A stretch of DNA of 43,442 bases from Gemmatimonadota bacterium (GTDB lineage: Bacteria; Gemmatimonadota; Gemmatimonadetes; Gemmatimonadales; GWC2-71-9): the NCBI GenBank assembly GCA_003221005.1, contig QHTZ01000073.1, forward strand, positions 1-43,442, read 5' to 3'. Below the pieces are notes generated by a model that worked only from the letters and a program-made list of their open reading frames with translations, was not told where the DNA came from and did no database searches. The first letter of the stretch is position 1; each line of letters opens with the position of its first letter. Positions 1 to 43,442 of the stretch are shown here, piece after piece. A program made the translations under genes and the position numbers.

Positions 1-43
1 CCGGTTTTCAAGACCGGTGCCTTAGCCGTTCGGCCAGCCCTCC
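1..43 (-). tRNA. tRNA-Ser(UGA), 5' part (3' part lies beyond the window start)
   Basis: Minus strand reads GGAGGGCTGGCCGAACGGCTAAGGCACCGGTCTTGAAAACCGG: acceptor 5' strand, D-arm, anticodon stem CCGGT/ACCGG around loop CTTGAAA (anticodon TGA). Confidence 0.92.
6..43 (+). repeat. att core copy 1 (38 bp, part of the intact tRNA-Ser)
   Basis: TTTCAAGACCGGTGCCTTAGCCGTTCGGCCAGCCCTCC, identical to 1885-1922. Confidence 0.95.
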
Positions 44-98
44 AAAACCAACGACCGCAGGAACTTCCGCCGTCGGCGCGCCCGTGCTCGGGGCCGTT

Positions 99-118
99 TG
101 CCCACAGTCCTGCCCACA
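99..118 (+). repeat. Tandem TGCCCACA pair, putative integrase arm-type sites (left arm)
   Basis: TGCCCACA at 99-106 and 111-118; the same pair recurs at 1749-1767. Confidence 0.7.
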
Positions 119-277
119 TGGCGCGCCCCGAACCGCGATCAGCCGACAGGTGCTGGAGGGAAAGTAGTTGCATCCCCCTCGCGCCCGCCACCCGGCGTAG
201 AGGGGGCAAGCCGCGGCGACTCGCCGCCTGACAGGCAGCGACGCCCGCGTTGACCCTGTTTCTGTCTCTGTTGGGTT

Positions 278-982
278 CTAGCGCGCGGCTCTACCACGGC
301 CAAGGAGCGTCGCGGAGAGTCCCAGCGAAAAGACCAGATCGTTCTGGAACCCTCCTCCCGAGATCTTGTAATGGTGGTCCTCGAGGTCCGCCCGAATCGC
401 AAGGGAGGGGGCGAGCATGAAACGAGTAACCACCCCGAGCACCGGCCCCCAGCCGGTAGTACTCCCAATGAGGACGTCGTAGGCGAGTCGGGATGCGTTC
501 AGGGCGGCGTACGCGTCACCGCCGTGAGCGACGAACGAGGCGCCAGCCGCGACGTAGAACGACGTGCGTACCATGCGCGGCGTGAGGTTGACCAAGACCC
601 GGGCGCTCCCTGCGACGATGCTTGCAGACGTGTCGCGCAGGGAGGTACTGGGCACTCTTGCTCGACTGCCTGAATAGCCCACCGACAGGTCAATTCCGGT
701 CCGGTTGTTTAACCATGCGGTGATCCGCCCTCCTACGGCAGGGCTCGTCTCCTGTCTCATTGTCCCGTCGCAGAAGTTCGGGACGCCACTAACGACTTGA
801 AGAGTGCAGTTAGTGCCGGGTGCGGGCCAAAGGCGCGCTGACGTCGGCACGTAGGCGCCCGCAAACGGCGTGAACTCTACCCTTACCTGTGAGGAGCACG
901 GCCGCGCGGTGGCGAGCGTTGCCGCGACGACGATGTTGAGCGCCCTCAGCGCCACGCTGTGCTTGAAGGTTGCATAGTCCAT
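278..982 (-). CDS. Secreted outer-membrane beta-barrel-like protein (element cargo)
   Basis: GAAGGAGGGG RBS before ATG 982; hydrophobic N-terminal signal-like segment; alternating beta-strand segments (VEFTPFAGAY, GGRITAW, FYVAAGASF, LAIRADLED, LVFSLGLS). Confidence 0.65.
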   Translation of the reverse strand: MDYATFKHSVALRALNIVVAATLATARPCSSQVRVEFTPFAGAYVPTSARLWPAPGTNCTLQVVSGVPNFCDGTMRQETSPAVGGRITAWLNNRTGIDLSVGYSGSRARVPSTSLRDTSASIVAGSARVLVNLTPRMVRTSFYVAAGASFVAHGGDAYAALNASRLAYDVLIGSTTGWGPVLGVVTRFMLAPSLAIRADLEDHHYKISGGGFQNDLVFSLGLSATLLGRGRAAR

Positions 983-1050
983 GGTCCCCTCCTTCGTCAG
1001 ATCCATCATCGCGGGGCTACCTCTCAGTTACCACCCCAACGGAGGCGGCC

Positions 1051-1521
1051 TCACCTGAGAATCCAGCCCCTTGTGAATCGAACCAGCGGACCGTCCGCGG
1101 CATTGCGAGCGCCACGCGGAACCGTAAGAGCAAGTCCACAAGAGCGGCCCAAGCGTCGTCCCTGCACGTTCGCGTGCGCGGGCGTCACCCGATCCACCCG
1201 CAGATCGCCTAGCTCGTTCACGAAATAGGCGCGAATTGCTTTGAGGGAATCGGCGTAGCTAGCGATCGTGCCGGCGGCCTTGGCGGGCATCTCGTCGCGC
1301 TCGAACTGCGTCAGTAGCTCGCTCACGCGCACCGCGGTCGGCCGCCCTGGGCCGTGGCGGTCGGCTTGGCGCGCTAGCTCGGCCTCCTTCTGTTTGGCCC
1401 ACGTCTGCGCCTCCCGCACGTCCTCGCAGCGGAGCGTGAAACTGTGGCGCGTGCCGGCGACGCACAATCGGACTTCAAAGCCGCGACCGTGGCGGCGGAC
1501 GTTCCCGGAATGACGGGGCAT
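1051..1521 (-). pseudogene. Truncated tyrosine integrase (arm-binding and core-binding N-terminal domains only)
   Basis: RBS GAAGGAG before ATG 1521. MPRHSGNVRRHGRGFEVRL...REAQTWAKQKEAEL...VSELLTQF...AGTIASY...LGDLRVDRVTPAH resembles integrase N-termini; the sequence then becomes unrecognisable and stops at 156 aa with no R-H-R-Y catalytic domain. Confidence 0.75.
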
Positions 1522-1526
1522 GGGGG

Positions 1527-1700
1527 CTACTCCTTCTGCCGCAGCAGGTCCCGCAGAGCCTGCTCGACGAGGCGTTGAATAGGGATGCGGCCCCGCACCG
1601 CGCGCAACTTCAACCGCTGGTGCAGGTCGGCGGGCACTCGGACCGAGAGCAGCACTAGGGGCTTGGCGTCCGATATGGGCTTCCGCTGTTGTGGAGTCAT
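1527..1700 (-). CDS. Ribbon-helix-helix DNA-binding protein (57 aa)
   Basis: MTPQQRKPISDAKPLVLLSVRVPADLHQRLKLRAVRGRIPIQRLVEQALRDLLRQKE has the strand-helix-helix pattern of Arc/CopG-like proteins; stop codon abuts the integrase RBS. Confidence 0.75.
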   Translation of the reverse strand: MTPQQRKPISDAKPLVLLSVRVPADLHQRLKLRAVRGRIPIQRLVEQALRDLLRQKE

Positions 1701-1718
1701 GCCAGAAAGCTGGCATGA
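1697..1718. promoter_or_regulatory. Palindromic operator candidate overlapping the RHH start codon
   Basis: TCATGCCAG-AAAG-CTGGCATGA, perfect 9-bp inverted repeat. Confidence 0.55.
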
Positions 1719-1748
1719 TGGCTTAGGACGCGCAAGGCCCCAGCACGC

Positions 1749-1767
1749 TGCCCACATTCTGCCCACA
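1749..1767 (+). repeat. Tandem TGCCCACA pair, putative integrase arm-type sites (right arm)
   Basis: TGCCCACA at 1749-1756 and 1760-1767, same orientation as 99-118. Confidence 0.7.
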
Positions 1768-1790
1768 GACCGGGATAAACAGGTGCAATC

Positions 1791-1870
1791 AGACGCGACG
1801 AGACGCAACGGGAGGAACGGCGAAGCGGGTGTTGGGACAACGGGATGCAACGGAACGCCACGGGACGCAA
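1791..1870 (+). repeat. 10-bp-period imperfect direct repeats next to the att core
   Basis: AGACGCGACG/AGACGCAACG (1791-1810) and CGGGATGCAA/CGGAACGCCA/CGGGACGCAA (1841-1870). Confidence 0.6.
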
Positions 1871-1884
1871 AACGCTGGTTAGGC

Positions 1885-1922
1885 TTTCAAGACCGGTGCC
1901 TTAGCCGTTCGGCCAGCCCTCC
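1885..1922 (-). repeat. att core copy 2: displaced 5' half of tRNA-Ser ending at the anticodon loop
   Basis: Identical to 6-43; on the minus strand it diverges from tRNA right after CTTGAAA. Confidence 0.93.
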
Positions 1923-1929
1923 CGGACAC

Positions 1930-1935
1930 AACATA
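1930..1935 (-). promoter_or_regulatory. Putative -10 box (TATGTT) of the original tRNA-Ser promoter
   Basis: TATGTT 7 nt upstream of G1 of the tRNA fragment. Confidence 0.5.
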
Positions 1936-1965
1936 GACGGGTAGAGGGGTAGGCGGGTAGACGGG
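1934..1965 (+). repeat. 4x octamer array TAGRSGGG
   Basis: TAGACGGG TAGAGGGG TAGGCGGG TAGACGGG. Confidence 0.85.
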
Positions 1966-1996
1966 TAGGTACGACGAAGCCACCAACCCGCCAAAC

Positions 1997-4143
1997 CTAT
2001 CGCTCGGCGTAGCTGGTGTTGTTGAACACCGAATCCGCGAGCGCGAGCGCCCGGCTTGAGAGCTGGGGATCTCTCGACTTGAGCGCCTGTCCCATCGCCT
2101 GGTAAATCAACCCATACAGCGCCGGGATGCCTTCCGACGGCCGATCGAGCCACCCACGGGGCCGGGATCGGGCGGCGGTGTGGGCGTGATACACGTCGAA
2201 CAGCAGGGCATTGGTGCGGCGCACGTTGACGAAGCCGAGCTGCCCCACCACCAGCATGCTGTCGGACGGCGCGATCGGCGCGTAGTGGAGCTTGCGCGCG
2301 AAGCCCTGTCCCTCGAGGTACCCCGTGAGCCCCATCTGGTCGGCGTAGAGTCCCACGGTACGCGAGAAATAGAATGGCCGTTTCCCTTCCTGGTCCTTGA
2401 TCGCCTGGAGCACGACGATGTCGGCCCGCTCGAGGTACTGGCGGCCGAGCAGCTGGGGGTCGAGTGACGTCGCGATCGTCCCCAGCTTGACGACCGTCTT
2501 CTGCTCGAGCACGTAGTACGGTTGCAGCGCGGCGAGCTGGTCGTCGGAGAAGCTGAGCACGCGGCCGGTGGGCCGGGGCCACGACCGGCCGCGGTACACC
2601 GCGGGCGCCGTAGCTGAGTCGAACGAGAACACCGACCGGCGCTGCATCTGACGCAGGTACCAGTCGGTGTTGCCGAGCGAAAGATTCAGCACCACGACAT
2701 CCTTGCGGATGCCCTCCACCTCCTGGGCGAGGCAGTGAGGCGGTTTCCGGCGAGCGGCACGATGGCCAGGAGCAGCATGGGCGTCATGAATAGCCAGCGC
2801 CGTTCGTCGCTCGGCTCCCGCTCTGCGAGCCACTCCCGTCCCCACTCCATCAACGTCGCCAAACCGATCCCCACCCACACGCCCCACAGCGCGAACGACG
2901 CGATGTAGAAGTAATCGCGCTCGCGTACCTCACGCGCGAGCTGCGGCCGGTCGGGGTACTGCGAGAAGCCGTATTTGAAATTGAGGTAGAAGATCAGGAT
3001 GAACGTCAGCGTTACCATGAGCGCGGTCATGGCGAGTGCCGCGCGCTTGTCGGCCTTCCACTGGCGCCAGGCGCCCAGCAGTCCGATGCAGCCGAAGATC
3101 ACCGCCAGGCCCCGCTGGATCGATGGGCTCCAATCGCGGCCCCACTGCCAGCTGAAGTACTGGAGCCACATGCCGATCTGAGCGAATAACGTTGCCTGCC
3201 GCTCGGTCAGCGGTGGCTTCCCGTACTGCTCGCGGTTCAGCACCGCCTTGAGCGCGTCCCAGGTGGTCGGCTCGCCTTCGTTGATGGGGGGGTAGAAGTG
3301 CGCCCGGATCGGCAGGTAGGCCCACACACTCACCCCGACGACCGCCACCCCGAGCGCGAGTCCCGCGAACCGCAGGTGCCCGGTTCGATTCGCGACCCAA
3401 CCCGCCAGGGTCAGGATCGCGATTGCCCCGACCCGAAGCGCGGTTCCGTGAGGATCGCTATACGCCCAGAACACGGCGTACGCTCCGCCTAGAACGAATC
3501 CCGTCACCAGCAAGCGAACGACGTGCTCCTGTACCGGCTCCTCGGTCACCATGTAGGCCAGCACCGCGGGCGCTACGAGCAGGCCCATCAAGTGGTTCGT
3601 CGCGGTCAGGGCGAGCAGGTAGACGATCGCGAGGATGTAATGATCGCGCCGGTCCGCGGTCGGCTGATCACCCCAGCGCACCACGAGCCACAGCACGACC
3701 GCGATCGAGCAGAGGCTCACCGTGTACACCTTCTCGTTCACGACCGACTGGTTCCACACCGTGAACGCGGCCGCCGAGCAGATCGCGGCCGCGAGCGCGG
3801 CGAGCCGGCGGGGCCAGACCATCGGGACGATGGGCCGGAGCCAGCGCTCGCCGATCAGGAACCAGCACCCCGCCGCGACGGCGCTCGTGAACGCGGCGAA
3901 CAGATTGACCCGCTCGGCGTAGGCCGTCACCCAAGGGATCAGCCCCCACGTGTGCGCCAGCAACACGAACAGCGGGTTCCCGGGCGGGTGCGGGATACCG
4001 AGGACGTACGACGCCGCGATGTACTCGGAGGTGTCCCAGAATTGCGTCGTCGGCGCGAGCGTGGCGACATACAGCAACAGCGCGCCCAGCGCGACCACGC
4101 CGGCCATCACGTACGGCGGCTTCTGCTCCAGGGTCTCGTCCAT
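1997..4143 (-). pseudogene. DUF2723/TMEM260-like polytopic membrane (GT-C type) protein, frameshifted near 2729
   Basis: N-terminal ORF has TLAPTTQFWDTSEY...GIPHPPGNPLF and REVRERDYFY; the C-terminal part (AQEVEGIRKDVVVLNLSLGNTDWY) continues in another frame. Confidence 0.75.
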
Positions 4144-4156
4144 GGGTCCCGGGTAT

Positions 4157-5695
4157 TTAGTGACGGAACTGGCGCAGGCCGGTCAGCACCATCGCCAGGC
4201 CATGCCGGTCGGCGGCCTCAATGACCGGGGCGTCGTTCACCGAGCCGCCCGGCTGGATGATCGCCCGCACACCCGCCTGGGCCGCTTCCTCTACCCCGTC
4301 GGGGAACGGAAAGAACGCGTCAGAAGCTAACACGGCGCCCGCTGGATCGTGGCCCTCCCGGCGCGCCTTGTGGACGGCGAGGAACGATGCGTCCACCCGG
4401 CTCATCTGACCTGCGCCGATCCCGATCGCGGCCTCGTCGCGCGCCAGCAGGATGGCGTTCGACTTGACCGACCCGACCGCCGCCCATGCGAAGCGCAGGT
4501 CGCGCCACTCGGCCTCGGCCGGCGCGCGCCGCGTCGCGACGTTCCACTGTCGTTCGTCCATCGCAGCCTCGGGCCGGGCCCGCTCCTGCACCAGGAAGCC
4601 GCCCCGAATTCGCTTCAAGTCCCACCCCGCCGGCGCGGCGAAGGGGAGCGTCACGACTCGCAGGTTCTTCTTCTCTTTGAACCGGGCGAGGGCGTCCTCC
4701 CGGAACCGCGGCGCGACGACCACCTCGACGAACAGCTCGTGCATCGCGTCGGCCGTCGCGCGGTCCACTTCCGTGTTGAAGGCGATCACCGAGCCGAACG
4801 CGGAAGTGCGATCGGTCGCGAGCGCGCGGGTGTACGCCTCCGCGGGCGTGCGTCCGAGCGCGATGCCGCACGGCGTCGTGTGCTTGATGATCGCGCAGGC
4901 CACCCGGTCCTTCCCCATACCCGACCAGGGCGCCACCGCGGTCACCGCGGCGTCCAGATCGAGCAGGTTGTTGAAGGAGAGGTCCTTGCCGTGGAGCTGG
5001 CGCAGCTCGCGGATCCCGGGCTCGGCGGTCGCGTACAGCGCGGCGCGCTGGTGCGGGTTTTCGCCATAGCGCAGCGCCTGCTGGCGTGCGAGCACGAGCG
5101 TGAGCGAGGGCGGCAGCGCGTCGCCGTCCCGCGCCAGGTAGTCCAGGATCGCGGCGTCGTACGCCGCGGTGTGGGCGAACACCTTCGTGGCGAGGGTCCG
5201 GCGCAGCTCCGGGGTCACGCCCCCGGCGCGGAGCTCGGCGATCACTCGGGCGTAATCGTCCGGATCCACCACGACGATCACGTCGGCGTGGTTCTTCGCC
5301 GCCGAGCGGAGCATTGACGGGCCGCCGATGTCGATCTGCTCGATCCCCTGCTCGAACGTTGTGCCGGGACGCGCGACCGTCTCACGGAACGGGTAGAGGT
5401 TGACGGCGACGAGATCGATCGGCGTGATGGCGTGCTGCGCCAGCGCCGCGCGGTCTCCCGCGTGGCCCCGTCGGGCCAGCAGTCCGCCGTGCACCTTGGG
5501 GTGGAGCGTCTTCACGCGCCCGTCCATGATCTCGGGGAATCCCGTGACCTGCTCGATCGGGATCACGGCGATGCCGGCCTGGCGTAGCGCGTCGGCCGTT
5601 CCTCCCGTCGAGACGATCTCCCAGCCCAGCTCCGCGAGCGCACGCGCGAAGTCCGCGATGCCGCGCTTATCCGAGACCGACAACAGCGCTCTCAC
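4157..5695 (-). CDS. purH: Bifunctional AICAR transformylase/IMP cyclohydrolase
   Basis: [54 protein letters not shown]-terminal RQFRH; GTGA overlap with the upstream stop. Confidence 0.97.
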
Positions 5696-6813
5696 CACTC
5701 CTCCGCCACCGCCCGCACGACGTCGGCGAGGCTTGCGACGTCGCGCAGGTCCACCAGCTCGGCGGGGGAGTGCGAGTAGCGCAGCGGCCACCCGATCGCC
5801 ACGTCCACGGCGCCGTAGGGGGTGAACATCGAGCCGTCGTTGCCGCCATTCGTCGTCCCGACCTGGAGCTTCACGCCGCGCGCGCGCGCGAGCGCGACAA
5901 GCGAGTCCACCTCGGCGGGGGGCGTGATCGAGGAGTTGTCGAGGGCGCGGGCGACGGCTCCGGCGCCAAGCGGAGCGACGGCGAAGTTCTCGAGCTCGAG
6001 CGGTGAGTCGGCGGAGACGAAGGTGTCGACCGCGTGCACGCGCTTCACGGTCGTCCCGAGCGCCGCGGCGGTGGCGGCCGCACCCTCGAGGCCGATCTCC
6101 TCGCGCACGCTGAACACGAACACTACCTGATGCCGCAACTTCGCGCGGTCGAGGTGGCGAAGCGCGAGCAACAGGGCGGTGCAGCCCACGCGGTCGTCGA
6201 ACGAGCGGCCGGTGGCGCGCGACCCCGCGAGCCGCGCGAACTGCTTCGGCATTGTCACGGTGCTCCCCACCCGCACCCCCAGGGCGCGCACGGCCTCGGG
6301 CGATCCCACGCCGACGCTGACCAGGAGGGCGGGAGGCTGATGGCGCGCGAAGCCGCTGTCGCGCGGGAGGAAGACCCCCGGCACATCCCCGCGGTCGCCG
6401 TGCACCAGGGCGGGTTGCGCCTCGTACAGCGATGTGAAGAATCCTCCCTGAGCCTTGAGCTCGAGGGCGCCGTCCGCGCGCACGTTCGTGACCAGAAAGC
6501 CGATCTCGTCGAGATGCGCGATGACGACGACGACAGGATCGCCGCGGCCGACCCGCACCCACAGGTTGCCGGCGGTGTCGGTCTCGCTCTGCGCCCAGGC
6601 CGGAAGCAGCCGCCGCACGGCCTCCCGCACCGGCCCTTCGGCGCTGGAGACGCCGTAGGCTTCCGTCAGCGGGGAAAGAACGGATTGCACCTCGGAGATG
6701 CGGGAGGAGTCTTGGGCGGAAAGACGGAAGGACGGTAGGACGGAAAGAAGGGACGTCATGAGCATCAGCACGAACCTTCCGTCCTTCCGTCCTTCCATCG
6801 TTCCGAACTTCAT
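5692..6813 (-). CDS. M42-family metallopeptidase with signal peptide (catalytic motifs intact)
   Basis: AHLDEIG, FDDRVG, VREEIG, AVD, GGNDG, RYSHSPAE; ATGA overlap with the upstream gene. Confidence 0.88.
   Translation of the reverse strand: MKFGTMEGRKDGRFVLMLMTSLLSVLPSFRLSAQDSSRISEVQSVLSPLTEAYGVSSAEGPVREAVRRLLPAWAQSETDTAGNLWVRVGRGDPVVVVIAHLDEIGFLVTNVRADGALELKAQGGFFTSLYEAQPALVHGDRGDVPGVFLPRDSGFARHQPPALLVSVGVGSPEAVRALGVRVGSTVTMPKQFARLAGSRATGRSFDDRVGCTALLLALRHLDRAKLRHQVVFVFSVREEIGLEGAAATAAALGTTVKRVHAVDTFVSADSPLELENFAVAPLGAGAVARALDNSSITPPAEVDSLVALARARGVKLQVGTTNGGNDGSMFTPYGAVDVAIGWPLRYSHSPAELVDLRDVASLADVVRAVAEEW
6716..6806. repeat. Inverted pair of 4x octamer arrays (ACGGAAGG / CCTTCCGT) in the signal-peptide coding region
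   Basis: Arrays at 6716-6747 and 6775-6806 are approximate reverse complements. Confidence 0.8.
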
Positions 6814-7712
6814 CTCCCCTCCATCCACGCCACCAGCTGCCGCGCGAGTGCTGCCGCGTCCGTGAGCGCGACGGTCTCGATCGCCGTGTCGGGATAGCGA
6901 GTCGGGAGGCTGGGCTGCTTGATTTCGGCGAACGGTCCCTGCAGCGCCTTCACGGCGCCGAGCCCCGCGTTGCTCGTGTAAAGGCTCTGCACGGTGAAGG
7001 CGACCACGACCGTGCCCCGCACGTGGGGCTGCGCGGTGGCGGCCGCCGCGAGCGCGGCGCAGGTTGCGCGCCGGCCGGCCGCCGGGGCCGCGAGCAGACG
7101 GTCTCCGTAGACCACGGGCCGCTTCGCGAGAGACAAGGGAGCGAGCAGCGCGATGCCCAGGGCTTCGGCCTCGGCGCGCGTGGTCGCGCCCACGTCAACG
7201 TAGGCGTTGTCGACGGTGAAGGGAGCTTCCGGCGCCCCCCCGCGTCCGCGCGTGAGATGCACGGACCTGACGGCGACGACGCCGGGTAGGGCTCCCCTCG
7301 CGCCGAACACGGTCACGCGCTGGCCCTCGAGCTGCTGGTCGAACAGCGGATAGGCGACGCGTGCGCCGACGCGCCGCAGCGTGAGGTACCCGGCGTCGGT
7401 GATCCCCCCGACCACGTACCCCACTTCGTCGAGCGCGCAGGCGACCAGCCGCCGCGGCGCGCCGTGCCCGAGGACGAGCGTCACGTCGCCCTGTCGGTCG
7501 CGCGTGCTGCCGGGCAGGAGGGCGAGGAGCGAGTCGCCCATCGCCTGCTCGTAACCCGTGACGGCGGTCATGGAGGCGAAGCGGAACGCCAACCCCTCCA
7601 CCCCGCTTCCCTGGGCGGGTAGGCGGGCAGGCGGGTAGGCGGTTAGAAAGACTGCCGCGGCCGTTCCAACCGCCAAACCGCCCAACCGCCTAACCGCCGA
7701 ATTCGATCCCAA
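6810..7712 (-). CDS. M42-family peptidase homologue with degenerate metal ligands, exported
   Basis: VTGYE, DRQGDV, LDEVGYVV, SVHL, YVDVGA present; catalytic motifs altered (ACALDE, AGRRA, TVQSLY); C-terminal half shortened. Confidence 0.75.
   Translation of the reverse strand: MGSNSAVRRLGGLAVGTAAAVFLTAYPPARLPAQGSGVEGLAFRFASMTAVTGYEQAMGDSLLALLPGSTRDRQGDVTLVLGHGAPRRLVACALDEVGYVVGGITDAGYLTLRRVGARVAYPLFDQQLEGQRVTVFGARGALPGVVAVRSVHLTRGRGGAPEAPFTVDNAYVDVGATTRAEAEALGIALLAPLSLAKRPVVYGDRLLAAPAAGRRATCAALAAAATAQPHVRGTVVVAFTVQSLYTSNAGLGAVKALQGPFAEIKQPSLPTRYPDTAIETVALTDAAALARQLVAWMEGR
7614..7699. repeat. Inverted pair of 4x octamer arrays (GGCGGGTA / AACCGCCN) in the signal-peptide coding region
   Basis: Arrays at 7614-7645 and 7668-7699, separated by 22 nt. 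Confidence 0.85.
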
Positions 7713-8355
7713 CGCTGTCTCCCGCGACGAATGCCGACCCTACTGCGGAAAGGCGCACGGGCACCTGCGGCACTCCCCTCCGCGCGAGCTCCGTGACCAC
7801 CAGCGGCAACAGGCGATGCTCGACCTCGCGTACGCGCGCGGCGAGCGTCTCGGGCGTGTCGCCCGCGAGGACCGGGACCGGCCACTGCGCGATGATCGGT
7901 CCGTGATCGTACTCCTCGTCTACGTAGTGCACCGTGGCGCCCGAGATGGTGGCACCAGTGGCGAGCACCTGCTCGTGGACGCGGCGGCCGTACATGCCCG
8001 CGCCTCCGAACCCGGGGAGCAACGCCGGGTGGATATTAATCATGCGCAGGCGAAACCGGGCGACGACGGCAGGCGGCACGCGCTTCATGTAACCCGCGAG
8101 CACCACGAGGTCCGCGCCGGCGAGGGCGCGGAGCAGCTCGTCCGCGTCGCCGGGGTCGGCGAGGACGGTCGTCGGCACGCCGGCGCGGCGGGCGCGCTCC
8201 AGGGCGCCGGCGTCGGGGCGGCTCGAGACGACGTGTGCCACGCGAGCGGAGGGAACACCGCGCGGCAGCTCGTCCAGCAGCGCCTGGAGATTGGTGCCGC
8301 CGCCCGAGACGAGGACGGCGACCGCAGCGACGGGACGGGGCGGAGAGGGAGTCAG
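7690..8355 (-). CDS. purN: Phosphoribosylglycinamide formyltransferase (start probably CTG 8355)
   Basis: VAVLVSGGGTNLQA lies in frame upstream of the track's GTG 8241; VLAGYM, INIHPALLP, GATVHYVDEEYDHGPII. Confidence 0.93.
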   Translation of the reverse strand: MTPSPPRPVAAVAVLVSGGGTNLQALLDELPRGVPSARVAHVVSSRPDAGALERARRAGVPTTVLADPGDADELLRALAGADLVVLAGYMKRVPPAVVARFRLRMINIHPALLPGFGGAGMYGRRVHEQVLATGATISGATVHYVDEEYDHGPIIAQWPVPVLAGDTPETLAARVREVEHRLLPLVVTELARRGVPQVPVRLSAVGSAFVAGDSVGIEFGG

Positions 8356-8798
8356 CGGTTGCGGCGACAGCGCGACAGCGACTTGGGCCTGGCGCCGCTC
8401 GCCACGCTGAGCGTGAACGGTCCCGCCTGACGCTTCTCGGTGCTCGTCACGGCGATGTGGTACGCTCCGCTCCGCGGGAATCGCAGGGTGAGGCGCGCGT
8501 TGCAGTTCCCCCCCGAATCGTCATCCTGCACGTCGCGCGGCAGCCCCGGCCCGTAGACGATCAGGTAGGCGTCCAGGCTGTCCGACGCGAGATCGATGGT
8601 GACGACCTGACCCTCAGTGGCGTCGATCACCCACTCCTTGGCGTAGGTGCTGTCCCGGGGCAATAGCAGGTCGCTCTTCTTGAGCCGGCTCTGGATCGTT
8701 TGGCCCGCGGCGATCGTGCCCGCCGGCGGTCGCTGCGCGCACAGCACCGGGGTCAGCGCACAGCCGGTCATAACGAGCAGCAAATCTCGCCGCCTCAT
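8352..8798 (-). CDS. Secreted PPC (pre-peptidase C-terminal)-like domain protein
   Basis: Signal peptide MRRRDLLLVMTG...; GQVVTIDLASDSLDAYL, QDDDSGG, SGAYHIAVT; ATGA overlap. Confidence 0.75.
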   Translation of the reverse strand: MRRRDLLLVMTGCALTPVLCAQRPPAGTIAAGQTIQSRLKKSDLLLPRDSTYAKEWVIDATEGQVVTIDLASDSLDAYLIVYGPGLPRDVQDDDSGGNCNARLTLRFPRSGAYHIAVTSTEKRQAGPFTLSVASGARPKSLSRCRRNR

Positions 8799-9343
8799 GG
8801 CGCGCGCACAATCTGCTCGACGGCGGCCGCGAGGTCGGGCACGACGGGGACGCCGAGTACGCACGCCTGCGCGCGGTGTTCCGCGCCGCGTCCAGTCTCG
8901 ACCAGCACGCCGCGCCCGCCGACGGCCCGGGCCGGCTCGACGTCGCTCAAGCGGTCGCCCACGAAGAACGAGCGCGCGAAGTCGATCCCGAGAGCGGTCT
9001 GCGCTTCGCGGAACAGCTTGAGTCCGGGTTTGCGGCACTCGCAGGGGCCGCTCACCTCGGGGTAATGGGGACAGAAGTACGACGCGTCGAGATGCGCGCC
9101 GCGTGCCGCGAGCAGCTCGGCGAGCCGGCGCTGCACCGCGGCGTACGCTGCCTCGTCGAACATCCCGCGCGCGATCCCGGACTGGTTGCTCACCGTCACC
9201 ACCAGGAAGCCCGCCTCGTTGAGGCGACGGATCGCCTCGGCGGCACCGGGGAAGAGCCGCGCGCGCCCCGGCTCGTGGAGGTAGCCTGGATCGACCAGGA
9301 TCGTGCCGTCGCGGTCGAGAAACACCGCGCGGGCGTCACCCAT
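8795..9343 (-). CDS. gmhB: HAD IIIA phosphatase, D,D-heptose-1,7-bisphosphate phosphatase-like
   Basis: FLDRDGT, VSNQSGIARG, CPH...CECRKP, VGDRLSD. Confidence 0.85.
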   Translation of the reverse strand: MGDARAVFLDRDGTILVDPGYLHEPGRARLFPGAAEAIRRLNEAGFLVVTVSNQSGIARGMFDEAAYAAVQRRLAELLAARGAHLDASYFCPHYPEVSGPCECRKPGLKLFREAQTALGIDFARSFFVGDRLSDVEPARAVGGRGVLVETGRGAEHRAQACVLGVPVVPDLAAAVEQIVRAP

Positions 9344-10697
9344 CGACGGCGCGGCGCACCGCCCGAATCACGACGTCTTCCTGCGAAGGAAGAATGGTGC
9401 GCGCGTCGAGCACGACCCGGTCGGCCTCGATGCGGGCAACGACCGGGGGATCGCCTTCCCGCAGCCGCGCTTCCAAGGTGTCAGGTGTCAGGTGTTGGGT
9501 GTCAGGGACGAGCCGGACGAGCCACGTAGGGAGCTTGGCGCCGGGGAAAGAGCCGCCCCCTACCTCGGACTCACCCTCCACGACCTCCGCGACCTCCCCA
9601 ACGCCTCTTCTCAACGCCTCTGCTCTTCGACGTATTTCCTCGACGTCTTCGGTTAGCATCTTGAGGACTGGTATCTCTCGCCTCGCCGTCTCCGGGTCCC
9701 GGTACAGGGCGAGCGTCGCTTCCAGGGCGGCTAGCGTGAACTTGTCGGCACGCACCGCGCGGGCGATCGGGTCGCCCCGACAGGCCGCCACCACGGCCGC
9801 GCTGCCGAGCAGGATGCCGGCCTGGGGGCCGCCGAGCAGCTTGTCGCCGCTGCACACTACGGCGTCCACGCCGCTCGCCACCGCGTCACGGATGCCGGGC
9901 TCCCCGGACAGTCCCCAAGGACTGAGATCGAGGAGCAGCCCGCTCCCGAGGTCGTACAGCGTCGGCACGTGGCGCGCGCGCCCGACCGCGGCGACCTCTA
10001 CCGCGCCGACTTCGGCGGTGAACCCCGTCACCTGGAAGTTGGAGCGATGCACCTTCACGAGCAGGCGCGTGGCGGGGCCGATGGCGGCAACGTAGTCGTC
10101 CCGGTGGGTGCGATTCGTGGTTCCGACCTCGATCAGGGTCGCGCCCGAGCGGGCGAGGATGTCGGGGATGCGGAACTGGCCGCCGATCTCGATCAGCTCG
10201 CCGCGGGAGACGATCGCTTCGCCCCGGCGCGCCAGCGCGGAGAGTGCGAGCAGCAGCGCAGCGGCTGCGTTGTTCACCACGAGGGCGTCCTCCGCACCCG
10301 TCAGCTCGACGAGGAGGTCGCGGCACAGCCGGTGACGTGAGCCCCGAGTGCCCCGCTCCAGGTCGTACTCGAGCGCGACGTATCCCGCGGCCACGCGGGC
10401 GAGTGCGTCGGCGGCGGCGCGGGCGAGGACGGCGCGGCCAAGGTTCGTGTGCAGCACCACGCCCGTGGCATTCACGACGCCCGCGAGCGACGGCGCCGCG
10501 AGGCGCGCCGCCCGCGCGGCGATCGCCCGGGGCCACCCTGCGCGCGGCACGGCGCCGCCATCCGCCCGCGCCGCCTCGAGCGTGTCGCGGACCGCCCGCA
10601 CGACGAGCGCCCGCGGGTGTGTCGCCAGCAGCGCTGCGACATCGGGCTCGGCGAGGAGGGCGTCCACCGCCGGGAGCGTGCGGCGGGGATCGCTCAT
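9336..10697 (-). CDS. selA: L-seryl-tRNA(Sec) selenium transferase
   Basis: NATGVVLHTNLGRA, VVNNAAAA, SRGELIEIGG, EVGTTNRTH, KVHRSNF, SGDKLLGGPQ, GGGSFPG. Confidence 0.95.
   Translation of the reverse strand: MSDPRRTLPAVDALLAEPDVAALLATHPRALVVRAVRDTLEAARADGGAVPRAGWPRAIAARAARLAAPSLAGVVNATGVVLHTNLGRAVLARAAADALARVAAGYVALEYDLERGTRGSRHRLCRDLLVELTGAEDALVVNNAAAALLLALSALARRGEAIVSRGELIEIGGQFRIPDILARSGATLIEVGTTNRTHRDDYVAAIGPATRLLVKVHRSNFQVTGFTAEVGAVEVAAVGRARHVPTLYDLGSGLLLDLSPWGLSGEPGIRDAVASGVDAVVCSGDKLLGGPQAGILLGSAAVVAACRGDPIARAVRADKFTLAALEATLALYRDPETARREIPVLKMLTEDVEEIRRRAEALRRGVGEVAEVVEGESEVGGGSFPGAKLPTWLVRLVPDTQHLTPDTLEARLREGDPPVVARIEADRVVLDARTILPSQEDVVIRAVRRAVDG
9477..9504 (+). repeat. 4x heptamer array GGTGTCA inside selA
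   Basis: GGTGTCA GGTGTCA GGTGTTG GGTGTCA, encoding PDTQHLTPDT on the minus strand. Confidence 0.85.
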
Positions 10698-11959
10698 GGC
10701 GGCTTCGCGCCGGGGCGGGCCCGGGTTGTGTCGCGCGCTGGGGGGGAGGGCGCGGGTTTGGGGACCTGGAGCACCGCCTGGCCGTCCGCCGCGGCGCCCG
10801 TGAGGTTCGTCGCGCCGCGGACGCGCACCAGGTACTTGGCACCGGGCGTAAGCTGGGGGACTGCGCGCGCGACGAAGCGGTCGCTCGGGGCAGGGCGCTG
10901 GCGCAGCAGCTGGCGGATGCGACTAGTGTCGGGGCGAGCGCGCGTGGTATCCGGCGGCGCTGGCGCCTTGGCACGCGCCGTCGTGTCGCTCGCCCGTCGC
11001 AGGGAGTCTGCGACAGAGCGTGCGCGCGCCTGAATCGAATCGTACCCGGCCCCGGTCCACACCCCTTCGAGTCTTACGATCGTCGTGTCGGGGAGCGCGA
11101 ACAGGTGCACGCGCGCGGTGTCGAGGGTCCGGTAGGGATCGAGCGGCTGGGCGAACGTGAGTCGGAACGCAAACGAGTCCACCGGCTCCGCGCTCCGGAG
11201 CCTCGGTCCCGCGGTATCGTGCGGAAAGGCCCACAGCACCACCCGCGCGCTCGAATCCACGGTCACCGTCGCCGAATCGAACGCCTCGCGCGGGTCCAGC
11301 TGGCGATTGCTGTTCTGATCCTGGATCGCGAGCACGCGGTAGCGGCCCGACGGCACGTCCCTGAGCGCGAACCCGCCCGCCGAGTCCGCGAGGGTGACAT
11401 ATGCCACGGTGTCCGGCAGCCGCGCGGCCCGGACCACCGCACGCCCGAGCGCGCGCTGCTCCACCCACTGGAGCGCAGTGCCTGAGATCGCGGCGTGGGG
11501 CAGGGCGGGGCCGGTCGAGAAGACGACCAGTGCACCCTGCTTCGTGGCGTTGCGGCTCAGGTCCACGATCCCGGGGAGCACTTCGAGATGGTAGACGCGG
11601 CCCGGCTTCCACCCTTCGGATGGCTTCACGTGAATGGACTTCCGGTGCCACGAGACATCGACGTCTCCCGCGACCGGCGACAGAATGACTTGCCGCCCGA
11701 TCCCCCCAACCGTCCCCGCGCCAGCGGCGGCGCTCCCGGCCATCTCGTCGATGACCTCGTCGAATTGGATGACCGCGGCGCCGCTCAGGTCCCGCACGAC
11801 CGCCCCCGACTCCGGGTGGACGACGAGGATGCGCGGCGGCAGCGAGTCCGGCGGGCCGCCGGGGGGCGCCGCCATGTTCGCGCACGCGCCCAGCGCCACG
11901 GCTAGGAGCAGCCCAGGGACTTGAGCTTGCCGTCCAGCACGTCGCGCTGGAACCGCCAC
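10694..11959 (-). CDS. Lipoprotein with Ig-like (Big_5-type) domain
   Basis: Lipobox LGAC followed by PPGGPPD, IQFDEVI, GIVDLSRN, FSTG, DQNSNRQLD; exact start uncertain. Confidence 0.75.
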   Translation of the reverse strand: MAVPARRAGRQAQVPGLLLAVALGACANMAAPPGGPPDSLPPRILVVHPESGAVVRDLSGAAVIQFDEVIDEMAGSAAAGAGTVGGIGRQVILSPVAGDVDVSWHRKSIHVKPSEGWKPGRVYHLEVLPGIVDLSRNATKQGALVVFSTGPALPHAAISGTALQWVEQRALGRAVVRAARLPDTVAYVTLADSAGGFALRDVPSGRYRVLAIQDQNSNRQLDPREAFDSATVTVDSSARVVLWAFPHDTAGPRLRSAEPVDSFAFRLTFAQPLDPYRTLDTARVHLFALPDTTIVRLEGVWTGAGYDSIQARARSVADSLRRASDTTARAKAPAPPDTTRARPDTSRIRQLLRQRPAPSDRFVARAVPQLTPGAKYLVRVRGATNLTGAAADGQAVLQVPKPAPSPPARDTTRARPGAKPP

Positions 11960-14667
11960 TCGCGCTCCTTTTCCCGCTCCCGGGCGACCACCGCGGCGGG
12001 CGCCCGGGCGACGAAGTTTTCGTTCGACAGTTTGGCCGCGAGGCCCGACAGCTGTCGGTGCAGGCGCTCCCGCTCAGTGGAGAGGCGCCGGCACTCCTGG
12101 CCGACGTCGATCGCCCCCTCGAGCGCGACGAACACCTCGCTGCCGTCGCCGAAGGCGGCGTGCGCCCCGACGCCAGTCGGCTGTCCGTCGAACGACAGCC
12201 GTTCGAGCTGCGCCAGCCGCATGATCGTCTCGCGTTCGCTCCGGAACGCCTCCGGCTCGTCCGTGCCGCGGGCCACGAGCGTGGCGCTGAGCCGCGTCTT
12301 CGGCGCCACCCGGTAATCGGCGCGGATGGCGCGGATCTTCTCGATCACCTGCATCACCCGCTCGAATTGCGCCTCGGCCTTGGGCTCGTCGAGCTGCGGG
12401 CGGGGCTCAGGCCAGGGGGCGACCGCGAGCAATTCACCCGCTGCTCGCCCCGGCAGCTTCTGCCACAGTTCCTCGCTGATAAACGGCACCACGGGGTGGA
12501 GGAGTCGCACGGCGGTGTCGAAGCAGTAGGCGAGCACGGCGTGGGCCGTCGCGCGGCTGGAGCTGGAAGCGGGGCCCCCCAGAGCAGCGGGTGCCCGCTG
12601 GGCTGCTGCGGAGGGGGGCCCCGCTTCCAGGCCAGCCGCTAGGCGCGGTTTCACCGCCTCCACATACCAGTCGGCCAGCTCCCTCCACACGAACTCGAAA
12701 CACCGCTTCGCACCCTCGTCGAGCCGGAACTGCTCGATCGAGGCGGTGGCCTCACGGATCGTCGCCTGAAGCCGCGAGAGAATCCAGCGGTCCGCGAGGG
12801 TCAGCGTCCCCCGATCGATCCGCTCGATCGGAGCCACGGTCGCGGGCAGCTGCCCCAGCACGAACCGGCCGATGTTCCACAGCTTGTTCGCAAAGTTCCG
12901 TCCCGGGGCGAACGCGCCTTCCAGGTCGTTCGGATCGAGCATCACGTCCGCGCCCAGCGCGCTCCCTGCAATCAGGGTCCAGCGCAGGGCGTCCGCGCCG
13001 AACAGGCGCACTACATCGAGCGGGTCGATGCCGTTGCCGAGCGACTTGGACATCTTGCGATGCTGGGTGTCCCGCACCGTGCCGTGCAGGTACACGGTCG
13101 TGAACGGCTTTCGCTTCATGAAGTGGAAGCCAGCCATGATCATCCGCGCCACCCAGAAGAACAGGATCTCGGGCGCCGTGACGAGCGTGTCGCCGGGGTA
13201 GAAGCGGCGCAGGTCTGGCGTCTCGTCGGGCCAACCGAACGTCGCGAACGGCCAGAGCCACGACGAGAACCACGTGTCGAGCACGTCGGGATCCTGCTCC
13301 ACCGGGCCGCCGCACTTGCGGCACGCCGTCGGATCCTGGCGATCGGCCCATTGCTCACCGCACTTGACGCAGGTGAACACCGGGATGCGGTGACCCCACC
13401 ACAGCTGCCGCGAGATGTTCCAATCGCGGATGTGCTCCATCCAGTGCTCGTAGGTCGCGCCCCACCGCTCGGGGACGAGGCGCACCTCCCCCGTCCGGAA
13501 TGCCCGCAGCGCGGGCTCGGCCAGGGGCTTCATCTTGACGAACCATTGGTCGGAGAGCCGGGGCTCGACCACCGTGTCGCAGCGGTAGCAGTGGCGCACG
13601 GCGTGCTGGTGCGGCTCCGCCTTCTCGAGCAGGCCTTGGTCCTGCAGCATTTGCACGATCTTCTTGCGGGCGTCGAAGCGATCGAGCCCGCGGAGCTCCG
13701 CCGGTACGCGGTCCCCGTCCCTCGTCCCCCGTCCCTCGTCCCCCATGCGACCATCCTCGCTCATGATGAGCGGCATGGGCAAGCCGTGCCGGACCCCGAT
13801 CTCGAAGTCGTTCGCGTCGTGCGCCGGCGTCACCTTGACGAAGCCCGTGCCGAATTTGGGGTCAACGGCCTCGTCCGCGATGATCGGGATCTCCGCCTCG
13901 ACGATTGGAAGGCGCGCGGTCTTCCCGATGAATCCGGCGTGGCGGCGGTCCGTGGGGTTCACGGCCACGGCGGTGTCGCCGAGCATCGTCTCCGGACGTG
14001 TGGTCGCCACTGTAAGGAAGGGCTGTGGCCCGCCCTTCACCGGGTACCGGATGTAGTAGAGCGTGCCGGTCTCCTCGGCGAACTCGGCCTCTTCATCGGA
14101 GAGCGACGTGAGGCAGTGGGGGCACCAGTGGATCACGCGGTGCCCGCGATAGATCAGCCCCTCTTCCCACAGGCGGACGAACACTTCGCGCACGGAGCGC
14201 GAGTATGCCGCGTCGAACGTGAACCGCGTGCGGCTCCAGTCGCACGAGCAGCCGATGACCTTGAGCTGCTCCAGGATGGCGTTTCCGGTCTCGCGCACGA
14301 ACGCCCACACCCGCGCCACGAACGCGTCGCGCCCGATGTCGAGGCGGGACGTCCCCTCGTCCGCGAGCACCCGCTCGACCACGTTCTGGGTGGCAATCCC
14401 GGCGTGATCGGTGCCGGGGAGCCATTCCGCCTCGCGTCCCCGCATCCGCTCAAAGCGAATCAACACGTCCTGGATGACGTTGTTGAGTCCGTGCCCCACG
14501 TGCAGGATTGCGGTGACGTTGGGGGGCGGGATGACGATGACATAGGGCCGCTTCGGCGAGTCGGCGCGCGCGGTGAACACCGCGGCGTCGAGCCAGCGCT
14601 GGTACAGAGGGCGCTCGACGTCGCGCGGGTCGTACTGCGGCGGAAGCTCGAAGGGCTGCGTGACCAT
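11902..14667 (-). CDS. valS: Valyl-tRNA synthetase
   Basis: PPPNVT, HVGH, PGTDHAGIATQ, ATTRPET, WNISRQLWWGH, DVLDTWFSS, KMSKS, C-terminal coiled coil. Confidence 0.98.
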   Translation of the reverse strand: MVTQPFELPPQYDPRDVERPLYQRWLDAAVFTARADSPKRPYVIVIPPPNVTAILHVGHGLNNVIQDVLIRFERMRGREAEWLPGTDHAGIATQNVVERVLADEGTSRLDIGRDAFVARVWAFVRETGNAILEQLKVIGCSCDWSRTRFTFDAAYSRSVREVFVRLWEEGLIYRGHRVIHWCPHCLTSLSDEEAEFAEETGTLYYIRYPVKGGPQPFLTVATTRPETMLGDTAVAVNPTDRRHAGFIGKTARLPIVEAEIPIIADEAVDPKFGTGFVKVTPAHDANDFEIGVRHGLPMPLIMSEDGRMGDEGRGTRDGDRVPAELRGLDRFDARKKIVQMLQDQGLLEKAEPHQHAVRHCYRCDTVVEPRLSDQWFVKMKPLAEPALRAFRTGEVRLVPERWGATYEHWMEHIRDWNISRQLWWGHRIPVFTCVKCGEQWADRQDPTACRKCGGPVEQDPDVLDTWFSSWLWPFATFGWPDETPDLRRFYPGDTLVTAPEILFFWVARMIMAGFHFMKRKPFTTVYLHGTVRDTQHRKMSKSLGNGIDPLDVVRLFGADALRWTLIAGSALGADVMLDPNDLEGAFAPGRNFANKLWNIGRFVLGQLPATVAPIERIDRGTLTLADRWILSRLQATIREATASIEQFRLDEGAKRCFEFVWRELADWYVEAVKPRLAAGLEAGPPSAAAQRAPAALGGPASSSSRATAHAVLAYCFDTAVRLLHPVVPFISEELWQKLPGRAAGELLAVAPWPEPRPQLDEPKAEAQFERVMQVIEKIRAIRADYRVAPKTRLSATLVARGTDEPEAFRSERETIMRLAQLERLSFDGQPTGVGAHAAFGDGSEVFVALEGAIDVGQECRRLSTERERLHRQLSGLAAKLSNENFVARAPAAVVAREREKEREWRFQRDVLDGKLKSLGCS
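12553..12639. repeat. 87-bp palindromic element inside valS
   Basis: Perfect 18-bp IR CTGGAAGCGGGGCCCCCC (12563-12580)/(12613-12630), plus outer 8-bp IR GCGGCTGG/CCAGCCGC. Confidence 0.85.
13716..13743 (+). repeat. 4x heptamer array CGTCCCY inside valS
   Basis: CGTCCCT CGTCCCC CGTCCCT CGTCCCC, encoding GDEGRGTRD. Confidence 0.85.
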
Positions 14668-14672
14668 TCCTT

Positions 14673-14678
14673 AATATA
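14673..14678 (-). promoter_or_regulatory. Putative -10 box (TATATT) of valS
   Basis: TATATT-AAGGA-ATG. Confidence 0.55.
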
Positions 14679-14714
14679 GAAGCGCCGTATGGGCGGACAG
14701 CCGGAGGGCGGACG

Positions 14715-14746
14715 GTCCGACCGTCCGACTGTCCGACCGTCCGACG
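14715..14746 (+). repeat. 4x octamer array GTCCGACN in the valS/thrS divergent region
   Basis: GTCCGACC GTCCGACT GTCCGACC GTCCGACG. Confidence 0.85.
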
Positions 14747-14766
14747 CATCGCTAGAATTCCCTCCG

Positions 14767-14928
14767 ATGCCCGAGATAACTGACGCTCTGCCCCCGAGCC
14801 GCATTGTCCGGTGGCTCGCCATCGCGGTGCTGATCGGTTTCGCCGTCACGCTGTATTTCCGCGAGGGCACCCGTCTCGCGCCGCTCACCGGGACGACGCC
14901 CAGCGCGGCCGCCGATTCGGCCAACTGA
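14767..14928 (+). CDS. Small single-pass membrane protein (53 aa)
   Basis: One hydrophobic helix WLAIAVLIGFAVTLYF; TAGAAT 8 nt upstream; ends 4 nt before thrS. Confidence 0.6.
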   Translation: MPEITDALPPSRIVRWLAIAVLIGFAVTLYFREGTRLAPLTGTTPSAAADSAN

Positions 14929-14932
14929 CCCG

Positions 14933-16885
14933 ATGTCGCCCTCCGAAGTCCGCGTCACGCTCCCCGACGGGAGCGCGCGGGCGCTACCCGCCGGCGCCAC
15001 GGGCGCGGACCTGGCCCGGGCGATCGGCGCGGGCCTGGCGAAAGCTGCGCTCGCCGTGCGCGTGGACGGCCAAGTCTGGGATCTGTCCCGTCCGCTCGCC
15101 GACGGGATGCGGGTCACCATCCTCACCGACAAGGACTCGCAGGCGCTCGACGTGCTGCGGCACTCCTCGGCGCACGTCCTCGCCACGGCGGTGCGACAGC
15201 TGTTCCCGCACGCCAAGATCGGCTTCGGGCCGCCGATAGAAGACGGGTTTTACTACGACTTCGAGGTGGAAAGGCCCTTCGGGCCGGAGGATCTGGAGGC
15301 GATTGAAAAGAAGATGGTGGAGGTTGTGAAGGCGGATTACCCCTTTGTCCGGGAGGAAGTCTCGCGCGCGGAAGCCAAGCAGCGCTTCAAGGACGACCCG
15401 CTCAAGCTCGAGCGCATCGCGGATCTCGCCGACGGCGAAGTGATCTCCGTCTACACCGACGGGCCGTTTGTGGACCTGTGCCGCGGTCCGCACGTGCCGA
15501 GCACCGGTCGGATCACGCACTTCAAGCTGCTGCACGCCGCCGGCGCCTACTGGCGGGGGGACGAGCGCCGCCAGATGCTGCAGCGCATCTACGGGACGGC
15601 GTGGTTCACGAAAGACGACCTCGACGCGTACCTGCGCCGCCTCGAGGAGGCCCGCAAGCGCGACCACCGCATCCTGGGGAAGCAGCTCGACCTCTTCTCG
15701 ATTCAGGAGGACGTCGGGCCGGGGCTGGTGTTCTGGCACCCGAAGGGGGCGATGCTGCAGTTCCAGCTGCGCCGCTTCATCGAGGACACGATCCTCGAGC
15801 GCGGCTATCAGCTGGTGTACACGCCCCACGTGACGCGCGAGCAGCTGTTCCTGCGGTCCGGTCACCTGCCGCTCTACGCCGAGAACCAGTTTCCGGCGAT
15901 GGGGGCGGGGGAGGGCGAGGCGGAGAACGTGCGGTACCGGGTGAAGCCGATGAACTGCCCGATGCACATCCTGGTGTACGCGTCGCAGCAGCGCAGCTAT
16001 CGCGATCTCCCCGTGCGCCTCGCCGAGATCGCGAACGTGTACCGCAACGAGCGCTCCGGCACGCTGCACGGGATGCTGCGGGTGCGCGGTCTGACGATGG
16101 ACGACGCGCACGTCTTCCTGCGCCCCGACCAGATCGAGGACGAGATCTTCCAGCTGCTGGACATCGTGGAGCTGGTGCTGGGGCGGACGTTCGGCCTGGC
16201 GTACCGGCTCGACCTCGCGACCCGGCCGGCGAAAAAGCTCGGCGACGACGCGACGTGGGGCCAGGCGGAGCGCGCGCTCGAGGAGGCGCTGAAGCGCCGC
16301 GGCGTCACCTACCGGATCGACCAGGGAGGGGGCGCGTTCTACGGACCGAAGATCGACGTGAAGTTCAACGACGCCATCGGCCGCGAGTGGCAGGGCGCCA
16401 CGATCCAGCTCGACTACGAGCTCCCCGAGCGCTTCCAGCTCGAGTACACGGGCGACGACAACCGCGCGCACCGCCCGGTGATGATCCACCGCGCGATCTA
16501 CGGCACGCTGGAGCGGTTCTGCGGCTTCCTGATCGAGCACTTCGCCGGCGCCTTCCCGCTGTGGCTCTCACCAGAGCAGGTGCGCGTCCTGCCCATCGCC
16601 GACGTGCAGGCGCCGGCGGCGCGCGCGGTGCACGAGCGGCTCCGGGGCGCCGGCATCCGCTCGTCGGTGGATGAGCGGAGCGAGACCCTGAACTACAAGA
16701 TTCGCGACGGCGAGACCCATAAGGTCCCCTACATGGCCGTCGTGGGCGAGCGCGAGGCGCAGGCGGGCACCGTGGCCGTACGCGCGCGGGGGGCGGGGAA
16801 GAAGCAAGTCGTGCTGCCATTGGAGGAGTTTGTGCAGCAGCTACAGGAGGAGGTTCGCACGCGGAGTTTGAGCCCGTTAGTTTGA
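14933..16885 (+). CDS. thrS: Threonyl-tRNA synthetase
   Basis: TGS domain, RHSSAH, DLCRGPH, GAYWRGD, RDHR, KPMNCP, AFYGPKID, MIHRA. Confidence 0.98.
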   Translation: MSPSEVRVTLPDGSARALPAGATGADLARAIGAGLAKAALAVRVDGQVWDLSRPLADGMRVTILTDKDSQALDVLRHSSAHVLATAVRQLFPHAKIGFGPPIEDGFYYDFEVERPFGPEDLEAIEKKMVEVVKADYPFVREEVSRAEAKQRFKDDPLKLERIADLADGEVISVYTDGPFVDLCRGPHVPSTGRITHFKLLHAAGAYWRGDERRQMLQRIYGTAWFTKDDLDAYLRRLEEARKRDHRILGKQLDLFSIQEDVGPGLVFWHPKGAMLQFQLRRFIEDTILERGYQLVYTPHVTREQLFLRSGHLPLYAENQFPAMGAGEGEAENVRYRVKPMNCPMHILVYASQQRSYRDLPVRLAEIANVYRNERSGTLHGMLRVRGLTMDDAHVFLRPDQIEDEIFQLLDIVELVLGRTFGLAYRLDLATRPAKKLGDDATWGQAERALEEALKRRGVTYRIDQGGGAFYGPKIDVKFNDAIGREWQGATIQLDYELPERFQLEYTGDDNRAHRPVMIHRAIYGTLERFCGFLIEHFAGAFPLWLSPEQVRVLPIADVQAPAARAVHERLRGAGIRSSVDERSETLNYKIRDGETHKVPYMAVVGEREAQAGTVAVRARGAGKKQVVLPLEEFVQQLQEEVRTRSLSPLV

Positions 16886-16911
16886 ATGCATATGGTTGCG
16901 GAGTTTGACGT

Positions 16912-17007
16912 CGTGTTTCCCTGGGCTGAAGCCCGGGCTCGGCGTCAGGGCGCGTCCTTAAGGACGCCGCGGTCCAGGCCGAGCCGGCCCTTCAGGGCAC
17001 GGATACA
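16912..17007. other. Long imperfect intergenic stem-loop
   Basis: Central 16-bp palindrome GCGTCCTTAAGGACGC (16952-16967) flanked by GGCTCGGC/GCCGAGCC and CTGAAG/CTTCAG pairings. Confidence 0.6.
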
Positions 17008-17010
17008 GCG

Positions 17011-18201
17011 ATGAGCCGCGACGACACCACCCCCGTCATCCTGAGCGCCGTGCGGACGCCCATCGGGCGCTTCCTCGGCGGCCTCGCCCCGCTCCCCGCG
17101 CCGCGGCTCGGCGCCCTCGTGATCCGCGAAGCCGTGCGCCGGGCCCAGGTCGAGCCCGGGAGCGTGGATGAGGTCATCATGGGCAACGTGCTGCAGGGCG
17201 GCGTCGGCCAGGCCCCGGCGCGCCAGGCCGCCATCCACGCCGGCCTCCCGGGCACGGTGCCGTCGCTCACGGTCAACAAGGTGTGCGGCTCGGGACTCAA
17301 GGCCGTCATGCTCGCCGCCCAGGCGATCCGGGCCGGTGACGAGCAGTGCGTCGTGGCGGGTGGGATGGAGTCGATGTCCAACGCGCCCCACTACGTGTAC
17401 GGCCTGCGCACCGGGATCAAGGCAGGGGACACGGAGCTCGTCGACGGGATGATCCGGGACGGCCTGTGGGACTCGTTCAGCGATTCCCACATGGGCAACC
17501 TCGCCGAGTACACGGCTCGCAAGGCCGCGGTGACCCGCGCCGACCAGGACCAGTTCGCGTTGGAGAGCCACCGCAAGGCCGTGGCGGCGCAGGAGGCGTG
17601 CCGCTTCAAGGCGGAGACGCTGGCCGTCGAGATCCCGGGGAAGAGGGGTCCGACGGTCGTGGACAAGGACGAAGGGCCGCGCAACGACACGACACTCGAA
17701 GCCCTCGCCGCCTTGAAGCCCGCCTTCGAGGAGGGCGGCAGTGTGACGCCGGGAAACTCGCCCGGGCTGAACGACGGAGCGAGCGCGCTCGTCGTCGCGT
17801 CGCTTGCGTTCGCGAAGGCCCACGGGCTCGCGCCCCTCGCGCGCATCACCGCGTACGCGACCGGTGGCGGCGAGCCGAAGGATCTCTTCTTCGCGCCGAT
17901 CGTCGCGGTGCGGAACCTGCTCGCGAAGGCCGGCACGAAGATCGCCGACTACGACCTGATCGAAGCCAACGAGGCGTTCGCCGTGCAGGCGCTCGCCGAC
18001 GGGCGGGCGCTCGGCTGGGATTGGGACCGCGTCAACGTCAACGGCGGCGCGATCGCGCTTGGACACCCCATCGGCGCCTCGGGCGCCCGCGTGCTGACGA
18101 CGCTGCTCTACGCGCTCAAGGACCGGAAGCAGCGCAGCGGGCTCGCGACCTTGTGCCTCGGGGGCGGCAATGCCGTGGCCCTGAGCGTGGAGATGATGTG
18201 A
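17011..18201 (+). CDS. Acetyl-CoA C-acetyltransferase (thiolase)
   Basis: [45 protein letters not shown]. Confidence 0.96.
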
Positions 18202-18761
18202 TGCCTACCGAGACCGCTGCCCTCGTCGCACCCCTCACGCTGCGCCGCGGCGTCGCGGTGCTGCTCGGCACCGCGCTGGTCGCAGCGGCCGCGCAGATCG
18301 CCGTGCCTCTCCCCGGCACGCCGGTGCCGGTCACGCTGCAGCCGCTCGCGGTGCTCCTGGTCGGCGGGCTGCTCGGGCCGGGACTTGGCACGGCGAGCCT
18401 GATCCTCTATCTCGTGCTGGGGGCTCTAGGCCTCCCGGTATTCACGCCCTATGGCGCGCCCGGGATTGCTCGCCTCGTCGGGCCGACGGGCGGCTATCTG
18501 CTCGCCTACCCTGTGGCCGCGTTCGCCGTCGGCAACTTGGCGGGCGACGGGCGGCGCTACGGCCGCCTGTTTGCCGCCACACTCGCCGGTCTCGCGCTCA
18601 TCCATCTTGGCGGCCTCGCCCAGCTGTTGATCCTGACCGGCAGCGCGCGCGGAGCGGTGCGGCTCGGTACCGCGCCCTTCTTGTTGAGCGACGCGGGCAA
18701 GCTCGCGATCGCTGTGCTGGTGCTGCGGCACACGATGAACCCTCTGCGCGCGCGCCTATGA
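18201..18761 (+). CDS. bioY: Biotin transporter BioY
   Basis: PVPVTLQ, GALGLPVF, GPTGGYL motifs; TGATG overlap with thiolase. Confidence 0.9.
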   Translation: MPTETAALVAPLTLRRGVAVLLGTALVAAAAQIAVPLPGTPVPVTLQPLAVLLVGGLLGPGLGTASLILYLVLGALGLPVFTPYGAPGIARLVGPTGGYLLAYPVAAFAVGNLAGDGRRYGRLFAATLAGLALIHLGGLAQLLILTGSARGAVRLGTAPFLLSDAGKLAIAVLVLRHTMNPLRARL

Positions 18762-19621
18762 CGGCGCGCGTTTCGTTTGTAGCGGGCTGGAAGAGTCTGG
18801 GGATCGCCCTTGCCTGGCTCGCGGCGTTCCTGGCGGTGGGGGTGGGCGTGATCGTCCTCCTCGCCTGGATCGTGCCCGACGCTCCCGACACCTGGTGGCT
18901 CGCGCGCGGCGCTGCCATCCAGGCCCTCGGGTTCGGCGTTGCCACCTGGGTGGTGGGCCGTCGGCTGAATCGTCGGAGCTGGGCCGAGCTGGGCTGGCGG
19001 AGCGCCGCAAGTCCGCCGCGGGCGTTCGGGCGCGGCGCCGGGCTCGGCCTCGCCATGGCGGTGCTCGCGATCGGCGTGTCGGTGGTCGCCGGGGGCGCGC
19101 ACCTGCGCTTCGTCGCGCTGCGGGGTTCGAGCCTCGGCGCGGCGGGGGCGGTCCTCCTGGGATTACTCTGCGCGGCGCTGTCGGAAGAGCTGCTGTTCCG
19201 GGGCTATCCGCTCCGCCGGCTGTCAGAGGCGGTTGGGCCGGCGGGCGCGACGCTGCTCCTCTCCGGTGGCTTCGCGGCCTCGCACCTCGGTAACCCCAAC
19301 GCGACCGCGCTGGGCGTCGTGAACATCGCGCTCGCGGGGTTCTGGCTCTCGGTCGCGTTCTTCTCGCCCGGCGGCATGACGCTCGCATGGGGGGCGCACT
19401 TCGGGTGGAATGCCGCGCTCGGCGAGCTGTTCGACGCGCCCGTGAGCGGGTATTCCCTCGCCGCGCCCGTGGTGCACTACGCTCCCGGAGGGCACGCGTG
19501 GCTCGACGGCGGGCGATTCGGGCCGGAGGGCGGCGTGGTCGCGACGATCGCGTTCCTCGCCGGAGCAGCGGCGTTGCTCGGGTCCCGCCTGACGCAGCCC
19601 AGACGGTGGGCGGCACCGTGA
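18758..19621 (+). CDS. CPBP (Abi/CAAX) intramembrane metalloprotease
   Basis: [19 protein letters not shown] motifs; multiple TM helices. Confidence 0.88.
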
Positions 19622-20466
19622 GCCGCGTGGCCGTCGTGGGGGCGGGAACGATGGGTGGTGGCATCGCCCACGTCTTCGCGCTGCACGGCTGGGACACAAC
19701 GCTCGCGGACGTGACCCCCGAGCTCGTCGAGCGGGGCCTCGCGTCGGTGAGAAAAAACCTGGAGCGGCAGGTGACGAAAGGTGCGCTCCGCGCCGTGGAG
19801 CGCGACGCCGCGCTGGGGTGCATCCGGCCCGGCACGGGGGCCGAGGCCGCAGCGGGCGCCGACCTGGTGGTCGAAGCCGCGACCGAGAACCCCGAGATCA
19901 AGCTCAAGCTGTTTCGCGAGCTCGACGCACGCGCGCCGGCGGGCGCCATTCTTGCGAGCAATACGTCCTCGATCTCGATCACGGCGCTCGCCGCCGCGAC
20001 CCGGCGGCCGGCCCAGGTGATCGGCATGCACTTCATGAATCCCGTGCCGGTGATGCAGCTGGTGGAGGTGATCCGGGGGCTCGAGACCTCGGATGAGACC
20101 GCGCGGCGCGTGCTCGAGATCGCGACCGCGCTGGGCAAGACGCCGGTCGAGGTGCACGACGCTCCGGGCTTCGTCTCCAACCGCGTGCTGATGCCGATGA
20201 TCAACGAGGCGATCTTCTGCGTGATGGAGGGAGTCGCAAGCCCCGAAGCGGTGGACACGGTGATGAAGCTCGGCATGAACCACCCGGTCGGGCCGCTCGC
20301 GCTCGCGGACCTGATCGGCCTCGACGTCTGCCTCGCGATCCTCGAGGTGCTGCACCGGGACCTCGGGGACGACAAGTACCGTCCGGCGCCGCTGCTCCGG
20401 AAGCTCGTGGCCGCGGGCCGCCTGGGCCGAAAGAGCGGGCGCGGCTTCTATGTCTACCGGGATTGA
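19618..20466 (+). CDS. 3-hydroxybutyryl-CoA dehydrogenase
   Basis: [44 protein letters not shown]; GTGA overlap. Confidence 0.95.
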
Positions 20467-21595
20467 GGCGGCCGGCCTCTCCGAGACGCAGCGCCAGATC
20501 GTGGATCTCGTGCGCGAGTTCGCGCGCACCCACATCGAGCCGCATGCCGCCGAATGGGACCGCGTCCGCTACTTCCCCCGCGACGTGATCGCCGAGCTGG
20601 GGAAGCTCGGCTTCCTCGGCATGGTCGCCCCGGAAGCGCACGACGGCATGGGACTGGACACCGTCACCTATGCGCTCGCGCTCGAGGAGCTCGCGGCCGC
20701 GGACGCGGGGGTCGCCGCGGCGGTCAACAGCCACAGCGCCCTCCCCACCACGCTGCTCGCGCGCCACGGGACGCCGCGCCAGCAGGAGCGCTGGCTCAAG
20801 CCGATGGCCCGCGGCACCGTGCTCGCGGGAGTTGCGTTGGCGGAGCCGGAGGCGGGGTCCGACATCGCGGCGCTCGCCGCGCGCGCGGCGCAGCGGGACG
20901 ACGGGTGGGCGCTCGACGGCATCAAGGCGTGGGTCACCAACGGGACTACCGCCGATTTGGTCATAGTGTTCGCGCGCACCGCTGCCGGGATCTCGGCCTT
21001 TCTCGTCCCCACCGACGCGGCGGGGTACCGGCCGGAGGCGCCCGCGGATACGATGGGTATGCGGACGGCGAGCACCGGAGTGGTGGTGCTCCGGGATCTG
21101 CGCATCCCCGCCGACCATCTGCTGGGCGACGACGGACAGGGGCTCGTGTACGCGGTCGAGGGAACCGACGCGGGCCGTCTCGGCGTCGCGGCGCTCGCCG
21201 TGGGCATTGCACGGCGCGCGCTCGAGCACGCCGTGGCGTACTGCAGCGAGCGCCGCCAGTTCGGGCGCGCGCTGCGCGAGTTCGAAGCCGTGCAGTTCAA
21301 ACTGGCGGACATGGCGACGCGCGTGGACGCGGCGCGCGCGCTCGCCCACGCCGCGGCTGCCCGCCACGACCGGGGCGAGGACGGCGCCGCGGCGGCGAGC
21401 ATGGCAAAACTGTTCGCGTCGGAAGCGGCGATGTGGGTCACCACCCAGGCGATTCAGCTGTTTGGCGGCTACGGCTACATGCGCGACTTTCCCGTCGAGA
21501 AGCTGTTTCGGGACGCGAAGGCGATGGAGCTCTATGAGGGCACGAGTGAAATCCAGCGGCTCAACGTTGCGCGCGGGCTCACCGCCGGCCGCTAG
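20450..21595 (+). CDS. Acyl-CoA dehydrogenase
   Basis: [38 protein letters not shown]. Confidence 0.95.
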
Positions 21596-21626
21596 CGCGC
21601 CGGAGCGCGCGGAGGACCTGTTTGCC

Positions 21627-22667
21627 TTGCTCGCCGAGCACGCGCACGAGCAGGTGAGCCTGTGCTACGAGCCGTCCACCGGCTACCGCGGGATCATCGC
21701 GATCCACAGCACCGTGCTGGGGCCGGCGCTCGGCGGCACGCGCTTCTGGAGCTACGGCAGCGACCGCGAGGCGTTGATCGACGCGCTGCGCCTCTCGCGC
21801 GGCATGACGTACAAGGCCGCCGTGGCCGGTCTCAACCTAGGCGGCGGGAAGAGCGTGATCATCGGGGACAACACGACCGCGCGCCGGGAGCCCCTGTTCC
21901 GGGCCCACGGGCGCCACATCGAGGCGCTCAAGGGTCGCTACATCACCGCCGAAGACGTCGGGACGTCGACCCAGGACATGGAGTACATCAAGGCGGAGAC
22001 GAACCACGTGACGGGGCTGATCGGCACGTCGGGGGACCCCTCGCCCGTCACGGCCTACGGCGTGTACCGCGGGATCAAGGCCTGCGCCCGCGTCCGCTAC
22101 GGCTCCGATGAGCTGGCCGGCAAGACCGTGGCTTTGCAGGGATGCGGTCATGTAGGCTATCATCTGGCCAAGCTGTTGCACGCCGAGGGCGCGCACCTCG
22201 TGGTCGCGGACGTGGACCCGTTCCGGGTGGCCCGGGTGGTGGACGAGTGCCAGGCGCAGAGCGTGGCGCCCGACGAGATCTATCGCGTCCAGGCGAACGT
22301 GTTCGCGCCCTGCGCGCTGGGCGCGGTGATCAACGACGCCACGCTCAAGCTGCTGCGGGTGGAGATCGTGGCGGGCGCGGCGAACAATCAGCTCGCGGAC
22401 GAGCGGCACGGCGATGCGCTCGAGGCGCGGAGCATCATCTATGCGCCGGACTACGTGATCAACGGCGGCGGGCTGATCAACGTGAACGCGGAGCTGCAGG
22501 GCTGGTCGCTGGAGCGCGCCCGCGCCAAGGCGGGGGAGATCTACGACGCGCTGCTGCGCGTGTTCGAGATCGCGCGCGACGAGCGGATCCCGACGTACCG
22601 GGCCGCGGACCGACTCGCGGAGGAGCGCATCGCCGCGGTGGCGAAAGTGAGGCAGAACCTTGTCTGA
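21627..22667 (+). CDS. Leucine (Glu/Leu/Phe/Val) dehydrogenase; start uncertain
   Basis: HEQV, IAIHSTVLGPALGGTR, GMTYK, GGGKSVI, TAEDVG, GAANNQL, PDYVINGGG. Confidence 0.9.
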   Translation: MLAEHAHEQVSLCYEPSTGYRGIIAIHSTVLGPALGGTRFWSYGSDREALIDALRLSRGMTYKAAVAGLNLGGGKSVIIGDNTTARREPLFRAHGRHIEALKGRYITAEDVGTSTQDMEYIKAETNHVTGLIGTSGDPSPVTAYGVYRGIKACARVRYGSDELAGKTVALQGCGHVGYHLAKLLHAEGAHLVVADVDPFRVARVVDECQAQSVAPDEIYRVQANVFAPCALGAVINDATLKLLRVEIVAGAANNQLADERHGDALEARSIIYAPDYVINGGGLINVNAELQGWSLERARAKAGEIYDALLRVFEIARDERIPTYRAADRLAEERIAAVAKVRQNLV

Positions 22668-23097
22668 GCAGATATACGTGGGCGCCGATCACGCGGGCTA
22701 CGCGTTGAAGCAGAAGCTCGTGGAGGAGCTGAGGCGGCTGGGGTACGACCCGGTGGACGTGGGCCCCAAGACCCTGGACCCGCAGGACGACTTTCCCGAC
22801 TACGCCAAGCCCGTCGCCGAAGCCGTAAGCGCCGGCAAGGCGCCGCGCGGCGTGCTGACCTGCGGCACGGGGCTCGGGATGTCCTACACGGCGAACCGGT
22901 TCCCGAAGGTCCGCGCGGCCGTGGCCTGGAGCCCCGAGGTCGCCGAGCTGGCGCGCAAGCACAACGACGCGAACATCCTGGTGCTGCCGTCGCGGTTCGT
23001 GAGCGAGCAAGAAGGGCTCGAGATCCTGCACAAGTGGCTCGACACGGCGTTCGAAGGCGGCCGTCACTCCCGCCGCGTCGCCAAGATCGACGAATGA
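22660..23097 (+). CDS. rpiB: Ribose-5-phosphate isomerase B
   Basis: ADHAGY, CGTGLG, ANR, HNDAN, FEGGRH. Confidence 0.93.
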
Positions 23098-24365
23098 GCG
23101 ACCGGCTCGCGCCCCTCGCCGCCGCCGACCCCACGGTGTTCCAGCTGATCCGCCGCGAGGTGGAGCGCCAGGAGCACGGACTCGAGCTGATCGCGAGCGA
23201 GAACTTCGTCTCGGTCGCCGTGCTCGAAGCGATGGGGACGGCGCTGACGAACAAGTACGCCGAAGGCCTTCCCCGCAAGCGCTACTACGGCGGCTGCGAG
23301 GTGGTGGACGAGGTGGAGCAGCTCGCCATCGATCGTGCGACACAGCTGTTCGGCGCCGACCACGTCAACGTGCAGCCGCATTCGGGAGCGCAGGCCAACA
23401 TGGCCGCCTATCTCGCGGTCGCGAAGCCCGGCGACAAGCTCATGGGGCTCGCGCTGCCGCACGGCGGGCACCTCACCCACGGCTCGCCGGTGAACTTCTC
23501 CGGCACGCTGTTCCAGGCGACGTCGTACGGGGTGCGCGAGGACACGGGGCGCATCGACTACGACCAGCTCCGCGAGCTCGCGCGGCGCGAGCGCCCCCGT
23601 CTCCTCATCGGCGGCGGCAGCGCCTACGCCCGCATCATCGACTTCCCAGCGCTGCGGAGCATCGCCGACGAGGTGGGCGCCATCCTGATCGTGGACATGG
23701 CGCACTTCGCGGGGCTCGTCGCCGCCGGGCTGCACCCGTCGCCCGTGCCCCACGCCCAGATCGTCACGACGACCACCCACAAGACGCTGCGCGGCCCGCG
23801 GGGTGGGTTGATCCTGTGTCAGGAAGCGTACGCCAAGGACGTGGACAAGCAGGTCTTCCCCGGGACACAAGGGGGACCGCTCGAGCACGTGATCGCCGCC
23901 AAAGCCGTGGCGCTAGGCGAGGCGCTTACCCCCGAGTTCAAAACGTACTCGGCGCAGGTGATCAAGAACGCCCAAACCCTCGCGGCTGCGCTCATCGCGC
24001 GCGGCTATGCGATCGTGTCGGGAGGCACCGACACCCACCTCATGCTCGTGGATCTGCGACCCAAGCAGGTCACCGGCAAGGAGGCGCAGGAGCTGCTCGA
24101 CCGGGCCGGCATCACTGTCAACAAGAACACGATCCCTGGCGATCCACAGAAGGCGTTTGTGACGAGCGGGATCCGGCTCGGGTCGCCCGCGGTGACGACG
24201 CGCGGCTTCAAGGAAGCCGAGATGGAGCGGGTGGCGGAGTTGATTGACATGGTCCTGGTTGCCCGCGACGAGGCGACCGCGCTGCGGGTGAAGCAGGAGG
24301 TGCGGGAGCTGACGGAGGAGTTTCCGTTGTATCTCGGGAAGGCGACGAAGGTGGGGGTGGGGTAG
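23094..24365 (+). CDS. glyA: Serine hydroxymethyltransferase
   Basis: [45 protein letters not shown]. Confidence 0.98.
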
Positions 24366-24394
24366 CGGGGGAGGCCTCTCGTGGAGGGGGAGCT

Positions 24395-25102
24395 ATGCAC
24401 CGACAGACATGGGGCCGAGTCGCGCTCGCTGGCGCGGTCATGCTGGCTGCGGGGGCGTGCAGCAAGAAGGAGCAGAAGGGCTCGGCCGAAGCTCAAAGGA
24501 GCGGCGCCGCGATGCCCAAGGGGCCGGCCGAGTATACGGTGGTCCTGAAGAGCACGTGGACGTCGAAGACCCATCCGTTCCAGTATCCCAAGGGGGCGCA
24601 CTTCTCCGGCTTGATCGGCGCGTCGCACAACGCGTCGTACTCGATCTTCGCGTTGGGACGGCGTCCCACGCCGGGACTCGAGCGCCTCTCCGAAGAGGGT
24701 AAGCACAGCCCGCTCGACGACGAGATCAACGCGGCAATTGCCGCCGGGCGCGCCGGCATGATGTTCGAGACCGGACAACTGAAGAATTTCAAGGACTCGC
24801 TCGTCACGACGGTGCGTGTGGATCCGGCGCATCCGCTGGTCTCGCTGGTCGCGATGATCGCCCCCAGCCCGGACTGGTTCACCGGGGCGGCCGACGTGAA
24901 CCTGGTTGAGAACGGGGGCTGGGCACGGTCTCGCACGCTCAGGCTGATCGCGTACGACGCGGGGGGCGACAACGGTACGACCTACCTGGCTCCGGACAAG
25001 GACGCCAATCCGAAGCGGCCGACGTCGCGAGCGATGACCCGGCACTTCGTGATCAAGGGCGTGGTCGTGCCGGTCGCGACACTCAAGTTGATAAGGCGGT
25101 AA
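24395..25102 (+). CDS. Spondin_N-domain lipoprotein
   Basis: RBS GGAGGGG; lipobox LAAGAC; HFSGLIGASH, MIAPSPDWF, YDAG motifs of Spondin_N. Confidence 0.82.
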   Translation: MHRQTWGRVALAGAVMLAAGACSKKEQKGSAEAQRSGAAMPKGPAEYTVVLKSTWTSKTHPFQYPKGAHFSGLIGASHNASYSIFALGRRPTPGLERLSEEGKHSPLDDEINAAIAAGRAGMMFETGQLKNFKDSLVTTVRVDPAHPLVSLVAMIAPSPDWFTGAADVNLVENGGWARSRTLRLIAYDAGGDNGTTYLAPDKDANPKRPTSRAMTRHFVIKGVVVPVATLKLIRR

Positions 25103-25106
25103 TCGC

Positions 25107-25567
25107 ATGTCTGACGCAAGCTCCACTGGCGGCAACCGGCCGTCCCGGGGCTCGGGCTCGTTCACCGTGCACCTCGCCGACGAGCTCGAGGTCTACTTCA
25201 ACGAGGTCGCCCACGGGCGGCCCGTCGGCTTCGTCGCGTCTCCCAAGTGGAAACCCCCGACCGACGTCTACGAGACCGCGGACGCGCTCGTCGTACACAT
25301 GGACATCGCGGGGATGCACTCGGAAGACTTCAGGGTGGAGCTCGCCGATGGCATCCTCACCATCTCGGGCGAGCGCGTGCCGCGTCGCGAGGGAAAGCGG
25401 CACTACCATGCGATGGAAGTGCAGATCGGCCCGTTTGAGCGCCGCCTCCGGCTCCCCGTGCCGGTTGATCCGGAGAGCATTCGCGCGAGCTACGAAGCCG
25501 GCTTCCTCGAAGTGCGGTTGCACAAGCTCCCGCCCCGCCTCTCTGGCCCGCAGTCGGTAAAGGTCGA

Positions 25568-25571
<4 letters not shown>
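25107..25571 (+). CDS. Hsp20/alpha-crystallin small heat-shock protein
   Basis: WKPPTDVYET, LTISGER, GPFERRLRLP, ASYEAGFLEV. Confidence 0.9.
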
Positions 25572-27960
<2,389 letters not shown>

Positions 27961-27964
<4 letters not shown>

Positions 27965-28341
27965 GCGACTTTGCCACGCTCGACGCGGCGTTTGCCCAGA
28001 TCCGGGAGCGCGATGGGCGCTACCACGAGCGCGGCTACCTGTTCGTGCTCGCCGCACTCGAGTTCGCGCAGCACCGGCTCCCCGCCCGCCGGCACCTCTC
28101 CGGCCGCGAGCTCGCGTGGGCGTGCCGGGACTTTGCGCTCGAGCAGTTCGGGTTGCTCGCGCCGACGGTGCTCGACCACTGGGGCATCACCCGCACGGAG
28201 GATCTCGGCCGCATCGTGTTCATGCTGATCGACGTCGGGCTCCTCGCTCGGCAGGAGAGTGACCGGATCGAGGACTTCGACGCTGTGTACGACTTCGCGG
28301 AGGTGTTCCGGGCCGGGTACCGCTGGCCCGGCGTCGCGTAG
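27961..28341 (+). CDS. Conserved hypothetical protein (Minf_1886-like)
   Basis: GYLFVLAAL, RHLSGREL, FGLLA..VL.HWGI..TEDLG.IVF, EDF..VYDF; GTGA overlap with lon. Confidence 0.75.
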
Positions 28342-28371
28342 TCGCGCTGGATCGGGGAAGGGGGGTGCCGC

Positions 28372-28569
28372 ATGGACGCCGGCATGGAATGGCCCGCCTG
28401 CAAGAAGTGCCAGCAAGGTCTCCTGATTCCGTTATCGGATTACGGCCGCGATGGCGCGCCGATCACCTACAAGGCCTGGGTGTGCACGAATCCGGACTGC
28501 GGGTTCAACATCCGCATCGATAACGGGGAGATCTCCTTCGGCCGCACGATCGGCCAGAGCCTCAAATAG
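28372..28569 (+). CDS. Small zinc-ribbon protein
   Basis: CKKC ... CTNPDC cysteine pairs; purine-rich RBS upstream. Confidence 0.75.
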   Translation: MDAGMEWPACKKCQQGLLIPLSDYGRDGAPITYKAWVCTNPDCGFNIRIDNGEISFGRTIGQSLK

Positions 28570-28580
28570 GCTCGGGTGCG

Positions 28581-29399
28581 GTGCGCGCGCCCGCCGTCGG
28601 CGGGCGCTTCTACCCGGGAAGCCGCTCCGAGCTGGAGCGGACCGTGCGCGAGCTGCTCGCGCGGGTGCCGCCCGGCGCGCCGCCGGCGCCCGCCCGGGGC
28701 GCCGTCGCGCCGCACGCTGGATACGTTTACTCGGGCTTTACCGCCGCTTGCGTCTTCGCTCGCCTCGCGGTCCCGCCGCTCGTGGTCGTCCTCGCCCCGA
28801 ACCACACGGGGGTGTGCCACGCGCCGGGCGGGGCGTCGCTGTGGGAAGCGGGCGCGTTCCGCACACCGCTCGGCGACGTCGCCGTGGACGAGGGCTTCGC
28901 GACGGCGCTGCTCGCCGCGAGCCCGCTCGTTGGGGCCGACCATGAGGCGCACCGCGCCGAGCATGCGGTCGAGGTGGAGCTGCCGTTTCTTCAGGTGCTC
29001 CGGCCCGACGTGCGCATCGTGCCACTGGTGCTCGCCTGGGACGCGTGGCCCGGGTGCCGCGACCTCGGGCTCGCGCTCGCCGGCCTCGTCGCCCGCTCGC
29101 CCGAGCCCGTGCTGCTGCTCGCCTCGAGCGACCTGAACCACTACGAGCCCGCCCGCGTCTCCGAGGTGAAGGACCGGGAGGCGCTCGCCGCGCTCGAGGC
29201 GCTCGACGGCGAGGAGCTGCTCGCGCGCTGCCGCCGCGGGCGCATCTCGATGTGCGGGCGCGCGCCCGCCGCCTGCGTCGCCGCGGCCGCCCGTGCCCTC
29301 GGCGCGACCGCCGCCACGGTCGTGGACTACCGGCATTCGGGGCTGGTGTCGGGGGACGACGATGCGGTGGTCGGCTACGGAGGCGTGATCATTCCATGA
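28581..29399 (+). CDS. MEMO1-family protein (AmmeMemoRadiSam protein B)
   Basis: RAPAVGGRFYP, PHAGYVYSG, PNH, EHAVEVELPFLQ, SSDLNHY, SMCG, VVGY. Confidence 0.92.
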   Translation: MRAPAVGGRFYPGSRSELERTVRELLARVPPGAPPAPARGAVAPHAGYVYSGFTAACVFARLAVPPLVVVLAPNHTGVCHAPGGASLWEAGAFRTPLGDVAVDEGFATALLAASPLVGADHEAHRAEHAVEVELPFLQVLRPDVRIVPLVLAWDAWPGCRDLGLALAGLVARSPEPVLLLASSDLNHYEPARVSEVKDREALAALEALDGEELLARCRRGRISMCGRAPAACVAAAARALGATAATVVDYRHSGLVSGDDDAVVGYGGVIIP

Positions 29400-30919
29400 A
29401 TCCGATCCCGGTGCTGTCGGCGACCGAGGCCACGGCCTGGGACACGATGGCGCGCACGCAGTACCGCATCCCCAGCCGGGTCCTGATGGAAGCGGCGGGC
29501 CGCGCCGTGGCGCAGCTGATCGTGCGCGAGTTCCCAGAAGTGGTGGCGCGCGGCGCGCTCGTGGTCGCCGGGGCGGGGAACAACGGCGGCGACGGCTGGG
29601 TGATCGCCCGCGCGCTGCACGCGGCCGGTGCCGCCGCGTGGGTGGCGGCGCTCGACCCCAAGACCGACGATGCGATCGACAACCGCGCGCTGGCGCGCGT
29701 GGACGGCGTGCGCGAGCTGGGGCGCGAGGAGCCGTGGCCCGCCGCGGCGCTCGTGGTGGACGCGCTGCTCGGGACCGGGGCGGCGGGCCCAGCGCGCGGC
29801 GACGTGCTGGCGCTGGCGCAGCGGATCGTCACGTATGGCGCGCCCATCCTAGCGGTGGACGGCCCCACGGGGCTCGACCTGTCGAGCGGCGAGCCACATG
29901 GCCCCGTGCGGGCGCGCTTAAGCGTCACGTTCGGCGGCGTGCGGCGCGGGCATCTCCTGGCGCGCGACTGGTGCGGGCGGATCGTCGTGGTGGACATCGG
30001 TCTCCCGCCTCCCGATCCCGTGTGGCCGCTGCTCGTCACCGATGCCTGGGCAGGCGCGCGCCTGCCGCGCCTCACCCCAACGATGCACAAGGGCGACCGC
30101 GGGCGCGTCGCCGTGGTGGGCGGCGCGGCCGGAATGACCGGTGCCGCGCTGCACGCCGCTCGGGCCGCGCTCGCCGCGGGGGCAGGGCTCGTCAAGCTCG
30201 TGGCCGCGCCCGAGACGATCGCCGCTGCGCGCGCGACCCTCCCCGACGTGTTGACGGTCGAATCGGGGCTCGGCGGCGAGCTCGAGCCGGACGTCGCTCA
30301 GGCGCTCGACTGGGCCGACGCACTCGTCGCCGGGCCGGGCCTCGGCCGCGAGCCGGCCCGGGGCGACTTCCTCAAGGCGGTGCTCGCGCGGCGCGCAGTG
30401 CCGACGGTCTTGGACGCCGACGCGCTCGGCCTGTTTCGCGGCCCGGCCGAGCGACCGACGGTGTTCACTCCGCACCTGGGCGAGTTCCGCGCGCTGGCGG
30501 GCGACCAGCTCGCGGACGAGGCGGCGAATGACCGCTGGGCGGCGGCGGTCAAAGCCGCCCAGAAGCTGCGCGGCACCGTGCTGCTCAAGGGCGTCCCCAC
30601 CGTCATCGCCGACCTGCGCGGGCCGGTGCACGTCGTGGCGAGCGGCAACCCGGGCCTCGCCACCGGCGGGTCGGGGGACCTGCTCGCCGGGTTCATCGGC
30701 GCCTTTCTCGCGCGCGGCAGCGCGCCCCCCGAGGCTGCCGCGCTCGGCGCGCACGCGCTGGGGCGCGCCGCCGAGCACGGCGCGCGCCTGTGGACGGCGC
30801 GCAGTCTCCGGCCTGCCGACGTGCTCGCGGCCCTGCCGGAGATTTGGCGCGCGTGGGCCGACACGAAGCCGGCGGGCCCCCCGGTGCTCGCGGTCCTCGA
30901 GTCGCCGGAGACGGAGTGA
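29396..30919 (+). CDS. nnr: Bifunctional NAD(P)HX epimerase/dehydratase
   Basis: LMEAAG, GNNGGDG, DALLGTG, HKG, GPGLG, DADAL, TPHLGE, LATGGSGD. Confidence 0.93.
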   Translation: MNPIPVLSATEATAWDTMARTQYRIPSRVLMEAAGRAVAQLIVREFPEVVARGALVVAGAGNNGGDGWVIARALHAAGAAAWVAALDPKTDDAIDNRALARVDGVRELGREEPWPAAALVVDALLGTGAAGPARGDVLALAQRIVTYGAPILAVDGPTGLDLSSGEPHGPVRARLSVTFGGVRRGHLLARDWCGRIVVVDIGLPPPDPVWPLLVTDAWAGARLPRLTPTMHKGDRGRVAVVGGAAGMTGAALHAARAALAAGAGLVKLVAAPETIAAARATLPDVLTVESGLGGELEPDVAQALDWADALVAGPGLGREPARGDFLKAVLARRAVPTVLDADALGLFRGPAERPTVFTPHLGEFRALAGDQLADEAANDRWAAAVKAAQKLRGTVLLKGVPTVIADLRGPVHVVASGNPGLATGGSGDLLAGFIGAFLARGSAPPEAAALGAHALGRAAEHGARLWTARSLRPADVLAALPEIWRAWADTKPAGPPVLAVLESPETE

Positions 30920-31884
30920 CCGAGCTCGGTGCCGGCGCGGAGTTCGACCGGCTGCGCGCGATCTTCGCGCGGCTGCGCGAGCAGAAGGCCGACGGCGAGC
31001 TCGGAGACGACTGCGCGCTCGTGCGACTGGGAGGTACGACGCTCGCTGCGAGCGTGGACCTGAGCCTCGAGGGCGTGCATTTCCGTACCGACTGGCTCTC
31101 CTTCCAGGAGATCGGCTGGCGCGCGGCAGCGGCGGCCCTGTCCGATCTCGCGGCGGCGGGAGCGACGCCGGTCGGCGTGCTCGTCAGCCTGGGGCTGCCT
31201 GCGGGAACCGGGAACCGGGAAACGGGAAACGTGGATCCCGGTACGGAGATCATGGAGGGTGTGGGGGCGGCGGCGCGGAGCGTGGGGGCGAAGGTGCTCG
31301 GTGGTGACTTGGTGCGCTCAGAGCGTTACCTCGTGGACGTCTGTGTCCTCGGGACGGCGAACCGGCCGGTGCGGCGCCGCGGCGCGCGGCGCGGCGACGG
31401 CGTGTGGGTGACGGGCACGCTCGGCGGCGCGGGCCTCGCGCTCGCGCGGCTCCAGTCCGGAAGCCGGCCCGACCGTGACCTGTGGCTGCGCTTCGCGCAC
31501 CCCGAGCCGCGCATCGCGGCCGGTCGCTGGCTGGCGCGCCGCGGCGCGCATGCGATGATCGACCTCTCCGACGGACTCGCCGCGGATGCCGGCCACGTCG
31601 CCGCCGCCTCTCGAGTGGCGATCGAAATCGAGCTCGGACAGTTGCCTTGCTGGCCCGGCGTCGTGGCGCGCGACGCCGCCGCGAGCGGCGAAGAGTTCGA
31701 GCTGCTCGTGGCGCTCCCCGCTCGCTTCGGCGACCGGAACGCCCGGGCGTTCACGCGCGCGACTGGCCTCCCGCTCACGCGGATCGGCCGCTGCATGCAG
31801 GGGGCGGGAGTGCGCGTCACGGAAGCGGGACGGTCCGTGCCCGTCCCCCCCGGGTTCGACCACTTCGCCCCGCCAGCCCGATGA
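30916..31884 (+). CDS. thiL: Thiamine-monophosphate kinase
   Basis: EFD, GDDCA, EGVHF, LSDLAA, GGD, IDLSDGL, SGEEFEL, GFDHF. Confidence 0.92.
   Translation: MTELGAGAEFDRLRAIFARLREQKADGELGDDCALVRLGGTTLAASVDLSLEGVHFRTDWLSFQEIGWRAAAAALSDLAAAGATPVGVLVSLGLPAGTGNRETGNVDPGTEIMEGVGAAARSVGAKVLGGDLVRSERYLVDVCVLGTANRPVRRRGARRGDGVWVTGTLGGAGLALARLQSGSRPDRDLWLRFAHPEPRIAAGRWLARRGAHAMIDLSDGLAADAGHVAAASRVAIEIELGQLPCWPGVVARDAAASGEEFELLVALPARFGDRNARAFTRATGLPLTRIGRCMQGAGVRVTEAGRSVPVPPGFDHFAPPAR
31202..31229 (+). repeat. 4x heptamer array CGGGAAM inside thiL
   Basis: CGGGAAC CGGGAAC CGGGAAA CGGGAAA, encoding GTGNRETGN. Confidence 0.85.
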
Positions 31885-32595
31885 TCCGGCTGCTGTGGGC
31901 CGCCATCTGGGTCATACCGTCCACGGTGTTCCACTCCCTCGTGGCGATCGTCGCAGCGCTGCTCGGCGTCAAGCGGCGCCCCGGCGGAGGGGGCGTGTAC
32001 GACTGGGCGACGGTCGACTGGGCGCGGAGCGTGCTGTGGGTCGCGGGAACTCCGGTCGAAGCGGTGGGCCTCGAGCGCATCCCCCGTGGCCAGCCCGTGG
32101 TGTACGCGTCCAATCACACTTCGATGTTCGACATTTGGTCCCTGTCGGCGACGCTCCCGGGCTCGACCCGCTTCGTCGCGAAGCAGGAGCTCGGACGCGT
32201 CCCGATCCTCGGGCTCGCGATGCGTCGGGCCGGCCACGTCCTGATCGATCGCTTCAACCGGGCGCGGGCATTCGAGGCCTACGAGCAAGCAGCCGCGACG
32301 ATCCACAGCGGCATCTCGGCGATCGTGTTCCCGGAGGGCACCCGCAGCCGCACCGGGGAGCTGCTCCCGTTCAGGAACGCGCCGTTCGCGCTGGCCATCG
32401 CCGCTCAGGTGCCGATCGTGCCGGTGTACGTGGACGGCACCTACCGCATCCTGCCCAAGGGCTCCTGGCGGCTGCGGCCGCGGCCGATTCACATCGAGAT
32501 CGGGGACCCCATTTCCACTACCGGATTGTCGCTGGACGACCGCGAGGCGCTGCGCGAGCGCGTGCGGGCGGCCATCGTCGGACTCAAGGCGCGCG

Positions 32596-32621
<26 letters not shown>
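31881..32621 (+). CDS. plsC: 1-acyl-sn-glycerol-3-phosphate acyltransferase
   Basis: NHTSMFD, FVAKQEL, FPEGTRS, VPIVPV. Confidence 0.9.
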
Positions 32622-34213
<1,592 letters not shown>

Positions 34214-34240
34214 GAGGCGGGCGTGGGCTGCCCCAACCTC

Positions 34241-34543
34241 TCAACTCTTGTCGGTGCGGCCGGCCGCGAGACGCAATGCGCTTTCGATTTGCGGCTTGAT
34301 GGCAGCCAGCTTCCCTTCACACTGACTCACGAGCTGCTCGAGCTCCGGCACAAACGCTGACACGGCCGGGGGTGCGGGATCCACGGTCAGCAGCCGCTTT
34401 TGGATCGAAACGAGGGCGAGGTAGAGGGCGCTGGAGTGTGCCGTTTCGGGATGGCGTTGGGTCTGGAGCGCGTCCAGCGTCGCCTTGGCCTGGTCTCTCG
34501 CTTTGCGAACGGCGGCTGCAAGGCTCTGGTGGGTGAGACTCAC
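34241..34543 (-). CDS. Hypothetical helical protein (~100 aa)
   Basis: Amphipathic helical ORF filling the gap downstream of the receiver gene; start uncertain (GTG 34543 or TTG 34555). Confidence 0.5.
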   Translation of the reverse strand: MSLTHQSLAAAVRKARDQAKATLDALQTQRHPETAHSSALYLALVSIQKRLLTVDPAPPAVSAFVPELEQLVSQCEGKLAAIKPQIESALRLAAGRTDKS

Positions 34544-34556
34544 ACCCGACCCCAAT

Positions 34557-34958
34557 TCAGCGCCCCGCGACCTTGCGGTCCCGCGCCCGCAGCGTCGCGT
34601 GGAGCCACTCGGTAATCTGCTGGGGACGGAACGGCTTGCGGAACACGGTGCAGCCGCTGTGGTCGAGCCACGGCCGCACGTCGTCGGCATCGGGGTCCGC
34701 GGTGATGAACGCGATGCACCCGGCGAGCGCGGGCCAGCCGTGGCTGATGGCGGTGTAGAGGGCCAGGCCCGACATCGTCGGGAGGCGGACGTCGAGCAGC
34801 GCCGCGTCCACGGGCTCCGAGCGGAGCAGGGCGTAGGCCGTGTCGGGGGAGCCAGCCGTGACAACGCGGTAGCCCATTCCCACGAGGACGCTTTCCAGGG
34901 CTTGTCGGAGCGAGGCGTCGTCGTCGACGATCAGGACCGTGCGCGAGGCGACTCTCAT
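34557..34958 (-). CDS. Stand-alone response-regulator receiver protein
   Basis: VLIVDDD, LLDVRLPTMSG, FITA, KPF. Confidence 0.88.
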   Translation of the reverse strand: MRVASRTVLIVDDDASLRQALESVLVGMGYRVVTAGSPDTAYALLRSEPVDAALLDVRLPTMSGLALYTAISHGWPALAGCIAFITADPDADDVRPWLDHSGCTVFRKPFRPQQITEWLHATLRARDRKVAGR

Positions 34959-35060
34959 ACGTCCCATGGTGGCAGCGGGAGATGGCAAAACGAAGTGACG
35001 AGCGTCACTTCTGACGCCATTCCGACCTCGGGCACGCCTCACTACCTTCAACGCAATCCG

Positions 35061-35134
35061 GGCAGGGTAGCTCAGCTGGTTAGAGCACGGCACTCATAAT
35101 GCCGGGGTCGCGGGTTCGAGTCCCGCCCCTGCTA
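35061..35134 (+). tRNA. tRNA-Met(CAU), elongator type; CCA not encoded
   Basis: Acceptor GGCAGGG/CCCTGCT, D-arm GCTC/GAGC, anticodon stem CGGCA/TGCCG with loop CTCATAA, T-loop GTTCGAG. Confidence 0.93.
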
Positions 35135-35264
35135 CCTCTTCAGTACTTCGGCGCGTCTTGCTTTTTGCCAAAAGCTTGACGCCCTCCCCGGACTCCCCAA
35201 TCTTGTGGCGGCGCTGCGCCCCGCCAGGACGATTGCTCAACCCGACACCGGAGGCTTGTACCCC

Positions 35265-35861
35265 ATGGCCGAAGCCCGCCTGCGTCTCCGGCTGCTGACC
35301 CTCGCCTGCATCCTCGGGGTCGCGCCGCACCCGCTCGCCGCCCAGGGATACCGCTTCGCGAATATCCCCTGGGGCTCAAACGGCGCCGCCATCAAACAAC
35401 TGCTGGCGGACCAGGGCATGAACTTCGTCGAGGTGGATACCGATGGCGACTACAAGTTCAAGGGAACCCTGAGCGGGTACGAAGCTGTCGTGTGGGGCCT
35501 CATGTCCAGCGGCGGCGTCGCGAAGTTCAGCGTCACCCTCTTCACCCCCGACGAAAAAGCGAGACAGGCGTATCGCGACATGAAAGCGATGCTCACCGCG
35601 AAGTACGGTGCGCCCGCCGAGCTAGTGGAGACGTTCGACTCCCCGTTCCGGGAGGGCGACGGGCGCGAGGAACAGGCCATTCGGGAGGACAAGGGCCACT
35701 TCCTCGTGCTCTGGCGGCAGCGCGTGGGCCCGGATACGAGCTACCTCGGTCTCCAGATCACGGAGAAGCTGAACCTGTTCCTCGCCTACGAGAGTCCCAA
35801 GTGGAGCGCCGAGCTCGATCGGCGCAGGGCGAAGCTGGCGAAGCGAAACAGCCCATTCTAA
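35265..35861 (+). CDS. Secreted hypothetical protein
   Basis: GGAGG RBS; signal peptide ending LAAQ; FANIPWG and LTAKYGAP segments. Confidence 0.75.
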   Translation: MAEARLRLRLLTLACILGVAPHPLAAQGYRFANIPWGSNGAAIKQLLADQGMNFVEVDTDGDYKFKGTLSGYEAVVWGLMSSGGVAKFSVTLFTPDEKARQAYRDMKAMLTAKYGAPAELVETFDSPFREGDGREEQAIREDKGHFLVLWRQRVGPDTSYLGLQITEKLNLFLAYESPKWSAELDRRRAKLAKRNSPF

Positions 35862-36066
35862 CGCCACAGCGTCTTGCATTTTGCCGCCGGGGTCGCGAAA
35901 TCGGTCCTGACCGGCGGCCTGCCCGCACCCCCGGAAATCCAGTGCAACTCCCTGAGCCGCCGTGCGATACACCGACCCCGCTGCGCCCAGCCCGGGTCTT
36001 GCCAACCAAGGAGCGGAACAGGGTCACACAGGTGTGGCCCCGTCATCTCGCACTGAGGGAGGCTTC

Positions 36067-36510
36067 ATGGTTCGGGCCGCAGTCGCCGTCTGGGCAGGCG
36101 CCACACTGCTCGGCGCGCCGCACATGGCCGTCGCTCAGACCAGGCAATGGGAGGCGGAAGTTGAGCAGCAGCTCGCGAGCGCGGGGCAGCTGTTTTCCGG
36201 GCACGGCTTCGAGCCGACGCACGACACATACACGGGCACGCTGCGCTCCAGTGAATATGAGTATCTCACCGTCACCCTTCACGCGGGCACGCGCTACGCG
36301 CTCGTCGGCATGTGCGACAACGATTGCCGCGAACTCGATCTCGAGCTGTACGACGCGGACGGCCGCGAAGTCGACGCTGATCGCGAACCGGACGACGCGC
36401 CGACCGTGGTGGCGAGGCCCGACGTGACGCAGCAATACCGGCTCAAGGTGATCATGTCGACCTGTTCCGCCTCGCCCTGTTACTACGGCATCGGCGTGTA
36501 CAGCCGGTAG
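36067..36510 (+). CDS. Secreted PPC-like domain protein
   Basis: GGAGG RBS; signal peptide ending AVAQ; GMCDNDCRELDLELYD, CSASPCYY. Confidence 0.78.
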   Translation: MVRAAVAVWAGATLLGAPHMAVAQTRQWEAEVEQQLASAGQLFSGHGFEPTHDTYTGTLRSSEYEYLTVTLHAGTRYALVGMCDNDCRELDLELYDADGREVDADREPDDAPTVVARPDVTQQYRLKVIMSTCSASPCYYGIGVYSR

Positions 36511-36543
36511 TCGAGTCAGCGTTCCAAATTGCGCCGTTCGCGC

Positions 36544-36570
36544 GACCGCCTCCCACGTCGGGAGGCGGTC
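36544..36570. terminator. Hairpin downstream of 36067-36510
   Basis: GACCGCCTCCC-ACGTC-GGGAGGCGGTC, perfect 11-bp stem; no clear U-tract. Confidence 0.5.
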
Positions 36571-36633
36571 TCGCGTTGTGGCAGTCCGGCCCGCACCTTT
36601 GGGGCGAACGTCGAACTCGGGAGAGTGAACGCC

Positions 36634-37161
36634 ATGAGGACGATCCACAGATATCTGGCGGCGGGGCTCGGTCTCGCGGCCCTGGTCGCGCTCGGCGCGG
36701 AGCGCGTGCAGGCTCAGGCGCAGCCGCCGGCGGCGCCAGCCACGCCCCCTGCGCCAGCGGTGCCGGCCGCACCGGCTGCGCCAGCGATGCCGGCCGCGCG
36801 GCCCGCCGCCGGGCCGCCCAAGGTGCGCATCACGTCGCCGCAAAACAGGGCCGTCGTGACGGGCACCAGCGTGCATGTGACGCTCGAGGCGCAAGGGATC
36901 GAGATCGCGCCAGCCTCCGAGGAGCGGCCCGGCACGGCGCATCACCACCTGTTCCTCGACACCGATCTCACGTCACCCGAGGTGAAGATTCCCCAGGGCA
37001 CGACTGGGATCATTCACTTGGGCCGCGGTCAGACGGAGTTCACGTTCGACAAAGTGGCGCCCGGACCGCACCGCCTGATCGCAGAGCTCGCCGACTTCAA
37101 CCACATTCCGCTGAAGCCGCCCGCGGTGGACACGGTGCGATTCACGGTCAAAGCCCCGTAA
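36634..37161 (+). CDS. DUF4399-like secreted protein
   Basis: Signal peptide, Pro/Ala linker, VRITSP, AHHHLFLD, IHLGRGQTE, PGPHRL...ADFNH. Confidence 0.8.
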   Translation: MRTIHRYLAAGLGLAALVALGAERVQAQAQPPAAPATPPAPAVPAAPAAPAMPAARPAAGPPKVRITSPQNRAVVTGTSVHVTLEAQGIEIAPASEERPGTAHHHLFLDTDLTSPEVKIPQGTTGIIHLGRGQTEFTFDKVAPGPHRLIAELADFNHIPLKPPAVDTVRFTVKAP

Positions 37162-37180
37162 CCCGGTTCGAGCAACGAAG

Positions 37181-37213
37181 AGGGACCAGCTGCGAGATCC
37201 GCGGCTGGTCCCT
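37181..37213. terminator. Hairpin between convergent genes
   Basis: AGGGACCAGC...GCTGGTCCCT stem, extended by TGCG/CGCG. Confidence 0.6.
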
Positions 37214-37250
37214 TCACTGTATCCTCGTCCGCCGTCCCCCGTCCCCACTC

Positions 37251-37847
37251 TCAGCTCTTCAACGCTTTCCACACGACCGCTCGGATCGCCCGCGACCGCT
37301 CTTCCGCGAACCGTTGCGCGGCGGCGAGGTGGTCCTCGTAGTCCTTGCGCCAGTCCGCCGGCATGTTCGCCCGAAAGTACGCGGCCGTCATGACCGAGCC
37401 GCGTGGCGCGCTCGCCTTGCCGTAGCCCACCTCGATCACGTCGCCCAGGAAGCAGGTTGAGCTGCCGGTGTCCATGACGTTCACCACCCGGCACTCGAAG
37501 TGCGCGAAGCACTCGTCGAGCACCGGCGCTCCCAGGCGGCCGAGGCGGTGCGGCACGCCGGCCAGCTTGTCGTGGGTGCGGCCGCTCACGAACCCGAGCT
37601 GATGGACCAGGTCGAGCTGGTCCTCACGCAGCAGATGGAGCACCAGGCGCCCCGTCTCGAAGATCATGTCGTGGCTCAGGTTGAACTTGTGGACGTACAC
37701 CGAGAGGCGCGGGATCGTGGGGACGATCGAGGCGCGCACGGCGCTGTCCGAGATCATCCCGTTGCGCTTGCCGGCGCGCTCGCTCGTGATCGCGACAACC
37801 GGGGACGTGAGATGGCGCAGCAGCTGATACACCTGGTCCGCGTGCAT
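37251..37847 (-). CDS. Flavin reductase-like (DIM6/NTAB) protein
   Basis: PVVAIT, NGM, GFVSGR.DK, LGAPVL, ECRV, FLGDV. Confidence 0.85.
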   Translation of the reverse strand: MHADQVYQLLRHLTSPVVAITSERAGKRNGMISDSAVRASIVPTIPRLSVYVHKFNLSHDMIFETGRLVLHLLREDQLDLVHQLGFVSGRTHDKLAGVPHRLGRLGAPVLDECFAHFECRVVNVMDTGSSTCFLGDVIEVGYGKASAPRGSVMTAAYFRANMPADWRKDYEDHLAAAQRFAEERSRAIRAVVWKALKS

Positions 37848-37862
37848 CTGCCGTCCGGCGCG

Positions 37863-38096
37863 CTAGGCGCGTCGCCGCGCGACGGCGATCAGGTGGCTGT
37901 TGCGGACCGGGATCGCCCACGGGTAGTCGTACGTGGCGCGCAGGCGCTCGCGAAACGTGGTCAGCGCCCGCTCGGACTCCGCGGGCTCGTAGAATCGGAA
38001 GGTCGAATAGTGCCGCGCCCGCTGGTCCAGGCTCCGGACGGACTGGTAGCGGCCCGCAATGGCCCGGAAGTGCTCGCGGAAGGATGGAGACCGCAT
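37863..38096 (-). pseudogene. Short ORF, probable internally deleted methyltransferase remnant
   Basis: N-terminal EHF..IA..Y..VR followed directly by C-terminal-like HYSTF.FY; no SAM-binding GxG motif. Family assignment is from recall. Confidence 0.4.
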
Positions 38097-38159
38097 CCCC
38101 TAGCTTAGCCCGGGCCGCGAAGGTCAGGCAAGATGCAAGCCGCTAGATTAGTGTCAGTC

Positions 38160-39518
38160 ATGGCCACGCTGCTCGACCGCTTCTCCGCACACGTCGCGCG
38201 GCTCGGGCTCTTCGCGGCGCCCGGGACGGCGCTGGTCTGTGTCTCGGGCGGCGCCGACTCGATCGCGTTGCTCGACCTGATGCACGAGTTCGCCGCCTCT
38301 GCTGGCCTGTCGCTCGTCGTCGCGCACGCGGACCATCAAATTCGGTCGGACAGTCGGACGGTCGGACAGACGGTCGAGGGACTCGCGGAGCATTACGGAC
38401 TCCCCTTCGAGCTCGGCGAGCTGGGTCTTGGCCCGGATGCTTCCGAGACGGTCGCACGACGCGCGCGCTACCGCTGGTTGCGTGACGTGCAGCAGCGTCG
38501 GGGCGCACGTTATCTCGTGACCGCGCACCACCGTGACGACCAGGTGGAGACGGTGCTGTTGCGCGCGCTCTCGGGCACCGGCCCGGCGGGCCTCGCCGGG
38601 ATCCCGGTGCGCGGCCGCGGCGGGCTGGTGCGCCCGCTGCTGCCGTTCACGAAACGCGAGCTCGCGGCGCATGTCGCGGCGCGCGGGCTCCCGGTGCACG
38701 ACGATCCGGCCAATCGCGATCCGCGCCACGCCCGCTCGTGGATTCGCGTCGCGCTGCTGCCGCTGCTCGACGCCCGGCTGGGCGACGCGCTTCCGGCTAA
38801 CCTCCTGCGCCTCGGGCGGCACGCGGCCCGCGAGCGCCGCGCCTGGGACCGCGTCCTCGACATGCTTCCCGATCTCTCGCTGCGCGTCGTGGCCGGGGGT
38901 TTCGACGTTGCTCGCGGCGCACTCGCTCGCTATGATGCCGCCCTGGCCGCCGCCCTGCTCGGCGCCGCGGCCCGGCGTGTGGGCCTGGTGCTCGCGGGGC
39001 AGCGGGCGCAGCGGCTCGCCGCGTTCGCGACGAAGCCGTCGGGGCGGCGCCTCGAGTTACCTGGCGGGTGGGTGGCGGAGACCGCGTTCGATCGCTTGCG
39101 GGTCTGCCGCGGTTTCGAGCAAGCGCCCGAGCCGGTCGTCGCCGCAGCGGAGTGCGGGCGCGCGGTGTTCGGAGAGTTCGTCGTTCGCTGGGAGCCCGCG
39201 CCCGCGCCGCCTGCCCTCGAGCGCAGCGGCTGGACGACTTGGGTCGGCGGCGCGGGGTGGCAGCTCCGCCCGTACCAAGCGGGCGACCGTGTGATGCCGC
39301 TCGGCGGCGTGGGCCACCGCCCGGTGCGCCGGCTGCTGATGGAGGCCCAGGTGCCGCGTGGCGAGCGGGGCCGCTACCCCGTAGTCACGCGCGGCGAAAC
39401 CATTGTGTGGGTTCCCGGGATCTGCCGCGGCGCGGCCGATCTGCCGCAGCCCGGAACCCCAGCGGTGCGGCTGGATGTTACCGGGTACAGCGAGCCTGAA
39501 GCAGACCGGCGGGCGTGA
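38160..39518 (+). CDS. tilS: tRNA(Ile)-lysidine synthetase
   Basis: SGGADS, ARRARY, TAHHRDDQVET, RPLL, DPAN; tilS-hpt-ftsH synteny. Confidence 0.94.
   Translation: MATLLDRFSAHVARLGLFAAPGTALVCVSGGADSIALLDLMHEFAASAGLSLVVAHADHQIRSDSRTVGQTVEGLAEHYGLPFELGELGLGPDASETVARRARYRWLRDVQQRRGARYLVTAHHRDDQVETVLLRALSGTGPAGLAGIPVRGRGGLVRPLLPFTKRELAAHVAARGLPVHDDPANRDPRHARSWIRVALLPLLDARLGDALPANLLRLGRHAARERRAWDRVLDMLPDLSLRVVAGGFDVARGALARYDAALAAALLGAAARRVGLVLAGQRAQRLAAFATKPSGRRLELPGGWVAETAFDRLRVCRGFEQAPEPVVAAAECGRAVFGEFVVRWEPAPAPPALERSGWTTWVGGAGWQLRPYQAGDRVMPLGGVGHRPVRRLLMEAQVPRGERGRYPVVTRGETIVWVPGICRGAADLPQPGTPAVRLDVTGYSEPEADRRA
38345..38368 (+). repeat. 3x octamer array GTCGGACR inside tilS
   Basis: GTCGGACA GTCGGACG GTCGGACA; reverse complement of the unit at 14715-14746. 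Confidence 0.8.
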
Positions 39519-40028
39519 GCTGGCGGGTATCGTGTTCGACGCGGACACGATCGCCGCGCGGGTGCGCGCCCTAGGCCGCGAGATCACGGCGGCTTATCCG
39601 GACGGCGAGCTGCTAGTGCTGGGATTGCTGAAGGGGAGCTTCATCTTCCTGAGCGATCTGGTGCGGCGCATCGAGCGACCGCTGCAGGTCGACTTCCTCG
39701 TGGCCGCAAGTTACGGCGCCGACACGGTTTCGAGCGGCGAGGTGCGGCTCCTGTACGATCCCGAAACCACGCTGCGGGGTAAGCATATCCTGCTGGTCGA
39801 GGATATCGTGGATACGGGGAAGACGCTCAACCGCATGGTGACGCTGCTGCGGCGGCGTGACCCAAGGAGTCTCGACATCTGCGCCTTGTTGCATAAGCAC
39901 GTCGCCGAGCACCTGGAGCTGGAGCCGGTGTTCGTCGGGTTCGACGCCCCGCGCAGCTTCCTCGTGGGGTACGGGCTCGATCATGCGGAGAATTTCCGGC
40001 ACCTTCCTTATATTGCGAGTCTGACGTA

Positions 40029-40029
<1 letters not shown>
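39475..40029 (+). CDS. hpt: Hypoxanthine phosphoribosyltransferase
   Basis: [36 protein letters not shown]. Confidence 0.95.
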
Positions 40030-42017
<1,988 letters not shown>

Positions 42018-42052
42018 GCGGGGGGGGGGCCGCGGGCTCCAGGTAGCCCGGC

Positions 42053-43285
42053 ATGACTTCCGCTCCTGATCTTTCCAAACTCCGCATCGATCGCGACCAG
42101 CCGTCGCCCGGCCTGACCCGGGCGCTGCGGCGGGCCCTGTGGTTCGCTGGGGTGGCGCTCGTCTTCAGTGGCGGCCTGTGGGCCTGGCTGCGACGGGGCA
42201 ACGCGGTGCCGGTTGATGTGGTCACGGCGTCCTTGGACGGCGGAAGCGGTGGAGGAGCGGGAGCGGTGAGCGTGGTCGCGAACGGCTACGTGGTCGCGCG
42301 CACCAAGGCCGCGGTGTCGGCGAAGATCCCCGGGCGGCTTGCGTCGCTCGCGGTGAGCGAGGGCTCGGAGGTGCGGAAGGGAGCGGTGATCGCGCGCCTC
42401 GACAACGCCGACTATGTGGCCGCCGTGGAGCAGGCCAACGCGCAGCTCGCGAGCGCGCGGGCGACGCTGACGGAGCTCGCGGCGGACCGCGACGAGCTGC
42501 AACGCGAATTCGTGCGCACCCGCGACCTGCGGGTGCAGAATCCCAACTTGGTGTCGGCGCAGGATGCGGAGGGCGCTGAAAGTCGCGCCCGGCAGGGCGA
42601 GGCGCGGGTCCACGCCCAGGAGGCGCGGGTGGACGCCGCGGCTGCGGCGGTGCGATTCGCGCAAGCGAACCTCGAGAACACGTACGTCCGCGCACCGTTC
42701 GCCGGCACGGTCCTCCGCAAAGAGGCAGAGGTCGGCGAAGTGGTGGCGCCCTCGGTGGGGGGAGGCCTCACTCGCGGCGCGGTCGTGACGATGGCCGATC
42801 TCGCTACGCTCGAAGTCGAGGTGGACGTCAACGAGGCATACATCGCGCGGGTGAAGGGAGGCCAGCGCGCGCGCATCACGCTCGATGCCTACCCCGACAC
42901 CGCGTTCCGGGGCAGCGTGCGCCAGGTCGTGCCGACGGCGGACCGACAGCGCGCGACCGTGCAGGTGAAGGTCTCCATCCTCGATCACGACCCGCGGATC
43001 CTCCCGGAGATGGGCGCCAAGGTCGAGTTTCTCGAGGACGCGGCACCTGCGGCGACGGCCGCGCGCCGCATCACCGTGCCGGCAGCGGCGGTACGGTCGG
43101 AGAACGGGCGGGCCGTGGTGTGGGTCGTGCGCAACGACCGCGTGGAGCGGCGCGAGGTTGACGCAGGTCCCGTGAGTGGTAACTTGCGCGAGATTCGGTC
43201 GGGGCTTTCGGGCGGCGAGCTCCTGGTCGTTGGCGGGCTCGAGAGTCCGCGCGACGGGCAGCGAGTCCGCGCCCGCACGCCCTGA
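42053..43285 (+). CDS. Efflux periplasmic adaptor subunit (MacA-like membrane fusion protein)
   Basis: TM anchor, ANGYVVA, coiled coil, RAPFAG, EVEVDVNE, PTADRQ, PEMGA. Confidence 0.9.
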   Translation: MTSAPDLSKLRIDRDQPSPGLTRALRRALWFAGVALVFSGGLWAWLRRGNAVPVDVVTASLDGGSGGGAGAVSVVANGYVVARTKAAVSAKIPGRLASLAVSEGSEVRKGAVIARLDNADYVAAVEQANAQLASARATLTELAADRDELQREFVRTRDLRVQNPNLVSAQDAEGAESRARQGEARVHAQEARVDAAAAAVRFAQANLENTYVRAPFAGTVLRKEAEVGEVVAPSVGGGLTRGAVVTMADLATLEVEVDVNEAYIARVKGGQRARITLDAYPDTAFRGSVRQVVPTADRQRATVQVKVSILDHDPRILPEMGAKVEFLEDAAPAATAARRITVPAAAVRSENGRAVVWVVRNDRVERREVDAGPVSGNLREIRSGLSGGELLVVGGLESPRDGQRVRARTP

Positions 43286-43322
43286 TCGTCCACCGGTCAC
43301 TCACCACTCACTCCACCGCGAC

Positions 43323-43442
43323 ATGGCACTGGTCGAGCTACGCAACGTCCACAAATCGTTTCAGCGCGACACTCAGGTCATCGAGGTCTTCGAGAACCTC
43401 ACGCTCGATGTGGCGGAGCGGAGCTTCACCGCGCTGATGGGG
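43323..43442 (+). CDS. ABC transporter ATP-binding protein, 5' partial
   Basis: MALVELRNVHKSF...ENLTLDVAERSFTALMG, running into the Walker A region at the window edge. Confidence 0.8.
   Translation, partial: MALVELRNVHKSFQRDTQVIEVFENLTLDVAERSFTALMG

What the first reader, a model, noticed from the sequence alone, without database searches (positions are those of the whole stretch)
6..1922. Mini integrative element that duplicates the 5' half of tRNA-Ser instead of the 3' half
Seen: two identical 38-bp copies (6-43, 1885-1922) equal to tRNA-Ser(UGA) from G1 through the anticodon loop. Only the left copy continues into the anticodon stem. Established: tRNA-targeting tyrosine integrases usually carry the 3' fragment, so the host promoter stays with the intact tRNA. 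Inference: this element's attP carried the 5' half and crossover occurred in the anticodon loop, so the intact tRNA is rebuilt at the far end, separated from its native promoter. The whole unit is only ~1.9 kb, which suggests a compact or non-autonomous class of element.
Basis: partly seen in the sequence, partly recalled or inferred. Interest (0 to 1): 0.85.

Follow-up and report, generated by a model that had tools for sequence, protein, structure and literature searches.

The report
Decayed island carrying tRNA-Ser 5′ half
A soil bacterium carries the 1.8-kb wreck of a mobile element that inserted into a serine tRNA gene and rebuilt it with its own copy of the gene's front half, a rare but already documented way of integrating.

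Summary
Window 6-43 and 1885-1922 are identical 38-bp copies of tRNA-Ser(UGA) from G1 to the last base of the anticodon loop. The window is a whole MAG contig that stops inside the left copy. An independent metagenome contig (L036) is 100% identical over window 1-2100, runs 252 nt further and shows that the left copy is an intact tRNA.

The right copy lies in the native context. A same-genus genome (G001) has the empty site: the DUF2723 gene followed directly by an intact tRNA-Ser.

Between the copies lie an RHH gene, the first ~117 codons of a 384-aa tyrosine integrase with no catalytic domain, a host-like outer-membrane protein gene, and a pair of TGTGGGCA repeats inside each end. So this is a decayed, non-autonomous remnant, not a compact class.

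Relatives with full-length integrases show the same geometry: four metagenome junctions and three complete elements of 7.9-15.8 kb in the same phylum. In every complete case the repeat runs exactly from G1 to the end of the anticodon loop. Sister integrases use the usual 3′-half geometry.

Islands with a 5′ tRNA fragment are known (159 of 3919 in Islander). This is a new member of a known kind.

The parts
1..43 (-). First 43 nt (G1 = position 43) of the intact, rebuilt tRNA-Ser(UGA). The contig end cuts it at tRNA position 43. Positions 6-43 are the element-borne 5' half, one copy of the 38-bp repeat.
   Evidence: The full 84-nt tRNA is seen in L036:4080-4163, which is 100% identical to window 1-2100.
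44..277 (-). Integrase-distal arm of the element. It lies directly upstream of the rebuilt tRNA. It holds an arm-type repeat pair (TGCCCACA on the + strand at 99-106 and 111-118, i.e. 63 and 75 nt from the element end) and a GAAGTT box at -24 from G1.
278..1009 (-). 243-aa ORF with a signal-peptide-like start and a weak OMP beta-barrel match. It is host-like: there is an 84% aa paralogue on contig C105 and 29-37% homologues in 6 of 6 same-genus genomes. It was not seen in the related elements.
   Evidence: (PF13505, E 4.7e-05, below the curated cut-off).
1051..1521 (-). Integrase remnant: a 156-aa ORF. About the first 114-117 residues are 68-78% identical to 384-387-aa tyrosine integrases. Homology fades by window ~1177-1087. 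No catalytic domain remains.
1527..1700 (-). 57-aa ribbon-helix-helix (Arc/CopG-like) gene immediately upstream of the integrase. It is conserved in the related elements.
1749..1767 (-). Arm-type repeat pair (TGCCCACA on the + strand at 1749-1756 and 1760-1767), +118 and +129 from the junction in tRNA orientation.
   Evidence: These two and the two at 99-118 are all 4 occurrences in the window.
1768..1884 (-). Spacer between the arm pair and the core, rich in TTGCG-like repeats. Element DNA begins at 1884, directly after the anticodon loop.
1885..1922 (-). Displaced native 5' fragment of tRNA-Ser(UGA), positions 1-38. It is the second copy of the repeat and is not a functional tRNA.
1934..1969 (-). 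Native tRNA upstream region with 8-nt periodic repeats. The same repeats precede other tRNA genes of the MAG and the tRNA-Ser(UGA) of G001 and G003.
1997..4143 (-). Host flank: a DUF2723 / TMEM260-like gene. In this contig it is split into two ORFs by a ~112-nt deletion near 2727-2729.

Best explanation
Window 44-1884 is 1,841 bp flanked by two 38-bp repeats. It is the decayed remnant of an integrative element whose tyrosine integrase recombines in the anticodon loop of tRNA genes.

In this lineage the element's attP carries the 5' half of tRNA-Ser(UGA), from G1 to the end of the anticodon loop, instead of the usual 3' half. Integration split the host gene that follows the DUF2723 gene. The native upstream region and native 5' half were left as a dead fragment at 1885-1922. 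The element-borne 5' half (6-43) was fused to the native 3' half, giving the only intact tRNA-Ser(UGA), which now lies 1.84 kb from its old upstream region.

Later an internal deletion or rearrangement removed the integrase from about codon 117 onward, together with any cargo. A host-like outer-membrane protein gene now sits there. The remnant keeps both att sites, both arm-site pairs and the RHH gene, but it cannot excise on its own.

Shown: the repeat, the geometry, the empty site, the integrase truncation, and the same geometry in relatives. Inferred: crossover within the 7-nt loop, arm-site function, the order of events, and a promoter supplied by the element.
For: (1) The 38-bp repeat is exact and equals tRNA positions 1-38.

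(2) L036 is 100% identical to window 1-2100 and extends 252 nt further. It shows an intact tRNA-Ser(UGA) and then a convergent small ORF, not another element. L037 is 99.8% identical and crosses the fragment junction. A 1901-nt Logan unitig of run X1 covers the element from inside one repeat to inside the other with 0 differences. Pieces from runs X4 and X5, which belong to other studies, cross the truncated-integrase/OMP join.

(3) Empty site: G001 (same genus) has the DUF2723 gene followed directly by an intact tRNA-Ser(UGA), with the same upstream repeats. The interior 44-1884 was not found in any of the 40 relatives searched.

(4) The ORF at 1051-1521 matches residues 1 to ~117-150 of 8 integrases of 379-387 aa that carry PF00589. 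In P0001 the catalytic domain lies at residues 195-367. No remainder was found in the window or the MAG.

(5) All 4 TGCCCACA occurrences in the 43-kb window are two pairs just inside the two ends, against 0.9 expected. Pairs at the same spacing (+118/+129, and 60-100 nt before G1) but with different motifs occur in the complete relatives L069 and L071, and by eye in L066.

(6) Same geometry in relatives. L029, L030, L032 and L034 have full-length integrases 69-75% identical to P0001. Each has a 5' half of another tRNA-Ser(UGA) ending exactly at the loop, then homologous element DNA. Complete elements exist in G125 (Ser-GCU, 39-bp repeat, 15,750 bp), G126 (Cys, 37 bp, 9,269 bp) and G113 (Ser-GCU, 39 bp, 7,898 bp). 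In each, the identity block runs from G1 (give or take 1-2 nt) to the last loop base.
Against: - The MAG contig itself ends 5 nt past the repeat, so the far junction with a whole tRNA rests on one contig (L036).
- Logan unitigs (k=31) cannot bridge a 38-bp repeat. The read data therefore cannot separate the integrated form from an empty site plus a free circle.
- The two 38-bp copies are identical, so which copy is element-borne is inferred from the flanks only.
- No sigma-70-like promoter was found upstream of the rebuilt tRNA. Its expression is untested.
- How the OMP gene came to replace the integrase 3' part is unknown.
- The far ends of the closest full-length relatives (L029-L034) were not on their contigs.
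Confidence: 0.85

Rival explanations
1. The 1.9-kb unit is a still-mobile, non-autonomous mini-element (cis-mobilisable, CIME-like) that is excised and integrated in trans by a full-length integrase of a related element.
For: Both att sites are perfect: identical 38-bp cores, both arm-site pairs, and the RHH gene is intact. Full-length integrases at 68-78% identity over the retained N-terminus, with the same TGTGGGCAG arm motif, exist in soil metagenome contigs.
Against: No full-length close relative was found in the MAG, which is 93.9% complete. Only 26-32% identical integrases were found, on C10 and C125. Only one copy and one site were seen. The interior was not found in 40 relatives. The related full-length elements sit in hosts with a different tRNA-Ser(UGA) sequence. 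Neither a circle junction nor an empty site can be detected with k=31 unitigs.
Confidence: 0.12
2. The repeat and the small 'element' are an assembly artefact or chimera created at a repeated tRNA sequence.
For: The contig ends 5 nt beyond the repeat. The MAG shows duplicated tRNA clusters that suggest mixed strains. C75 differs from L036 by a ~112-nt indel in the DUF2723 gene.
Against: Three separate assemblies (C75, L036, L037) agree across the fragment junction, and L036 agrees across both junctions. Unitigs from 4 runs of 4 studies carry the interior, including the integrase/OMP join. The architecture matches complete elements in other genomes base for base at the junction position.
Confidence: 0.02
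3. There is no mobile element. A local duplication of the tRNA 5' half, or a decayed tandem tRNA gene, happens to have unrelated genes in between.
For: tRNA genes are often tandemly duplicated, and the MAG has tRNA clusters.
Against: The interval carries an integrase remnant, an RHH gene and paired arm-type repeats. The identity block starts at G1 and stops exactly at the loop end, as it does in 3 complete elements. The same-genus genome G001 has the uninterrupted site.
Confidence: 0.01

Closest known systems
Genomic islands with a 5' tDNA fragment, as catalogued by Islander (PMC4383910; I read passages and Table 1)
   Same: An intact tDNA plus a cognate end fragment in direct orientation, with the 5' fragment upstream of the intact gene, a tyrosine integrase inside, and an anticodon-centred attachment site. 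Islander counts 159 such islands against 3760 with a 3' fragment.
   Different: Here the integrase is only a 30% N-terminal remnant, and the unit (1,841 bp) is below Islander's 2-kb length filter, so that pipeline would not call it. The host is an uncultured soil lineage.
[quoted passage not shown]
   Same: [quoted passage not shown]
   Different: The paper itself is not held. I saw only the reference and the citing sentence, so its host, target tRNA and details are not compared here.
CalSub-E1 of Ca. [quoted passage not shown]
   Same: Integration into the 5'-distal part of a tRNA-Ser gene, described there as considerably less frequent than 3'-distal integration.
   Different: That host is archaeal. 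The integrase relationship was not tested here.
Klebsiella islands integrated at the 5' end of tRNA-Arg arg2 (bioRxiv 10.1101/2020.11.02.365908, passages read)
   Same: The islands lie upstream of the target tDNA, with a repeat covering the 5' part of the gene.
   Different: There the site covers the 5' acceptor half, D-stem and D-loop. Here it runs through the anticodon loop.
Cis-mobilisable elements (CIMEs): ICE derivatives that keep attL and attR but lack the recombination module (recalled, no call)
   Same: Intact att sites flank DNA without a working integrase.
   Different: Trans-mobilisation is untested here. The parent elements show no conjugation genes: 10 ORFs downstream of the integrase in L030 and L033 had no Pfam match.
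Lambda-type attP with arm-type integrase sites on both sides of a core (textbook knowledge)
   Same: Tandem short repeats about 100-130 bp on either side of the crossover, and an integrase with an N-terminal domain ahead of the SAM-like core-binding domain.
   Different: Binding was not tested. The motif pair next to the RHH gene could instead be an operator.

Membership tests
tRNA-gene integrative island, 5'-fragment configuration | Intact tDNA and a cognate fragment in direct orientation on one replicon | tested here: met
   L036 holds the fragment at 2201-2238 and an intact tRNA-Ser(UGA) at 4080-4163, on the same strand. The window holds the fragment and the first 43 nt of the tRNA.
tRNA-gene integrative island, 5'-fragment configuration | The fragment is an end fragment (it starts at G1) and lies upstream of the intact gene | tested here: met
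   The identity block is exactly positions 1-38, and the fragment lies on the native-upstream side.
tRNA-gene integrative island, 5'-fragment configuration | Contains a tyrosine integrase gene | tested here: inconclusive
   Only residues 1 to ~117 of a 384-aa integrase remain, and the catalytic PF00589 domain is absent. It is a remnant of a member, not a functional member.
tRNA-gene integrative island, 5'-fragment configuration | An uninterrupted target site exists in relatives | tested here: met
   G001 has the DUF2723 gene followed directly by an intact tRNA-Ser(UGA). The interior was not found in 40 relatives.
tRNA-gene integrative island, 5'-fragment configuration | Length of at least 2 kb (Islander's operational filter) | tested here: not met
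   1,841 bp lie between the repeats. The filter is quoted in PMC4383910.
tRNA-gene integrative island, 5'-fragment configuration | Excision to a circle and regeneration of attB | not testable with these tools
   Only k=31 unitigs were available, and they cannot bridge the 38-bp repeat.
Tyrosine recombinase (PF00589) | Catalytic domain with the R..HxxR..Y residues | tested here: not met
   The window ORF has no PF00589 match. The homologues carry it, e.g. P0001 at residues 195-367.
Cis-mobilisable (CIME-like) element | Both att sites intact and no own recombinase | tested here: met
Cis-mobilisable (CIME-like) element | Mobilised in trans by a related integrase | not testable with these tools
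   No close full-length integrase was found in the MAG. No junction reads were available.

The most novel reading that the evidence does not exclude
In this phylum, one clade of anticodon-loop tyrosine integrases has switched repeatedly between carrying the 3' half and carrying the 5' half of its target tRNA. It does so by inserting in either orientation into the symmetric anticodon stem-loop. The same arm-site/RHH/integrase module abuts the loop from the 5' side in the window's clade and from the 3' side in its sister group. 5'-type elements also bring a tRNA-promoter-like box with their 5' half. On this reading, 5' usage is common in this lineage (9 of the 14 elements whose geometry could be read) rather than the ~4% exception seen in Islander. 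Remnants such as this one would leave an essential single-copy tRNA permanently driven by element DNA.
Probability: 0.5. Interest if true: 0.5.

Novelty: new member of a known kind. Interest (0 to 1): 0.35.

Why it matters
- It is a clean, fully mapped example of the minority '5'-half' mode of tRNA-gene integration: both junctions, an empty site and full-length relatives are all in hand.
- The host is an uncultured soil lineage.
- It points to an integrase clade in which 5'- and 3'-half usage alternate between sister lineages. That clade would be good material for asking how attP captures the other half of a tRNA gene and how the rebuilt gene gets a promoter.
- Practically, island finders that demand an intact integrase, a 3' fragment or more than 2 kb will miss such remnants. 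The dead 5' fragment should not be annotated as a tRNA.

Tried and rejected
- The search for related loci in genome contigs gave only one 27%-identical hit. In viral contigs it gave two distant hits of 31-32%. Neither was used.
- Pfam on 10 ORFs downstream of the integrase in L030 and L033 gave no family, so the kind of parent element (phage, plasmid or other) stays unknown. PHROGs gave nothing for the integrase remnant or the OMP ORF.
- The sigma-70 promoter scan of 1-2100 found 0 sites. That is not informative for this GC-rich organism.
- Read laying: all four runs are k=31 unitigs. They showed no joints, and they cannot bridge the 38-bp repeat, so they say nothing about a circle or an empty site. 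Unitig depths in X1 were 10.8 (flank), 8.51 (element) and 13.7 (downstream); I do not read these as copy ratios.
- G005 has DUF2723 and tRNA-Ser(UGA) 9.3 kb apart. I suspected an island there, but the interval holds ordinary genes (HtrA-like, M6 peptidase, TonB-dependent receptor, HEAT) and no integrase. I rejected it as a second case.
- No 5' fragment was found within 60 kb of the G316 integrase. No 3' fragment was found within 20 kb for G257. Their geometry is left undetermined.
- The arm motif of the 3'-type G242 element reads in the same direction relative to the tRNA as the window's. I therefore rest the 'flipped' argument only on the window clade versus L035/L038/L039, where the whole arm-RHH-integrase module can be aligned.
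- The [TG]ANNTT box test used a motif chosen after looking at the same 52 upstream regions, so its p-value is inflated.
- I did not determine the phylum name.
- Supplementary files of papers were not consulted. Islander's per-island tables might list related 5'-type islands.
- G020 is flagged unpublished. It enters only the tallies, and no specific claim rests on it.
Full report
**What is in the sequence.** The window is a complete contig of a 141-contig MAG (G000:C75:1-43442; 93.9% complete). On the minus strand it begins inside a tRNA gene. Positions 43 to 1 are the first 43 nt of tRNA-Ser(UGA): acceptor 5' strand, D arm, anticodon stem and loop, and the 5-nt 3' strand of the anticodon stem. 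An exact 38-bp copy of positions 6-43 lies at 1885-1922. A 37-nt stretch of it occurs twice in the window and never in 100 shuffles. The copy corresponds to tRNA positions 1-38, from G1 to the last base of the anticodon loop. After the loop the right copy runs into unrelated DNA. ARAGORN finds no tRNA-Ser in the window and no tRNA-Ser(UGA) in the whole MAG.

**Is the left copy a whole tRNA, and is the arrangement real?** A metagenome contig found through the integrase (L036, 4,374 bp) is 100% identical to window 1-2100 and runs 252 nt beyond the window start. It contains the fragment (2201-2238) and an intact 84-nt tRNA-Ser(UGA) (4080-4163). After that come 211 nt holding the end of a convergent small Cys-rich ORF, not another element.

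- L036 is a separate assembly. It differs from C75 by a ~112-nt indel in the DUF2723 gene.
- L037 (1,803 bp, 99.8% identical) also crosses the fragment junction.
- Twenty of the 22 soil-metagenome runs listed hold all or part of the stretch.
- I laid Logan unitigs from four of these runs, from four studies. In X1 a 1,901-nt unitig covers the element from 30 nt inside one repeat to 30 nt inside the other without a difference. In X4 and X5, pieces cross the join between the truncated integrase and the next gene.
- With k=31 these unitigs cannot bridge a 38-bp repeat. The integrated state therefore rests on C75, L036 and L037. A co-existing circle or empty site can be neither shown nor excluded.

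**Which side is native?** The right copy is preceded by 8-nt periodic repeats (1934-1969) and by the 3' end of a DUF2723/TMEM260-like gene. The same repeats precede several other tRNA genes of the MAG. In the same-genus genome G001, the DUF2723 gene, similar repeats and an intact tRNA-Ser(UGA) follow each other directly, colinear with the window from the gene to the tRNA's 5' part. This is the empty site. The interior 44-1884 matched nothing in the 40 relatives searched, apart from one 26-nt chance hit. The 3' half of the L036 tRNA is identical to that of G001, G003 and G004. So the fragment at 1885-1922 is the displaced native 5' half, and the upstream region of the intact gene (44 onward) is element DNA.

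**What lies between the copies (read on the minus strand, in tRNA orientation).**

- Directly after the fragment's loop comes a spacer with TTGCG-like repeats.
- A tandem pair of TGTGGGCA repeats sits at +118 and +129.
- A 57-aa ribbon-helix-helix gene follows (1700-1527; weak RHH_3, Arc and CopG matches).
- Then comes an ORF (1521-1051) whose first ~114-117 residues are 68-78% identical to eight 379-387-aa proteins carrying the PF00589 catalytic domain.
- In the full-length protein P0001 the catalytic domain occupies residues 195-367, and a weak SAM-like match lies at 82-129.
- In the window, homology fades between residues ~117 and 150. Nothing resembling the catalytic domain is found in any frame of 1-1230, and no close copy exists elsewhere in the MAG. 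Only 26-32% identical integrases occur, on C10 and C125.
- Next is a 243-aa ORF (1009-278) with a sub-threshold OMP beta-barrel match. It has an 84% aa paralogue on contig C105 beside an unrelated large ORF that I did not characterise. It has 29-37% homologues in all 6 same-genus genomes. It was not seen in the related elements, so it looks host-derived.
- Finally a second TGTGGGCA pair lies 75 and 63 nt before G1 of the intact tRNA.
- The four TGCCCACA matches in the 43-kb window are exactly these two pairs, against 0.9 expected.

**Relatives.** A metagenome scan with the integrase alignment returned 19 loci.

- In L029, L030, L032 and L034 the integrases are full-length and 69-75% identical to P0001. 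Upstream of each lies the 5' half (positions 1-39, 97% identical) of the tRNA-Ser(UGA) of another genus of the same family (G016). That half ends exactly at the loop and is followed by DNA homologous to the window's spacer, the same TGTGGGCAG pair and the RHH gene. ARAGORN finds no whole tRNA in these loci.
- In L035, L038 and L039 (52%, 62% and 37% identical to P0001 in their best matched segments) the same arm-RHH-integrase module abuts the reverse complement of the 3' half of tRNA-Ser(CGA), again exactly at the loop. This is the usual geometry, with the module turned round relative to the tRNA.

Searching 401 genomes of the phylum with P0001 gave 15 genomes with hits at E <= 1e-30, G000 included. 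After fetching flanks I found three complete 5'-type elements with full-length integrases:

| Genome and contig | Locus | Target tRNA | Repeat | Element length |
|---|---|---|---|---|
| G125:C106 | L066 | Ser(GCU) | 39 bp | 15,750 bp |
| G126:C3 | L069 | Cys(GCA) | 37 bp | 9,269 bp |
| G113:C4 | L071 | Ser(GCU) | 39 bp | 7,898 bp |

- A fourth 5'-type element runs off its contig (G345).
- In all of them the identity block starts at G1 (give or take 1-2 nt) and ends at the last anticodon-loop base.
- 3'-type cases in the same clade have blocks that start at the first loop base or one base before it: G242 (tRNA-Lys 31-74, 11.8 kb), G113:C7 (tRNA-Trp 33-75) and G005:C8 (tRNA-Cys 31-73).
- The only segment common to both kinds of block is the 7-nt loop. 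That is where tyrosine recombinases of this class would be expected to exchange strands, with the anticodon stem arms serving as inverted core sites. This is an inference from the Williams 2002 classification as summarised.
- L069 and L071 carry their own tandem repeat pairs at +118/+129 and at 82-97 nt before G1, with motifs different from the window's. L066, L068 and the 3'-type L074 show equivalent pairs.
- Conserved spacing with element-specific motifs is what arm-type integrase sites would look like. Binding is untested.

**Tree.** I built a maximum-likelihood tree of 19 integrases taken from the loci. Rows were not filtered beyond using only the aligned parts for three frameshifted or partial genes.

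- The window's close relatives (5'-type, Ser-UGA; 100/100 support) are sister to the 3'-type Ser-CGA group (91/90).
- The 5'-type G125 pairs with the 3'-type G005 (99/96).
- The tree is midpoint-rooted and deeper forks are weak, so I claim only that both geometries occur among close relatives. I make no claim about direction of change.
- Counting elements whose geometry could be read gives 9 of the 5'-type: the window, L029 and L030 (near-identical to each other), L032, L034, G345, G125, G126 and G113:C4. There are 5 of the 3'-type: L035, L038/L039, G005:C8, G242 and G113:C7.
- Ten further loci could not be read: L031, L033, G316, G257, G400, G098, G379, G056, G295 and G016.

**Promoter question.** The rebuilt tRNA has lost its native upstream region. 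No sigma-70 consensus was found. Looking at the 52 tRNA genes of the MAG, a [TG]ANNTT box occurs at -30..-6 in 20 of them, against 4.6% of random 25-mers. The motif was chosen post hoc, so the p-value is inflated. The native upstream has TATGTT at -13 and the element-borne upstream has GAAGTT at -24. In L066, L069 and L071 the element-borne and native upstream regions carry similar boxes at the same distance. This suggests, but does not show, that these elements bring a promoter along with the 5' half.

**Comparison with what is known.**

[quoted passage not shown] It cites Zhao & Williams 2002 and archaeal cases, and reports one element (CalSub-E1) in a tRNA-Ser gene (PMC6563490, passages).
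- Islander accepts 5' fragments upstream of the tDNA. Its Table 1 lists 159 such islands against 3760 with 3' fragments. It rejects candidates under 2 kb (PMC4383910, passages and table).
- A Klebsiella study reports islands at the 5' end of a tRNA-Arg gene (bioRxiv 10.1101/2020.11.02.365908, passages).
- The two Williams 2002 papers are not held. What I say of them comes from citing text and recall.
- I did not search for this particular integrase clade in the literature beyond.

**Verdict.** The unit is a decayed remnant, not a compact class. It has no catalytic integrase and carries a host-like gene in its place. The geometry is a known minority mode.

Noticed in passing
window ~2727-2729 (DUF2723/TMEM260-like gene, ORFs 1997-2887 and 2686-4143): C75 lacks about 112 nt that L036 and same-genus relatives have at this point. 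This splits the gene into two overlapping ORFs. It is either a real deletion variant or an assembly error.
   Followed up: partly
window 1934-1969; also G000 C38:42485-42519, C68:12563-12596, C45:35658-35693, C120:21489-21531: 8-nt periodic CTACCCGT-type repeats lie directly upstream of several tRNA genes of the MAG. They also precede tRNA-Ser(UGA) in G001 and G003. Their function is unknown.
   Followed up: partly
G000, upstream regions of its 52 tRNA genes: A [TG]ANNTT box occurs at -30..-6 in 20 of 52 tRNA genes against 4.6% of random 25-mers. It may be a -10-like promoter element of this lineage. The motif was chosen post hoc.
   Followed up: partly
G000 C105:1-328: The contig starts inside a paralogue (84% aa, 88% nt) of the element's OMP ORF. 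An unrelated large ORF follows, which I did not scan against any family library. The homology stops close to the ORF's stop codon.
   Followed up: partly
G000 C38:41923-43064 and C68:12479-13173: The MAG holds two copies of an Arg-Pro-Arg-Val-Met tRNA cluster, two tRNA-Ser(GCU) genes and two tRNA-Ser(CGA) genes. This may reflect two strains in the bin or a real duplication.
   Followed up: no
L072 (G016:C10) 1479-2577: An integrase C-terminal remnant (residues ~151-377) lies divergent from an intact tRNA-Ser(UGA) and a few hundred nt upstream of it. It looks like another decayed element of the same clade at the same tRNA.
   Followed up: no
L035 7850-7910: A tRNA-Ser-like sequence that seems to lack the anticodon arm lies 11 nt beyond the tRNA-Ser(CGA) 3' fragment. 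ARAGORN does not call it.
   Followed up: no
L036 4176-4373 (beyond the window start): A small ORF with two CxxC motifs is convergent on the tRNA and ends 12 nt after it. Weak (67-69% nt) relatives occur on G000 C106 and C4. The MAG has no contig that continues past the tRNA.
   Followed up: no
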